Shown in pieces: positions 1-64,000 of a stretch of DNA of 64,000 nt. This stretch comes from Chloroflexota bacterium (GTDB lineage: Bacteria; Chloroflexota; Anaerolineae; B4-G1; DUEL01), in contig JADBJJ010000022.1 of the NCBI GenBank assembly GCA_014874475.1, positions 44,573-108,572 on the forward strand, written 5' to 3'. A program made the position numbers and the translations under genes. Each line of letters opens with the position of its first letter. Position 1 is the stretch's first letter. The notes under the pieces are model-generated. The model was not told where the DNA came from, searched no databases, and saw nothing but the letters and a program-made list of their open reading frames with translations.

Positions 1-906
1 ACCGAGGAGGCCATCGCGCTGCGGGAGGTCCCGGCCCGGATGGCTGTCATCGGGAGCCAGCCGTGGGACCTGGAACTGGCCCAGTTCTTCCATATCCTGG
101 GTAGTCAGGTCACCCTTATAGAGCCCGGCCCCCAGTTGTTGCCCGAGGCTGACCGGGAGGTTGCCCAGCGGCTGAGCAAGCACCTCTACGATTCCGGCAT
201 CGCAATCCGGCGGGGCGTCGCGGTGGAGGCTATCCGCCAGCGGGAAGACGGTGCCCTGGCCGTCTTTTTAGTGAACGGTCAGGAAGTGGTGGCTGACCGG
301 GTTTTAGCGGCCCGCCGCCTGCCTAACTCCATCGGGCTGGGCTTGCAAGAACTGGGGGTCCGGACAGAAAGGGGCGCCATCCTGGTCAATGACCGGATGG
401 AGACCAGTGTCCCGCACATCTACGCGGTGGGCGACGTTGTCGCCGGGCCGATGTGGTCGCACAAGGCCAACGCCGAGGGCATTGTCGCTGCCGAGAACGC
501 GCTGGGACGGGCCAGCCGGATGGACTACCGAGCGCTCCCTCGCTGTGTCTATACCTGGCCGGAGGTGGCCTGGGTGGGTCTGACGGAGGAAGAAGCCCTG
601 GCGCGCGACCTGGAGGTGACGGTTGGCAAGTTCCCTGTCGCCATCAACCCCTATGCGATGATTCTGGAAGAGGGCGCGGGCATGGTCAAGGTCATCGCCG
701 GGCGGTACGGCAAAGTCCTGGGCGTCCACGTGATGGCCCCCGGTGCGGCGGACCTCATCAACACGGCGGCGATGGCGATAATGGCCGAAGCGACAGTAGA
801 GGAACTCATCCATCTGATCCCGGCTCACCCATCCATCGGGGAGGCGCTGGTGGATGCGGCGATGGATGTGGAGAAACGGTCGCTGCATCTACCTAAGTGG
901 GAGTGA
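1..906 (+). CDS. Dihydrolipoamide dehydrogenase-like flavoprotein, 5' end outside the window
   Basis: Frame open from base 1 (TEEAIALREVPARMAVIG...). Has ETSVPHIYAVGD, HKA and C-terminal HPSIGE motifs of Lpd. The NAD-binding GxGxxG is replaced by GSQPWD. Confidence 0.85.
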   Translation, partial: TEEAIALREVPARMAVIGSQPWDLELAQFFHILGSQVTLIEPGPQLLPEADREVAQRLSKHLYDSGIAIRRGVAVEAIRQREDGALAVFLVNGQEVVADRVLAARRLPNSIGLGLQELGVRTERGAILVNDRMETSVPHIYAVGDVVAGPMWSHKANAEGIVAAENALGRASRMDYRALPRCVYTWPEVAWVGLTEEEALARDLEVTVGKFPVAINPYAMILEEGAGMVKVIAGRYGKVLGVHVMAPGAADLINTAAMAIMAEATVEELIHLIPAHPSIGEALVDAAMDVEKRSLHLPKWE

Positions 907-962
907 GCGGGTTTGGCAGCGGTGGCCTTCGGCCGCCACTGCAAAATCCCATCCCTGTATAG

Positions 963-2507
963 ATGCTGGCTATGACGGATATCCTCTCCGTCATCCGTCT
1001 GGGGGTAGTGGGCTACGAGGAGGCCTTACGGCTTCAGGAGGAACTCGCGGCCGCCCGTGCACGCGGCTCTATCGGCGACATCCTGGTTCTCCTGGAGCAT
1101 CCACCAATCATCACCATCGGAAGGAGCGGTGGGGAAGAAGACCTGTTGGTCCCCCGGGAATCCCTCCTTCAGCGGGGCATTCGCGTGGTCCCTACCGACC
1201 GGGGCGGACGGGCCACCTATCACGGCCCAGGGCAACTGGTCGCCTATCCCATCCTCAGGCTGCCTGATGGGGACCTGTACCGATACATCTGGCGGCTGGA
1301 GGAGGTCGCAATCCGGACGCTGCAAGTCTTCGGCTTGAGGGCCGAACGCCTGGAGGGGCATCCGGGCGTCTGGGTGAACGGCCGGAAAATCGCCGCCATC
1401 GGCATCTCCGTGCAGAACGGAGTCACCCGCCATGGATTGGCACTGAACATCGCCCCTCAGATGGCTCACTTTGATCTTTTTATCCCCTGCGGACTGCGGG
1501 ACCGAGGGGTGACCTCTATGGAGCGAGAACTGGGGTATGTGCCGGACCTGCAGGAGGTCACCGACCGGTTTTTGCGGATGTTTGCCGAAGTGTTCGGTTA
1601 CCAGGTATGGGAAGAAAGTCCCGCGCGGCTCAAGGAATACTCAGGCGAACAGACCATGCAACCGGTCTGGTTATGGCGAAGCATTTCGGCGGAGCATCAG
1701 GATGCTGTGCGCCGGATGGAGGACCTGCTGGATGGCCTGACGCTCCACACCGTCTGCCAGGAAGCCCTTTGTCCCAATCTGCCGGAATGCTTCGGACAGG
1801 GCACGGCAACGTTTTTGATTCTGGGGGACGTCTGCACCAGAAATTGCCGCTTCTGCGCGGTGAAGAAAGGGCACCCGCTTCCTCCAGACCCGGAGGAGCC
1901 GGAGCGAGTGGCGGAGGCGGCGGCTCAACTGCACCTGCGGCACGTGGTGGTCACCTCGGTGACCCGGGACGACCTGCCTGATGGTGGTGCAGGTCACTTC
2001 GCGGCCACTGTACAGGCTATCCGTCGCCGGTTGCCGGGGGTCGGGGTGGAAGTCTTGATCCCCGATTTTCGGGGGTCGCTAGCCGCCCTGGAAACCGTCT
2101 TAGATGCAGACCCCGATGTGGTGAACCATAACATGGAAACCGTGCCCCGGTTGTATCCTTTAATTCGTCCCCAGGCCAATTACCAGCGCTCCATCGGCCT
2201 CCTATCTTGGATCAAGATCCGCGCTCCTCACGTTGCGACTAAATCCGGGCTCATGCTGGGATTGGGGGAACAGATAGCGGAGGTCCTGCGGGTCTTATAC
2301 GACCTGCGAGCGGCTGGATGTGATATGCTCACTCTGGGGCAATATCTTCAGCCCACCGAGCACCAGCACCCGGTCGTTCGGTATATTCCCCCAGAAGAGT
2401 TTGCTGAATACCGTGAGAAAGCAGAAACCATGGGATTCCGGAGGGTGATCGCAGGTCCGCTGGTCCGGAGTTCGTATCAGGCCGGACGACTGACGAATTT
2501 TCCCTGA
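963..2507 (+). CDS. lipB-lipA: LipB octanoyltransferase-LipA lipoyl synthase fusion
   Basis: N half has LEHPP, DRGGRATYHGPGQ, KIAAIG and PCG. C half has CQEALCPNLPEC (CX4CX5C), CTRNCRFC and RSSY. Confidence 0.95.
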   Translation: MLAMTDILSVIRLGVVGYEEALRLQEELAAARARGSIGDILVLLEHPPIITIGRSGGEEDLLVPRESLLQRGIRVVPTDRGGRATYHGPGQLVAYPILRLPDGDLYRYIWRLEEVAIRTLQVFGLRAERLEGHPGVWVNGRKIAAIGISVQNGVTRHGLALNIAPQMAHFDLFIPCGLRDRGVTSMERELGYVPDLQEVTDRFLRMFAEVFGYQVWEESPARLKEYSGEQTMQPVWLWRSISAEHQDAVRRMEDLLDGLTLHTVCQEALCPNLPECFGQGTATFLILGDVCTRNCRFCAVKKGHPLPPDPEEPERVAEAAAQLHLRHVVVTSVTRDDLPDGGAGHFAATVQAIRRRLPGVGVEVLIPDFRGSLAALETVLDADPDVVNHNMETVPRLYPLIRPQANYQRSIGLLSWIKIRAPHVATKSGLMLGLGEQIAEVLRVLYDLRAAGCDMLTLGQYLQPTEHQHPVVRYIPPEEFAEYREKAETMGFRRVIAGPLVRSSYQAGRLTNFP

Positions 2508-2519
2508 CGGTGGCAATAC

Positions 2520-2548
2520 TTGCGGAGGCCTCCATGCTGTGGTATAAT
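2520..2548 (+). promoter_or_regulatory. Sigma70-type promoter of the thiamine operon
   Basis: TTGCGG, 17-bp spacer, TATAAT with upstream TG, just 5' of the TPP aptamer. Confidence 0.7.
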
Positions 2549-2564
2549 TTAACCAACAACTGAA

Positions 2565-2675
2565 TCCTTCCCAGGGGAGTCCGGGCGAGCCGGGCTGAGA
2601 GGGCGTCCATCGGCTAGATGCTGCCGACGCCGACCCTTTGAACCTGATCTGGGTCATACCAGCGGAGGAAGGGGA
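2565..2675 (+). promoter_or_regulatory. TPP riboswitch aptamer
   Basis: Conserved THI-box elements GGGG...GCTGAGA...GACCCTTTGAACCTGATCTGGGTCATACCAGCGGAGG, P1 TCCTTCC/GGAAGGGGA, upstream of thiamine genes. Confidence 0.95.
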
Positions 2676-2715
2676 GCAAAGGGCCCTTTGGGTCCGTGTT
2701 GATGTTGAAAAAAGG

Positions 2716-2744
2716 CCGTCCCACGCTGGTGGGACGGTTTTTTT
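2716..2744 (+). terminator. Intrinsic terminator, expression platform of the TPP riboswitch
   Basis: CCGTCCCAC-GCTG-GTGGGACGG followed by T7. Confidence 0.85.
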
Positions 2745-2817
2745 CTCCCCAGGCTGTCCCCAGCAGGTCAGCTCGTGCCCCCACGGTCTCCCAATCATAT
2801 GACCCGTTTCAAGGAAG

Positions 2818-3425
2818 ATGTATAAAATTCAAGCACCCCCCGAATGGGGCATAGAGCCGGTCCCGTCATCTCACCGCATTTTGGGATTCCTAGATTACTT
2901 CGCCCTCTGGTCCAGCCTGGGGGTGGGACTGCTGGCCTTCCCGCTCACCCTGGTGGATAAGACCGATAACGGCTTCGCCGATATCTACTCTGCGGCTGTC
3001 TCCGGTCAGAATCTGGTCCCCCGCGCCACCAGTGGTGGCTGACGGTAGCCGTCGGCGTTATCTGTTTCATCCTGGCGGTGACGGTGCCCATCACCCAATA
3101 CGAGCACTTTCTGCTCTTGATCGGCTCCGTCTTCGTGCCCCTCTTTGGGATTCTGGCTGCCGATTACTTCCTGCTGCCGGGGCGGCGGTACGACGTGCCC
3201 GAATTCTACCGCCCGCAGGGTCGGTACTGGTATCGGGAAGGCCTGAATCCGTGGGGTCTCCTGATCTGGCTTCTGGGCGTACTGACCTACCAGGCCATCG
3301 CCCGCTACCTGCCCTGGCTGGGGGCCTCGGTGCCGGCTTTTCTCTTCGCTCTCATCGTCTATTTTGCTCTAGGAAAACTTTTCGTGAAGGAGGACCGAAA
3401 TGAACTGGAACGAGCGAGTCGCTGA
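2818..3425 (+). pseudogene. cytX: CytX-like NCS1 (hydroxymethylpyrimidine/cytosine) permease, internally deleted and frameshifted
   Basis: N-terminal GIEPVP...LGFLDYFALWSSLGVGLL joins directly to the late-helix motif DNGFADIYSAAVS. The frame shifts near 3025 into ...FLLLIGSVFVPLFGILAADYF. About 200 codons versus more than 400 for NCS1 permeases. Confidence 0.8.
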
Positions 3426-4203
3426 ATTGCGGGAGCAGGTTCGCCAGCAACGGCCCTTGCTCCACCACATCACCAACTTCGTCGTGATGAACGACACGGC
3501 CAACGTGACGCTCCACATCGGCGGCCTGCCGGTGATGGCCCACGCACGGGAGGAGGTGGCAGAGATGGTCGCCGCTGCCGGAGCGCTGGTTCTCAACCCC
3601 GGCACGCTCACCCCCGAATGGGTAGAGTCTACGCTGGTCGCCGGGAAGCGGGCCAACGAATTGGGTATCCCCATCGTTCTGGACCCCGTGGGGGCCGGCG
3701 CCACAACGCTCCGCACCGAGAGCAACCGCCGCCTTCTGGAGGAACTGCAGATCGCGGTCGTCCGGGGCAATTCCGGCGAAATCGGCGCACTCACCGGCAT
3801 GGGCGGCGTGGTCAAGGGCGTGGAGACCGTCGTAGAGGTGGATGATCCGGTGGAGGTCGCCCAGGCGCTGGCTCGCCAGTATGGGGTGACCGTCGCCATC
3901 ACCGGCCCACGGGATACCGTCACCGGCGGGACACGTGTTTTTGGGGTGGATAATGGGCATCCGATGCTCAAGACCATCACCGGCACCGGCTGTGCGGCCA
4001 CCACGATGATCGCTGCCTTTGTTGCAGTGGAGCGGGACTATGCGCTGGCCACCGCGGCGGCACTGGCCTGCTTCGGCCTGGCGGCAGAAATAGCGGCCCA
4101 GGAGGCCCGCGGCCCGGCCAGTTTCAAGATCGCCCTGTTTGACGCCATCTACAACCTCTCCCGCGACCAGATTCTGGCCGGAGCGAAGGTGGTGGAACTG
4201 TAG
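3400..4203 (+). CDS. thiM: Hydroxyethylthiazole kinase
   Basis: PLLHHITNFVVMNDTAN, VLDPVGAGAT, RGNSGEI and TGTGC motifs; AGGAGG RBS. Confidence 0.97.
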   Translation: MNWNERVAELREQVRQQRPLLHHITNFVVMNDTANVTLHIGGLPVMAHAREEVAEMVAAAGALVLNPGTLTPEWVESTLVAGKRANELGIPIVLDPVGAGATTLRTESNRRLLEELQIAVVRGNSGEIGALTGMGGVVKGVETVVEVDDPVEVAQALARQYGVTVAITGPRDTVTGGTRVFGVDNGHPMLKTITGTGCAATTMIAAFVAVERDYALATAAALACFGLAAEIAAQEARGPASFKIALFDAIYNLSRDQILAGAKVVEL

Positions 4204-4212
4204 GAGGCCGCG

Positions 4213-4845
4213 ATGATCGACTGGAGCCTGTATGTCATTACCGATGCGAAACTCTCCCGCGGACGTTCCCATCTGGAGGTTCTTCGCGCTGCCATCGCGG
4301 GCGGCGCCACCGTCGTCCAGTATCGGGAAAAGGAGGGAACGACCCGCCAGATGATTGAGGAAGCCCGCGCGCTGCGGGAGTTGACCCGTCAGGCTGGAAT
4401 CCCCTTTATCGTCAACGACCGGGTGGACATCGCCCTGGCGGTGGACGCCGACGGGGTCCACGTGGGCCAAGACGATATGCCCGCCCCCGTTGCCCGCAGG
4501 CTTTTGGGGCCGGGGAAAACCGTCGGCGTTTCGGTGGACAATCTGGAGCAGGCGTTGCAGGCAGAGCAGGACGGGGCCGACTATGTGGGCGCAGGGCCCA
4601 TCTTCGCCACCTTGACCAAACCGGATGCTGCGCCGCCCATCGGCCCGGAGGGACTGGCCGAAATCTGCCGCCGGGTCTCTATCCCAGTTGTGGCCATCGG
4701 GGGCATCAACGAGGAGAACGCGGCCGCGGTCATCGCGGCGGGTGCTGCTGGTGTGGCCGTCGTCTCGGCGGTGGTGGCCGCCCCGGATGTGGAGGCCACT
4801 GCCCGCCGGCTGCGAGAGATCATAGAGGCCGCCCGCGCGCGGTAG
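4213..4845 (+). CDS. thiE: Thiamine phosphate synthase
   Basis: [28 protein letters not shown] and VAIGGI motifs. Confidence 0.97.
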
Positions 4846-4882
4846 GGCCTGCGGGCAGACATTCTGGATTCAGGAGGCAAAC

Positions 4883-5668
4883 GTGGTTGAACTGGACGAA
4901 CGCATCATTACCGAGGCTATCATCCACCGCTTCTTTGAGAAGTTAAGAGCCAACCTGGATGTGGATGTGGCCATTGTGGGCTGTGGGCCCAGTGGCTTGG
5001 TAGCAGGCACTTTGCTGGCAGAAGCCGGCAAGCGCGTGGCCATCTTTGAGCGCAAATTGAGCATCGGTGGAGGGATGTGGGGCGGAGGGATGCTCTTTAA
5101 CGAAATCGTCGTGCAGGAAAGCGCCCTGCATTTGCTTCAGCGTTTTGGCATCCGCTACGTTCCGTACCGCGATCACTACTACGCCGCCGATAGCATTGAG
5201 GCCGTCACTTCCCTGGCAAGGGCGGCGGTGCAGGCCGGGGCCACCATCTTCAACACAGTTACCGTGGAGGACGTGGTGATGCGCCCGGACCGGGTCATCG
5301 GGCTGGTGATTAACTGGACACCTGTGGAAATGGCCGGTCTGCACGTAGATCCCCTGGCCATCCATGCCCGCTTCGTGGTGGACGCAACGGGCCATGATAC
5401 GGAGGTCGTCCGGGTCGTGGCGAAAAAAGTCCCCGGAAAACTCAATACGCCTTCGGGGCAGATTGAGGGGGAAAAGTCCATGTGGTCGGAGCGGGCGGAA
5501 TCGCTGACTCTGGAGAACACCCGCGAAGTCTTCCCGGGCCTATATGTGGCGGGCATGGCCGCCAACGCCACCTACGGCGGGCCGCGCATGGGGCCTATCT
5601 TCGGAGGAATGCTCCTCTCCGGGGAAAAGGTCGCCCGGGAACTGATTCAGCGTCTCAGTGATCCCTGA
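4883..5668 (+). CDS. thi4: Sulfide-dependent ADP-thiazole synthase (Thi4, His type)
   Basis: [26 protein letters not shown] and [13 protein letters not shown] motifs. Confidence 0.95.
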
Positions 5669-5681
5669 TCGAGAGGTGAGT

Positions 5682-6698
5682 ATGCGCGTACGCGACATTG
5701 GTGAATTTGGACTGATTGCCCGCATCGCCCGCGCGCTGCCCGCCCCGGGGAAGGGGGTGGTCGTCGGCATCGGCGACGATGTGGCCGTCCTCCGAACCGA
5801 TGGAACCCGTTACATCCTGGCGACTTGCGACATTCAGGTAGAGTCTGTCCACTTCCTGCGAGATCGCATCACTCCCCACCAACTGGGGCGGAAAGTCGTG
5901 GCGATCAACGTCAGCGACATTGCCGCAATGGGTGGATTGCCGCGCTACCTCCTGGTCTCGCTGGTGCTCCCCAAAGAGACCGAGGTGGCTTTCGTAGATG
6001 GCCTCTACGAGGGGATGCGGGAAGAATGCGCTCGCTGGGGGGCCGAAATCGTCGGGGGCAATATGGCCCACTCACCGGACGGTATCATCGTGGACCTCTT
6101 CCTGCTGGGGGAGGTGGAGCCAGACTGGCTGTTGCGGCGCTCCGGCGCGCGCGTGGGCGATCGAGTGCTGGTGACGGGCACCCCGGGCGATTCCGCTGCC
6201 GGGCTGGCGCTGCTGCTCCGTCCAGAGGCGACCTGTCCGGACGTCCACAGGGAGTTGGTTCTCCGCCGCCACCTCACCCCGACCCCGCGCCTCTGGGAGG
6301 GGCGGGCCATTGCCCGTTCCGGCCTGGCGACAGCGACAATCGATGTGAGCGACGGGCTGGCCAGCGATATCGGTCACATCTGTGAGATGAGTGGGGTGGG
6401 CGTCCGCCTCTGGGCAAGCGCGCTACCCATCTCCGAGGCGGCGCAGGCGGTGGCGGAGGCGACCGGCGCCAACGTGTTGGACTGGGCTCTTTTCGGCGGA
6501 GAGGACTATGAGTTGCTCTTCACGGCCCCCGCCGAGTCGGCGGAAGAACTGGCGCGCCAGGTGCGGGAGGAGACCGGCACCCCGGTGGCCATCATCGGAG
6601 AGATTACCCCTGCCGAGGAGGGAATGACTCTCGTCCGGGCCGACGGGGTCGCCCTGCCGCTCCAGAAGGGCGGCTGGGACCATTTCGCAAACCGATAG
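5682..6698 (+). CDS. thiL: Thiamine monophosphate kinase
   Basis: GEFGLI, GIGDDVAV, NVSDIAAMGG, DVSDGL and GGEDYEL motifs; GAGGTG RBS before ATG 5682. Confidence 0.97.
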   Translation: MRVRDIGEFGLIARIARALPAPGKGVVVGIGDDVAVLRTDGTRYILATCDIQVESVHFLRDRITPHQLGRKVVAINVSDIAAMGGLPRYLLVSLVLPKETEVAFVDGLYEGMREECARWGAEIVGGNMAHSPDGIIVDLFLLGEVEPDWLLRRSGARVGDRVLVTGTPGDSAAGLALLLRPEATCPDVHRELVLRRHLTPTPRLWEGRAIARSGLATATIDVSDGLASDIGHICEMSGVGVRLWASALPISEAAQAVAEATGANVLDWALFGGEDYELLFTAPAESAEELARQVREETGTPVAIIGEITPAEEGMTLVRADGVALPLQKGGWDHFANR

Positions 6699-6714
6699 AA
6701 TGTAAGGAGGTGAA

Positions 6715-7386
6715 ATGAAACCGCTCTTTACCGACGAATTATGGAATACCATCACACCCATTTTTCAGGCGATTCTGGAACATCCCTTCATCCGTGGGTT
6801 GACCGACGGGAGTTTGCCTGAACAGAGTTTCCGCTTCTTTGTCATTCAGGATGCGTTATACTTACAGGATTTCGCCCGCAGTCTGGCCCTTGCGGCGGCC
6901 AAGTCGCCCGAGGATACCGATTGTCAGATGTTTGCCGAGCACGTGAGGGAAGTACTGATCGCAGAAAGAGCGTTGCACGATAGCTTCTTTCGTGAATGGG
7001 GTTTGAGTCCGGAGGAAGTCTACGCGACTCCCCAGATGCCCACCACTCTGGCCTACACCTCGTATCTGCTGCGCGTCGCCTACGGTACGCCCTTCCCCGA
7101 ACTGGTTGGCGCTCTTCTGCCGTGTTACTGGATTTATTGGGAGGTGGGCAAGGCCTTAGAGGCGCAGGGTTCCCCTTCCCCACTCTATCGGCGCTGGATA
7201 GATCTCTATGCCTCGGAGCAGTTCGCCGCAGTTGTGCGGCCGGTAATAGATGTAATGAACTCGGTGGCCGAGGGGTTGCCGGAAAGCCAGCGTGCAGCGG
7301 TCCGGAATCATTTTATCACTACCAGCCGATATGAATGGATGTTCTGGGATGCTGCTTGGCGGCTGGAAGGGTGGCCGGTCGGATGA
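6715..7386 (+). CDS. tenA: Thiaminase II / aminopyrimidine aminohydrolase
   Basis: HPF, QDALYL, AYTSYL, ALLPCYWIY (catalytic Cys) and EWMFW motifs. Confidence 0.95.
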   Translation: MKPLFTDELWNTITPIFQAILEHPFIRGLTDGSLPEQSFRFFVIQDALYLQDFARSLALAAAKSPEDTDCQMFAEHVREVLIAERALHDSFFREWGLSPEEVYATPQMPTTLAYTSYLLRVAYGTPFPELVGALLPCYWIYWEVGKALEAQGSPSPLYRRWIDLYASEQFAAVVRPVIDVMNSVAEGLPESQRAAVRNHFITTSRYEWMFWDAAWRLEGWPVG

Positions 7387-7541
7387 ACCGCCCATCCCCC
7401 GTAGGGACGTTTGTGGTCAAGCGCGGAGCATGGGATGCCGTCCAAGAGGGCCATTGGGTGCTTACTCCGTCTCTGGAGCGCGTTGCACAAGTCCCAGTGA
7501 CATCCTTCTGGAGCGATCCGGGAAACGAAGAGGCAAAATGA
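7383..7541 (+). CDS. Small ORF (52 aa) or gene remnant
   Basis: ATG overlaps the tenA stop (ATGA) and the ORF fills the tenA-thiD gap. No recognisable family. Confidence 0.3.
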   Translation: MNRPSPVGTFVVKRGAWDAVQEGHWVLTPSLERVAQVPVTSFWSDPGNEEAK

Positions 7542-7548
7542 CACGGAG

Positions 7549-8364
7549 GTGGATATGAATATGAAGCGAGCATTGACCATTGCCGGTTCCGATTCCGGCG
7601 GCGGGGCGGGCATTCAGGCAGACCTGAAGACCTTTGCCGCGCTGGGCGTCTACGGGATGAGCGCCCTGACGGCCATCACCGCCCAGAACACCCTGGGCGT
7701 CCAGGGGGTACACGAACTCCCCGCCGAATTTGTGGGATTGCAGATTGACTCCGTCGTTACCGACATCGGGGTGGACTCGGTCAAGACGGGGATGCTGGCC
7801 AATGCCGACATCATTGCTGTCGTGGCGGCCAAGGTCCGGGAGCACGCGCTGCCCAACCTGGTGGTGGACCCGGTGATGGCGGCCAAGAGCGGCGATCCGC
7901 TACTGCGGCCCGAGGCGCGGGACGCGCTGCTCGGCCTGCTCCTGCCGCTGGCCGTTATCGTTACCCCTAACCTGCACGAGGCGCGCGTCCTGACCGGGAT
8001 GGAGATAGAGACGGTGGGAGATATGGAACGGGCGGCGGTGGCGATCCACCAGATGGGGCCCCGCTCCGTGGTGGTCAAGGGAGGACATTTAACGACGGAG
8101 GACAGCGTGGACGTCCTATACGATGGGGAGAGGTTTTACCACTTCCCCTCTCCGCGCGTGGAGACGAAGAACACCCACGGCACGGGGTGTACCTTCGCCT
8201 CGGCGATCGCAGCGGGGTTGGCGCAGGGGCTGGATGTGGTGGAGGCGGTGCGGCAGGCCAAGGAGTACATCACCCTGGCCCTGCGTCATGCGCCGAACCT
8301 GGGGCAGGGTCACGGCCCCACCCACCACTTCGCTGCGCTCTACGCAAAGATGGGATGGTTGTGA
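7549..8364 (+). CDS. thiD: HMP/HMP-P kinase
   Basis: TIAGSDSGGGAGIQADLKTF, TAQNT, KTGML, TPN and THGTGCT motifs. The true start may be ATG 7555 or 7561. Confidence 0.97.
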   Translation: MDMNMKRALTIAGSDSGGGAGIQADLKTFAALGVYGMSALTAITAQNTLGVQGVHELPAEFVGLQIDSVVTDIGVDSVKTGMLANADIIAVVAAKVREHALPNLVVDPVMAAKSGDPLLRPEARDALLGLLLPLAVIVTPNLHEARVLTGMEIETVGDMERAAVAIHQMGPRSVVVKGGHLTTEDSVDVLYDGERFYHFPSPRVETKNTHGTGCTFASAIAAGLAQGLDVVEAVRQAKEYITLALRHAPNLGQGHGPTHHFAALYAKMGWL

Positions 8365-8550
8365 TTACAGGCGCCTCTCTGCGGCCAGCACTGCCTGGCG
8401 GAATATCTCCAGCCCTTCCTCCACCTGTGCCCGGTGGATGGTCAGCGGCGGGATGAGGCGGATGGTCTGGGTCCAGTGGCCGCAGGGGTAGAGGAGCAGG
8501 CCGTCTTCCAGCGCCTGTTGGAGGACGCAGCGGACTGCCCCTCTGGAGAG
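8365..8550 (-). pseudogene. C-terminal remnant of a class III PLP aminotransferase
   Basis: Minus strand reads VLQQALEDGLLLYPCGHWTQTIRLIPPLTIHRAQVEEGLEIF...RL*. An upstream in-frame stop lies near 8566 and there is no start codon. Confidence 0.75.
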
Positions 8551-8666
8551 TAAAAAACACTTCTCTTAGACCGCGAGAGCGACTGGAGGTCTATGCAGGG
8601 GGCTCCAGCGCCACAGGCTAAGTTAGGAAAAGGGTAAAGAGCAGAGGGGGCGGACAAAAAATCGTT

Positions 8667-9800
8667 TCACCATTTTTCCCGATGGCGCATAACGACGCTT
8701 TCTACCAGCCCCAGCGCGGTCATATAGGTCACCAGGGCGGTGCCGCCGTAACTAATGAAGGGGAGAGGCAGACCGGTCACGGGCAAAAGCCCGATATTCA
8801 TCCCCACATTGATCAGAAGCGGGACGTAAAGGATAACTCCTACCCCCACGACTATCAGTCGCCCGAATCGGTCGGGCGCCAGGACAGCCGCCCGCAATAG
8901 CCGCCAAGCGATGAGGATAAACAGAAAGAAGACCAGCATCGCCCCGATGAAACCCAGTTCCTCCCCGATAACGGAGAAAATGAAGTCCGTGTGACGGACC
9001 CGCAGGAAGTGCAACTGGCTCTGGCTGCCCCCGCCGTAGCCCTGCCCCCATAGCCCGCCGGAGCCGATGCTGATCAGTGCCTGATGAATGTTGTAGAGCG
9101 CGCCGGGGTCTCGTTCAGGATTCAGAAAGACCAACAATCGCTGCCGCTGGTATTCTTTCATCATCTGCCAGAAGGGAACCGCACCCGCGAGGGCCAGTAG
9201 TCCCGTGCTGATGAGATACAGGAGGCGCACGCCGGAAACGAAAGCCATCACCGCCCAGGCCACGATGTAAATGAACGCCGTGCTCAGATCGGGTTCCCGA
9301 AAGACCAGTGCAGCGACAATCAGCGTCAGAAAGCCGGAGAGGACGTAGGGAATGAGCCCCGGCGGCACGTTCTCTGGCACCGCATCTCCTGACCCACGGC
9401 GTTTCAGGCGAAACCGGGAATTCAGAACGGCAGCCACAGTGACCACCTGGAGGAGCATCGCTGGGAACGAGGGCTGAAAGCGGAAGGAGCCAATGAAGAA
9501 CCAGCGCCGCACGTCGCCGATTTCGCTTCGGCCGATGAAGAGCACCAGGACCAGGAGTCCCAGGGCGACCAGGTAACCCAGCCACCAGACCGGACGCCAC
9601 CACGTATAGGGGGCGGCAGCCACGAGGAGGAAAAGCGCAAAGCCAATAATGGCAAAGTTCGCCTGACGCCGCCACAGATCGGCCAGGTCGGGGGTGTTGG
9701 TGGTGGCGCTGCGGATCATCGCCACGCCCAGCGCCACCAGCAGCACCATCACGACCAGGAGGAAAAAATCAAACTGTCGCCAAGGTTGAATCGGACGCAT
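8667..9800 (-). CDS. rodA: SEDS family peptidoglycan polymerase RodA
   Basis: RRW, FQPS, EPDL, IGSGG, HTDFIFSVIGEE and LPFISYGG motifs. Confidence 0.93.
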   Translation of the reverse strand: MRPIQPWRQFDFFLLVVMVLLVALGVAMIRSATTNTPDLADLWRRQANFAIIGFALFLLVAAAPYTWWRPVWWLGYLVALGLLVLVLFIGRSEIGDVRRWFFIGSFRFQPSFPAMLLQVVTVAAVLNSRFRLKRRGSGDAVPENVPPGLIPYVLSGFLTLIVAALVFREPDLSTAFIYIVAWAVMAFVSGVRLLYLISTGLLALAGAVPFWQMMKEYQRQRLLVFLNPERDPGALYNIHQALISIGSGGLWGQGYGGGSQSQLHFLRVRHTDFIFSVIGEELGFIGAMLVFFLFILIAWRLLRAAVLAPDRFGRLIVVGVGVILYVPLLINVGMNIGLLPVTGLPLPFISYGGTALVTYMTALGLVESVVMRHREKW

Positions 9801-9812
9801 AAAAGACTTGTG

Positions 9813-10079
9813 CTACCGGCGCGCTCTCCGCTCCGTCCGCAGGGGGATATCGGCCACCAGCCGGTTGACGCGCGGGCCTTCCGTGTAGGTCACCTGCACC
9901 CCATCCGGGTCTATGGGCACATGGCGGGAGATGACAGCGATGATTTCGTCCTTCAGGACCTCTAGCAGGCCGGGGGAGATGTTGGCCCGGTCGTGGGCCA
10001 GCACCAGGCGCAGGCGTTCGCGGGCGATTTCGCCACTGGGCGGTTCTTGACGGTGGAGTAGACGGTCCAGAAGTTTCAT
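9813..10079 (-). CDS. minE: Cell division topological specificity factor
   Basis: ARERLRLVLAHDR...LKDEIIAVISRH, downstream of minD. Confidence 0.93.
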   Translation of the reverse strand: MKLLDRLLHRQEPPSGEIARERLRLVLAHDRANISPGLLEVLKDEIIAVISRHVPIDPDGVQVTYTEGPRVNRLVADIPLRTERRARR

Positions 10080-10885
10080 TGTTGTTCCTCCCCCTCGAAG
10101 CGCATCCAGCGGAAAAGACGTTCCAGGAAACCCGGTTCCTTGAGCGGAGCGAAGGGGACCTCTTCGCCCATCAGGCGGCGGGCAATCTGATGGAACGCGC
10201 GGCCGGCCGGGCTGTTATCGGTAAAGGCGACTGGTCGGCCCGTGTTGGCGGCCACGATCACAGTCTCGTCCTCCGGAATGATGCCGATCAGGTCTATTGC
10301 CAGCAGTTCCAGCACGGCCTCCGTGTCCAGCATATCCCCCCGCCGCACCAGTTCTGGCTTCAGCCGGTTGATGATGAGGCGGGCGGGGCCTTTGCCTTCC
10401 GCCTCTATCAGGCCGATGACCCGGTCGGCGTCCCGCACCGCTGCCACTTCCGGATTGGTCACGATGAGCACCTCATCGGCAGGGGCGACGGCATTGCGGA
10501 ATCCTTGCTCAATCCCTGCCGGGGAATCCACCAGCAGGAAGTCAAAGGATTCCCGCAGTTCATTGCAGACGCGGACCATGTCCTCCGCGCGCAGGGCGCT
10601 CTTATCACGGGTCTGGGCAGCGGGGAGCAGATACAGTTCCTGCAGTCGCTTATCCCGCACCAACGCCTGACGCAATCGGCATCGTCCCTCCACCACATCC
10701 ACCAGGTCGTAGACGATGCGGTTCTCCAGACCCAGCATAACGTCCAGGTTGCGCAGGCCGATATCGGCGTCTATGGTCACAACTCGCTGGCCGCGCATGG
10801 CCAGCGCAACCCCCAGGTTGGCGGTGATAGTGGTCTTGCCGACCCCGCCTTTACCCGAAGTAATGGTCACCACCCGGGCACTCAT
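10076..10885 (-). CDS. minD: Septum site-determining ATPase
   Basis: TSGKGGVGKTT, DADIGLRNLD, DSPAGIE and a C-terminal amphipathic helix. Confidence 0.97.
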   Translation of the reverse strand: MSARVVTITSGKGGVGKTTITANLGVALAMRGQRVVTIDADIGLRNLDVMLGLENRIVYDLVDVVEGRCRLRQALVRDKRLQELYLLPAAQTRDKSALRAEDMVRVCNELRESFDFLLVDSPAGIEQGFRNAVAPADEVLIVTNPEVAAVRDADRVIGLIEAEGKGPARLIINRLKPELVRRGDMLDTEAVLELLAIDLIGIIPEDETVIVAANTGRPVAFTDNSPAGRAFHQIARRLMGEEVPFAPLKEPGFLERLFRWMRFEGEEQQ

Positions 10886-10894
10886 TCCACCTCC

Positions 10895-11581
10895 TTACCG
10901 ATGGGGCCAGGGAATGGCCTCTATACGCCCTCTGTGGACGCGAGCCATTTCCGGCACGGGCCGACGGCGGCGCTCCTCCGGAGATCGGGCGATGTGGTCG
11001 GCGATGCGGAGTTGCGTCGGGGCCAGGTCCAGCGCGCAGACGACCGCGTTTTCGTCCCCCAGGGCCCCAGCATGCACCATGCCCTGCAGTTTTCCCCAGA
11101 CGATAACGTGACGACCAGCGACAATCTCCGCCCCAGCATGGACGTCGCCGATGATGATGATATCGCCGGGATGTTCAATGCGCTGGCCCGAGCGGACAGT
11201 CCGTTCCACCACCAGCCCGCTGGCGGGGGGGACGAGGGTCTCTTCCTGCCCCCGTTGTGGGTCCGCTCTTCCGGCCTCCTCCGGGCGCAGAATGGGGGAG
11301 AGACCCAACCGCACTGCTGCCAGTATGGTGGCATCCGCTGTGCTCTGCATAGCCCACAGGTCTATCTCGTATCGGGCCAGCAGATCCCGCACCTGGCGAA
11401 TCTGGGCCTCATCCAGAGGCCGGGAGCCCACATCCAGAGCGGCGCGCCCGCCCTGGAAGAAGGCGGCTCCCTTCTCCAGCCGCCGGGCCAGGGCGTCTAC
11501 CTGGGCCTCCCATGGGCCTTCTCCCAGGGTAATCAGCAGCCCCTGACGGGTGCCTTTGATGGCAATGCCGTCCCTCTCCAT
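10895..11581 (-). CDS. minC: Septum site-determining protein
   Basis: IKGTRQGL, RTVRSGQ, GDVHAGAEI, GMVHAG and QLRIA motifs. Confidence 0.95.
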   Translation of the reverse strand: MERDGIAIKGTRQGLLITLGEGPWEAQVDALARRLEKGAAFFQGGRAALDVGSRPLDEAQIRQVRDLLARYEIDLWAMQSTADATILAAVRLGLSPILRPEEAGRADPQRGQEETLVPPASGLVVERTVRSGQRIEHPGDIIIIGDVHAGAEIVAGRHVIVWGKLQGMVHAGALGDENAVVCALDLAPTQLRIADHIARSPEERRRRPVPEMARVHRGRIEAIPWPHR

Positions 11582-12078
11582 TACCGCAGTGCATACTTCT
11601 CAAATAACGGGCGCAGTTGCCGGTATGTTTCCTCCAGCCACTCCGGGATGGTGCGGGTCTGACCGACGACGCTCATATAGTTGGTGTCTCCGCCCCAGCG
11701 AGGCACAACATGGAGATGGACGTGATCCGCCACCCCCGCTCCGGCGGCCGTACCGATGTTCAGCCCCACATTGAACCCCTGGGGGCTGTAGGCCTCCCGC
11801 AGCACCCGCAGGCTGGTCTGCGTCAGCACCATCCACTCCGCCAGCGTCGGCCCATCCAGGTCTTCCAGGGAAGGAACATGGACGTAGGGGACAACCATCA
11901 GGTGGCCGTTGTTGTACGGGAAGCGGTTAAGGACGACGTAGCACAGACGTCCCCGATAGACGATGTGCGCTTCCTCGTCGGGCTGGCGAGGTTTGACGCA
12001 GAAAAGACATTCCTGCGGCAGCGGCTGCTCGCCCCGCAGATAGGCCATGCGCCAGGGAGTCCAGAGAATATCGCTCAT
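11581..12078 (-). CDS. HIT family hydrolase (Ap4A phosphorylase/FHIT-like)
   Basis: Starts MSDILWTPWRMAY; has CLFC, NRFPYNNGH and HVHLHVVPRW motifs. Confidence 0.92.
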   Translation of the reverse strand: MSDILWTPWRMAYLRGEQPLPQECLFCVKPRQPDEEAHIVYRGRLCYVVLNRFPYNNGHLMVVPYVHVPSLEDLDGPTLAEWMVLTQTSLRVLREAYSPQGFNVGLNIGTAAGAGVADHVHLHVVPRWGGDTNYMSVVGQTRTIPEWLEETYRQLRPLFEKYALR

Positions 12079-12131
12079 ATTGGTCCTGAACGATGGGCTA
12101 TTGATCACCGACCGCAGACGGCGGTCTGCCT

Positions 12132-13631
12132 TCAAGGCCCGGGAGTCGGCGAGGGCGTCGGTGTGGGCATCGGCGTCGGCACGTACTGAATGGCCCCCGG
12201 CCGGATGCAGGAATCGTAGTTCGTCCCCAGAATGACCCGGAAATCCACCTCTCTGCCTGCCCCCGGCTGTTTCTCTACATCCTCCGACTTCAGGTGATAG
12301 AGGCGGGTCAGCAACCACAGGGGAGAGCCCTTGGCGGTGGTGGTGAAATCCACCAGCCGGGTGCGAGAGACCGGCTCCGTCGCTGTGATTCTTGTCACCA
12401 CGAAGCCCTCCCAGCGCAGTCGCTCGGCCGCTACCTCCGCCATTCCCGGACGCCCCGTCCCGTCCCAGACCTCCACCCGGAAGGGGGATTGGCGCGCCCG
12501 CCCGGTCGCCGGGGGCTGCAGCGCCTCCGCGACCAGCGGCTCCAGCGCGCCGGGCACCGGCAGGAGCACGTATGCGCCGTTCGGGTCGGTCCAGTGCTCC
12601 ACGTAGGGCGGGGTGATAAAGCGACTCTTCACATTGGCCCAGTCCAGGCGGGTCCCCAGCCATCCCAGATAAATCATCTCTTTCAGACCCAGGTCTGTCT
12701 CCACTGTCTGGCGGAGGGCGTCCCAGAGGTCCGGGATGCGCGTCAGCACTCCACCGCTCAATGCCTGCCGGTAGAGGGCCCGCAGGACCTGTTGCTGCCG
12801 CCGGCCGCGGTCAAAGTCGCTGGTAGACCAGCGGGAGCGGACGTACCAAAGGGCCTGCTGACCGTCCAGGTGCTGGATGCCTGGGTAGAGGTCTATATCT
12901 ACCCCCCGCGTCGGGTCGGCAGGGTCGGGGAAGGTGTCGTGGAACTCGCATTCCACCGGCACGTCCACCCCGCCCAGGGCGTCCACGATGCGGATAAAGC
13001 CGGCAAAGTCCACCATCGCGTAGTAGTGGATGGGGATGCCAAAATTGTATTCCACCGTCGCCTTGACCAGTGCCATCCGCCCGCCGGGGTAATCCTTCCC
13101 CCGGTTGATGGCGGTGTTGATTTTCCCGAACCCGTACCCGGGAATCCAGGCGTAATAGTCCCGGGGAATGGAGAGCATACTTACCGCCGGAATATCCGGG
13201 TGGACGCTGACCACGATCATCACATCTGTCCGCCCGCCGTTCTCCGCATCCAGCCCCAGCAAGAGGATGTTGATCACCCCCTCGGGCAGGGAGACAAGGG
13301 GCATCGGCGTGGGGACGGGCAGACTGATCGGCAGCGTGTTGCTGACCGGCAGTTCATAGACCGGCGTCTCGTGGGAGATGGTCGGTGGAGACGGCGGGAT
13401 CATCGTGGGCGTGGGCGTCGGGGTCGGCGTAGAGGTGGGGGCGAGCGTCGGCGTCGCCGTTGCTGTTGGCGATGAGGAAGGAGACGGCGGATGCGGATTG
13501 TTGTGGGGCACCACAATCGTTGCCGTCGGCGCTGCGCTCGTCGGGATAATAGGCACTATCAGCCCCCGCGCGGCGATGGCGGTGGCGACCAGAACGAAAA
13601 TCAGGATGACAGGCGCAAACACCTTCCTCAT
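12132..13631 (-). CDS. LCP (LytR-CpsA-Psr) family glycopolymer transferase with LytR_C domain
   Basis: N-terminal TM and Pro/Thr linker; NILLLG, RTD, SIPRD, KIN, YVRSR and DFDRGRRQQ motifs. Confidence 0.92.
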   Translation of the reverse strand: MRKVFAPVILIFVLVATAIAARGLIVPIIPTSAAPTATIVVPHNNPHPPSPSSSPTATATPTLAPTSTPTPTPTPTMIPPSPPTISHETPVYELPVSNTLPISLPVPTPMPLVSLPEGVINILLLGLDAENGGRTDVMIVVSVHPDIPAVSMLSIPRDYYAWIPGYGFGKINTAINRGKDYPGGRMALVKATVEYNFGIPIHYYAMVDFAGFIRIVDALGGVDVPVECEFHDTFPDPADPTRGVDIDLYPGIQHLDGQQALWYVRSRWSTSDFDRGRRQQQVLRALYRQALSGGVLTRIPDLWDALRQTVETDLGLKEMIYLGWLGTRLDWANVKSRFITPPYVEHWTDPNGAYVLLPVPGALEPLVAEALQPPATGRARQSPFRVEVWDGTGRPGMAEVAAERLRWEGFVVTRITATEPVSRTRLVDFTTTAKGSPLWLLTRLYHLKSEDVEKQPGAGREVDFRVILGTNYDSCIRPGAIQYVPTPMPTPTPSPTPGP

Positions 13632-13645
13632 TCGCTGGACTTTCC

Positions 13646-13674
13646 TTGCCTTTAGAGTTCTTTTGGATTATACT
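13646..13674 (+). promoter_or_regulatory. surE promoter overlapping a divergent LCP -10 box
   Basis: TTGCCT, 17 bp, TATACT on +; TATAAT on - at 13667-13672. Confidence 0.55.
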
Positions 13675-13679
13675 ACGGA

Positions 13680-14531
13680 ATGTTGAAAATGCCAGTGCAG
13701 ACTACAGACCATAGACCCCTCATTCTGATAACCAACGATGACGGGATTGATTCGCCCGGGCTGCTGGCCGCGGTCCGGGCAGTCTGGGGATTGGGGGATG
13801 TGCTGGTCGTCGCGCCCACCCGTCAGTGGTCGGGGGCGGGCCGCTCGTTCGCACGGGAGACCACCGGCACCATTGCTCCCCGAACGCTGGATGTGGATGG
13901 GGAGCGGATACCGGCGTTCGCCGTGGACGGTTCCCCCGCCCAGGTGGTGCTACACGCATTGATGGAATTGGCCTCCCGTCCGCCGGACCTGCTGGTGGTA
14001 GGGATCAATTACGGAGAGAACCCTGGAGCCGATGTGACCTGCTCCGGCACGATCGGCGCAGCGCTCCAGGGCGCTTCCTGCGGCATCCCGGCGCTGGCTG
14101 TCTCCCGGCAGGCGCCCAAAGAGGTTCACATCAATCTCTCCGACGAGGTGGATTTCACCGTCGCGGCCCATTTCACCCGATTCTTCGCCCACCGGATCTT
14201 AGCGGTAGCGCTCCCCTTTGATGTGGACGTCCTCAAAGTGGACGTCCCCGACTGCGCGACCCCCCAAACCCCCTGGCGGCTGACCCGCCAATCCCGTCGG
14301 ACCTACTTTCGTCCGGTCCCGCCCCAGCGAAATGACCTCTCTCAACCCGGGCGGATGGACTATGAGGCCGCGTGGGACATCCAGGACCTGGAGCCGGATA
14401 GCGACATCTACGCGCTGGTGGTGGACCGGGTGGTAGCAGTGACGCCGTTGAGTTTGGACCTGACCTCCCGGGTCCATCTGGCGGAGATCGCCCGAATACT
14501 TCAACCTTCGCCCGAGGGTGTGGCAACTTGA
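13680..14531 (+). CDS. surE: 5'/3'-nucleotidase SurE
   Basis: ILITNDDGI, VAP..QWSGAG, GINYGEN and SGTIGAA motifs. Confidence 0.95.
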   Translation: MLKMPVQTTDHRPLILITNDDGIDSPGLLAAVRAVWGLGDVLVVAPTRQWSGAGRSFARETTGTIAPRTLDVDGERIPAFAVDGSPAQVVLHALMELASRPPDLLVVGINYGENPGADVTCSGTIGAALQGASCGIPALAVSRQAPKEVHINLSDEVDFTVAAHFTRFFAHRILAVALPFDVDVLKVDVPDCATPQTPWRLTRQSRRTYFRPVPPQRNDLSQPGRMDYEAAWDIQDLEPDSDIYALVVDRVVAVTPLSLDLTSRVHLAEIARILQPSPEGVAT

Positions 14532-14549
14532 AATGACGCCTTTGTCCCT

Positions 14550-17500
14550 ATGAAACTGACCGTTCCGTTCATTCTACTGACCTTTCTGCTGATCCTGGCC
14601 CTCCTGAGCGGCGCGGCTCTTGCCGCCGACCACCGCGCCGCCCTGCGCGGCATCCCCCCGGGCCTGCCCGAACCCGTCGCCGATGCCGACGTCCCTCTCC
14701 TCTGCGTCAACGCGGCGCTTCATGCTCCCTCGCAGCCCCTCTCCCTGGAGCAGACACTGGACCTCATCGCCGCCGGTGGCTTCCGCTGGGTGCGGCAATC
14801 CTTCCCCTGGGCGCTGATAGAACCCGCTCCGTACCAGTACGACTGGGCCCTCTGGGATCACATCGTAGAAGAGACGGCCCTGCGCGACCTGCGACTGATC
14901 GCCGTCCTGGAGCGTCCGCCGGATTGGGCCGGGAATCCCCCCATCCCGGTGGACTTCGCCCGCTTCGCCGGAGCCGTTGCGGCCCGCTACGGCGACCGCA
15001 TAGACTACTATCAGGTCTGGCACAACCCCAACCTGCAGGACGGCTGGGGCACGCAGCCGCATCCGGCCCAGTACGCCGAACTCCTCCGTCAGGCCGCCCA
15101 GGCCATCCGCTCCGCTGACCCCGATGCCCGCATCCTTCTGGCAGGCCTGGCCCCCACGGTGGAGCAGGGACCTCAGAACATCTCCGAAGTCCGCTTCCTG
15201 GAGGAACTCTACACCGTCGGGGCGGCCCCGTATTTTGACATCGTCACCGCCCAGGCCTACGGTTTTGAGACGGGGCCGGAGGACCGGCGGGTGGGTGAGG
15301 GAGTGCTCAACTTCTCCCGCGCCGTCCTGATCCGGGAAGTAATGGAAGCCCACGGGGAGGGCGGGAAATCCCTCTGGGTCTCCCACTTTGGCTGGAACAG
15401 CCTCCCGCCGTCCTGGGAGGACGTTCCCTCTATCTGGGGAACCGTTGATGAAGGGACTCAAGTGGCGTACACCGTCGGCGCGCTGGAGCGGGCCCGCCGA
15501 GAGTGGCCCTGGGCTGGCGCGATGTGCCTTTCCCACTTCCAACCCGACCTGAGCCTGCCCGCGCCCGGCACAGGCACCCCCGACGCCCGTCGCCACTGGG
15601 GCTTTGCCCTGGTCGGGCCCGACGGCACTCCCCGGTCTCTCTACGACGCGGTGGCCGAATGGGCCCACCGTACCCCCACCAATGACCCTGGATACTGGAC
15701 CCCATCTTCCGGCGTCGCCACCTGGGAGGGTGGGTGGGAACTCTCCGAATTGGGCGCCGACCCGGGGCAGGAGGGGACGTACACGGTGACGATTCCCTTC
15801 TGGGGCACCGACTTCGGTTTGCGGGTGCGGCCGGGCAACTACCGGGCCTACCTCTACGTCGCGGTGGATGGAGAGCCGGCCAATATGCTCCCCCAGGATG
15901 AGCAGGGCCGGGCCTACGTCATCCTGACCTCCCCGGATTACCGGCCTCAGGAAGTTACGATACCGGTCGCCCGGGGCCTTGCGCCGGGGCGGCATACCGC
16001 CGTTGTGGTCGCCGAACGGGGTTGGGATCAGTGGCCGCTGGCAGGGTGGAGTGTGGGGTACCGCCCCGACGACCGTCTCTATCGGCGCGCCCTAACAGGC
16101 CTGGGAGCCCTTGTGCTGGGCGCGCTGGCGGGAGCGGTCGTCATCGGGCGGCGGATGGACTGGGGCCGGGTCGGGCGCGCGGTCGCCGATGTATGGGCGC
16201 GCTTCTCGGAGGGGGTCCGCTGGGTGCTTACCCTCATCGCCGCTGGCCTCCTCTGGGCGGGGGCCTGGATGACCTGGGGCCTGGAGACGGGCGGGGGCGT
16301 CTTCCGCCGCCTGGGAGAGGGCGGCAGTCTCGCAGTGACGCTGGCCACCGCCGGCCTCTTCTACTCCCCCTGGTTCCTGCTGACGGTCCTCGCTGGCCTG
16401 GTGCTCTTCGGCATCATCCTTCTGCGGCCCGATTACGGGCTGGCGCTGATCGCCGGACTGGCTCCCTTCTATACCCTTCCCCGCCCGCTCCTGGATAAAG
16501 CCTTCTCTATGGCCGAAATCGTCACCCTGATGACGCTGGTGTCGTGGGGGGTGAGAGCCCTCTCTTCTCTTGGCTCTTCCCCTTCTCCCGCTCTGCGGGA
16601 GAAGGGAGAGGGTGGCCTAAAGGGCTGGGGGTGGGGTGGGGGCGTCGTCCTGGCCCTCGTCCTGGTCTCTCTGGCCTCCACCCTCCAGGCCGACTTCCAG
16701 CGGGTGGCCTGGAGGGAACTGCGGACGACCATCCTGGAGCCGGCCCTGTTCTACCTGATGCTGCGGACGCTGCCGATGAATCGCCAGGGGCAGGCACAAG
16801 GCCTCTCCCCGCTGTGGCGCGTGGCCGACTTTTTCGTCCTGGGTGGGGTGGCGGTGGCCGTCATCGGCCTGGTCCAGTACGCGTTGGGGGTCAATCTCAT
16901 CACCGCCGAGGGAGGATTGCCCCGCCTGCGCTCCGTCTACGGCTCGCCGAACAACGTGGGGCTCTACCTGGGGCGGGTGCTGCCGCTGCTGGTGGCGGTG
17001 GCCTTGCTGGCGCGGGACCGGAGGCGGCGGCTGGCCTACGGGCTGGCCGCGCTGCCGGTGGGCGCGGCGCTGCTGCTCAGTTTCTCCAAAGGGGCCCTCC
17101 TCCTGGGCGTTCCTGCCGCCCTGGTGACGGTGGGGCTTCTGGCGAATGGGCGCTGGCGCTGGGCCACCCTGGTCCTTATCCTGGTCCTGGCGCTGGCGCT
17201 GATCCCGCTCCTGCAACTGCCTCGCTTCGCCTCCCTCTTCACCACCCAGGAGGGCACCACTTTCTTCCGCCTCAAACTCTGGCAGGGGACAGCGGCGATG
17301 ATTCGGGACCACTTCTGGCTGGGCGTGGGACCGGATAACTTCCTCTACCACTACCGGAGTCGCTACATCCTCCCCTCGGCCTGGCAGGAGCCGGACCTCT
17401 CCCATCCCCACAACTTCCTGCTGGACTTCTGGGCCCGGCTGGGGGTCCTGGGGGTGGTGGCAGGTATCGGGCTACAGGTCGCCTTCTGGCGGGCCGCCCT

Positions 17501-17692
17501 CCCCCTGCGCCGCCACGCCGACCCCGATGCCCGCGCCCTGGCCGTCGGCCTTATGGGCGGCGTCGCCGACATGCTGGCCCACGGCCTGGTGGACCATTCG
17601 TTCTTCCTGATAGACCTGGCCTACGCCTTTTTCCTGGCCCTGGCTCTCGCGGAACGAATGAAACAAAACGACAAAGAGACAAAAGGAGCAAA

Positions 17693-17696
<4 letters not shown>
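14550..17696 (+). CDS. Membrane protein with a GH-A clan (GH5-like) domain, a beta-rich domain and an O-antigen ligase/polymerase domain
   Basis: Signal peptide; GFRWVRQSFPW TIM-barrel motifs; C-terminal multi-TM region with RLRSVYGSPN, SFSKG, GVGPDNF and HPHN (WaaL/Wzy_C-like). Confidence 0.85.
16580..16606. repeat. Perfect palindrome (REP-like) inside the CDS
   Basis: CCCTTCTCCCGC-TCT-GCGGGAGAAGGG, a 12-bp stem followed by a G-rich tail. Confidence 0.75.
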
Positions 17697-19150
<1,454 letters not shown>

Positions 19151-19497
19151 CGGCGGCCGCCGGCGTGCTGCGCCTCACCCTCCCGCCTCTCTCCGGGGCG
19201 GTGCTGGCGCGCGGCCCATAGCGCCGGACCTGCGCGGGCTGACACCTGGGCTGTGCCGGGTCAAAGCGGCGCAAGATTTGGCCGTTGAACAAACCTTAGA
19301 CTCCCTCTGCCCCGAAAAAGAGGCGAGCGTCACTGTCCGCTCTACTCCTCGTCCAGCGGCGCGCCGCTGCCGGATGGTGTGCAACCGGGCGATTCCCGCG
19401 GCGCCATCGCTCGCGCCACCTCTCGTCCAGCGGCGCGCCGCCGTTAACCCACCCCCGCCCCTCTTCACATTCCCCCTCCCGTTTCACCCTTCACTCT

Positions 19498-20919
19498 TCA
19501 CGCTTTACGATGATGGTAATGAATCATTGCCCCTCGGAATCCCAGCGCGGCCTCCAGGACAGCCTCTGTCAATGTGGGATGGGCATGGGTTGTCCAGGCC
19601 AGGTCGTCCGCCGTGGCGCCCGTCTGTACTGCCAGCGCCCCTTCGGCGATCAGTTCGGTGACGTGCGGGCCCATCATATGCACCCCCAGCACCCGTCCGC
19701 TGCCCGCCTCGCAGACGATGCGCACCAGCCCCTCCGTCTCCCCCAGAATCTGGGCACGGGGATTGGCGGAGAACGGGAACTGGAGCACCCGGACGTCGGC
19801 GCCCTGCTGGCGGGCCTGCTCTTCCGTCAGTCCGACGCCCGCTACCTCTGGCGAAGTGAAGATAGCGCTGGGCACGGAGCGGTAGTCCACCGCCCGCTTC
19901 TGACCGGCGATATTCTCCACCGCCACCCGCCCGTCCACCATCGCCTTGTGGGCCAGCATCATCCCGCCCACCGCGTCGCCGATGGCCCAGACGTTGGGGA
20001 TGTTCGTCTGCAGGTACTCGTCCACTGCGATGGCCCGCCGGTTCATCTGGACGCCGACCTCCTCCAGCCCCAGGTCGGCGGTGTTGGGCCAGCGGCCCGT
20101 CGCCAGCAGGACCCGGTCGCCCTCTACGGCCTCTTCGCCCTTCGCCGTGGCAAACCGTACCCGCAGGGTCAAGGCTTGCCCCGCTCCTGCTTCTTCCACA
20201 GCCTGGACCGTCGCGCCGGTGCGGATGTCCATTCCCCGCCGCCTCAGCAGGGCTGCCAGCCGCTTGGATATGGCCTCGTCGGCTGCGCCGGGGAGGAGAT
20301 TCGGCATCATCTCCAGGACGGTGATCCGGCTCCCCAGCGCCTCGTAGATGCAGGCGAACTCCAGCCCGATGACCCCGCCGCCGATGACAATCAGATGGGC
20401 CGGGACGGTGGAGACGTCCAGCGCCTCCGTACTGGTCACCACGCCGGGCAGGTCCAGGCCGGGGATGGGCGGGCGGGCCGTCACCGAGCCGGGAGCCAGG
20501 ATGATATGTCGGGCGGTTACCTCTGTCGTCTGCTCGGCCCCGTCGGCCACGGCGAGGGCATCCGGGCGGACCAGGCGGCCCCGGCCCCGGATCACCGTCA
20601 CCTTCCGCTCCTTCAGCAACTGCTCCACGCCGCCCACCAGCCGCTCCACGGCGGCCCGCTGGTAGGCCATCATCCTCTCCAGGTCAGGCGCGGCTTCGGG
20701 GATATGGACGCCGTACTCTGCGGCGCGGCGGGCCCGGACCAGCAGGTCTGTGGCGGTGACCAGCGCCTTTGTCGGGATGCAGCCGACGTTGAGGCACGTC
20801 CCGCCGATGCGCGCCTGCTCCACCAGCGCGACGCGCAGCCCCAACTGGGCAGCCCGCAACGCGGCCACGTACCCACCGGGCCCCGCCCCTAAAACTGCAA
20901 CATCGTAGACTTCGGTCAT
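19498..20919 (-). CDS. lpdA: Dihydrolipoyl dehydrogenase
   Basis: GAGPGG, GGTCLNVGCIPTK, IGGGVIGLE and HPTLTE motifs; GGAGG RBS. Confidence 0.97.
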   Translation of the reverse strand: MTEVYDVAVLGAGPGGYVAALRAAQLGLRVALVEQARIGGTCLNVGCIPTKALVTATDLLVRARRAAEYGVHIPEAAPDLERMMAYQRAAVERLVGGVEQLLKERKVTVIRGRGRLVRPDALAVADGAEQTTEVTARHIILAPGSVTARPPIPGLDLPGVVTSTEALDVSTVPAHLIVIGGGVIGLEFACIYEALGSRITVLEMMPNLLPGAADEAISKRLAALLRRRGMDIRTGATVQAVEEAGAGQALTLRVRFATAKGEEAVEGDRVLLATGRWPNTADLGLEEVGVQMNRRAIAVDEYLQTNIPNVWAIGDAVGGMMLAHKAMVDGRVAVENIAGQKRAVDYRSVPSAIFTSPEVAGVGLTEEQARQQGADVRVLQFPFSANPRAQILGETEGLVRIVCEAGSGRVLGVHMMGPHVTELIAEGALAVQTGATADDLAWTTHAHPTLTEAVLEAALGFRGAMIHYHHRKA

Positions 20920-20974
20920 TTCATCCTCCTGTATGCCGAAATGATCCCCCGGGTTTCCTGTTCCGAACGTTTGT

Positions 20975-21556
20975 TCACTCGGTCATTTCCTCACTTCTCT
21001 CGTGTTCCATCCGGCAATCCGTCTCCGGGTGAGTCCAGACGGTCAGACCACAGCCGGGGCAGGTGGCCGGCTGGAGACGGCTCTTCCTCTGCTTGCGCGG
21101 CCGCACCTCCGGTGTAAGCAGTGAAAGGGGTCCTGGCCGTGAGTGCACGGAACGGGGGGCTTTTGACCCTGGCGCGACTTGGTGATTTCGGTTTACCTCC
21201 ACCCGGAAGATGGATTCGGAGAGAGGGGTCTCCTGGCAACGGGGACAGGGGCACTGCAGGGCGGGAGCCTCTGCAGTTGCCGGCCCGAGGACTGCCGCCA
21301 GCGGCCGTTCCACCTGGGGATCAGCCGGGCGGTAGTAAGCAAAAAGCCCCTCCTGGCGCCGGGAAATCGGGCCGGCCTCCCGCAGCACCCGCAACGGCTG
21401 GGAGGCACAGGGTTGGGAAACTCCCAGCGCGGCCGGCAGGTGAGAGACACAGGCTTCCCCGCTCCGCAGAACGTCCAGAATCCGCAGGAGCGCCGGATGG
21501 CCCAGGAGGAACAGACGGATTACGGGTTCGTAGTGTTTTTCGTCCCCGGGGGTCAC
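20975..21556 (-). pseudogene. Degenerate ArsR/SmtB regulator running into Cys-rich remnants
   Basis: GHP.LLRILDVL..GEACV..L...LGVSQ..ASQ.LRVLREAG HTH with several helix-breaking Pro substitutions; CPCPRC and CPGCG tail; TTGACA/TATATT promoter at 21569-21596. Confidence 0.55.
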
Positions 21557-21776
21557 TATGCGATGAAAAATATACCCCCGATTCCGTTTTTGTCAAGATG
21601 ACGGTCGTCGCCTAAAGGGGATGAAGGGGATGAAACCTGCCGGGCAAGGCACTGTGGGTCGGATTTCCTATAGACCGGGAGCCTGCCCTGCATTCCGCCA
21701 CAATTCAAGACGGACTTACCGCAGGCGCAAGCGCGAGCGCTGGTTGCTGTTCTTGGCAAAGGTGATATACTTATAA

Positions 21777-23105
<1,329 letters not shown>

Positions 23106-23193
23106 GGTTCGCTACCGTCATCCCGGTGTTTATCCCGGTGTTGCCGGCAATGGCACCATTCGCCTCTTAACGGTTGGGCTTGAGGAAATCCTT

Positions 23194-24603
23194 GTGCGCA
23201 CCAAAATGGTCTGTACCTTAGGGCCGGTCTCGCGGGACCCCGAGGTCATCCGGGGGCTCCTGCGAGCCGGGATGACCGTCGCCCGCATCAACTTCTCCCA
23301 CGGCGACCTGGAGACCCATGCCCGCACCATCGCCACCGCGCGGCAGGTGGCCCAGGAGGAGGGCCGCCTGCTGGCTATTATGGCCGACCTCCAGGGCCCG
23401 AAACTGCGGCTGGGGGAACTGCCCGCCGACGGCGTCGTCCTGCGGGCGGGGGAGGAAATCATCCTCTCCCCGGCACCCTTCGCCCCAGGCCGCCTGCCCG
23501 TGCCCCATCCAGAGGTCCTGGCTGACCTGCGGGAAGGCCAGCGAATTCTCTTAGACGATGGCCAACTGGAACTGCGGGTGGAGCAGGCCGATGGCGGAAC
23601 CGTCCGCTGCCGGGTCGTCTTCGGTGGACGGCTGACTTCCCATAAGGGCCTGAATCTTCCCGGCGCTTCGCTGCGTATCTCCGCGCTCACCGAAAAGGAC
23701 CGCCGGGATGCCCGCTTCGCGGTGGAGCAGGGTGTGGACCTGATCGCGCTCTCTTTCATCCGTTCCGCGCAGGACGTGCTGGAACTGCGAGGACTGCTAC
23801 GGGAACGGGGCGCGGCCGATCTGCCCATCGTCGCCAAGATAGAGAAGGTAGAGGCAATGGAGGCATTTGACGAGATTCTGGAGGTCACCGATGCGGTGAT
23901 GGTGGCGCGCGGCGACCTGGGGGTGGAGACTTCGGCCGAAGAGGTGCCGTTCTACCAGAAGTGTATCATCCGGGCCTGCAACCGGGTCGGTAAGCCCGTC
24001 ATCACCGCCACCCAGATGCTCCAGACGATGATAGAAAACCCCACTCCCACCCGCGCCGAGGCGTCCGACGTGGCGAACGCTGTCCTGGACGGCACCGACG
24101 CGGTGATGCTCTCCGGCGAGACGGCGATCGGAGCCTATCCGGTAGAGGCGGCACGGACGATGGCCCGTATCTGTGCCGGCGCCGAGGCCCACCTTTCCCC
24201 TGAGCGCCTTCTACATGAACTGGAATGTCCGAAAGGGTCGGTCACCGGGGCCATCAGCCGGGCGACGGTGGAGATCGCCGCCGAGGTGGGCGCGCAGGCC
24301 ATTCTTACCGCCACTATGTCCGGCACCACGGCCCGCATGGTCGCTCGCTACCGCCCCTCAGTGCCGATCATCGCTGCCACTCCCAACCTCCGCACCCAGA
24401 TGCGGCTGGCGCTGGTCTGGGGAGTGACGCCGATGCTGGTCCCGACGTTCACCAACACCGACGAGATGGTCGTCTTGATGATCCAGGCCGCCCTCCAGAC
24501 CGGCCTGGTCCAGAACGGGGACCGGGTGGTGCTGACCGCCGGCGTCCCCTTCGGCGGTGAAGGCCGCACCAATATGCTGCAGGTCCGCGTTGTGGGAGAA
24601 TAA
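23194..24603 (+). CDS. pyk: Pyruvate kinase
   Basis: RTKMVCTLGP, RINFSHG, DLQGPK, MVARGDLG, ATQML and MLSGETA motifs. Confidence 0.98.
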   Translation: MRTKMVCTLGPVSRDPEVIRGLLRAGMTVARINFSHGDLETHARTIATARQVAQEEGRLLAIMADLQGPKLRLGELPADGVVLRAGEEIILSPAPFAPGRLPVPHPEVLADLREGQRILLDDGQLELRVEQADGGTVRCRVVFGGRLTSHKGLNLPGASLRISALTEKDRRDARFAVEQGVDLIALSFIRSAQDVLELRGLLRERGAADLPIVAKIEKVEAMEAFDEILEVTDAVMVARGDLGVETSAEEVPFYQKCIIRACNRVGKPVITATQMLQTMIENPTPTRAEASDVANAVLDGTDAVMLSGETAIGAYPVEAARTMARICAGAEAHLSPERLLHELECPKGSVTGAISRATVEIAAEVGAQAILTATMSGTTARMVARYRPSVPIIAATPNLRTQMRLALVWGVTPMLVPTFTNTDEMVVLMIQAALQTGLVQNGDRVVLTAGVPFGGEGRTNMLQVRVVGE

Positions 24604-24608
24604 ACTGA

Positions 24609-24640
24609 CGGGCCAGGCATTTTCAACAGTGCCTGGCCCG
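24609..24640. other. Intergenic hairpin between pyk and the translin gene
   Basis: CGGGCCAGGCA / TGCCTGGCCCG 11-bp stem with no U tract. Confidence 0.55.
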
Positions 24641-24654
24641 TTCGGAGAAATGAA

Positions 24655-25281
24655 ATGGAGCGACTGGAAGCCATCGGCGAGGAGATCCGGGCCGACCTCT
24701 CCGCCCGGGACGCGGCGCGGGACGAGGCCCTCCGCCGCTCCCGCGAACTGGTCCGCCTCTGCGCTACCGCCATCCGCGCCGCCCATCGGGAAGAGTGGGA
24801 TGCCGCCAGGGAGTTGCTGGTTCAGGCCAGCGATGTCGCCGCCGGGATGGTGGAGGCGGTGGCCGCGTACCCGGACCTCCTCTACGCCGGCTACGTCCAG
24901 GATAGCCTGAAGGAACTGACGGAGGCCCATCTGGTACTGGCGATGGTAACCGGCGCGCCACTCCCTGAGCCTGCCGCGCTGAGGGTTTCCTCTGCGGTCT
25001 ACCTCAACGGTCTCTGCGAGGCCGCCTCCGAACTGCGGCGGCGGTGCCTGGACCTGTTGCGGCGGGACCGGCTGCCGGAGGCGGAGCGGTTGCTTTCGGT
25101 GATGGAGGCTGTCTACGACCTGCTGATGACCTACGACTTTCCCGATGGGGTGACCGGCGGCCTGCGCCACCGGGTGGACCAGTTGCGGGGGGTGCTGGAG
25201 CGGACTCGCGGGGACGTGACTCAGGCTCTCCTGCAGGGCCGATTGCTGGCTGCCCTGCAACGGGGGATGGAACACGGGTAG
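24655..25281 (+). CDS. Translin/TRAX-family (archaeal C3PO-like) protein
   Basis: All-helical; AR..AL..SRE.VR....AI...H, QD..KE..E, YLNGL.E..SELRR and GLR.RVD..R..LE motifs. Confidence 0.85.
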   Translation: MERLEAIGEEIRADLSARDAARDEALRRSRELVRLCATAIRAAHREEWDAARELLVQASDVAAGMVEAVAAYPDLLYAGYVQDSLKELTEAHLVLAMVTGAPLPEPAALRVSSAVYLNGLCEAASELRRRCLDLLRRDRLPEAERLLSVMEAVYDLLMTYDFPDGVTGGLRHRVDQLRGVLERTRGDVTQALLQGRLLAALQRGMEHG

Positions 25282-25405
25282 ACACGGATGAGCGCCGATG
25301 AACAGGGAAAATTCTACCGTGAAGGGCGTCTTTGTCCTTTAGGGTTTTTCGGATGACCTCTAAAGTCTGTGGAAATCCGTGTTGCCCGCATTCCTCCGGG
25401 GCCTT

Positions 25406-25660
25406 ATGACGATGGAAGAGATCACCGACCGGATGATTCGGGCCAGTGAGATCGGGCAGTATCTGTTCTGCGCCCGCGCCTGGTGGCTGGGCTCGGTGGA
25501 GGGGGTGCCTTCTGCCCACCGAGAGGAGATGGAGGCCGGGCAGAACCTCCACCGGCGGCACGGACGAGGGGTGCGCGCGGCGGTCATCCTTTTCCGCCTG
25601 GCCTGGGCGCTGCTGGCGCTGGCCCTTTTCGTGGGCATCCTGGCCCTCCTGGGCCGCTGA
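25406..25660 (+). CDS. N-terminal part of a Cas4-like nuclease with a C-terminal TM helix
   Basis: IRASEIGQYLFCARAWW (first Fe-S Cys), G...H motif, then a hydrophobic run of more than 20 residues. Confidence 0.75.
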   Translation: MTMEEITDRMIRASEIGQYLFCARAWWLGSVEGVPSAHREEMEAGQNLHRRHGRGVRAAVILFRLAWALLALALFVGILALLGR

Positions 25661-25675
25661 CCGGAACGGTTTTTC

Positions 25676-26185
25676 GTGACTGCGCTGATTCTTCTCCTGT
25701 TTCTGGTCGGCCTGGCTCTGCTCTGGCTAGCGCGGCGGCTGCGTACCCGCTCTGGCTTGCCCTCCGGGCGAGTGGTCGCCGCCGATGTGGGGACATGGCG
25801 GCGGCTGGACCGGCCCCTCTTCTCCCGTCGTTACGGAGTGACTGGCCGCCCGGACTACATCGTGGCTGACGGCGCAGACCTGATCCCCGTGGAGGTCAAA
25901 TCCGCCCGCGCGCCAGCCCGCCCCTACACCTCTCATATCCTCCAATTGGCCGCCTACTGCCTCCTGATCGCTGAGACCTCCGGCCGACGCCCTCCTTACG
26001 GCATCCTCCGTTACGCCGACCGTACACTCCAGATCCCGTACACGCGGGAACTGGAGGAGCAACTGCTGGATGTTTTGGAGGAGATGCGGAGGGACCTGGC
26101 CGCCGGGAATGCGTCGCGCCGTCATCAGGACCCGCGCCGCTGCGCCGCTTGCGGGTACCGGGATGTCTGCGACGAGGCTTTGTGA
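25676..26185 (+). CDS. Cas4-like PD-(D/E)xK nuclease, C-terminal part, with an N-terminal TM helix
   Basis: TM start; GRPDY, PVEVKS, QLAAYC and C-x2-C-x5-C motifs. Confidence 0.85.
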   Translation: MTALILLLFLVGLALLWLARRLRTRSGLPSGRVVAADVGTWRRLDRPLFSRRYGVTGRPDYIVADGADLIPVEVKSARAPARPYTSHILQLAAYCLLIAETSGRRPPYGILRYADRTLQIPYTRELEEQLLDVLEEMRRDLAAGNASRRHQDPRRCAACGYRDVCDEAL

Positions 26186-26215
26186 CGCAGAACAACGGCA
26201 AGCCCTCGTCCTGCG

Positions 26216-27061
26216 TCAGAGGGATCGCCACCAGGCAACGATGCGGGGACCGATGGGCCGGAAGCCGAACCGCTTGTAGAGGCGCTGCGAGGTGATGTTG
26301 TCCTCTTGGGTGTTCAGGGTCACTTCTTTCGTTCCCCGCTCCCACAATTGCGAAAGCACCGCCCTCAGCAGGAAACTGCCCACTCCCTGCCGCTGGAACG
26401 GCGGAGCCACGGCCAGGCGACCAATGTGGGCGCCGTGGTCGGCGGGGCGGGCCTCTATGTAGCCGATGAGGAGACCGTCCCGTTCCGCCACCAGGAAACA
26501 GAGGGCTTCCTGCCGGATGCGCTCCAGTGTGGCCGCGCTGAACCACCACGGCGGCGGGAAGGCATCGTGGTCCAGGCGCGCCAGAGCGGGGCTGTCTTCC
26601 GCCCTGGCTGGGCGGACGGTACAGGGCACGCTCGGCGGCATCGGAGGCAGGGAGCGGTTGTCCTTCAACAGGGTGACCAGGCGAGTGAGGGGAGCGAACC
26701 CCCGGGCGCGCAGGGCCTCACCCATCCAGCCACCCACATCGGTCCAGGCCAGGGCACAAGCACCCAGCGCGCGCAGGGGGGGTTCCAGCGGGGGGAGGGT
26801 CGCATCCAGCCAGAGGCCTGCCGGGATTTCGGGGGCCAGTACGCCGAGGCGAACCCAGGCCACCGGGCTATCGTCGGGCAGGGCCAGCAGCGCGCCGACC
26901 GGGTGGCCGTCGGTCAGAGTCAGCAGGAATGTCTCCGCGCCCAGGTAGTTTTCCCACCCCCAGGAGCGGACGCACGGGCGGGCACTCCGGGCCAGCAGCC
27001 GCCGGATGATGGCCTCATCGGCCGGGACGGCAGGGCGAACTTCCAGATGGCCGCGGACCAT
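26216..27061 (-). CDS. GNAT family N-acetyltransferase
   Basis: LAVAPPFQRQGVG and LNTQEDN...LYKRFGF motifs. Confidence 0.9.
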   Translation of the reverse strand: MVRGHLEVRPAVPADEAIIRRLLARSARPCVRSWGWENYLGAETFLLTLTDGHPVGALLALPDDSPVAWVRLGVLAPEIPAGLWLDATLPPLEPPLRALGACALAWTDVGGWMGEALRARGFAPLTRLVTLLKDNRSLPPMPPSVPCTVRPARAEDSPALARLDHDAFPPPWWFSAATLERIRQEALCFLVAERDGLLIGYIEARPADHGAHIGRLAVAPPFQRQGVGSFLLRAVLSQLWERGTKEVTLNTQEDNITSQRLYKRFGFRPIGPRIVAWWRSL

Positions 27062-27131
27062 AGACTACGAACTCCAGAGAAGGTTGAGTTTTGCGGCAGC
27101 GGCCGGAGAACACCGCCGCAAGATTCGCTCT

Positions 27132-28877
27132 TTATGTCCTGCGCCGGCGGTTCTCCGTCAGCATCCGCCAGACTTCCTGAATGCCGACTTTCGTCAATTC
27201 GCCCACGTTAAAGGGCAACCGCCCCACGGGGACATCCAGTTCCGTTTTGTCGCAGACGGTAGAGGTGTTGGCGCGGTCAATCTGCGGCTTCAGGCGCAGC
27301 ATCTCCTGCTCCACTTCTTCCGGCGAAGCGGTCGCCAGCAGGCGGTCTATGTGGGCCATCAGGGCAGTGGCTTGCCGGATGCGCTCTTCCGTCTCCGCCG
27401 CCTTCGCTGGGGAGATGATGCCGTAGCGGGCTTTCAGCGCGTTCAGCCGCCGACCCGCCTCGTAGGTGGTGGCGGCGATCGTATCCCGGTCCATCCAGAC
27501 CGTCTCGTAGGAGAGGATATGCTTCCAGGTGGGCGCCAGCAGAGCCCGCCGGTGGTCCTCCAGTGTCCGACAGAAGAGGCGGTAGCCGAACTGGTCTGGG
27601 TTCTCAAAGGCCGGGCTCCCAGGGTCCAGGAACGGGGCCAGGGGAGCGATGAAGGGGACCAGTCGCCGGTCGCCGTCCAGTTTCCTCAGCAGTTCGTCGC
27701 AGTAGTCCGCCGTCTCCAGGGCCGAGGCGGCGGTCTGTTTGGGCAGGCCAATCATAAAGAACAGGTCAAAGCGACGGCAGCCGACATCCAGGCAGTTGCG
27801 CACTGTCTCCTCAATCCCTTCGTTGCTGTAGCCCTTGCCCAGGGCCTGGCGGACGATCGGATCGTGGGAGTCGGGGGAGAATTCCACGATAAAGTCGGGC
27901 AGCGCCTCAGCCAGTTCTTCGGCATAGTCCCGGGGGACGGGCCAGAAGAACTCCAGCATAAAGGGGCCGGAGACGCCCCGGACGGCGCGCAGGAAACGGC
28001 GGGCGTAGTCCATTCCTGCCAGGCGGAGTTCGCCCAGAATGAAGATGGGGCCGCGGCTCAGCCGTCGGGCATCCCGCACGTCTTGGGCCAGTTCCTCCGG
28101 ATCCCGGAAGGCCGGGCGCTCCCGTCCGGACATACGGAGATGTCCTTCGGCACACCCTCCGCAGACGGAGCAGTGCTGGGTGCAACCGCGCACCGTCAGC
28201 GTGGCCATGATGGGGTAATCCAGCCAGTGGGCGAAGGGCGTGCAGGAGATCAGGTCCCGGTCCCGGATGACGGAGCGGACCATCTGCAGGAACCCCGGGC
28301 GGATGTGGCTCAGGTCAGTGGGGATGTAGGTCTGGGGGTTGATGTGAATCTGGCCCCGGGCGTCCTTCCAGGTCAGGTTGGGGACGTCGGTCGGCTCGCG
28401 GCGGTCGCGCAGACACTCCAGCAACATCCGCAGCGGCTCTTCGGTGGAATCGCCGCGCAGGACGTAATCCACCTGCGGGTAGTTGATGAGTTCTTCGTGG
28501 TAGTAGGTGGCGGAGAAGCCGCCGAAGATGATGGGGGTGCCGGGGTGATGCTTCCGGACGATGCGGGCAACCTCCAGCGCGCCCTGGGCATGGGGGAGCC
28601 AGTGCAGGTCTATGCCGAAGGCGCCGGATGGGTGGCGGGCGATGAACCGCTCCGCGTCAAAACGGTCGGAGCGGACCATCCGCACCGCGAGGTTGACGAT
28701 GCGGGTGCGGAAGCCGTGCCGCTCCAGATAGTCGCAGAGGGCGGCGAAGCCGATGGGGTACATGTCGTAGATGGGTGTGGATGGGACGACGTCGGAGATG
28801 GGGCCCCAGAGAGTGGCTCGCCGCCGGAAGTCGTAGAGACTGGGAGAGTGAAGGAAGGTGAGATCGGGTATGCTCAT
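27132..28877 (-). CDS. B12-binding radical SAM protein (TIGR04190-like)
   Basis: N-terminal cobalamin-binding domain (GIDLHW, IIFGG, VLRGD) and RGCTQHCSVC. Confidence 0.88.
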   Translation of the reverse strand: MSIPDLTFLHSPSLYDFRRRATLWGPISDVVPSTPIYDMYPIGFAALCDYLERHGFRTRIVNLAVRMVRSDRFDAERFIARHPSGAFGIDLHWLPHAQGALEVARIVRKHHPGTPIIFGGFSATYYHEELINYPQVDYVLRGDSTEEPLRMLLECLRDRREPTDVPNLTWKDARGQIHINPQTYIPTDLSHIRPGFLQMVRSVIRDRDLISCTPFAHWLDYPIMATLTVRGCTQHCSVCGGCAEGHLRMSGRERPAFRDPEELAQDVRDARRLSRGPIFILGELRLAGMDYARRFLRAVRGVSGPFMLEFFWPVPRDYAEELAEALPDFIVEFSPDSHDPIVRQALGKGYSNEGIEETVRNCLDVGCRRFDLFFMIGLPKQTAASALETADYCDELLRKLDGDRRLVPFIAPLAPFLDPGSPAFENPDQFGYRLFCRTLEDHRRALLAPTWKHILSYETVWMDRDTIAATTYEAGRRLNALKARYGIISPAKAAETEERIRQATALMAHIDRLLATASPEEVEQEMLRLKPQIDRANTSTVCDKTELDVPVGRLPFNVGELTKVGIQEVWRMLTENRRRRT

Positions 28878-28925
28878 TGGGACTCCTGGGTTTGTGAAGA
28901 GTGAAACGTGAAGCGTGAGGTGCAG

Positions 28926-29258
28926 TTATCCCTCCGGGTGGGGGATGACGCAGATGAAGCGCAGGGGGCCGGGGCCGGTGTTGCGGTAGCCGTGGCGCTC
29001 GTTCGGGGGGATGTAGAGGGCCATGCCGGGCCGCATAGGGGCTTCACCTTCGGGCCCTTCGGCGATCCCCTCCCCCTCCAGTACAAAGATTTCGTGCTCG
29101 TAGGGGTGCTGGTGCGGGGCAAAGACGGCTCCAGGGGCGAATTCTATCACCCGCATAGCGAAGTTGGGCGCGCCCTGCGGCTTCCCAATCACCCAGCGGA
29201 TGGTGATACTTTCTCCAGCGGCTTCCGCCGGAACGTCGCGGTAATCACGGTAGAGCAT
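28926..29258 (-). CDS. Cupin domain protein
   Basis: PHQHPYEHEIFVLEG...IPPNERH motif; GGAGG RBS before ATG 29258. Confidence 0.9.
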   Translation of the reverse strand: MLYRDYRDVPAEAAGESITIRWVIGKPQGAPNFAMRVIEFAPGAVFAPHQHPYEHEIFVLEGEGIAEGPEGEAPMRPGMALYIPPNERHGYRNTGPGPLRFICVIPHPEG

Positions 29259-29391
29259 GGCTCCTCCTATATCAGCAGAATATGAGTCGTCCGAATGGGG
29301 TTGGTTCATTCCGAATGTCGCCGTAATTATACCAGAAGGGGGAATTTTTGGGGATTCGGCTGGGATCCAGGGGCAGGGAGTCCTTTAATTG

Positions 29392-29452
29392 TGGTCATTT
29401 ATTAAACAAAACCTGTTCAATACTTGACAACTCCCCTGGCGTGTGGTAAAAT
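29392..29452 (+). promoter_or_regulatory. carH promoter with a candidate CarH operator
   Basis: TTGACA, 17 bp, TAAAAT. T-n3-CA units at 29392, 29403, 29414 and 29424 (spacing 11, 11, 10) overlap the -35. Confidence 0.65.
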
Positions 29453-29469
29453 AGAGGGCGGAAGCAGCC

Positions 29470-30780
29470 ATGGCTGAAGAGAGAGTGCCGGTCTTCAATC
29501 TGAAGGCGGTGGTCCGGGAGACCAGGGTGGCGGCCTCTACGCTACGGGTATGGGAGCGCCGCTATGGACTCCCCCATCCCCAGCGCGCGCCATCTGGGCA
29601 CCGTCTTTACTCCCGGCGGGATATAGAGACGGTTCGGTGGCTATCCCAGCGCCTGTCCGAGGGGATGACCATCGGGCAGGCCGTCGCTCTCTGGCGTTCC
29701 CTGGAGGAGGCCGGGAAGGACCCGCTGTTAGAGTACATTCAAAGGCCGGGCGGGCGGCCCGTGGTGGAGCAGGAAGCACTGGGACACTGGCGGGATGCTT
29801 GGGTGGCTGCGTGCCTGGCTTTTGACGAGGCTGCTGCCGACGCGGCCTTTGGGCAGGCCCTGGCCGTATTGCCACCGGAGGTGGCCTGCACAGAAGTCCT
29901 GCGGGAAGGGCTGGCCTGGATCGGTGAGGCCTGGTATCGGGGCGAAGCGACGGTCTATCAGGAGCACTTTGCATCGCACCTGGCTGCGCGCCGGGTCCAG
30001 ACGCTCCTGATGGTGACCGCTCCACCATCTCGGCCCCATCCCGTCCTGATTGTCTGCCCGCCCGGAGAGCAACACGCCTTTGGGTCCCTGCTGCTGACGT
30101 ATCTGCTCCGGCGGGATGGCTGGAACGTCATCTATCTGGGGGCGGACCTGCCGGTGGAGGAGACGGTAGCCGCTGTGCGCCGGGCCGCTCCCCGCTGGGT
30201 CATCGCCAGTGCGTACCATCTGCCCCCCGTCGCCGGTATCCAGGCCCTGGGCCTGCTCCTGCGGGAGATGGAGGTCCCCCTGGCTTTCGGCGGGCGGGTC
30301 TTCAACCAGGTCCCGGCGCTCCGTTCCCGGATCACCGGCTACTTTCTGGGCGAGCGGATGGAGGAGACGCCGGCCCGGTTAGAGGAATGGGCCGCCTGGC
30401 CATTGTCAATCCCGCCCATCCCCACCATCCCCGAGGAGTATCACCGCGCCCAGACTCTCTATCTGGAGCAGGAATGGCCGATCCGGGCCCGCGTCCTATC
30501 CCTGCTATCCGTCCACCCCATCACCCGGAATCTCCCCGGCTGGTTGCCGGAGTACACCTTCTCCCACATTCGCTCCGCGCTGGCGCTGGGGGATATGGCG
30601 CTGGCAGACACCTATGTGGACTGGCTGTGGGGTCTGCGGGACGGTTTTTCTCTGCCGGAGGGGTGGGTGGCGCCGTTCCTGGAGGCGTACTGGAAGGGGA
30701 TAAAGCGGTATCTGGGCGAGGACGGTGCGCCGCTGTTGGAGTGGCTGGACCGACAGATGAATAATGACCGAGGGGCCTGA
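29470..30780 (+). CDS. carH: CarH/LitR-type MerR regulator with an adenosyl-B12 photosensor domain and a C-terminal extension
   Basis: TLRVWERRYG and GHRLYS; W-x9-EH (WYRGEATVYQEH); GEQH..G; YLG motif. Confidence 0.88.
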   Translation: MAEERVPVFNLKAVVRETRVAASTLRVWERRYGLPHPQRAPSGHRLYSRRDIETVRWLSQRLSEGMTIGQAVALWRSLEEAGKDPLLEYIQRPGGRPVVEQEALGHWRDAWVAACLAFDEAAADAAFGQALAVLPPEVACTEVLREGLAWIGEAWYRGEATVYQEHFASHLAARRVQTLLMVTAPPSRPHPVLIVCPPGEQHAFGSLLLTYLLRRDGWNVIYLGADLPVEETVAAVRRAAPRWVIASAYHLPPVAGIQALGLLLREMEVPLAFGGRVFNQVPALRSRITGYFLGERMEETPARLEEWAAWPLSIPPIPTIPEEYHRAQTLYLEQEWPIRARVLSLLSVHPITRNLPGWLPEYTFSHIRSALALGDMALADTYVDWLWGLRDGFSLPEGWVAPFLEAYWKGIKRYLGEDGAPLLEWLDRQMNNDRGA

Positions 30781-30849
30781 TGTCCCCTCGTCCTTCGCGC
30801 CCTCTGCGGCTGAGAGCAGAGGGGACAAGATTAAATGGATGGAGAGGTA

Positions 30850-31755
30850 ATGGAGCGGGTTGTCATTACGGGAGGTACCGGACTGATCGGTCGGGCGCTG
30901 GCGGCGGAACTGGCCGCCACCGGGTACGAAGTGGTGGTTTTGAGCCGGAACCCTCAGCGGGCTCGCAGTTTCCCGCTGGGAATCCGGTCTGAGCCGTGGG
31001 ACGGACGGACTGCCCGGAGTTGGGGGGAGTTGGCCGACGGCGCTTACGCCATTGTCAACCTGGCCGGAGAGAACCTGGCAGGAGGGCGGTGGACGGCGGA
31101 ACGCAAACACCGCATCCGCCAGAGCCGTCTGGACGCTGGGCAGGCGGTGGTGGAGGCTGTGCGCGCGGCGAAACAGAAGCCCGCCGTAGTTGTTCAGGCC
31201 TCCGGCATCGGCTACTACGGCCCGCACGGGGACGAGGGGGTGACCGAGGACTTCCCGCCCGGGGATGATTTCCTGGGACGGCTGGCGGTGGAATGGGAGG
31301 CCTCCACTGCGCCGCTGGAGAGCCTGGGTGTGCGTCGGGTGGTCATCCGGACCGGGGTGGTGTTGAGCTGGGAAGGTGGGGCACTCCCCCGGCTGGCGCT
31401 GCCCTCCCGGTTTTTCTTGGGCGGGCCGCTGGGCAGCGGTCGCCAGTGGGTTCCATGGATTCACATCGCCGACGAGGTTCGGGCTATCCGGTTCCTGCTG
31501 GAGAATGAAGAGGCCCGAGGACCCTACAACCTGGCAGCGCCAAACCCAGTCACCAACCGGGAGTTGGCCCGCGCCCTGGGGCGGGTCCTGCGCCGTCCGG
31601 CTTGGCTCCCCGTTCCCGCGCCGGCCCTGCGGCTGCTCCTGGGAGAAATGTCTACTGTCCTGTTAGCCGGCCAGAGAGCCGTACCGAAGCGGTTGCTGGA
31701 TGAGGGCTTCGGTTTCCAGTTCCCGGATCTGGGAATCGCCTTACAAAACCTTTAG
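30850..31755 (+). CDS. TIGR01777/YfcH-family NAD-dependent epimerase-like protein
   Basis: [26 protein letters not shown] and [11 protein letters not shown] motifs. Confidence 0.92.
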
Positions 31756-31767
31756 CGAGGTGAACAG

Positions 31768-32268
31768 ATGTCGGATGTAAAAGCCAATCTGGACCAGTTA
31801 CTCAACCTAATGATGGCTTCCGAAAAGGCGACAGAGCGTTTCTATATGGGCCTGGTGGAGATGTTTCTCCACGAGCCCGTGGCCGCCAGTGTCTGGTGGG
31901 ATATGGCGGCGGAAGAGGCCCTGCATGTTTGGCTGGTGGAGAAGGCGCAAGAAGCGCTGGAAGCCAGAGGCCTCCTGGATAGTCCCGTGGATCCGGCGAT
32001 CATGGAAGAGGCCCAGCGGATGACTCGGTTTGCGCCAGAACGTCTATGGGCCCGTATCCAGGACCTGGAGGACGCCTATCAAGCCGCTAACGAAGTGGAA
32101 GGGATGGAGTTTGATGCCCTTCTGGAGCCGATTATGCTGGATCACTTTCCCGGCGACATCCGGAACCGTCTGGCCCGCTCTCAGTTGAACCGCCACCAGG
32201 AACCGCTGGGGCGCCTGCGGACGACCGAATGGCGTCGCAGCATCCCGGCCCGAAGGCCAGAAAGGTAA
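31768..32268 (+). CDS. Ferritin/rubrerythrin-like helical protein
   Basis: E...RFY, EEALH, E and H spacing typical of ferritin-like folds. Confidence 0.6.
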   Translation: MSDVKANLDQLLNLMMASEKATERFYMGLVEMFLHEPVAASVWWDMAAEEALHVWLVEKAQEALEARGLLDSPVDPAIMEEAQRMTRFAPERLWARIQDLEDAYQAANEVEGMEFDALLEPIMLDHFPGDIRNRLARSQLNRHQEPLGRLRTTEWRRSIPARRPER

Positions 32269-32277
32269 AGATGCGCA

Positions 32278-32631
32278 ATGAGATGGATAGATGCTATAGA
32301 AGAGAATAGATTGCCCGAAGGAGGGCGGGAAGTGGTGGAAGTGGACGGCATCCCTGTGCTGCTCATTCGGCACAGGGGTGAAGTCTTCGCCGTGGCAGCC
32401 CGTTGCCCCCATATGGGCGCGCCGCTGAAAAGCGGCCGGATCACCGAAGATGGCTACCTGGTTTGCCCCTGGCACCGCAGTGCCTTCTCTCTGCGGACGG
32501 GCGACGTGGCGCAATGGACACCGTGGCCTCCGGGAGTGGGAAAGGTCTTAGGTGCCTTGCGTCGGGAACACGCCTTGCCTGTCTACCCCGTTCAGGTGGA
32601 TAAGGGGCGGATATGGATTGGTATGCCGTAG
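32278..32631 (+). CDS. Rieske [2Fe-2S] ferredoxin
   Basis: CPH...CPWH motifs. Confidence 0.93.
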   Translation: MRWIDAIEENRLPEGGREVVEVDGIPVLLIRHRGEVFAVAARCPHMGAPLKSGRITEDGYLVCPWHRSAFSLRTGDVAQWTPWPPGVGKVLGALRREHALPVYPVQVDKGRIWIGMP

Positions 32632-32665
32632 CCAGAAGGCCCGTTTTATCAGGGCAAGGTGAGCA

Positions 32666-33892
32666 ATGCGATCCAGGATTGGGGTAGCCATTTTGGTGAT
32701 TGGTGTGTCTCTGGCTGTCTCCGCGACGGCCTGGGCCCATCAGCCCTTCTTTGAAGAGGCAGATATCCCGCCCGACCGGCCCTGGCGGATAGATGACCCC
32801 TTGGTCTCCACCGCCATCTACGCCACGCTGGAATCTCCGGCGGACGTAGATGTGTTCATCTTTGATGGCCTGGAGGGCCAGCCGGTTTACCTTTCCATCG
32901 TCATCCCCCAGATTCCCGGTCAGGAGGACTTTGCCCCGACCGCGGCCCTCATCGGCCCGGGTCTCCCGGAGGGGAGAGAATCTCTGCCGGTGGTTGTATC
33001 CCTCGCAGAGGGTGACGGGGTGGAGGTCATCCCGCCCCCGCAGGGCCCGCCGTCCACTTTCTTTGAGCCCTTTACCCGTACCTCTTACTGGGAACGACAG
33101 GAGCGGACGGTCACACTTCCCGCCAGTGGTTCCTACCGGGTCGCCGTCTGGCATCCTCGGGGAGCGTTGGGGCGGTATGTCTTCACCGTTGGACGGACGG
33201 AGCGGCTGGGGGGCGACCCGGCTTTTATGGCGAAGATGCGGCAATACTGGACCCCAGTGGGGGCTCCTCCACCCGGGCCGCCATTGGGCGCCGTTCTCCT
33301 CTGGTCGGCGGTGGGTTTCCTCGCTGGCTCTCTGCCTTTCTCGGTCTGGATGGGGCGGCTGGTGGCCCGCGCGGACGTCCGCCGGTACGGAGACGGCAAC
33401 CCCGGCGCGACCAACGCCTGGAGGGCTGGCGGCTGGCGGGCCGGGGTCCCGGCCTTGCTTCTGGACTACCTGAAGGGCGCGATGCCGGTGACGCTGGCCC
33501 GCTTCGGGGCTGGCATTGACGGCTGGGGACTGGTCCCCGTTGCCCTGGCGCCGGTCCTGGGCCATGCATTCACTCCGTTTCTGCGCTTTCGGGGCGGGAA
33601 AGCGGTGGCCGTCACATTTGGCATCTGGACCGGCCTCACCATCTGGGTCGGGCCGACGTTGTTGGGCCTGGCCCTGGGACTGGTGTATGCCCTGAACGCG
33701 GTGGATGCCTGGTCGGCGATTCTGGGGACGTTCGCCCTCCTGGCCTATCTGCTCCTCTCCGGCGCTCCGCTGCCGTTTCTGGCTATCTGGGGCGGAAATC
33801 TGGCGATCCTCCTCTGGAAACACCGCCGCGACCTGCGGATATCTCCCCGTCCTCGTCCCTGGTTGCGCGCCCTGATTGGGAGATTCCGTTGA
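32666..33892 (+). CDS. Exported domain fused to a PlsY-family acyltransferase (CruD-like)
   Basis: Signal peptide ending AWA-H; C-terminal GSLPFS, GDGNPGATN, D.LKG, GH.F.PF and GGKAVA motifs. Confidence 0.82.
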   Translation: MRSRIGVAILVIGVSLAVSATAWAHQPFFEEADIPPDRPWRIDDPLVSTAIYATLESPADVDVFIFDGLEGQPVYLSIVIPQIPGQEDFAPTAALIGPGLPEGRESLPVVVSLAEGDGVEVIPPPQGPPSTFFEPFTRTSYWERQERTVTLPASGSYRVAVWHPRGALGRYVFTVGRTERLGGDPAFMAKMRQYWTPVGAPPPGPPLGAVLLWSAVGFLAGSLPFSVWMGRLVARADVRRYGDGNPGATNAWRAGGWRAGVPALLLDYLKGAMPVTLARFGAGIDGWGLVPVALAPVLGHAFTPFLRFRGGKAVAVTFGIWTGLTIWVGPTLLGLALGLVYALNAVDAWSAILGTFALLAYLLLSGAPLPFLAIWGGNLAILLWKHRRDLRISPRPRPWLRALIGRFR

Positions 33893-35049
33893 CCTCTGCC
33901 TTCTCCTCTCACCAGACCAGCCTCAACGTCTTTCTGGGCATCCTGCTGCTGATCGCCGTGACCAACTGGCTGGCCCTGCGGCGGCTGGGGCGCTACCCTG
34001 CCCCCGCCTCAACCCCGCGCGTCTCCGTTCTGATTCCGGCTCGGAACGAGGCGAAGAACGTAGGCCCGATGCTGGAGTCGCTCCTGGCTCAGGACTATCC
34101 CGATTTTGAGGTCGTGGTGCTGGATGACCACTCCACCGATGGGACGGGGGACATATTGGCGGCGATGGCGGCCCAAGAACCCCGCCTGCGGGTGCTGAAG
34201 GGGGAGCCCTTGCCGGAGGGGTGGCTGGGCAAGCATTGGGCCTGCTGGCAACTGGCCCAGGCCGCCACCGGAGAACTGCTCCTCTTCACCGACGCCGACA
34301 CCCGATACCGTCCCGGCACCCTGCGGTCGGCAGTGGCTGCCCTTCTGGCCGAGAAAGCGGACCTGCTGAGCGGCTTTGTCCATCAGGAATTGGTCACCTG
34401 GGGCGAGCGGTTGATCGTCCCTGCGGCCTTCTGGTGCATGTACGTCTTCCTGCCCATTGCGCTGGCCCATCGGGTGCGCTGGCCTTGGCTCTCGCTGACC
34501 AACGGTCAGTTGATGCTCTTCCGACGGGAGGCCTACCGGGACGTGGGCGGGCATGCGGCCGTCCGCACCCATCCTGTGGACGACATCGCCCTGGGCCAGC
34601 GGGTGAAGGCACAAGGTCTGCGCTGGCGCATTGTGGACGCCGGAGAGTACATTCGCTGCCGGATGTACGGCTCGTTTCGGGAGAGTGTGGAAGGGTTCAG
34701 CAAGAACCTCTTTGCTGTCTTTGACTTCCGGCTGGCCGAATACCTCTTCGTCTGGCTGTGGATGCTGGTGCTGACGTGGGAGCCCCTGGCGGTGATTCTG
34801 GGGAAAAGCATTGGACTTCCGCTCCATTCGTTTGCCCTCTGGCCGGCCGTCCTGGCCGTGGGGGAGATGTTCCTCCTGTGGGGCATTACGATGAAACGGC
34901 TCCGTTTCCCCCGCTACCTGGCCTTGTTGTACCCGGTCAGTCTGACGCTTTTTGTGGGCGTGGCGTTCCGTTCCTTGTTAAGGACAGTTTCAGGGCGGAC
35001 AACCTGGAAGGGCCGCGCGCTCCCACGGCAGAGAGTAAAAATTTTATAG
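33889..35049 (+). CDS. GT2 glycosyltransferase (CruC/CrtQ-like)
   Basis: IPARNE, DDHSTD, GWLGK..AC, FTDAD, NGQ, DD, RMY and WKGR motifs. Confidence 0.9.
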   Translation: MTSAFSSHQTSLNVFLGILLLIAVTNWLALRRLGRYPAPASTPRVSVLIPARNEAKNVGPMLESLLAQDYPDFEVVVLDDHSTDGTGDILAAMAAQEPRLRVLKGEPLPEGWLGKHWACWQLAQAATGELLLFTDADTRYRPGTLRSAVAALLAEKADLLSGFVHQELVTWGERLIVPAAFWCMYVFLPIALAHRVRWPWLSLTNGQLMLFRREAYRDVGGHAAVRTHPVDDIALGQRVKAQGLRWRIVDAGEYIRCRMYGSFRESVEGFSKNLFAVFDFRLAEYLFVWLWMLVLTWEPLAVILGKSIGLPLHSFALWPAVLAVGEMFLLWGITMKRLRFPRYLALLYPVSLTLFVGVAFRSLLRTVSGRTTWKGRALPRQRVKIL

Positions 35050-35114
35050 GGACAACTGCTGTCGCAACCGATGCTGAGCCGCAGTCGCCGTTATCTTAAC
35101 TACAAAGAGGTCCT

Positions 35115-36080
35115 ATGATTCGCAATCAGTGGTACGTTGTTCTGGATTCCCGGGAGGTCAAGAACTGCCCCGTCGGCGTGACGCGGATGGGGGAGAAATT
35201 GGTCTTCTGGCGGGACGGAGAGGGCCGCGTGGTCTGCTTCCGGGACCGCTGCGTTCATCGGGGGGTGGCGCTCAGCGCGGGGAAGGTGCTGCCCAATGGC
35301 CGCCTGCAGTGCCCTTTCCACGGCTTTGAGTACGACGCCTCGGGCCGGGTGACCGTCATCCCCGCTAACAGCCGCAGCAGTCCTGTCCCGGAACGGTTCC
35401 GGGTCCACGCATACCCGACCCACGAGGCCCACGGCTTTATCTGGATTTGGTGGGGAGACGACCCACCGGCTGACCTCCAACCGCCCCGGTTCTTTGATGA
35501 CCTGGAGGGCTTCCACTGCGCGCAGGCGATAGACCCCTGGGAAGCCCACTATTCCCGGGTGATAGAGAACCAGTTGGACCCCATCCACCTGCCTTTCGTC
35601 CACCACAACACCATCGGGCGGGGGAACCGCACCATTGTGGATGGCCCGGTAGTCCGGTGGCTGGACCCCGACCGCTTCCGCGTCTACGTGGTGAGCCGGC
35701 AGGACGACGGGCGTCCACCCCTCAAGCCGGAGGAGGTGGACGTCTCGGGGCAGACGTTCTGGCTGGAGTTCATGTTCCCCAACCTCTGGCAGAACCACAT
35801 CTCAAAGGATGTGCGGGTGGTGGCGGCCTTCGTGCCGGTGGACGAGGAGCACACGCTGCTCTACCTGCGCTTTTATCAGCGGTTCCTGCGGCTTCCCCTC
35901 TTCGGCGACCTGGTCGCCCGGCTGGCGATGCCCTTCAACGTCCTGGTGGCCCACCAGGACCGGCGGGTGGTGCAGACCCAACGCCCCAAACCCAGCGCTC
36001 TCCGAGGCGATGAACAGTTGGTTCAGGGCGACCGGCCGATCGTGGAATACCGCCGCAGGCGGGAAGAGTTGATGGGGTGA
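35115..36080 (+). CDS. Rieske non-heme iron oxygenase (VanA/CAO-like alpha subunit)
   Basis: DRCVHRG, CPFHG, EN.LD..H.PFVH and QD motifs. Confidence 0.92.
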   Translation: MIRNQWYVVLDSREVKNCPVGVTRMGEKLVFWRDGEGRVVCFRDRCVHRGVALSAGKVLPNGRLQCPFHGFEYDASGRVTVIPANSRSSPVPERFRVHAYPTHEAHGFIWIWWGDDPPADLQPPRFFDDLEGFHCAQAIDPWEAHYSRVIENQLDPIHLPFVHHNTIGRGNRTIVDGPVVRWLDPDRFRVYVVSRQDDGRPPLKPEEVDVSGQTFWLEFMFPNLWQNHISKDVRVVAAFVPVDEEHTLLYLRFYQRFLRLPLFGDLVARLAMPFNVLVAHQDRRVVQTQRPKPSALRGDEQLVQGDRPIVEYRRRREELMG

Positions 36081-36086
36081 GGCGGG

Positions 36087-37301
36087 ATGCCAGATAGCCG
36101 ACGGGCATTGACCCTTCTGTTTTTCTTCGTCTTTGTGGATGTCCTGGGCTTCAGCCTGATTTTGCCGCTGCTGCCGTACTACGCGGCCACCTTCGGCGCA
36201 ACAGCGGAGGAAGTGGGGTTGCTCCTGGGGGCCAACGCGCTGACGCAACTCTTGGGCGCGCCGATCCTGGGCCGCCTCTCGGACCGCTACGGCCGCAAAC
36301 CGATGTTGCTGTTGAGCCTGGCCGGGACGGTGGTGGGCTTTCTGATGCTGGGGCTGGCCCGCTCGCTGGCGATGCTCTTTGCCAGCCGGATTGTGGATGG
36401 CTTCCTGGGAGGCAACATCTCCCTGGCCCAGGCCTATATCAGCGATGTGACCGAGGGAAAAGAGCGGACCAAAAGGTTTGGCTTGATCGGTGCATCCTTC
36501 GGTTTGGGCTTCATCTTTGGCCCGGCACTGGGCGGCGCGCTGGCCGGAGGCGGCGACTACGCTCTCCCGGCGCTGGTCGCGGCTGGAGTGGCGACTCTCA
36601 ATTGGCTGGGCGTGCTCATCTGGCTTCCGGAGTCGTTGCCGCGCGAGGAGCGGGAGCGGCGGGCCCAGGAGCCTCGCGCCGCTTTCTCCCTCCGCGTCCT
36701 CTGGGAGTCGCTGGGTCTCCCCTGCGTGGGGCCGCTCCTGCAGACCCAATTTTTCTACAGCCTGGCCTTCGCCCTCTTTGAGACCGTCTTCGCCCTCTTC
36801 GCGCGAGAGCGGCTCAGACTGGACGCGCGCACCACCAGTTTCGTCCTCACCTATGTGGGGATTCTGGTGGTGCTGGTCCAGGGGGTGGGTATCCGGCTGC
36901 TGGTCCGCCGTTTCACCGATAAGCAAATGGTCTTCGGCGGGAGCGCTCTGCTGGCCCTTTCCTTGCTGGCTTGGGCCCTCACGCCGTCGCTGGGAGTACT
37001 GCTGATCGTACTGGCCCCGCTGGCCCTGGCTTCGGGTGTGCTGCGGGTTGCCATCAACACCGCGCTGACCCGCTCGGTCTGGCCGGAGGAGGTCGGCGGG
37101 ACTCTGGGGCTCTCCGCCGCGCTGGGGAGCCTCACCCGCGTCATCGCCCCGACGGTCGGCGGCTTCCTAATCGGCCGGGTTGGGGCGCCGGCGCCGGGAG
37201 TGCTGGGAGCGGTACTGATGGCGTGGCTCGTCTACTACACCTGGAAGAAGGTGCTCTTTGTACCGGATATGGCTTGCCCACTGCCGCGAGGTGCCGGCTG
37301 A
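36087..37301 (+). CDS. MFS transporter, TetA/DHA1-like
   Basis: GRLSDRYGRKP, AYISD and GFIFGPALGG motifs; about 12 TMs. Confidence 0.92.
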   Translation: MPDSRRALTLLFFFVFVDVLGFSLILPLLPYYAATFGATAEEVGLLLGANALTQLLGAPILGRLSDRYGRKPMLLLSLAGTVVGFLMLGLARSLAMLFASRIVDGFLGGNISLAQAYISDVTEGKERTKRFGLIGASFGLGFIFGPALGGALAGGGDYALPALVAAGVATLNWLGVLIWLPESLPREERERRAQEPRAAFSLRVLWESLGLPCVGPLLQTQFFYSLAFALFETVFALFARERLRLDARTTSFVLTYVGILVVLVQGVGIRLLVRRFTDKQMVFGGSALLALSLLAWALTPSLGVLLIVLAPLALASGVLRVAINTALTRSVWPEEVGGTLGLSAALGSLTRVIAPTVGGFLIGRVGAPAPGVLGAVLMAWLVYYTWKKVLFVPDMACPLPRGAG

Positions 37302-37562
37302 TCGGGATAACGGCCCACGTCGGAGAGCCGCTCCAGTCCGTTGCCGGATATGGTTATCCGGAAGGCCTGTCCTGCGTGAGTTCAAGGGGAAATTGCCCTG
37401 TTGCAATGGTTGGAAAAATGTGGCATATATAGCGGTATGGAAAGAGAGCCCTTTCGTATAGGGTAACCAGCACGCCGATCACCGGGATAGTCAGTTTTTG
37501 CCAAAATATTTTCATCCCAAGAGCCCGTATACCTTTGAATCTTTCCGGAGGACAACCTACTG

Positions 37563-39149
37563 ATGGAAACCTGGCGTCTACTGGATACTGGTCACCGCTC
37601 TGCCGCAGAAAATATGGCGCTGGATGAGGTCATTCTGACCGCCCGAAGCAGGGGCTGGGCGCCCAACACCCTGCGTTTTTTACAGTTTTACCCTCGCTGC
37701 ACCCTCGTCGGCTATCACCAGGCTGTGGAGCAGGAAATCCGCGTCGCCTATTGCCGCCAGCACGGCATTGAGATTAACCGCCGTCTGACCGGCGGCGGGG
37801 CCCTTTTTTGGGACGAAACCCAGATCGGATGGGAGATTTTTGCCTCTCAGCAGGACCCGCGCTTCGCTCTACCTCCGGAAGTGCTCTACGAGCGGCTGTG
37901 TCGGGGAGCGATCCGCGGGCTGGAGAAACTGGGCGTCCGCGCGGCTTTCCGTCCCAGGAACGACATAGAGGTCCGGGGACGGAAAATCTCCGGCACTGGA
38001 GGCACCAGCCTGGACGGCGCGTTCCTCTTCCAGGGCACCTTGCTGGTGAATTTTGACGTGGACACGATGCTGCGGGCCCTCTGGATTCCCACGGAGAAAC
38101 TCAAGGACAAAGAGATCGCCTCGGTGCGGGAGCGGGTTACCTGCCTGGCGTGGGAATTGCCCGCCGTCCCGTCGTCCGAGGAAATCAAGGCAGCGCTGGC
38201 GGAAGGCTTTGCCGAGGTGCTGGGGGTCCGCTTTGAGCCGGCGCCCCTTTCCCCCTGCGAGGAGGACTTGCTGGCTCAGCGGTTGCCCTTCTTTCAGTCG
38301 GACGAATGGGTCTACGGGACGCGCCGCGCCTTAAGCCGTCGGGGAGACCTGCGGGCGCTCTACAAGAGTCCCGGCGGCCTGATTCGCGTCTCCCTGATTG
38401 TGGATTACCAGATGCGGTACATCCGGGAGGCGTTTATCACCGGCGACTTTTTCGCCTATCCCCGTCGGGCCATCCTGGACTTGGAAGCCGCGCTGAAAGG
38501 AGTGCCGATAGATGCCGGCGCTCTGCAGGCAACGGTGGAGGATTTCTTCACTCGCTGCCAAGCCCACATGCCCGGGGTCTCTCCCGCCGACATCGTGCGC
38601 ACGCTGCAACAGGCGCTGGAGAAAATCACCTACACCGCCTACGACATCCGCCCGGAAGAGGTCAACAGTGTCTTCTCCGTCGTCAGGCCGTTGCCGGAAA
38701 TTATGGACATGCCTTCGCCGCAGCCCCCGGCCCTGTTACTGCCTTACTGCGCCAAGATGCTCACCTGTCCTCTACGGTATCAGGCCGGATGCACTTTGTG
38801 CGGCGGCTGCGATATCAGCGAGGCGTATCACATAGCGGAGAAGTACGGCCTGCGACCGATCACCATCCAGAACTACGAGATGCTGGAAGAGGTCCTGCGG
38901 GAGTTGAAACGGGAGGGCGCGACCTTTTTCATCGGCACCTGCTGTGAGGCCTTCTATGCCAAACATCGGGACGATTTTGAGCGGATCGGCCTGCCGGGCA
39001 TCCTGGTGGACGTAGATAACACCACCTGCTACGATTTGGGCCGGGAGGAAGATGCCTACCAGGGCCGTTTTGATAAACAGACTTCCCTGAAATTGGACCT
39101 TCTGGAACGGGTGGTTGCGCGGATGGGGAAGAATGGCCGAACGGGTTGA
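37563..39149 (+). CDS. Lipoate-protein ligase (catalytic and accessory domains) fused to a Cys-rich DUF116-like domain
   Basis: NMALDE, RR.TGGGA, ND, KISG and ITGDFF motifs; C-terminal LLPYC...CTLCGGC...GTCC...TCYD. Confidence 0.88.
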   Translation: METWRLLDTGHRSAAENMALDEVILTARSRGWAPNTLRFLQFYPRCTLVGYHQAVEQEIRVAYCRQHGIEINRRLTGGGALFWDETQIGWEIFASQQDPRFALPPEVLYERLCRGAIRGLEKLGVRAAFRPRNDIEVRGRKISGTGGTSLDGAFLFQGTLLVNFDVDTMLRALWIPTEKLKDKEIASVRERVTCLAWELPAVPSSEEIKAALAEGFAEVLGVRFEPAPLSPCEEDLLAQRLPFFQSDEWVYGTRRALSRRGDLRALYKSPGGLIRVSLIVDYQMRYIREAFITGDFFAYPRRAILDLEAALKGVPIDAGALQATVEDFFTRCQAHMPGVSPADIVRTLQQALEKITYTAYDIRPEEVNSVFSVVRPLPEIMDMPSPQPPALLLPYCAKMLTCPLRYQAGCTLCGGCDISEAYHIAEKYGLRPITIQNYEMLEEVLRELKREGATFFIGTCCEAFYAKHRDDFERIGLPGILVDVDNTTCYDLGREEDAYQGRFDKQTSLKLDLLERVVARMGKNGRTG

Positions 39150-40194
39150 CCTTCTGGTCGTGGGTGCAGGGCCAGCGGGCGCTACGGCGGCCCGGTTCGC
39201 TGCCCAGGAAGGGCTGCGGGTTTTGCTGGTGGAACAGCGGCCCACCATTGGCTGGCCGGTGCAGTGTGCCGAGTATATCCCGGCCCAGATAGGGATGTAC
39301 GTCCCGGTGCCGGAGCGCTGTATCGCCCAGCGCGTCCGCACGATGCGGACTCACCTGCCCAACGGTGAGATTGCTGAGATATCTGCGCCGGGCTATGTGC
39401 TTCATCGCGCCCTCTTTGACCAATCCCTGGCCATCGCCGCTCGTCGGGCCGGCGCGGAAATCTGGACCGCCGCCCGAGCCATTGAGCGTACCGAGCGCGG
39501 CGTCCTGGTCCGCCGAGGGGGGAGGACGGTCGTCGTGGAAGCCCAGGTGGTGCTCGGTGCCGACGGTCCCCTCTCCACCGTCGGGCGCTGGATCGGGCAG
39601 ACCGTTTCGGAAGTGGTGGAGTCCCTGCAGGTAGAGGTGGTCCTGCCCGCGCCCCAGGAGGCTACTTCCGTCTACTTCGCCCCGGCCTATCCGGGCGGAT
39701 ATGCGTGGGTCTTTCCCAAAGGGGAGACGGCTAACGTGGGGGTGGGGGTCCGCCGATCTATGGGGGGCGACCCCCGGCTTGCGCTGGAGCATTTCCTGGA
39801 CCGGTTGGGCATCGGCTGGGGAGCGGTCGTGGGCCGAACGGGGGGCCTGATTCCCTGTGGGGGCCCCGTCGCCCGAATGGTGGCCGATTCTATCTTGCTG
39901 GCCGGAGACGCGGCCGGACAGACCCATCCGATCACCGGTGCGGGCATCTTTGCCGCCGTTGTCGGGGGGATGCTGGCCGGTCAAGCCGCCGCCCGGGCGG
40001 TGAAAGCCGGTGACCTTTCTATCCTGCAGACGTATGAGGCGGAGTGGGCCTCTTTTATGGCCGGTCCGCTCCGGCACGCCCTGCAGAAGCGCCGCCAGAT
40101 GGAAGGCGCCTGGACCGACGATCTGGAGGGCCTCAGCGCGCTGATCCGGCAGACCTGGATCGCATTCCGTGATTATGCCCGTCGGAAGGATTAA
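39133..40194 (+). CDS. Geranylgeranyl-reductase-family FAD oxidoreductase (LipT-like)
   Basis: GAGPAG, QCAE, GADG, GYAWVFPK and GDAAG..HP.TGAGI motifs; lies between the ligase and the LipS genes. Confidence 0.85.
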   Translation: MAERVDLLVVGAGPAGATAARFAAQEGLRVLLVEQRPTIGWPVQCAEYIPAQIGMYVPVPERCIAQRVRTMRTHLPNGEIAEISAPGYVLHRALFDQSLAIAARRAGAEIWTAARAIERTERGVLVRRGGRTVVVEAQVVLGADGPLSTVGRWIGQTVSEVVESLQVEVVLPAPQEATSVYFAPAYPGGYAWVFPKGETANVGVGVRRSMGGDPRLALEHFLDRLGIGWGAVVGRTGGLIPCGGPVARMVADSILLAGDAAGQTHPITGAGIFAAVVGGMLAGQAAARAVKAGDLSILQTYEAEWASFMAGPLRHALQKRRQMEGAWTDDLEGLSALIRQTWIAFRDYARRKD

Positions 40195-40233
40195 CGGAAC
40201 CGTCACCACTCTGTTTGCGGGAGAGAAGAAGCA

Positions 40234-41253
40234 ATGGAAAGCCCCGAATACGTCCAAATCAGCACTGCCGCATCTATGGCGTTGGGCTATCAGCCCGCGA
40301 TGTTTCGCCGCAATGCCTGCTTGACCGGTCTGAACTTGCTGGTCACGTACCCGGAGGGGTGCGCGGCCCGTTGTGCGTATTGCGGCCTGCACCGCGAGCG
40401 CAGGGTCCAGCCGGAGAAGCGCACTTTTATTCGCGTCGGCTGGCCCACTTATCCGCTGGACGACGTCATTGAGCGCCTCAACCGGAACGGCCATTCCCTG
40501 CGCCGGGTCTGTGTGGGGATGATTACCCACCGGCGGGCCTTTGAAGACATGAACACCATTATCCGGCGCTTCCGGGAGGAGAGCGACCGTCCGATCAGCG
40601 CCCTTATCAGCCCCACGCTGATCCGGGACTTGAGCCGTCTGGCCGAGGTGAAGGAGGCGGGGGCCGATATGGTGGGGATCGCGGTGGACGCAGCCACGCC
40701 GGAACTCTTTGCCCGCTTCCGGGGGCCGGAAGTGAATGGGCCGCATCGCTGGGAGCACTACTGGGCGACGGTGGAAGAGGCGGTCCGGCTCTTCGGCCCC
40801 TTTAAGGTCGGGGTGCACCTCATCGTCGGTCTGGGGGAGACGGAGCAGGAGATGCTCCAGACCATCCAGAGGGCGCATGATATGGGCGCCCATACGCATC
40901 TGTTCTCTTTCTTCCCCGAGGCGGGCTCGCTGATGGAGCATCATCCCCAGCCCCCTTTCGGTCAGTACCGGCGCGTCCAACTGGGCCGCTACATCATCAA
41001 CAACGGCTACGGCCGGGTGGAGCCGATGACCTTCAACGAGGCCGGACAGGTGGTGGATTTCGGGGTGCCGGTAGAGGACCTGATCCGTTACGGCGAGCCG
41101 TTTATGACCTCCGGCTGTCCCGGCCCCGACGGGCGCGTAGCCTGTAACCGGCCCTTCGGCAACGAGCGCGCGGGCGCCCCGATGCGCAACTACCCCTTCC
41201 TCCCAGAACCGGAGGATGTGGAACTGATCCGCTATCAGTTGCGGGAGTACTGA
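40234..41253 (+). CDS. lipS2: Radical SAM lipoyl synthase subunit LipS2-like
   Basis: CAARCAYC, HLIVGLGE and TSGCP...CNRP motifs. Confidence 0.82.
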   Translation: MESPEYVQISTAASMALGYQPAMFRRNACLTGLNLLVTYPEGCAARCAYCGLHRERRVQPEKRTFIRVGWPTYPLDDVIERLNRNGHSLRRVCVGMITHRRAFEDMNTIIRRFREESDRPISALISPTLIRDLSRLAEVKEAGADMVGIAVDAATPELFARFRGPEVNGPHRWEHYWATVEEAVRLFGPFKVGVHLIVGLGETEQEMLQTIQRAHDMGAHTHLFSFFPEAGSLMEHHPQPPFGQYRRVQLGRYIINNGYGRVEPMTFNEAGQVVDFGVPVEDLIRYGEPFMTSGCPGPDGRVACNRPFGNERAGAPMRNYPFLPEPEDVELIRYQLREY

Positions 41254-41305
41254 GTCCGGAGGGCTGCTGCTATGCCCGCCGACCCACACCTGTGAGAGAG
41301 ACCGA

Positions 41306-42316
41306 ATGTCCGAAGTTTCACGGCGAGAGATAGAGGCGCTCTTTGCCCGTCCGTGGGAGGAACTGCAACCCGCGGCGTGGGAGGTGCGAAAAACGCACCA
41401 CCCGGACGTCCTGGCCTTTGGCGTACCGGGGGCAAAGCGGTATGGCACCGAACATTACTGTAACACGCCTCACCGTTTCGCCGCGGTCAGCCTGACGGGG
41501 CGGGATTGCCGCCTGAAGTGTGAGCACTGCCGGGGACATCTCCTGGAGACGATGTGGCCGGTCTCCTCCCCTTCGGCGCTGCTCGCCCTGGCGAAGCGGT
41601 TGATGGCCCAGGGATGTGCAGGTCTCCTGATCAGCGGCGGCGCGGACGAGAACGGCGCCGTCCCTCTTCAGCCCTACCTTCCGGCGCTGGCCTGGCTGAA
41701 GGAGCAGGGGTTGCGCGTCATCGTTCATACCGGTCTCCCGGACCGGAAAACGGTGGAGGGCCTGCGGGCGGCGGGGGTGGACCAGGTGCTGCTGGACGTT
41801 GTGGGCGACGAGGAGACGATCCGGCAGGTCCTTCATCTCAACCGCTCACCGGAGGACTATGCGGAGGCGCTGGCGCTTCTGCGGGAGCAGGGGGTCCCCG
41901 TGGCGCCTCATATCATCGTTGGCCTCCATTTCGGACAACTGCGGGGAGAGTTCGCCGCCCTGGAGATCGTCCGCAGAGCCGGCGCCGATGTCGTGGTTTT
42001 CGTTGTCCTGCGACCACTCCCCGGCACGCCTATGGCCCATCTTCCGCCCGTCGTTCCCGAGATGGTGGGGCGGTTGATTGCCGTCGCCCGTCTGCTCTTT
42101 CCTACCGTACCGATCACCCTGGGCTGTGCTCGCCCCTCGGGGCTGGCCAAAGGGGAGATGGAGCGCATGGCGGTCCTGGCGGGTGTCAACAGCGTTGCCT
42201 ATCCCGACCCGTCCACCGTCCTCCTGGCGGAGAGACTCGGGCTGCGCAGCGCGTTCGCTGAGACCTGCTGCACGCTGGCGGTCTTCTCTGAATTGGACTC
42301 CCCATCCGGCCCCTGA
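41306..42316 (+). CDS. lipS1: Radical SAM lipoyl synthase subunit LipS1-like
   Basis: SLTG..CRLKCEHC, LISGG, PHI.VG, GCAR and C-terminal CC motifs. Confidence 0.82.
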   Translation: MSEVSRREIEALFARPWEELQPAAWEVRKTHHPDVLAFGVPGAKRYGTEHYCNTPHRFAAVSLTGRDCRLKCEHCRGHLLETMWPVSSPSALLALAKRLMAQGCAGLLISGGADENGAVPLQPYLPALAWLKEQGLRVIVHTGLPDRKTVEGLRAAGVDQVLLDVVGDEETIRQVLHLNRSPEDYAEALALLREQGVPVAPHIIVGLHFGQLRGEFAALEIVRRAGADVVVFVVLRPLPGTPMAHLPPVVPEMVGRLIAVARLLFPTVPITLGCARPSGLAKGEMERMAVLAGVNSVAYPDPSTVLLAERLGLRSAFAETCCTLAVFSELDSPSGP

Positions 42317-42536
42317 GCGGCGAGCGCCCGGCGCGGTGGTGAAAATCGCCCCCGGTGGGCCCGCCTTCGGGCCAGGTCGGGGATATTTTTGCCCGGTTTC
42401 AACCTGCTGATTGGGGAGGCCGCTCCCTTCCCCGTCGGCGGGTGCGGCTGATGGGGGGTGGTGGCCCCCTTGCCTTTTGCTATTTTCGTCCGTATCTGGT
42501 AAAATGTTCCCAGCGCCGTTCCCGCAGGAGGTGGAC

Positions 42537-42662
42537 ATGTCCCCAAAAAGCACCGAAGGCCGATTTCCCATCGGCGCATTGGCGGCCCTCGCCCTGACGG
42601 TGACCTTCACCCCGAAGGGATTTGGCAGCCTGCGAACCGGTTGTATAATCGGTGTTAGATGA
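42537..42662 (+). CDS. Small ORF (41 aa) or truncated gene with its own promoter and RBS
   Basis: TTGCTA-17-TAAAAT at 42477-42505 and an AGGAGGT RBS; MSPKSTEGRFPIGALAALALTVTF... Confidence 0.4.
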   Translation: MSPKSTEGRFPIGALAALALTVTFTPKGFGSLRTGCIIGVR

Positions 42663-42692
42663 TGGTCCCCGTTGCTTGCAAGGAGGCCGGCT

Positions 42693-47197
<4,505 letters not shown>

Positions 47198-47201
<4 letters not shown>

Positions 47202-48181
47202 AAAGGGATTTTTCCGCTGGGGCTTTTCCTCGTCCCCGCCTGGTCGTCAGCCGGTGCCTGGGGTTTGACGCTTGCCGCTACGATGGGAGCATCATCCCCG
47301 ACCCGTTCGTGGCGGCGCTGCGGGAGTTTGTGGAGTTCATCCCCGTCTGCCCGGAGGTGGAGTTGGGCCTGGGCGCGCCCCGCCCGCCGGTGCGGCTGGT
47401 GCGCGTCGGCGGGGAGGCCCGCCTCCTGCAGCCCGCCACCGGCCGGGACCTGACGGAGGCGATGCGGGCCTTTGCCGCGTCGTTCCTGGACGGACTCCCG
47501 CCGGTGGACGGCTTCCTCCTCAAGAACCGCTCCCCGTCCTGCGGGATCAAGGACGCCAAAGTCTACGCCGCGCCGGAGAAGGCGCCCGCAGTGGGGACCG
47601 GGCCGGGGCTGTTCGGAGGGGCCGTCCAGGCCCGCTTCCCCGACCTGCCGGTGGAGGACGAGGGGCGGCTCACCAACCGGGCCATCCGGGAGCACTTCTT
47701 CACCGTCATTTTCGCCCTGGCCCGGCTGCGGGAGACGGTGGATAGCGGCCAGATGGGGGCGCTGGTGGATTTTCACGCCCGGAACAAGTTCCTCCTGCTG
47801 GCCTACAACCAGGCCCGGATGCGGGAACTGGGGCGGATTGTCGCCAACCTGCAACGGCGGCCCGTCCGGGAGGTGATGGCGGAGTACGTCGCCGGATTCC
47901 GGGCCGCGCTGGCCCGCCCGCCCCGCCGCCCCGCCGTTGTCAACGTCCTCATGCACGCCCTGGGCTACATCTCCGAGGGGCTCAATCCGGCAGAGAAGGG
48001 GTATTTTCTGGACCTGCTCGCCGCCTACCGGGAAGGGCGCCAACCGCTGAGCACGCCCATAGGGGTCCTGCGGGCCTGGCTCCTCCGCTTTGGAGAACCG
48101 TACCTCTCCGCGCAGACGTTCTTCTCCCCTTTCCCGGAGGCCCTCGTCTCCCTGCGGGATTCCGGCCGGGAGGAGCGATGA
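47198..48181 (+). CDS. DUF523 (TudS desulfidase-like)-DUF1722 fusion (YbgA/RudS-like)
   Basis: VSRCLG...CRYDG, CPEV..GLG.PR, SPSCG, EDEGRL, FH..NK and NVLMH..GY motifs. ATG overlaps the upstream stop. Confidence 0.9.
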
Positions 48182-48189
48182 AGGGGTGG

Positions 48190-48250
48190 GACGCGGATGG
48201 ACGCGGATGAACGCGGATGGACGCAGGATGAACGCGGATGGACGCGGAGG
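48190..48250 (+). repeat. 10-bp tandem repeat (R)ACGCGGATG, six copies
   Basis: Read directly from the sequence; one unit has a 1-bp insertion. Confidence 0.9.
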
Positions 48251-48348
48251 ATGGGCAAGATCGTCCGCAACGACCGGGAGGTACGTCGGGCCCGGGGCCG
48301 AATGCCCGATGAAGAACGGATAAAGCCAGTGATGGAGCGGCTGGAGAA

Positions 48349-49665
48349 ATGATAGAGCCCGAACGCATCCATCCCCTGAACGCCCGGCCCCTGGCCGGAG
48401 GCCAGTACATCCTCTACTGGATGCAGGCCGCCCAGCGGGCCTTCTGGAACCCGGCGCTGGAGTTCGCCGTGGACCTGGCGGATGAACGCGGGCTTCCCCT
48501 GCTGGTGGCCTTCGGCCTGACCCCTCACTACCCCGAGGCCAATCTCCGCCACTACGCTTGGATGCTGGAGGGCCTGCGGGAGACGGCCCAGGCCCTGCGG
48601 GAGCGGGGCATCGGCTTCGTGATGCGGCTGGAATATCCGCCGGACCTGGCCCTGAGCCTGGCCCGGAATGCCGCCGCCGTCGTGACCGACCGGGGGTATC
48701 TCCGGCATCTGCGCATCTGGCGGCGGTACCTGGCGGAGCGGGCCCCCTGTCCGGTGATAGAGGTGGAGGGGGATGCCGTGGTGCCGGTGGAGACCGCCTA
48801 CCCCCGCCAGGCTGTGCGGGCCAGCGTCCTGCGCCGCCGGATTCAGCCCCTCCTCCCCCGCTTCCTTCTGCCCCTCGGAGAGCGGGCGCCCCGGATTCGG
48901 GCCGACTTCGCCGAGCCCTCCCTGGACCCATCCCGTCCCGATCAGATTCTCCCTCTCCTGCAGGTGGACCGGACGGTGGGGCCGGTGGACCTCCCCTCCG
49001 GGACGGGCGCCGCGCGGGCGCGCCTCCTGCGCTTCCTGGAGGAGGGCCTCCCCCGCTACGCCGACCTCCGCAGTGACCCCCGTCAGGACGTTACCTCCGG
49101 CCTCAGCCCGTACCTTCACTTCGGCCAGATTTCCCCGGTGGAGATGGCCCTGGAGGTCTCCCGCGTCGGCGGGCCCGAGGCGGACGCGTTTCTGGAGGAA
49201 CTGATCGTCCGGCGGGAACTGGCGCTGAACTTTGTGTGGTACACCCCCGATTACGACCGGTGGGAGGGTCTCCCCCGCTGGGCCCGGGAGACCCTACAGG
49301 CCCACGCGGCCGATCCCCGTCCCGCCCTCTACTCGCTGGAGGACCTGGAATCGGCCCAGACGGACGACCCGGTCTGGAACGCGGCCCAATCCGCACTGGT
49401 TCGGACGGGCCAGATGCACAACTACCTTCGGATGTACTGGGGGAAGCAACTCCTGCTCTGGACGGAGCGGCCAGAGGATGCGTTGCGCATCGGCCTCTAC
49501 CTGAACAACAAGTACGCGCTGGACGGCCGGGACCCGAACAGTTACGCCGGGGTGGGGTGGTGCCTGGGCCTCCACGACCGCCCGTTTGCCGAGCGGCCCA
49601 TCTTCGGCAAAGTGCGCCCTATGACCTTAGGGGGTTTCCGGAGGAAATTCGGGGGTTGGCCATAA
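48349..49665 (+). CDS. phr: Class II CPD DNA photolyase
   Basis: YWMQ..QR, SPYLHFGQIS, EELIVRREL, MHNYLRMYWGK and NNKYALDGRDPNSYAG motifs. Confidence 0.95.
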   Translation: MIEPERIHPLNARPLAGGQYILYWMQAAQRAFWNPALEFAVDLADERGLPLLVAFGLTPHYPEANLRHYAWMLEGLRETAQALRERGIGFVMRLEYPPDLALSLARNAAAVVTDRGYLRHLRIWRRYLAERAPCPVIEVEGDAVVPVETAYPRQAVRASVLRRRIQPLLPRFLLPLGERAPRIRADFAEPSLDPSRPDQILPLLQVDRTVGPVDLPSGTGAARARLLRFLEEGLPRYADLRSDPRQDVTSGLSPYLHFGQISPVEMALEVSRVGGPEADAFLEELIVRRELALNFVWYTPDYDRWEGLPRWARETLQAHAADPRPALYSLEDLESAQTDDPVWNAAQSALVRTGQMHNYLRMYWGKQLLLWTERPEDALRIGLYLNNKYALDGRDPNSYAGVGWCLGLHDRPFAERPIFGKVRPMTLGGFRRKFGGWP

Positions 49666-49777
49666 CCGGAGGTCATCCCCGTTGGACCTCCCGCCGACCC
49701 GGCCCTGGCGTCGGCGCCGGCCGGCGCCGGGCACTCAACACGTCTTCCGGTTTCCGCTGCGTCCCGTCAATGAGCAT

Positions 49778-50398
49778 ATGGCGACGGTGAAACTGACGAA
49801 ATCCGGGGTCATTCCCTATCCCGAGAAACAGCGCCTCCGGCAGGAGTTCTGCCAGTTGCGGGAATGTCTCCTTGCGGAGGATGTGGAGGCTGCGTCCGAG
49901 GCCATCTGCTGTCATCTGGACTCATGGCCGGTGATGCAGACCGCACGAATCGTGATGGCCTATCTGGCTTTTCGCAACGAGCCATCGCTGGAGAGGCTCT
50001 TCACAGCGCTCCCTCACATCCAATGGACGGTACCGCGCATAGAAGGCCGGAGGCTGGTTGTCCACCCCTATGACCCGAACCGATTGACCCGGCATCCCTT
50101 CGGGATGCTGGAGCCAGCGGCGGACCTGCCGGTCATTGATCCGGCCCTCCTGGATGTCGTGCTGGTGCCCGGGGTGGCTTTTGACCGGCATGGGGGACGA
50201 TTGGGCTTCGGCGGGGGCTTCTATGACCGCTTCCTTCCCACCACTCCGGCCCTGCGCGTGGGGGTGACATACGATTCCTGCCTGCTGGAGGAGTTGCCCT
50301 GTACGGAGGCCGACCAGCGCATGGATTGGGTTGTCACGCCGACGGGCCTCCTGGAGGTCCGGCGAGGAAATGAGAGGACGGACTGCCCTTCCTTGTGA
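49778..50398 (+). CDS. 5-formyltetrahydrofolate cyclo-ligase
   Basis: K..LR, NEP, VP, EP, LVPGVAFD..G.RLG.GGGFYDR and D..MD motifs. Confidence 0.93.
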   Translation: MATVKLTKSGVIPYPEKQRLRQEFCQLRECLLAEDVEAASEAICCHLDSWPVMQTARIVMAYLAFRNEPSLERLFTALPHIQWTVPRIEGRRLVVHPYDPNRLTRHPFGMLEPAADLPVIDPALLDVVLVPGVAFDRHGGRLGFGGGFYDRFLPTTPALRVGVTYDSCLLEELPCTEADQRMDWVVTPTGLLEVRRGNERTDCPSL

Positions 50399-50472
50399 TT
50401 CCCTGGCAGTTTTCCCAAATGGTGGTAAAATGTAAATAGCAGTTGCGACCACCCATTCCTGAAAGGAGACCT

Positions 50473-50841
50473 GTGGCAGAACAATACGGTTCCTACACGC
50501 CCCCGTCCGCCTACGGATACCCACCCCCCGCGCCTCCGACGAACGGCCTGGCCATCGCGTCGCTGGTTCTCAGCCTGCTGGGGCTGGTCGGCATCCTCCC
50601 GCTCCTGGGCACGATCCTGGGCCTCATCTTCGGCTACTCTGCCCGCAATCAAATTGCCCAGAGTCGCGGCACACAGGGCGGTGAGGGGTTGGCGAAGGCC
50701 GGCATTATCATCGGCTGGGTGACTCTGGGTATCTGGGCCCTGGGCATCTGCGCCGCCATCATCTTCGGGGTGGCCATACCCGGCGGCCTGGCCGGTTGCA
50801 GCCTCTGCGCTGACCTGGAATCCCTGATGCAGGGGTACTGA
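50473..50841 (+). CDS. DUF4190-family membrane protein
   Basis: TNGLAIASLV...G.GLA.AGIIIG motifs; GAAAGGAG RBS before GTG. Confidence 0.85.
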   Translation: MAEQYGSYTPPSAYGYPPPAPPTNGLAIASLVLSLLGLVGILPLLGTILGLIFGYSARNQIAQSRGTQGGEGLAKAGIIIGWVTLGIWALGICAAIIFGVAIPGGLAGCSLCADLESLMQGY

Positions 50842-50877
50842 GTCTATCCTGTCATCCGACCTCCCAAAGGAGCCCAT

Positions 50878-51081
50878 ATGAAAGAGCAGCCGGAATTCCC
50901 TTTCAATGAGCAGCGGGCCGATCCCGTGGAGACCGCGGTGCCCGGAGAGAAGAAATCCCGCACTGGCCTCATCATCGGCATCGTCGCGGGGGTGGTACTT
51001 CTCATCCTTTGCTGCTGTTGCATCATCGGGGTGATTGTGCTTGCCAACTGGGATACGATCTCTCAGGGGTTGGGTCTTTGA
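50878..51081 (+). CDS. Small single-TM protein with a Cys cluster
   Basis: AAAGGAG RBS; KKSR, then a hydrophobic helix containing CCCC. Confidence 0.65.
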   Translation: MKEQPEFPFNEQRADPVETAVPGEKKSRTGLIIGIVAGVVLLILCCCCIIGVIVLANWDTISQGLGL

Positions 51082-51119
51082 TTCCCTGATTTTCTGACGT
51101 TTCTGATTCTCCTGGGCCT

Positions 51120-52976
51120 ATGGAGGTGCCGGAATCCATTCAGGCTGTCCTCTCCAGCATGCCCGCGCTCCCCGGCGTCTACCTGATGCGGGACGCTGAG
51201 GGACGGGTGATCTACGTCGGCAAGGCCGTCAACCTGGCCAGCCGCACCCGTTCCTATTTCACTTCCTCCGCCCAGGAGAATCCCAAGACCCGGCGGCTGG
51301 TGGCAGAGGTCGCCTCCCTGGAATTCATCGTTACCGACAGCGAACTGGAAGCGCTCATCCTGGAGGCCAACCTCATCAAGGCCCACCGCCCTCGCTTTAA
51401 CGTCCGCCTGCGGGATGACAAACGGTACCCCTACATCAAGGTGACCTGGGCGGAGCCTTATCCGCGCGTCCTTATCACTCGCCGCATTGAACGGGACGGC
51501 AGCCGTTATTTCGGCCCTTATACCTCCTCGGCCGCCGTCCGCGAGACCCTGGACCTCCTGCGCCGGACGTTCCCCTACTTGACCTGTAGCCGGGAAATCA
51601 CCGGCAAGGATTCCCGCGCGTGCCTCTACCACGACATGAAACTCTGCCTGGCCCCCTGCATCGGCGCAGTCAGCCAAGAGGAGTACCGCGCGATGATTGC
51701 GGGTCTTATCCGTTTCCTGGAGGGACGGAGCGAGGAAGTCCTGGCGGACCTGGAACGGCGGATGCGGGAAGCCGCTGAACGACTGGACTTTGAGCGGGCG
51801 GCCCGGCTGAGAGACCAGTTACAGGCTGCCCGACACATCGTAGAGCGCCAGAAAATCGTCGCCGCCACCGGCAGCGACCAGGACGTCATCGCCTTCGCCC
51901 GGGATAACGGCAACGCCTGCGTCCAGGTCTTCTTTATCCGGGACGGCAAACTCCTGGGCCGGGAGTACTTCCTGCTGGAAGGCGCAGAGGCGGAGGACGA
52001 CCGGGAGGTTATGGCTGCGTTCCTGAAGCAGTTCTACGAGGAGGCTGCCTATGTGCCTCCGGAGGTCCTCCTGCCGGAGGAAGTGGACGAGGCGCTGGTC
52101 ATAGAGGAGTGGCTGCGTTCCAAACGCGGCGCCAAAGTGGTGCTGCGGGTGCCCCGCCGGGGGCGCGGGCGGGACCTGCTGCGCATGGCCGCTGAGAACG
52201 CCGCCCAGATGCTGGCGACCTTCCGCGCCAGTTGGGAGGCCGACGCCCACCGCCAGGAGCAGGCGCTGGAAGAACTCCGCCAGGCACTGGGTCTCTCTGC
52301 CCGTCCAGCCCGCATGGAATGCTACGACGTCTCCACCACCCAGGGCGCCGAACCGACTGCCAGCATGGTCGTCTTTGAGCAGGGGGTCCCCCGCAAATCC
52401 GAATACCGGCGCTTCGCCCTGCGCGCGCTGGAGAAGCCGGACGACTACGCAGGGATGCGGGAAGTACTGACCCGACGCCTGGAGCGCTGGCGAACGGCGA
52501 CCTCCGGCGAGTTGACCGGCGTGCGGGGGGTCAAGACCTGGGCTCTCCTCCCCGACCTGCTGGTAGTGGACGGCGGGAAGGGCCAGTTGGGGGTGGCGCT
52601 GGAGGTCCTGGAGTCCTTCGGCCTGCGGGACCGGATGGCGGTGGCGGCGTTGGCGAAAGAGGAGGAGGCGCTGTTTCTGCCCGGACGGGAGGAGCCGGTG
52701 CGGCTGCCGGAGGGCTCCCCGGCCCTGCGACTCCTCCAGCAGATGCGGGATGAGGCCCACCGCTTCGCTATCGCCTACCACCGGCTGCGGCGGGAGCGCG
52801 CGGGTCTGGCAACGGAACTGGAGAACATCCCTGGCGTGGGGCCGGCCCGCCGCCGGATTCTGCTGAAGACCTTTGGCTCCCTGGAGCGCATCCGCGCCGC
52901 GACGGTAGAGGAACTGGCCGCCGTTCCGGGCATCCCCCGCGCGGTGGCGGAAGCCATCAAGGAATACCTGGGGTGA
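51120..52976 (+). CDS. uvrC: Excinuclease ABC subunit C
   Basis: GIY-YIG (PGVYLM, YVGKA), YFGPY, CYDVS, DDY, DGGKGQ, RDEAHRFA and HhH motifs. Confidence 0.98.
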   Translation: MEVPESIQAVLSSMPALPGVYLMRDAEGRVIYVGKAVNLASRTRSYFTSSAQENPKTRRLVAEVASLEFIVTDSELEALILEANLIKAHRPRFNVRLRDDKRYPYIKVTWAEPYPRVLITRRIERDGSRYFGPYTSSAAVRETLDLLRRTFPYLTCSREITGKDSRACLYHDMKLCLAPCIGAVSQEEYRAMIAGLIRFLEGRSEEVLADLERRMREAAERLDFERAARLRDQLQAARHIVERQKIVAATGSDQDVIAFARDNGNACVQVFFIRDGKLLGREYFLLEGAEAEDDREVMAAFLKQFYEEAAYVPPEVLLPEEVDEALVIEEWLRSKRGAKVVLRVPRRGRGRDLLRMAAENAAQMLATFRASWEADAHRQEQALEELRQALGLSARPARMECYDVSTTQGAEPTASMVVFEQGVPRKSEYRRFALRALEKPDDYAGMREVLTRRLERWRTATSGELTGVRGVKTWALLPDLLVVDGGKGQLGVALEVLESFGLRDRMAVAALAKEEEALFLPGREEPVRLPEGSPALRLLQQMRDEAHRFAIAYHRLRRERAGLATELENIPGVGPARRRILLKTFGSLERIRAATVEELAAVPGIPRAVAEAIKEYLG

Positions 52977-53032
52977 TGCTTGAGGGGCAAGTCTGACCCT
53001 TGTGCTGAAGTGGCTGGGAGGGATTTCCACCG

Positions 53033-54574
53033 ATGCGCCTGAGTGAACTGACCGCCTACCTACCGGCTATCTCTCACCGCCTCGGCCCCGACCCCGAGGT
53101 GGGCGGCATCGCGGCGGATTCCCGCCAGGTCCGCCCCGGCGACCTCTTCGTCGCCATTCCGGGCGTCAGCCTGGACGGACACGCCTACATCCCCCAGGCG
53201 CTGGCGGCGGGCGCGGTCGCTGTTGTCGGTGAGCGCGCGCCGCAGGAGATGCCCGACCTCCCCTGGGGCACCTTCGCCTATCTCCAGGTCCCCGACGCCC
53301 GTCAGGCCTGGGGCTGGCTCTGCGCCGCATGGGAGGGCCTCTCGGGTCGCCGGATGACCCTGATCGGCGTCACCGGCACCGACGGCAAAACCACCACCGT
53401 CACCCTCATTTACGCCATTCTGCGCGCGGCCGGCCTCAACGCCGGGCTGGTCAGCACGGTCGCCGCCCGCATCGGCGAAGAGGAGGTGGATACCGGTTTC
53501 CACACCACCACCCCTGACCCGCCCGACCTCCAACGATATCTGGCCCGTATGGTCCAGACGGGCGCTACCCACGCCGTCCTGGAGGTGACCTCCCACGGGC
53601 TGGCCCAGCACCGGGTGGCCGGCTGCGACTTTGACGTCGCCGTCATCACCAACATCACTCACGAGCATCTGGACTTTCATGGCTCGCTGGAGGCGTACCG
53701 GCGGGCCAAGGCTATGCTCTTTGAAGGACTGAGCCGCTCTTTCCGCAAACCGGGCGTCCCCAAAATCGCCGTCCTCAACCGGGACGACAGTTCCTACGAT
53801 CTCCTTCGCCCCATCTCTGCTGATCGCCACCTCACCTATAGCCTCTCCGGCCAGGCAGATGTGACCGTCCGGGAGGTCCGGTATGGGCCCGACGTCACCC
53901 GTCTCACCTTGAATCTCCCCGATGGACCGGTGGAAATGACGACCTCGCTGGTCGGCGCGTACAACGTCAGCAACATTCTGGCAGCGACGGCCGCGGCGGT
54001 GGCCCTGAACCTCCCAGCGGAAGCCATTGCCCGGGGGATTGCAGCGGTTCGGGGAGTGCCAGGGCGAATGGAGCGGATAGATGAAGGGCAGGACTTCTTG
54101 GCGATAGTGGACTTTGCCCACACCCCCAACGCGCTCCAGCAGGCCCTACGGACTGTGCGAGAGATGGCCTCGGGGCGGGTCATCGTCGTCTTCGGCTGCG
54201 CCGGACTGCGGGACCGGGAGAAGCGGACGCTGATGGGGCGGATCGCCGGAGAACTGGCGGATGTGGTCATCCTGACCGCCGAGGACCCCCGAACAGAGAA
54301 CCTGGAGGAGATTATGGCGATCAGCGCGGCGGCGGCGCAGGAGGCCGGGAAGCGGGAAGGGGTGGACCTCTTCCGCGTCCCCGACCGGGGGGAGGCCATT
54401 CTGCAGGCCTGTCAGATGGCCCGCGCCGGGGACGTGGTCATCGCCTGCGGCAAAGGGCACGAACTGTCTATGTGCTTCGGGACGATAGAGTACCCCTGGG
54501 ACGACCGGGAGGCGATGCGGCGGGCCCTCCACGGCCAGACCCTGGATACCCTCCCCACTGCCTGCCGGAGATAG
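53033..54574 (+). CDS. murE: UDP-MurNAc-tripeptide synthetase
   Basis: DSR, GVTGTDGKTT, TTP, EVTSH, HLDFH, GRME, DFAH and GKGHE motifs. Confidence 0.93.
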   Translation: MRLSELTAYLPAISHRLGPDPEVGGIAADSRQVRPGDLFVAIPGVSLDGHAYIPQALAAGAVAVVGERAPQEMPDLPWGTFAYLQVPDARQAWGWLCAAWEGLSGRRMTLIGVTGTDGKTTTVTLIYAILRAAGLNAGLVSTVAARIGEEEVDTGFHTTTPDPPDLQRYLARMVQTGATHAVLEVTSHGLAQHRVAGCDFDVAVITNITHEHLDFHGSLEAYRRAKAMLFEGLSRSFRKPGVPKIAVLNRDDSSYDLLRPISADRHLTYSLSGQADVTVREVRYGPDVTRLTLNLPDGPVEMTTSLVGAYNVSNILAATAAAVALNLPAEAIARGIAAVRGVPGRMERIDEGQDFLAIVDFAHTPNALQQALRTVREMASGRVIVVFGCAGLRDREKRTLMGRIAGELADVVILTAEDPRTENLEEIMAISAAAAQEAGKREGVDLFRVPDRGEAILQACQMARAGDVVIACGKGHELSMCFGTIEYPWDDREAMRRALHGQTLDTLPTACRR

Positions 54575-54576
54575 AG

Positions 54577-54614
54577 AAACGCGCCAGGCACTTCCGGAAG
54601 TGCCGGACGCGTTT
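54577..54614. terminator. Palindrome between convergent genes (bidirectional terminator or REP)
   Basis: AAACGCGCCAGGCACTTCCGGAAGTGCCGGACGCGTTT. Confidence 0.6.
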
Positions 54615-55171
54615 CACGATTTCACTGAAAACCCTACCGGCGCCAGTTGCTCCCCCAGCCGCCAGTAGTCCCGCCCCGTGTAGAGGAACGGGGCCAGCCG
54701 GGCGAAATCCACCCGTCCCCTTTCATCCAGGACCGCTTCGTCCACGTGGACGGCGACCACCTCGCCGACGAAGAGGTCGTGGCTGCCCAGCGGGAGGGTG
54801 TGGCGGAGGCGACACTCTATGTTGACGGGGCACTCGGCGATGAGGGGGACCCGTACCTGAACCCCTGCGGCTTGAGTGAACCCACACGCTTCCCACTTAT
54901 CCACATCTTTCCCGGAGACGCGGCCGCAGTAATCCGCCGCATGTGCCTGGTCGGCGGTGGGCAGATTGACGACGAACTCCCCCACATCCCGGATGAGGTA
55001 GTGGGAATGGCGCGAGGGCCGCACCGCGATGCCGATCATCGGCGGCGTAGAGCAGACGGTCCCTACCCAGGAGAGGGCGACAATGTTGGCCTCATCCCCC
55101 ACTCCGCAACTGACCAGCACCACCGGCAGGGGATACAGATAGATTCCCGGTTCGCGAATTTGCTTGGTCAT
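54614..55171 (-). CDS. Flavin reductase family protein
   Basis: YPLPVVLVS, EFVVNLP, ECPVNIEC and GSHDLFVGEV motifs. Confidence 0.92.
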   Translation of the reverse strand: MTKQIREPGIYLYPLPVVLVSCGVGDEANIVALSWVGTVCSTPPMIGIAVRPSRHSHYLIRDVGEFVVNLPTADQAHAADYCGRVSGKDVDKWEACGFTQAAGVQVRVPLIAECPVNIECRLRHTLPLGSHDLFVGEVVAVHVDEAVLDERGRVDFARLAPFLYTGRDYWRLGEQLAPVGFSVKS

Positions 55172-55191
55172 AAGTTATCTCCTGTTGCATG

Positions 55192-55506
55192 TCATTCGGC
55201 TTTCAGCAATGCGCGCACCCGCCCGGCGGTCACCCCGGCAACTCGCACCACCTTGTGCCGGGAGGTGTGCCCGGAGAGAATCTCCACCGCATCCACCGAT
55301 ACGCCCAGTTGCTGGGCCAGAAAAGACCGCAGGGCCTGGTTGGCCTTCCCCTCGGTCGCTGGAGCGCGCAGGCGCACCCGCAGCGCGTCGCCGTAGAGGC
55401 CGACGAGGGCATCCTGGCCGCTCCCCGGCGCGACGTGCACGCCGAACGTGCACCCCTCAGGCCCCTCCTGAACTCTCAGGCGCTCCACAATTCCCTCCAG
55501 ACCCAT
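55192..55506 (-). CDS. yggU: DUF167/YggU family protein
   Basis: V.PG, A.ATEGKAN and G.TSR.K motifs. Confidence 0.88.
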   Translation of the reverse strand: MGLEGIVERLRVQEGPEGCTFGVHVAPGSGQDALVGLYGDALRVRLRAPATEGKANQALRSFLAQQLGVSVDAVEILSGHTSRHKVVRVAGVTAGRVRALLKAE

Positions 55507-55545
55507 CCCGACGCCCGACGTGGTCGGTTGTCTGCGGCCTGCGGG

Positions 55546-55803
55546 TCAAAACAGTACCCAGATCAGGACCCGCTCCACCAGCCAGAGGAGCAGGATGAGG
55601 ACCATCGGGCTGAAGTCCACGGGCCCTATATACGGCAGATGGCGGCGAATCGGTGCCAGCAGCGGCTCCGTGATGGTGTAAAGAAAGCGCATCACCGGAT
55701 GGGCGTAACTGAGGCCGAAGACCGGCAGCAGCGCCCGGGCGATGATGGCTAAGGTATAGAGAGCAAACAGAGTGCGAATCAATCGGTACAGGATGAACGT
55801 CAT
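55546..55803 (-). CDS. yggT: YggT family membrane protein
   Basis: [11 protein letters not shown] and DFSP motifs. Confidence 0.9.
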
Positions 55804-56630
55804 TGTTTCTCCCTCCGGGGTCCGAAGATGGCCCGCCCGATGCGGACCATCGTCGCTCCTTCCTCCACGGCGACCTCAAAGTCGTCGGTCATTCCCATAG
55901 AGAGTTCGCGCCATGGCAGGTGCGGGAAGCGCTCCCGCAGTCCGTCCCGCAGCGCGCGCAGGCGGGCAAAGACCGGGCGCACCGCTTCGGGGTCATCGGT
56001 CAGCGGCGCGACGGTCATCAGTCCATCTACCCGCAGGCCGGGGAGGGCCAGAATGGTGGCGCAATCGGCGAAAAACGCCTCCCGCTGCGCGGCGTCCTCC
56101 TCCCAGCGGTCCACGGCGAAGCCGAATTTCGTCGCCTCGCCGCTGATGTTGCACTCCAGGAGGACGGGTATCTCCCGGCCGGCCTCCACCGCGAGGCGGT
56201 TCAGCCGCAAGGCGATTTTGGGCCGGTCCACCGAGTGGACGACGTCGTAGCAATCCACCACCTGGTCGGCCTTGCGGCTCTGGATGTGGCCGACCAAGTG
56301 CCAGGTGGGGCGGGGACCGGGGACGGCGGCATTGACGATGGGAATTTTCTCCGCCCCCTCCTCGGGCCGGTTTTCTCCGAAGTGGCGCAGGCCGGCCGCG
56401 TACCCCTCCAGAATGACCTCCGGCGGAAAGGTCTTGGTGACGGCGACCAGGGTCACTGCCGCCGGGTCTCGCCCGGCCCGCAGGGCCGCTTCGGCAATCC
56501 GTTCCTCCACCCGGCGCAGGTTCTGTTCAATGGATGACGGACTCCCGACCACCCTAACCCCACTTTTTCCCCCTTCCCCTCTCCCGAAACGGGGAGGGTG
56601 GGGGCAAGAGCGCCGATTTGTCGGAATCAT
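55800..56630 (-). CDS. yggS: PLP homeostasis protein YggS/PROSC
   Basis: VAVTK, FGEN, WH.VG..Q..K, GLMT, LSMGM.DD and VRIGRAIFG motifs. Start uncertain because the N terminus includes a repeat-derived segment. Confidence 0.93.
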
Positions 56631-56823
56631 TGCCAAATTGCTATGCGGCTTTATTATACCATCGGCCTATGCCGGGAGCAATTCCACTGTATGTGGCCCA
56701 GCGGGAGGACGTAGCCGCACGGTCGGGTTAGAAAATGAACGCATCAGTTGCATTTTTCCTATTCTGGGGTTTAATATAGCCAGAGTCATATCGGCAACCG
56801 GAGGCTGCGGTCGTCTCCTTCCC

Positions 56824-56963
56824 GAGGGTTGCTGAAAATGTAACGTTGCTGGCTCAGGGGCAAAGTTTGTGTTGGCACGGGATGGGGCCCATTGGTATGC
56901 CCGCCCGTATCCAGGAAACGGGACCTGGCCTTCTTGCGCGGCGGTGAAGATTCAGCAACCCTC
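56824..56963. mobile_element. Candidate MITE with 13-bp perfect terminal inverted repeats
   Basis: GAGGGTTGCTGAA ... TTCAGCAACCCTC enclosing 140 bp with no coding capacity; no target-site duplication seen. Confidence 0.45.
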
Positions 56964-57003
56964 TATGGGGAGACGACCTGGGCCTCACTCATTAGGAGGG
57001 GAA

Positions 57004-57876
57004 ATGGCCACTGTGGGCATTCTGACCGACACCACCGCCAGCATTCCCCGGCCGCTGGCTGAGGAACTGGGGATAGAACTGGTGCCCTACTATGTCCATC
57101 GCGGCCTGGAGACGCTGCGGGACGGGGTGGACATAAATACGGAGGAACTGGCTCGGTACCTGGAGAAGGCCGAGACTCTCCCGACCACGTCCAACCCCAG
57201 TCCGGGGGATTATCTGAGCGGGCTTCAACGCCTGGCGGAGCGGACGCGCGAAATCGTCGCTCTGACCATGACCTCTAAAGGGAGTGGGGCGTTTCAGTCC
57301 TGCCGGGCGGCGGTGGAGATTCTGAAAGAGCGGCTGCCCCGGCTGCAAGTAGAGGTCGTGGACACCTTGCAAGTCGCTATGGCCCACGGCTGGGCGGCGA
57401 TAGAGGCCGCGCGCACGGCCCTGGCAGGGCAGGGCCTGCGGGACGTCGTGGAGCGGGCCCGGGAGGTGGCCCGCCAGGCAATGATGATTCAGACCGCCGA
57501 CACGCTCCGGTACCTGCACATGGGTGGCCGCATCGGGCGGGCCCAGCATCTGGTGGGCACCCTTCTGAACATCAAGCCGCTCATCGGTATGGAGGACGGC
57601 GTGATCGTGGCCCTAGGGACAGCCCGCAGTCTTTCCAAAGCGTATGCCCGGATGGTGGAATTGATGGAGGAGCGGATAGGGAAGAGGGCCCGCATCAAAG
57701 TGGCCTTCACCCATGTGGCGGCGCTGGACCGGATGCGGCAACTCCAGGAGCAAGTGCTGGAACAATTTGAGTGCGTGGAGGTCATCGTGACCAGCCTCTC
57801 CCCTGCCCTGGCCGTCCATTCCGGTCCGGGAACGGTGGGCGTCTGCGTCTTCCCTACCGGGAGTCCGGGACGGTGA
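57004..57876 (+). CDS. DegV family fatty-acid-binding protein
   Basis: ILTDTT, PTTS.P, SG, VDT, L..GGRIG, LL.IKP and H.GPG motifs; GGAGG RBS. Confidence 0.93.
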   Translation: MATVGILTDTTASIPRPLAEELGIELVPYYVHRGLETLRDGVDINTEELARYLEKAETLPTTSNPSPGDYLSGLQRLAERTREIVALTMTSKGSGAFQSCRAAVEILKERLPRLQVEVVDTLQVAMAHGWAAIEAARTALAGQGLRDVVERAREVARQAMMIQTADTLRYLHMGGRIGRAQHLVGTLLNIKPLIGMEDGVIVALGTARSLSKAYARMVELMEERIGKRARIKVAFTHVAALDRMRQLQEQVLEQFECVEVIVTSLSPALAVHSGPGTVGVCVFPTGSPGR

Positions 57877-57923
57877 ACGCAGATTCCTCTCCTGTAGGGT
57901 AGAAGCCCCTGCTTGCTTCCTGA

Positions 57924-59609
57924 TCAGAGTTCATCTCCCTCCCCCCGCAGCAGGGCCCGGCCCCGCGCCAGAACCTCTTCGGGAGGGGTGTCTCGGCGTG
58001 CCACCGACTCGTAGAATGATACATCGTAGGATCGGGTGCGCACCACCACCGGCATCGGCACCGCATGCCCCATAATCAGCGCCTGCTGACGGGTGTCCAG
58101 TCGGGCCAGCACTTCCCGCAGCGGCGCCGCCCCGGCCACTCCGGAGAAGACCGCCCGAATGTCCGCCTCGTCGTCCAGAAGGCAGGTCACCCGGGTCCCA
58201 ATCTGGCTCATCACCTCCGGGTCTATGCCGCTGGGCCGCTGGTCCACGATGAGCAGGGTCACGTTGTACTTGCGCAACTCGCGGGCGATAGTACCAAAAA
58301 TCGTGTGCCGGGCGACGGCCGGATCCAGGAACTTGTGGGCCTCCTCCACCGTGATGACCAGCGGACGGGGTTCCTCGCCTCGCCCACCCTGTGCCGCCTC
58401 CTTGCGGCGGACGTAATGCTCGTGGATGCGGCGGGTGATGTAATTGGCCACCAGAATGTACGCCTCCAGACTGTTCCCGTACCGTCCGAACTCCAGCACC
58501 ACATTGACCCCCCGATCCAGGTGCTCCAGAATCCGGTGGACGGGGTCCTCCGGCACTTCCGTCCGCAGAAACTCAAACCGCCGGAAGAGGCCCAGTTTGC
58601 GCTGGATGGCTCCCAGCGTCCCGCCGTGCAGGGTGCCCTTTTCCAGCGCGTCCTGCAGTTCCTCCAGCGGGTCCTCCTCATCCAGGAGCCGGGCCAGCCA
58701 GCGGCTCCCCAGCCGACGGTGCAGGAAATAAAGAGCGCCCACCTGGATGTCGGTGAGGCCCAGCAGGGCGGAGAGACTGTCCACGTCCTCCGGCGCAATC
58801 TGGTCGTAGCCGATATAGACTGCCCCGTCGGTCTTGCTCCCCCGCCGGCGGGACGATTCCTCATCCAGCGTGAAGACGGCGACTTCGCCGGTACCAAACA
58901 GTTGCCGCAGACCCTTGACCTCCCGCCGGGCCTCATCCTGACTCTTCCAGCCGTACTCGTTGTGCATATCAAAAATCAGGGTGACGGCAACCCGGGCATG
59001 GATGATGCCCGCCAGCAGGAGGCGGGTCAGGAACGTTTTGCCGGTGCCCGTCTTGCCAAAGACACCCGCTGACCGCTCCACGAACCGTTCCAGGTTGATG
59101 GTGACGGGCACCCCGGCCATATCCAGCGGCTCCCCGATGACGAAGTAGCCGGGCTGCTGCTCCTGCCCGAAGACCAGCGCGACATCCTCCGGCGACGCCT
59201 CGTATACCTCGGAGAAGTGCTCCGGGACGGTCTTGACCGGTTTGGGCTCCTCGGCGCCTGGCTCCAGCACCAGCATCGGCGCAACGTGGATGCGTCCGAA
59301 GGTGGTGGTGCCCCGAACGACCTGGACGATGAACGGGTCGGAGACGTCCGGCGGTGTCTTCTCTATGAGCGGGTTGGTGGCGTCCAGCGCGACGTCGTTG
59401 ATGATGGAGAAGAACCGCCGTCCGGTGCGCCCGTGGATGACGACGTACCGCCCCACCGCCAGCCCCTCAATGACCGTCTGAGGGTCCAGTTTCACCTCCA
59501 GCCCTTTGGAGAGACTGCCGCCCACCACGATGCCCAGCCGCCGCTGGCGCGCAGACCGGTCGCCTGGGCTCAGCGGGCGAGGGAACCAGCGATCCAGTTC
59601 TTCGGCCAT
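57924..59609 (-). CDS. HerA-like ATPase (HAS barrel plus DUF87)
   Basis: GKTGTGKT, DMHNEY, EEAH, RELRK and DQRPS motifs. Confidence 0.88.
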   Translation of the reverse strand: MAEELDRWFPRPLSPGDRSARQRRLGIVVGGSLSKGLEVKLDPQTVIEGLAVGRYVVIHGRTGRRFFSIINDVALDATNPLIEKTPPDVSDPFIVQVVRGTTTFGRIHVAPMLVLEPGAEEPKPVKTVPEHFSEVYEASPEDVALVFGQEQQPGYFVIGEPLDMAGVPVTINLERFVERSAGVFGKTGTGKTFLTRLLLAGIIHARVAVTLIFDMHNEYGWKSQDEARREVKGLRQLFGTGEVAVFTLDEESSRRRGSKTDGAVYIGYDQIAPEDVDSLSALLGLTDIQVGALYFLHRRLGSRWLARLLDEEDPLEELQDALEKGTLHGGTLGAIQRKLGLFRRFEFLRTEVPEDPVHRILEHLDRGVNVVLEFGRYGNSLEAYILVANYITRRIHEHYVRRKEAAQGGRGEEPRPLVITVEEAHKFLDPAVARHTIFGTIARELRKYNVTLLIVDQRPSGIDPEVMSQIGTRVTCLLDDEADIRAVFSGVAGAAPLREVLARLDTRQQALIMGHAVPMPVVVRTRSYDVSFYESVARRDTPPEEVLARGRALLRGEGDEL

Positions 59610-59661
59610 ATGTCACTCCTCAAGTAGATAAAGGAAACGGCCCTGGGAGCCTTGTATCCTT

Positions 59662-60462
59662 TCACTGGATTTGCGTACGCTGTTCTACCAGTGCGAGCAA
59701 TCGGCCCACCGGGTCTACCGCCGGGTCCAGAGAGAGGGTAATGGTCTCCTGCGGACAGGCCGCCGCGCAACGCCCGCAGCCATGGCAGTTCTGGCAGACG
59801 GACGCCCGCCCGTTCTCCACCCGAATGGCATCGGCCGGGCAGACCTCCGCGCAGCGCCCGCAGCCCACACAATCCGGCCCCACGCTCACCACCAGACCCG
59901 GGAGACGGCGCACCGTCTCCTGAAAAATGGGCGGGCCGTAGCGAAGAGTCTGACGTACGGAGCAGCAACAGTCGCAGCAGAAGCAGACCGCCAGCATGCG
60001 GCGGTACGGGATGCCCAGTATCCAGGCGTCAAAAGCGGAGTGGACGATTTGAGGCATCAATCCAGCCTCCAGGGCCTGCCGGATGTGCACCAGCGCCCCG
60101 TCTGCATCGGCCAGGTGACCCAGTTCCGGGTGAATCTCTGCCGCCCCGTCGCCCAGAAACAGGCATCCGATATCGCGCGGGCAGGTGGGCTGGTTCTCCG
60201 CCCGTCGGCAGAGGCATTCGTTCATAATGAAACGTGCGCTGGCCCTCTCCACCAGTGGTGCCAGCACGACGTATGGCAGGACTGCACTCTCCGTCGCCGG
60301 TATCCCCTTTCCAACGGGCAGAACGACGGCCTCATTGTTTTCTGGACGGAAGAAAGGCCGGAGCCAGCCGCTGATAACGGGCCAGCGGCCCATTCGGTTC
60401 AACAGTTTGCCCAGGGGCCAGATGCGGATCAGCAGGGAAAGGATGTAGGGCGAACGTCCCAT
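59662..60462 (-). CDS. Fe-S protein with a C-terminal 2x[4Fe-4S] ferredoxin domain
   Basis: CLCR, CFCCDCCC, CVGCGRCAEVCP and CHGCGRCAAACP motifs. Confidence 0.88.
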   Translation of the reverse strand: MGRSPYILSLLIRIWPLGKLLNRMGRWPVISGWLRPFFRPENNEAVVLPVGKGIPATESAVLPYVVLAPLVERASARFIMNECLCRRAENQPTCPRDIGCLFLGDGAAEIHPELGHLADADGALVHIRQALEAGLMPQIVHSAFDAWILGIPYRRMLAVCFCCDCCCSVRQTLRYGPPIFQETVRRLPGLVVSVGPDCVGCGRCAEVCPADAIRVENGRASVCQNCHGCGRCAAACPQETITLSLDPAVDPVGRLLALVEQRTQIQ

Positions 60463-60528
60463 CGCTTCAAAATGGTCTTTGGGCTGTGAAAACCGCCAGG
60501 ATGCGAAGTGGCGGTAAATTTTTTATAC

Positions 60529-61554
60529 TCATTCATTGGAGTCCTGGTGTCTTCGGGGTTGAATCTGAATAGATGTCCCCAGCATCCGCCGCATCTGGAG
60601 GAGACGGCGGAGAGGGCGGAATCCGGCATCTGTAAAGAGCGTCCCCAGATGCATCCGCATCCCCGGCAGTGTGGTGACTGTCTCCCAGAGGGGACGGCGG
60701 GCCAGGAAGGCCAGCGCCGCCGCGACCAGCGGCCTGCCCAGTTCGTCCATGTGCTCCGGCCGGACCAGGACTTCCACTTCGTGCCAGCGCCCGGGGCGGT
60801 ATGAGGTCAGGCGCAGGGCTCCGGAGAGAGAGGCGCCCGGTTCCTTTATCAGCAACCACCAGCCTTCGCTCCGGCCTTCCAACCAGGCCGAGAGCCGGGC
60901 CTCCCAGCCGGCCCGGTAGGCGGAGGGTCGGATTTCCAGCACCTCCTGATGGGGCCGGATCAGCCCCTGGCGGGCCAGGTAGTAAAGGTCGCTGCTTTCG
61001 GCCGCGCGCGCCCGCCGCAGCGGCAGGGACGGCGGCGGGACGGGGGGCCAGGGCTGGCCCTCCGGACGGACCATTTCCAGCGATGTCCCGACGGTCTCAA
61101 AGCCCAGCCGTTCGTAGAGGCGACGGGCGGCCAGATTATCCTCCCGGACCTCCAGCCCCACCCACGCACTGCCTCGCGCGGCGATGTTTTCCAGCGCGGC
61201 CTCCATCAGTGCTCGACCGATAGCGCGCCCCCTCCATTGCGGATGGACGGCGACGTTGCCGATCATCCAACCGCCCGCCGTGGCGGCCCTCCGGAAGGAG
61301 ACGTTGCCTACCACCTGCCCATCCTCCACCCACACAAACCCCGGCGGCTCCTGATCCAGGTCCATGCCCCAGAGCAGGAATCCCAGTGCACCCCAGCGGG
61401 CGATGCGCTGCATCCGGTGCAGCGTCTGGCGGGCCCAGGGCCCCAGTTCTCCGGAGAACGCCTGGGTCATCAGGTCCGCCACTGGTCCCAGGTGGCGCAG
61501 CGGGTGGAAGGGCACCAGCCCCTGTTCAACCCGGCGGAGGACTGTGGTGCTCAT
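60529..61554 (-). CDS. GNAT family N-acetyltransferase (tandem GNAT)
   Basis: NVAVHPQWRGRAIG and LEVREDN.AARRLYE.LGF motifs. Confidence 0.88.
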   Translation of the reverse strand: MSTTVLRRVEQGLVPFHPLRHLGPVADLMTQAFSGELGPWARQTLHRMQRIARWGALGFLLWGMDLDQEPPGFVWVEDGQVVGNVSFRRAATAGGWMIGNVAVHPQWRGRAIGRALMEAALENIAARGSAWVGLEVREDNLAARRLYERLGFETVGTSLEMVRPEGQPWPPVPPPSLPLRRARAAESSDLYYLARQGLIRPHQEVLEIRPSAYRAGWEARLSAWLEGRSEGWWLLIKEPGASLSGALRLTSYRPGRWHEVEVLVRPEHMDELGRPLVAAALAFLARRPLWETVTTLPGMRMHLGTLFTDAGFRPLRRLLQMRRMLGTSIQIQPRRHQDSNE

Positions 61555-61582
61555 CTCGTATAGCGTGCTCAGTATTTCTTGC

Positions 61583-61828
61583 CTATTCCGGCGTTTCTGA
61601 GGGAGCGGGCGATGTCGGCATCGCCGTTGCCTCCGCGCTGGACTCTACCGGGCGTGGCCGCATCCGCTCCAGGTCGCCGCGGGGGACCTTCACCAGATGG
61701 CGGCAGCGGGGACATTCTACACCGTAGTGGCTTTCGCTCTTCTCGGCCAGTCGGTCCAGCGCTGCCACCACCTGGTCCACGGATAGGGAAAACATATGGC
61801 CGCATCGCTGACAGCGAACGCCTCGCAT
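61583..61828 (-). CDS. Small zinc-ribbon protein
   Basis: CQRC...CPRC; AGGAGG RBS before ATG 61828. Confidence 0.75.
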   Translation of the reverse strand: MRGVRCQRCGHMFSLSVDQVVAALDRLAEKSESHYGVECPRCRHLVKVPRGDLERMRPRPVESSAEATAMPTSPAPSETPE

Positions 61829-61974
61829 GTCATCCTCCTGATGGGTTGGGGGACTCAGATGCAGGTTAGCGCGAAAGAGCGCGGATTTGATCATCAGCGA
61901 CTCTGATTATAACTGAACTGGGAGGGAAGACAAATGCCCGAGAAAGCAGCATGTCCGGGCATCATTTTGCGGAG

Positions 61975-62014
61975 AAACAAAAACCGCATAGCCTGCGGAG
62001 GGGCCATGCGGTTT
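61975..62014 (-). terminator. Intrinsic terminator after the RRM gene
   Basis: Minus strand AAACCGCATGGC...GCTATGCGGTTTTTGTTT. Confidence 0.7.
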
Positions 62015-62040
62015 CGGGTTTCGTCGGAAGAGGGTAAGGT

Positions 62041-62337
62041 TTAATAGCGTCGCCGCTCTCGGCGCCGTTCTCCTCGCGGCTCCCGGGCTTCCTGCGGGCG
62101 CGCTTCGGCCACCCGGATGGACCGCCCATCCACCATCCGACCATTCAACTGGTTGATGGCATTCTGAGCCGCCTGATAATCGGCCATTTCCACGAAGCCG
62201 AAGCCCCGGGATTGCCCGGTCATCCGGTCCGTGACGATACTTACCGAGATAACCTCGCCCACACTCTGGAAAAGAGTGGAGAGCGTGGCTTCGGTCGTGG
62301 CGTAACTGAGATTTCCGACATACAGCCTGGTAGACAT
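62041..62337 (-). CDS. RRM RNA-binding protein
   Basis: RNP2 LYVGNL, RNP1 RGFGFVEM and an Arg-rich tail. Confidence 0.95.
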   Translation of the reverse strand: MSTRLYVGNLSYATTEATLSTLFQSVGEVISVSIVTDRMTGQSRGFGFVEMADYQAAQNAINQLNGRMVDGRSIRVAEARPQEAREPRGERRRERRRY

Positions 62338-62376
62338 CTCTCCTCCTGCGGCCTCAGGGCCGCTGAGCGCATCGGC

Positions 62377-62586
62377 CTAAAGGACGCGCACCTGGGTGGC
62401 GTGCAGACCCTTGGGGCCCTTCTCTACGGCGAATTCCACCCGCTGGCCTTCGCGCAGCGTGCGGAACCCATCTCCCTGGATGGCGGTGTAGTGGACGAAA
62501 ACGTCCTCGCCGTTATCCTGAGAGATAAAGCCGTATCCCTTGGCATCGTTGAACCATTTAACGGTTCCGGTCACTGTACTGCTCAC
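62377..62586 (-). CDS. cspA: Cold-shock protein
   Basis: [15 protein letters not shown] and DVFVHY motifs. Confidence 0.95.
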
Positions 62587-62725
62587 GTTTTCTACCTCCT
62601 TCTGATTGTGAAACGGACAGACGCACAGCGAAGAGTCCGGTCTATATAAAAAAGACCACCCGGCCTCCGCAAGCCTGGGTGGTCTTTTCAGACAGAACCA
62701 GAACTTACTTCGCCCTGCGCTTTGG

Positions 62726-62753
62726 AGTATACCACGATTCTCAAAAAAGTCAA
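62726..62753 (-). promoter_or_regulatory. csp-RRM operon promoter
   Basis: TTGACT, 16 bp, extended TGn-TATACT on the minus strand. Confidence 0.65.
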
Positions 62754-62959
62754 AGGCTGTAAGTATCTGGACTATATGATGCTTACCGCCAGATCGGGCG
62801 ATTTCTGGATGATGGGTATATGCACAAGCGCATCCACCTGCGCTGGGTTATCTGACGCCAGCCGAGTTTGAGGCACAATGGCGAAAGGAGAACATCCGGA
62901 TTCCCGAAGTTGAACTCCAGATCGCTTAACAAGTGCCCAGTTCATAGGGGTCAGTTCAA

Positions 62960-64000
62960 TCAGTGCCCCGACCCGCGCTGTCGCCTCAGGCCCCAGAATG
63001 CCAGCGCCAGCAGCCCGACCAGCCCCGCGCCGGAGCAGAACCCACTGCCAGTAGGGAGAGTCGGAGTGGGCCGGGCTGGCGTCGGACCGACGGTCGGGGT
63101 CGGCGTCGCCTCCGGCGCCAGGGTCGGCGGGATGACTATCGGCTCCGTCTCCTCCAACACCACCTCGTAGGCCATCCCCTCCGCCACAAAGACCACCCGC
63201 TCCCCCAGCGCCAGGTACGGCCCCCATTCCGGTCGCGCAGCCAGTAGATCAAAGTAGGCGTCGCTCCCGAACTGCACCCGCACCGGCGTCATCCGCTGGG
63301 GGTCAAACTCCGCGTCCGTCCAGACCCCCTCCCGCAGGAAGAAGGTCTTGCTCCCAGCCTGCCGCACGACCTGCACCGCCTCCTGGGGCATCGGCACACC
63401 GCCCGCCCCGCCCATATCCCGCAGTTCGGCCTGCTCTTGGGCCAGGTCCACTGCGTTGCCGCCCACAGCCGGAGGAACCGGCATAGCCCTCAACTGCTCC
63501 GCTGCCTCCTCCCGCCCGGCTTCGGTGAAAACGTCCTCCTGAATCAGGAAAGACGTATACGGCGTGATGATGCCGTAGCGGACGCTCAGGTCAATCACCG
63601 CGTCCACCCACTCCTTCTGCTCGCCGTAGAGCCGGATCTGGGTGAGCAGATAGCCGATCTTTCTGGCCGCCCACAGGCGCGGGATGAACGCGTCGCCGCC
63701 CCGGGCCCGGAACATCCCCTCGTAGATGAACTCTCGCTTCTTCCCCTCCGTCTCTCCAACCAGCCGGATGGGGACGGGGCCGCTTCCCCGGTACCGGCCC
63801 ACCAGGATCAACTGGGTTCCTGCAAAGAGGTCCGGCAGCGAGCGCGGGTAAACATCCTCCACGATGACGTTGCCGAAGTCCAGGGAGATGTCGGTGAGGA
63901 CGGGGGCCTGGACTTTTGCATAAAAGGCGGCGACAGCCTCGTCTATCCGCTCACCTGGGCGGACATAGGCCGGAGCGCCCCGGTGCTCCTGGGCCAGCGA
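62960..64000 (-). CDS. VIT/vWA-type surface protein, C-terminal part (5' end outside the window)
   Basis: Frame open to base 64000; PVLTD, LPDLF.G.Q, PRLWA.RKI and TPYTSFL motifs; Pro/Thr linker, TM and basic tail. Confidence 0.8.
   Translation of the reverse strand, partial: SLAQEHRGAPAYVRPGERIDEAVAAFYAKVQAPVLTDISLDFGNVIVEDVYPRSLPDLFAGTQLILVGRYRGSGPVPIRLVGETEGKKREFIYEGMFRARGGDAFIPRLWAARKIGYLLTQIRLYGEQKEWVDAVIDLSVRYGIITPYTSFLIQEDVFTEAGREEAAEQLRAMPVPPAVGGNAVDLAQEQAELRDMGGAGGVPMPQEAVQVVRQAGSKTFFLREGVWTDAEFDPQRMTPVRVQFGSDAYFDLLAARPEWGPYLALGERVVFVAEGMAYEVVLEETEPIVIPPTLAPEATPTPTVGPTPARPTPTLPTGSGFCSGAGLVGLLALAFWGLRRQRGSGH

What the first reader, a model, noticed from the sequence alone, without database searches (positions are those of the whole stretch)
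25406..26185. Cas4-like Fe-S nuclease split into two membrane-anchored halves, outside any CRISPR locus
Seen: ORF1 carries the Cas4 N-terminal elements (ASEIGQYLFCARAWW with the first cluster Cys, then G...H) and ends in a TM helix. ORF2 begins with a TM helix and carries the RecB-type motifs (GRPDY, EVK, QLAAY) plus C-x2-C-x5-C. The ORFs are in the same frame, separated by one TGA and five codons, and there is no strong RBS before the GTG. No cas1, cas2 or array is in the window. Known: Cas4/AddB nucleases bind a 4Fe-4S cluster with one N-terminal and three C-terminal Cys and are normally soluble. Inference: the cluster would be assembled across two TM-tethered subunits, or in a readthrough product with a TM hairpin. 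Either gives a membrane-surface nuclease, possibly acting on incoming DNA.
Basis: partly seen in the sequence, partly recalled or inferred. Interest (0 to 1): 0.85.

Follow-up and report, generated by a model that had tools for sequence, protein, structure and literature searches.

The report
Split membrane-anchored Cas4-like nuclease
Two small adjacent genes encode the two halves of a Cas4-type iron-sulfur nuclease, each with its own membrane anchor, and this split is conserved across many Chloroflexota, so it is a real two-subunit enzyme of unknown cellular role and not a broken gene.

Summary
ORF1 (25406-25660) carries the Cas4 N-terminal helix with the first cluster Cys and the motif-I His, and ends in a TM helix. 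ORF2 (25676-26185) starts with a TM helix and carries D, ExK, QxxxY and CxxCx5C.

The split is neither an error nor a readthrough. In 45 adjacent N/C pairs from relatives the frame offset is +2 in 33, 0 in 8 and +1 in 4. Twenty-four pairs overlap, and the stops are TGA, TAG or TAA.

In 401 genomes of the phylum, all 84 with an N-half also have a C-half. A co-fold supports binding: ipSAE 0.88, best control 0.29.

Single-chain relatives with a 2-10 TM helical insert at the same site exist, mostly in Thermoplasmatota. The window's stop falls in the outer loop of that hairpin.

The locus is far from the genome's cas1 genes, which have their own soluble Cas4. A TRAX-like nuclease gene sits directly upstream in 22 of 25 assessable loci.

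Function is unknown. My best guess is a vertically inherited, membrane-tethered cytoplasmic DNA nuclease. It is a new variant of solo-Cas4.

The parts
24655..25281 (+). TRAX/C3PO-like (translin superfamily) nuclease gene, 208 aa; conserved upstream neighbour of the N-half
   Evidence: Sequence match to PDB 3zc1/3zc0 AfTRAX at E 4.8e-22 and to NEQ131 at 6e-6. NCBIfam NF011160 at 4.3e-74, 248.5 bits, below its cut-off of 291. Pfam Translin is weak at E 0.0063. Directly upstream of the N-half in 22 of 25 assessable loci.
25320..25351 (+). Terminator-like hairpin plus T-run in the 124-nt gap between the TRAX-like gene and ORF1 (weak)
   Evidence: One search found 2 terminator-like sites in 23000-27200, against 1.6 expected from shuffles. 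This is a consensus match only.
25406..25660 (+). ORF1, the N-half subunit (84 aa): cytoplasmic Cas4 N-terminal helix and motif I, followed by a C-terminal TM anchor
   Evidence: The family of 76-97 aa proteins has 211 members at E<=1e-3 among 213 candidates. Median dN/dS is 0.29.
25469..25471 (+). Cys22 codon (TGC): the first, N-terminal [4Fe-4S] ligand
   Evidence: Invariant in 119 N-halves and in 14 fused and split sequences.
25538..25552 (+). G45...H49, RecB motif I. The His is inferred to be the metal ligand equivalent to His62 of SSO0001.
   Evidence: G45 and H49 are invariant. Passages in PMC12501428 and PMC13621843 state that His62, Asp99 and Glu113 bind Mn in SSO0001. The equivalence is by HMM alignment and is an inference.
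25583..25654 (+). TM helix 1 (about aa 60-83), ending one residue before the stop
   Evidence: Best 19-mer Kyte-Doolittle mean is 2.59 at aa 65-83. All 120 of 120 N-halves have a C-terminal hydrophobic 19-mer of KD >=1.9. Mean K+R is 3.88 in the 15 aa before the helix and 0.54 after it.
25658..25675 (+). TGA stop of ORF1 plus the 15-nt spacer; corresponds to the outer loop of the TM hairpin in fused relatives
25676..26185 (+). ORF2, the C-half subunit (169 aa): N-terminal TM anchor followed by the PD-(D/E)XK core
   Evidence: AlphaFold2 model with pLDDT 89.8. Best PDB fold matches are Cas4 8d3q/8d3l at E 2e-6. Median dN/dS is 0.18.
25676..25753 (+). TM helix 2 (aa 1-26), including the conserved GLxLLWLARR end and an Arg-rich cytoplasmic flank
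   Evidence: Helix at residues 2-26 in the model. 119 of 120 C-halves have a hydrophobic 19-mer starting at aa 1-6. L8 G12 L15 L16 W17 L18 A19 R20 R23 are >=90% conserved. Mean K+R is 4.68 in the 15 aa after the helix and 0.02 before it.
25853..25855 (+). Asp60 (GRPDY), RecB motif II
   Evidence: Invariant.
25892..25900 (+). Glu73-Val-Lys75, RecB motif III (ExK)
   Evidence: Invariant.
25943..25957 (+). Gln90...Tyr94 (QLAAY), the QhxxY motif
   Evidence: Q90 is invariant and Y94 is >=90% conserved in 120 C-halves. Both are invariant in the 14-sequence alignment.
26141..26170 (+). Cys156-x2-Cys159-x5-Cys165: the three C-terminal [4Fe-4S] ligands
   Evidence: Invariant. Residues 155 and 159-165 lie in the confident interface with N-half residues 19-29.

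Best explanation
ORF1 and ORF2 are two real, co-expressed genes. Their products reassemble one Cas4-type PD-(D/E)XK nuclease on the cytoplasmic face of the cell membrane.

The N-half is tail-anchored. Its cytoplasmic 58 or so residues supply the first [4Fe-4S] cysteine (C22) and the motif-I histidine (H49). The C-half is anchored by an N-terminal helix (N-out, C-in). It supplies Asp60, Glu73-x-Lys75, QxxxY and the other three cysteines.

Neither half should therefore bind the cluster or the catalytic metal alone. The active enzyme would be an obligate heterodimer whose two TM helices correspond to the helical hairpin of single-chain relatives. The gene fission lies exactly in the extracytoplasmic turn of that hairpin. 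Close or overlapping stop and start codons couple the translation of the two subunits.

Shown: the sequence anatomy, conservation, co-occurrence, coupling, fold and a supporting co-fold. Inferred: cluster binding, cytoplasmic topology, nuclease activity and the substrate.

The enzyme is not part of CRISPR adaptation. It most likely acts as a vertically inherited, housekeeping-type nuclease on DNA (or DNA/RNA) ends next to the membrane. In this order it is co-encoded with a TRAX/C3PO-like nuclease.
For: Anatomy and family matches:
- The motifs and HMM matches divide cleanly between the two ORFs.
- The C-half model has pLDDT 89.8, and its best PDB folds are Cas4 8d3q/8d3l, 7mi5, ACE1 and SSO0001.

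Real genes:
- C-half-like proteins: 4553 at E<=1e-3 among 5018 candidates; the top 120 are all 163-190 aa.
- N-half-like proteins: 211 at E<=1e-3 among 213 candidates; 119 of the 120 listed are 76-97 aa and one is 139 aa.
- Median dN/dS is 0.29 over 117 N-half pairs and 0.18 over 110 C-half pairs.

Not readthrough:
- In 45 adjacent pairs the frame offset is +2 in 33, 0 in 8 and +1 in 4.
- 24 pairs overlap, 17 have a 0-30 nt gap, 3 have 31-120 nt and 1 has more than 120 nt.
- The N-half stops are TGA 31, TAG 7 and TAA 7.
- L004, at 91% identity, differs by a 1-nt spacer indel.

Co-occurrence:
- In 401 genomes of the phylum, 115 have a C-half (E<=1e-15) and 84 have an N-half (E<=1e-6).
- All 84 are among the 115; none of the 286 C-negative genomes has an N-half.
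- In two examples from the remaining 31, a divergent, longer N-half ORF sits upstream (L113 and L114).

TM helices and topology:
- 120 of 120 N-halves and 119 of 120 C-halves have the anchor.
- K+R is enriched on the sides next to the soluble domains: 3.88 against 0.54, and 4.68 against 0.02.

Assembly:
- The co-fold of the C-half, 4Fe-4S, Mn and the N-half scored ipSAE 0.88 (runs 0.88, 0.91, 0.80). The best of 3 controls scored 0.29.
- That mark was reached by 58 of 80 solved complexes and 2 of 110 mismatched pairs.
- The runs agree in >=97% of contacts, and the partner pLDDT is >=77.
- The interface is N-half residues 3-38 against C-half residues 49, 54-57, 85-97, 130-150, 155, 159-165 and 167.

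Hairpin homology:
- Fused relatives align end to end, with the same invariant residues.
- The model of one of them (pLDDT 93.6) has one helix running from motif I through TM1 (33-86), a turn, and a return helix (90-127).
- Its best fold match is Cas4 8d3l_I (TM-score 0.68 normalised to the target).

Not CRISPR-linked, not mobile:
- cas1 lies on other contigs, with a soluble Cas4 about 200 aa long next to one of them.
- Neighbours are enolase, pyruvate kinase, GNAT and radical SAM genes.
- No phage record matches, and only 8 distant plasmid matches were found, none covering the TM helix.
Against: - There is no experimental datum of any kind: no cluster, activity, localisation or expression data.
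- The co-fold pass may be memory of solved single-chain Cas4 folds. The job also differed from the calibration, because it used my own alignments and carried ligands.
- The TM helices are not in the confident interface, so hairpin pairing is inferred only from fused relatives.
- The tools returned no coordinates, so convergence of the four Cys was not measured.
- The N-half alone is below the curated cut-offs of Pfam and TIGR00372.
- In some genomes the halves lie on different contigs or have a gene between them: G007, G010, G026, G028, G019, G386, G161, G258, G399. This fits two subunits, but it shows that coupling is not obligatory.
- The conserved neighbour differs between lineages: TRAX-like here; site-2 protease in f24, f40, f61 and f70; NAD kinase in f4; none consistent in archaea. 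Context therefore gives no single functional partner, and the 'housekeeping' reading is soft.
Confidence: 0.72

Rival explanations
1. The pair is one gene. The in-frame TGA is read through or recoded, giving a single 259-aa protein with a TM hairpin like the archaeal fused forms.
For: In the window the ORFs are in frame with only 5 codons between them. Three other genomes (G018, G023, G031) also have one in-frame stop. Natural single-chain forms exist.
Against: Only 8 of 45 pairs are in frame. 24 of 45 overlap out of frame, and the stops are TGA, TAG and TAA. A same-genus relative differs by a 1-nt indel in the spacer. Among proteins of 142-454 aa, only one had an N-half-like region, and it is not a fused Cas4.
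Confidence: 0.03
2. The stop is a sequencing or assembly error, or a recent nonsense mutation in a decaying gene.
For: Only one assembly, the possible source, covers the junction in the runs I could lay.
Against: The same split is found in many genomes and metagenomes, with identities down to about 35-50%. Both halves are under purifying selection, and all catalytic and cluster residues are invariant.
Confidence: 0.01
3. The C-half works alone as a membrane-anchored nuclease, and the N-half is an unrelated or merely regulatory small membrane protein.
For: Passages in two papers report Cas4 enzymes that stay active without the Fe-S cluster: LinCas4 (abstract highlights of PMC8610317 in the listing) and M. 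mazei solo-Cas4 (as cited in PMC13621843). The halves are unlinked in some genomes.
Against: The N-half carries the invariant first Cys and the motif-I G...H, and it matches positions 2-47 of the Cas4 models. Co-occurrence is strict at 84 of 84. The co-fold supports binding at 0.88 against 0.29. In fused relatives the same segment is part of one chain.
Confidence: 0.05
4. Same heterodimer, but its role is innate defence: it degrades phage or plasmid DNA as it enters at the membrane.
For: The nuclease head is held close to the inner membrane face. Cas4-family enzymes work in defence, for example with pAgo (ACE1; listing of PMC12094033). Hudaiberdiev et al. suggest uncharacterised defence or repair roles for solo-Cas4 (PMC5704561).
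Against: The neighbours are housekeeping genes and no defence genes are nearby. PADLOC matches only generic Cas4 and DruK models. The gene is single-copy and present in whole families (f4 24/24, f24 24/25). No phage matches and no close plasmid matches were found. dN/dS is ordinary.
Confidence: 0.18
5. The membrane tether is a regulatory latch: a site-2 protease cuts the type-II-oriented TM helix of the N-half and releases or destroys the nuclease on a signal.
For: A Peptidase_M50+PDZ gene lies directly upstream on the same strand in 18 of 18 loci examined from families f24, f40, f61 and f70. The N-half has N-in/C-out orientation with an outer tail of about 0-5 residues. That such proteins are typical S2P substrates is recalled knowledge, not tested here.
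Against: Those 18 loci come from related families, so this may be one inherited synteny. In the window's genome the M50 genes are on other contigs. No cleavage evidence exists. The C-half would stay anchored.
Confidence: 0.08

Closest known systems
CRISPR-associated Cas4 (Pfam PF01930/DUF83, TIGR00372; structures 8D3L type I-C, 7MI4 Cas4-Cas1, 4IC1 SSO0001, 4R5Q Pcal_0546)
   Same: The PD-(D/E)XK core has motif I His, motif II Asp, ExK and QhxxY. It has one N-terminal and three C-terminal Cys (CxxCx5C). These structures are the best sequence and fold matches.
   Different: It is encoded as two polypeptides. Each has a TM helix, inserted between motif I and the first beta-strand. It is not next to cas1, cas2 or an array, and the genome keeps a separate soluble Cas4 beside cas1.
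Solo-Cas4 of Chloroflexi (Hudaiberdiev et al. 2017, PMC5704561; passages read)
   Same: A Cas4-family gene outside cas loci, described as 'present and monophyletic in ... many Chloroflexi' and mostly vertically inherited. My distribution data agree.
   Different: The paper's main text contains none of the words transmembrane, split or translin, and 'membrane' occurs once in an unrelated gene name. Its supplementary trees could not be opened, so I cannot show that their clade is this one.
Single-chain TM-hairpin Cas4-like proteins of Thermoplasmatota (e.g. P0296, P0347, P0359; P0306/P0327 with about 4 TM; P0330/P0355 with about 8-10 TM)
   Same: They have the same invariant residues, the insert sits at the same site, and the TM2 'WL' motif is kept. 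They align end to end with the window's ORF1+ORF2.
   Different: They are one chain, and the hairpin is sometimes multiplied in tandem. No TRAX-like gene was found by tblastn in the 80 loci examined. They are archaeal.
Fe-S nuclease domains of AddB/AdnAB, Dna2 and MGME1-type PD-(D/E)XK nucleases
   Same: They share the fold and, except MGME1, a 4-Cys cluster that staples the N-terminal helix to the C-terminal end (fold hits; the cluster role is recalled knowledge).
   Different: They are soluble and part of large helicase-nuclease machines. The match is much weaker than to Cas4.
Archaeal TRAX/C3PO (AfTRAX 3ZC0/3ZC1, NEQ131 5JR9): the neighbour gene only
   Same: The 208-aa upstream protein matches AfTRAX at E 4.8e-22 over aa 9-192. 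Translin-superfamily genes are reported in bacteria only for Chloroflexi (passage in PMC5100593).
   Different: I found no published link between TRAX-like genes and Cas4. No listed paper holds 'Cas4' together with TRAX, translin or C3PO terms.

Membership tests
Cas4 (PF01930 / TIGR00372) | Profile match above the curated cut-off | tested here: met
   C-half: TIGR00372 69.7 bits (cut-off 65) and PF01930 42.4 bits (cut-off 22.7). Read-through with X: PF01930 55.9 bits. The N-half alone is below the cut-offs (17.0 and 24.7 bits) but aligns to model positions 2-47.
Cas4 (PF01930 / TIGR00372) | RecB motifs: motif I His, motif II Asp, motif III ExK, QhxxY | tested here: met
   H49 is on the N-half. 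D60, E73/K75 and Q90/Y94 are on the C-half. All are invariant or >=90% conserved in 119 and 120 homologues and in 14 fused and split sequences.
Cas4 (PF01930 / TIGR00372) | Four Cys for a [4Fe-4S] cluster (1 N-terminal + CxxCx5C) | tested here: met
   C22 (N-half) and C156, C159, C165 (C-half) are invariant. They lie on two chains. Actual cluster binding is not testable here.
Cas4 (PF01930 / TIGR00372) | Cas4/RecB-like fold | tested here: met
   Top Foldseek PDB hits for the C-half model are 8d3q_J and 8d3l (E 2e-6, TM-score 0.54 normalised to the query). The fused relative's top hit is 8d3l_I (TM-score 0.68 normalised to the target).
Cas4 (PF01930 / TIGR00372) | Single soluble polypeptide of about 160-220 aa | tested here: not met
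   There are two ORFs of 84 and 169 aa, each with a TM helix.
CRISPR adaptation module (CAS-Cas4) | Adjacent to cas1/cas2 or a CRISPR array | tested here: not met
   The cas1 matches are on contigs C32 and C11, not on the window's contig C16. The window has no array. cas2 was not searched separately.
Solo-Cas4 (sensu Hudaiberdiev 2017) | Cas4-family gene outside characterised contexts, mainly vertical inheritance | tested here: met
   The neighbours are housekeeping genes. Presence is family-wide and single-copy. Identity with the published Chloroflexi clade could not be checked because the supplements are closed.
Recoded / readthrough gene | In-frame stop conserved in position and frame among orthologs | tested here: not met
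   Only 8 of 45 pairs are in frame and 24 of 45 overlap.
Metal-dependent 5'-3' ssDNA exonuclease/endonuclease activity of Cas4 | Measured nuclease activity and Mn/Mg dependence | not testable with these tools
   Only the conserved catalytic residues can be shown.
Translin/TRAX (neighbour gene 24655-25281) | Sequence match to a solved TRAX and to the family profile | tested here: inconclusive
   AfTRAX matches at E 4.8e-22. However, Pfam Translin gives only E 0.0063, below its cut-off, and NF011160 scores 248.5 bits against a cut-off of 291.

The most novel reading that the evidence does not exclude
The split is functional, not just tolerated. Because the [4Fe-4S] cluster and the catalytic metal site are each built from both chains, cluster insertion or loss (iron, oxygen or redox state) would assemble or dissolve the nuclease at the membrane.

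The tail-anchored N-half, a type-II single-span protein with almost no outer tail, would be a direct substrate for the site-2 protease that precedes it in other Chloroflexota.

The system would then be a signal-gated, membrane-latched nuclease. Together with the co-encoded TRAX-like nuclease it might control DNA or RNA turnover at the membrane. That would be a mode of regulating a Cas4-family enzyme not described before.
Probability: 0.12. Interest if true: 0.85.

Novelty: new variant of a known kind. Interest (0 to 1): 0.62.

Why it matters
Cas4-family nucleases are treated as soluble enzymes, and the role of solo-Cas4 is an open question (PMC5704561 and PMC12501428, passages read).

This finding shows a large, conserved branch in which the enzyme is built into the membrane. 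In many Chloroflexota it is an obligate two-gene enzyme. In Thermoplasmatota it is a single chain with 2-10 TM helices.

This offers three things:
- A natural split-protein system in which an Fe-S cluster and an active site bridge two chains.
- A concrete place, the inner membrane face, to look for the solo-Cas4 substrate.
- Two testable partners: the TRAX-like nuclease and the site-2 protease.

It also corrects annotation. The 76-97 aa N-halves are mostly labelled 'hypothetical protein', and the C-halves are labelled as complete 'Cas4'.

Tried and rejected
- Reads at the stop: no RNA holder was listed. Of four DNA runs laid, only X1 covers 25620-25747. X1 may be the source of this DNA; it is identical at depth about 252. 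X2, X4 and X5 have no contig over the junction. There is therefore no independent read check; the comparative data replace it.
- Fused forms among close relatives: searching the N-half region among proteins of 142-454 aa gave one hit. P0121 is 162 aa on a 593-bp contig, with an unrelated tail. Rejected as a fused Cas4.
- The search for related loci with the broad alignment A5 failed because it had no conserved stretch. I repeated it with the narrower A6.
- TRAX-like and other window neighbours were not found by tblastn in the 80 archaeal loci. Clustering the archaeal neighbours gave no universal partner; the best was a small membrane ORF in 34 of 80 loci.
- The tree of the nuclease core (128 rows, 136 columns, quick method) is poorly resolved: 68 of 125 branches are open. 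It cannot give the direction (fission or fusion) or the number of events. It shows only that 16 archaeal-type fused forms form one group (support 92) and that other fused forms are scattered.
- Rfam found no match in 24000-27000. The promoter scan found none on the + strand.
- Phage collection: no match. Plasmids: 8 distant matches only.
- PADLOC: only generic Cas4 and DruK models matched.
- Literature: five searches found no description of a TM-containing or split Cas4, or of a TRAX-Cas4 link.
- Supplements of PMC5704561, which hold the Cas4 trees and neighbourhoods, could not be opened and may already show this clade.
Full report
**1. What is in the window**

ORF1 runs from ATG 25406 to TGA 25658-25660. 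ORF2 runs from GTG 25676 to TGA 26183-26185. They lie in the same frame and are separated by the TGA and five codons.

ORF1 (84 aa) has RASEIGQYLFC22ARAWWLG and G45..H49, followed by a hydrophobic C-terminus. ORF2 (169 aa) begins with a hydrophobic helix and then has GRPD60Y, E73VK75, Q90LAAY94 and C156AAC159GYRDVC165.

The profile matches divide between the two ORFs:
- ORF1 aa 12-57 match TIGR00372 (cas4) positions 2-47, at 24.7 bits, below the cut-off.
- ORF2 aa 47-165 match positions 60-178, at 69.7 bits against a cut-off of 65.
- Pfam Cas_Cas4 behaves the same way.

About 12 model positions are replaced by about 95 residues that hold two TM helices and the gene boundary.

**2. Neither an error nor a readthrough**

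A six-frame search of 41 genomes of the same order found the family in most of them. Usually it appeared as two adjacent matches in different frames. Only G000, G018, G023 and G031 gave one match with a single in-frame stop, and the stop was TGA or TAG.

I then measured 45 adjacent N/C pairs from the order and from other families of the phylum:
- The frame offset is +2 in 33 pairs, 0 in 8 and +1 in 4.
- 24 pairs overlap (typically ATGA), 17 have a gap of 0-30 nt, 3 have 31-120 nt and 1 has 606 nt with another gene in between.
- The N-half stops are TGA 31, TAG 7 and TAA 7.

A same-genus relative with a 91% identical C-half differs from the window by a single-base indel in the spacer, which changes the frame relation. 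In some genomes the halves lie on different contigs. A conserved in-frame stop, the hallmark of recoding, is therefore absent.

Both ORFs evolve under purifying selection by the NG86 method. Median dN/dS is 0.29 for the N-half (117 of 120 pairs usable) and 0.18 for the C-half (110 of 120). Many pairs have dS near 1, so the values are rough.

**3. Two protein families, each with an anchor**

The C-half query found 4553 proteins at E<=1e-3 among 5018 candidates. The best 120 are all 163-190 aa, with identity down to 64%. Where named, they are called Cas4 from Anaerolineae, Thermoflexales, Thermoflexia or Chloroflexota MAGs.

The N-half query found 211 proteins at E<=1e-3 among 213 candidates. 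Of the 120 listed, 119 are 76-97 aa and one is 139 aa. They are mostly called hypothetical.

The anchors are conserved:
- All 120 listed N-halves have a strongly hydrophobic 19-mer (KD >=1.9), and in 115 of them it ends 0-5 residues before the C-terminus.
- 119 of 120 C-halves have one starting at residue 1-6.

Lys+Arg is concentrated on the sides that join the soluble domains. The mean is 3.88 in the 15 residues before TM1 against 0.54 after it, and 4.68 after TM2 against 0.02 before it. By the positive-inside rule (established knowledge), both soluble parts are cytoplasmic and only a few residues face outward. This also fits the need for cytoplasmic Fe-S assembly, which is an inference.

TM2 is not a bland anchor. 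L8, G12, L15, L16, W17, L18, A19, R20 and R23 are each >=90% conserved.

**4. The halves complement each other**

Invariant positions in 119 N-halves include C22, G45, H49 and H52. Invariant positions in 120 C-halves include D60, E73, K75, Q90, C156, C159 and C165.

In SSO0001 the Mn ion is held by His62, Asp99, Glu113 and a backbone carbonyl (passages in PMC12501428 and PMC13621843). By alignment, the His comes from the N-half here and the acidic residues from the C-half. The cluster would take one Cys from the N-half and three from the C-half. This equivalence is an inference.

I co-folded the C-half, 4Fe-4S, Mn and the N-half, each protein with its own alignment:
- ipSAE was 0.88 (runs 0.88, 0.91 and 0.80), against 0.29 for the best of three controls.
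- The mark was reached by 58 of 80 solved complexes and 2 of 110 mismatched pairs.
- The runs agree in >=97% of contacts, and the partner pLDDT is >=77.
- The confident interface joins N-half residues 3-38 to C-half residues 49, 54-57, 85-97, 130-150, 155, 159-165 and 167. The Cys22 helix therefore lies against the CxxCx5C segment.

Three caveats apply. The pass may come from the model's memory of single-chain Cas4 structures. My job differed from the calibration in using its own alignments and carrying ligands. The TM helices are not in the confident interface.

The C-half alone models well (pLDDT 89.8, helix 2-26). Its best PDB fold matches are Cas4 of type I-C (8d3q/8d3l, E 2e-6), Cas4-Cas1 (7mi5), ACE1, MGME1, SSO0001 and Dna2.

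**5. Single-chain relatives show what was split**

A profile of four in-frame read-throughs, with X at the stop, was scored against 1.84 billion cluster representatives. It gave 2740 hits at E<=1e-3.

Among the best 150, by my motif and hydropathy script:
- 126 are C-half-only by the strict motif; 109 of them have one predicted TM, and a few of the longer ones are fused forms that the motif missed.
- 16 carry the N-terminal Cys motif and the nuclease core in one chain. With a looser motif the count is 21.

The fused forms are 243-318 aa with two TM helices, about 320-357 aa with about four, and 559-596 aa with about 8-11 hydropathy peaks. They align end to end with ORF1+ORF2. The first Cys, G..H, GxPD, ExK, QxxxY and CxxCx5C are invariant, and the window's stop falls in the loop between TM1 and TM2.

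An AlphaFold2 model of one fused form (P0296, pLDDT 93.6, pTM 0.86) shows a single helix from motif I through TM1 (residues 33-86), a three-residue turn, and a return helix (90-127) into the first beta-strand. Its best fold match is Cas4 8d3l_I. The nuclease head thus sits on a helical stalk-and-hairpin.

Of the 80 loci kept, nearly all are Thermoplasmata or Thermoplasmatota (DHVE2, Aciduliprofundum, Methanomassiliicoccales). One is labelled Aenigmatarchaeota and one Proteobacteria.

A quick tree of the core is too poorly resolved to say whether fission or fusion came first, or how often either occurred.

**6. Distribution and co-occurrence**

I searched 401 genomes sampled across the window's phylum. 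By the names that sources give to near-identical proteins, the phylum is Chloroflexota.
- The C-half profile matched 115 genomes at E<=1e-15, nearly always once per genome. Whole families are positive (f4 24/24, f24 24/25).
- The N-half profile matched 84 genomes at E<=1e-6. All 84 are among the 115, and none of the 286 C-negative genomes matched.
- Most of the other 31 belong to family f34. In the two f34 loci I opened that showed it (L113, L114), a longer and divergent ORF with FTASEV..YCPLAWW and a C-terminal TM helix sits just upstream. These are split too.

Related genomes are not independent, so I give no statistic. Several positive genomes are single-contig assemblies, so cultured carriers probably exist.

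**7. Context**

The window's neighbours are enolase, pyruvate kinase, a GNAT acetyltransferase, a B12-binding radical SAM enzyme, a cupin and a MerR/B12-binding regulator. No defence genes are nearby. PADLOC matches only generic Cas4 and DruK models.

The genome's two cas1 genes are on other contigs. One has a soluble, TM-less Cas4 of about 200 aa next to it. The phage collection gave no match, and plasmids gave only 8 distant ones.

The gene directly upstream (24655-25281) is a TRAX/C3PO-like protein. It matches AfTRAX at E 4.8e-22.
- It precedes the N-half in 22 of 25 assessable loci. This includes 3 of the 5 loci where the N-half is unlinked from the C-half.
- By coordinates it is also adjacent in families f6, f16 and f25, but not in f4, f24, f40 or f61.
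- TRAX-like genes are more widespread than the nuclease: 221 of 401 genomes, a tally that includes the unpublished G185 and G267.

In families f24, f40, f61 and f70 the upstream gene is instead a Peptidase_M50+PDZ site-2 protease. This holds in 18 of 18 loci, on the same strand, with gaps of a few to about 70 nt. In f4 a NAD kinase gene flanks the C-half in 4 of 6 loci. In the window's genome the M50 genes are elsewhere.

**8. How it most likely works**

Shown here:
- Two coupled genes.
- Two conserved anchors.
- Catalytic and cluster residues that complement each other.
- A Cas4 fold.
- A supporting co-fold.
- Homology of the two anchors to a helical hairpin in single-chain relatives.

Inferred:
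- The two subunits insert side by side.
- Their cytoplasmic parts close around a [4Fe-4S] cluster and a Mn/Mg site.
- The heterodimer cuts DNA ends, and perhaps RNA, close to the inner membrane face.

The role is open. Family-wide single-copy presence, ordinary selection, housekeeping neighbours and absence from mobile elements fit a core function best, such as repair or nucleic-acid turnover at the membrane. In this order that function may be shared with the TRAX-like nuclease. Defence against entering DNA is the main rival. A protease-controlled latch is a bolder one.

**9. Novelty**

Solo-Cas4 that is monophyletic in 'many Chloroflexi' is in print (PMC5704561; abstract and passages read).

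Five full-text searches found no paper describing a Cas4 with TM helices, a two-gene Cas4, or a TRAX-Cas4 link.

I therefore rate this as a new variant of a known kind. It is real, widespread and cleanly testable, but its function is unknown.

Noticed in passing
window 24655-25281 (+): A TRAX/C3PO-like (translin superfamily) gene lies directly upstream of the N-half. It stays with the N-half even where the two halves are unlinked (L104, L105, L106). Its catalytic residues were not checked.
   Followed up: partly
L117:1047-2225, L119:1202-2299, L120:813-1991 and L121-L135: In four other families of the phylum a Peptidase_M50+PDZ site-2 protease gene immediately precedes the N-half on the same strand (18 of 18 loci). 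This suggests an operon of an intramembrane protease with a tail-anchored protein.
   Followed up: partly
P0306, P0327, P0331, P0374 (about 330-357 aa); P0330, P0351, P0355, P0366 (559-596 aa): Archaeal single-chain relatives carry the TM hairpin multiplied in tandem (about 4 and about 8-10 helices), with a repeated '...WL..A..FLY' motif. The numbers are even, so both Cas4 parts stay on one side of the membrane.
   Followed up: partly
L113:1298-1747 and L114 (family f34): A divergent N-half variant of about 120-150 aa has an extra acidic helical segment between the Cys helix and the TM anchor. The N-half profile missed it at E<=1e-6.
   Followed up: partly
G000:C11:87833-88693 and 89499-89903 (L022): A canonical soluble Cas4 of about 200 aa lies near one of the genome's two cas1 genes, so the organism has both a CAS-Cas4 and the split solo form.
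   Followed up: partly
L015:880-1485 (G019): One relative has an extra gene of about 600 nt inserted between the N-half and the C-half. Similar gaps of 490-800 nt occur in G059, G370, G233 and G055.
   Followed up: no
L029:3138-3923 and 20 other archaeal loci: A conserved ORF of about 260 aa lies upstream on the same strand as the fused Cas4-like gene in 21 of 80 Thermoplasmatota loci. A small membrane ORF lies downstream on the opposite strand in 34 of 80. Neither was identified.
   Followed up: no
window 25320-25351 (+): A terminator-like hairpin with a T-run lies between the TRAX-like gene and ORF1. In more distant relatives this gap shrinks to 5-40 nt.
   Followed up: no
window 19080-19221: Two tandem 71-nt copies (90% identical) lie next to a second pair of 41-nt repeats at 19327-19441. 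Their nature is unknown.
   Followed up: no
window 27132-28877 (-) and 29470-30780 (+): A B12-binding radical SAM enzyme and a MerR regulator with two B12-binding domains (CarH-like architecture) flank a cupin gene.
   Followed up: no
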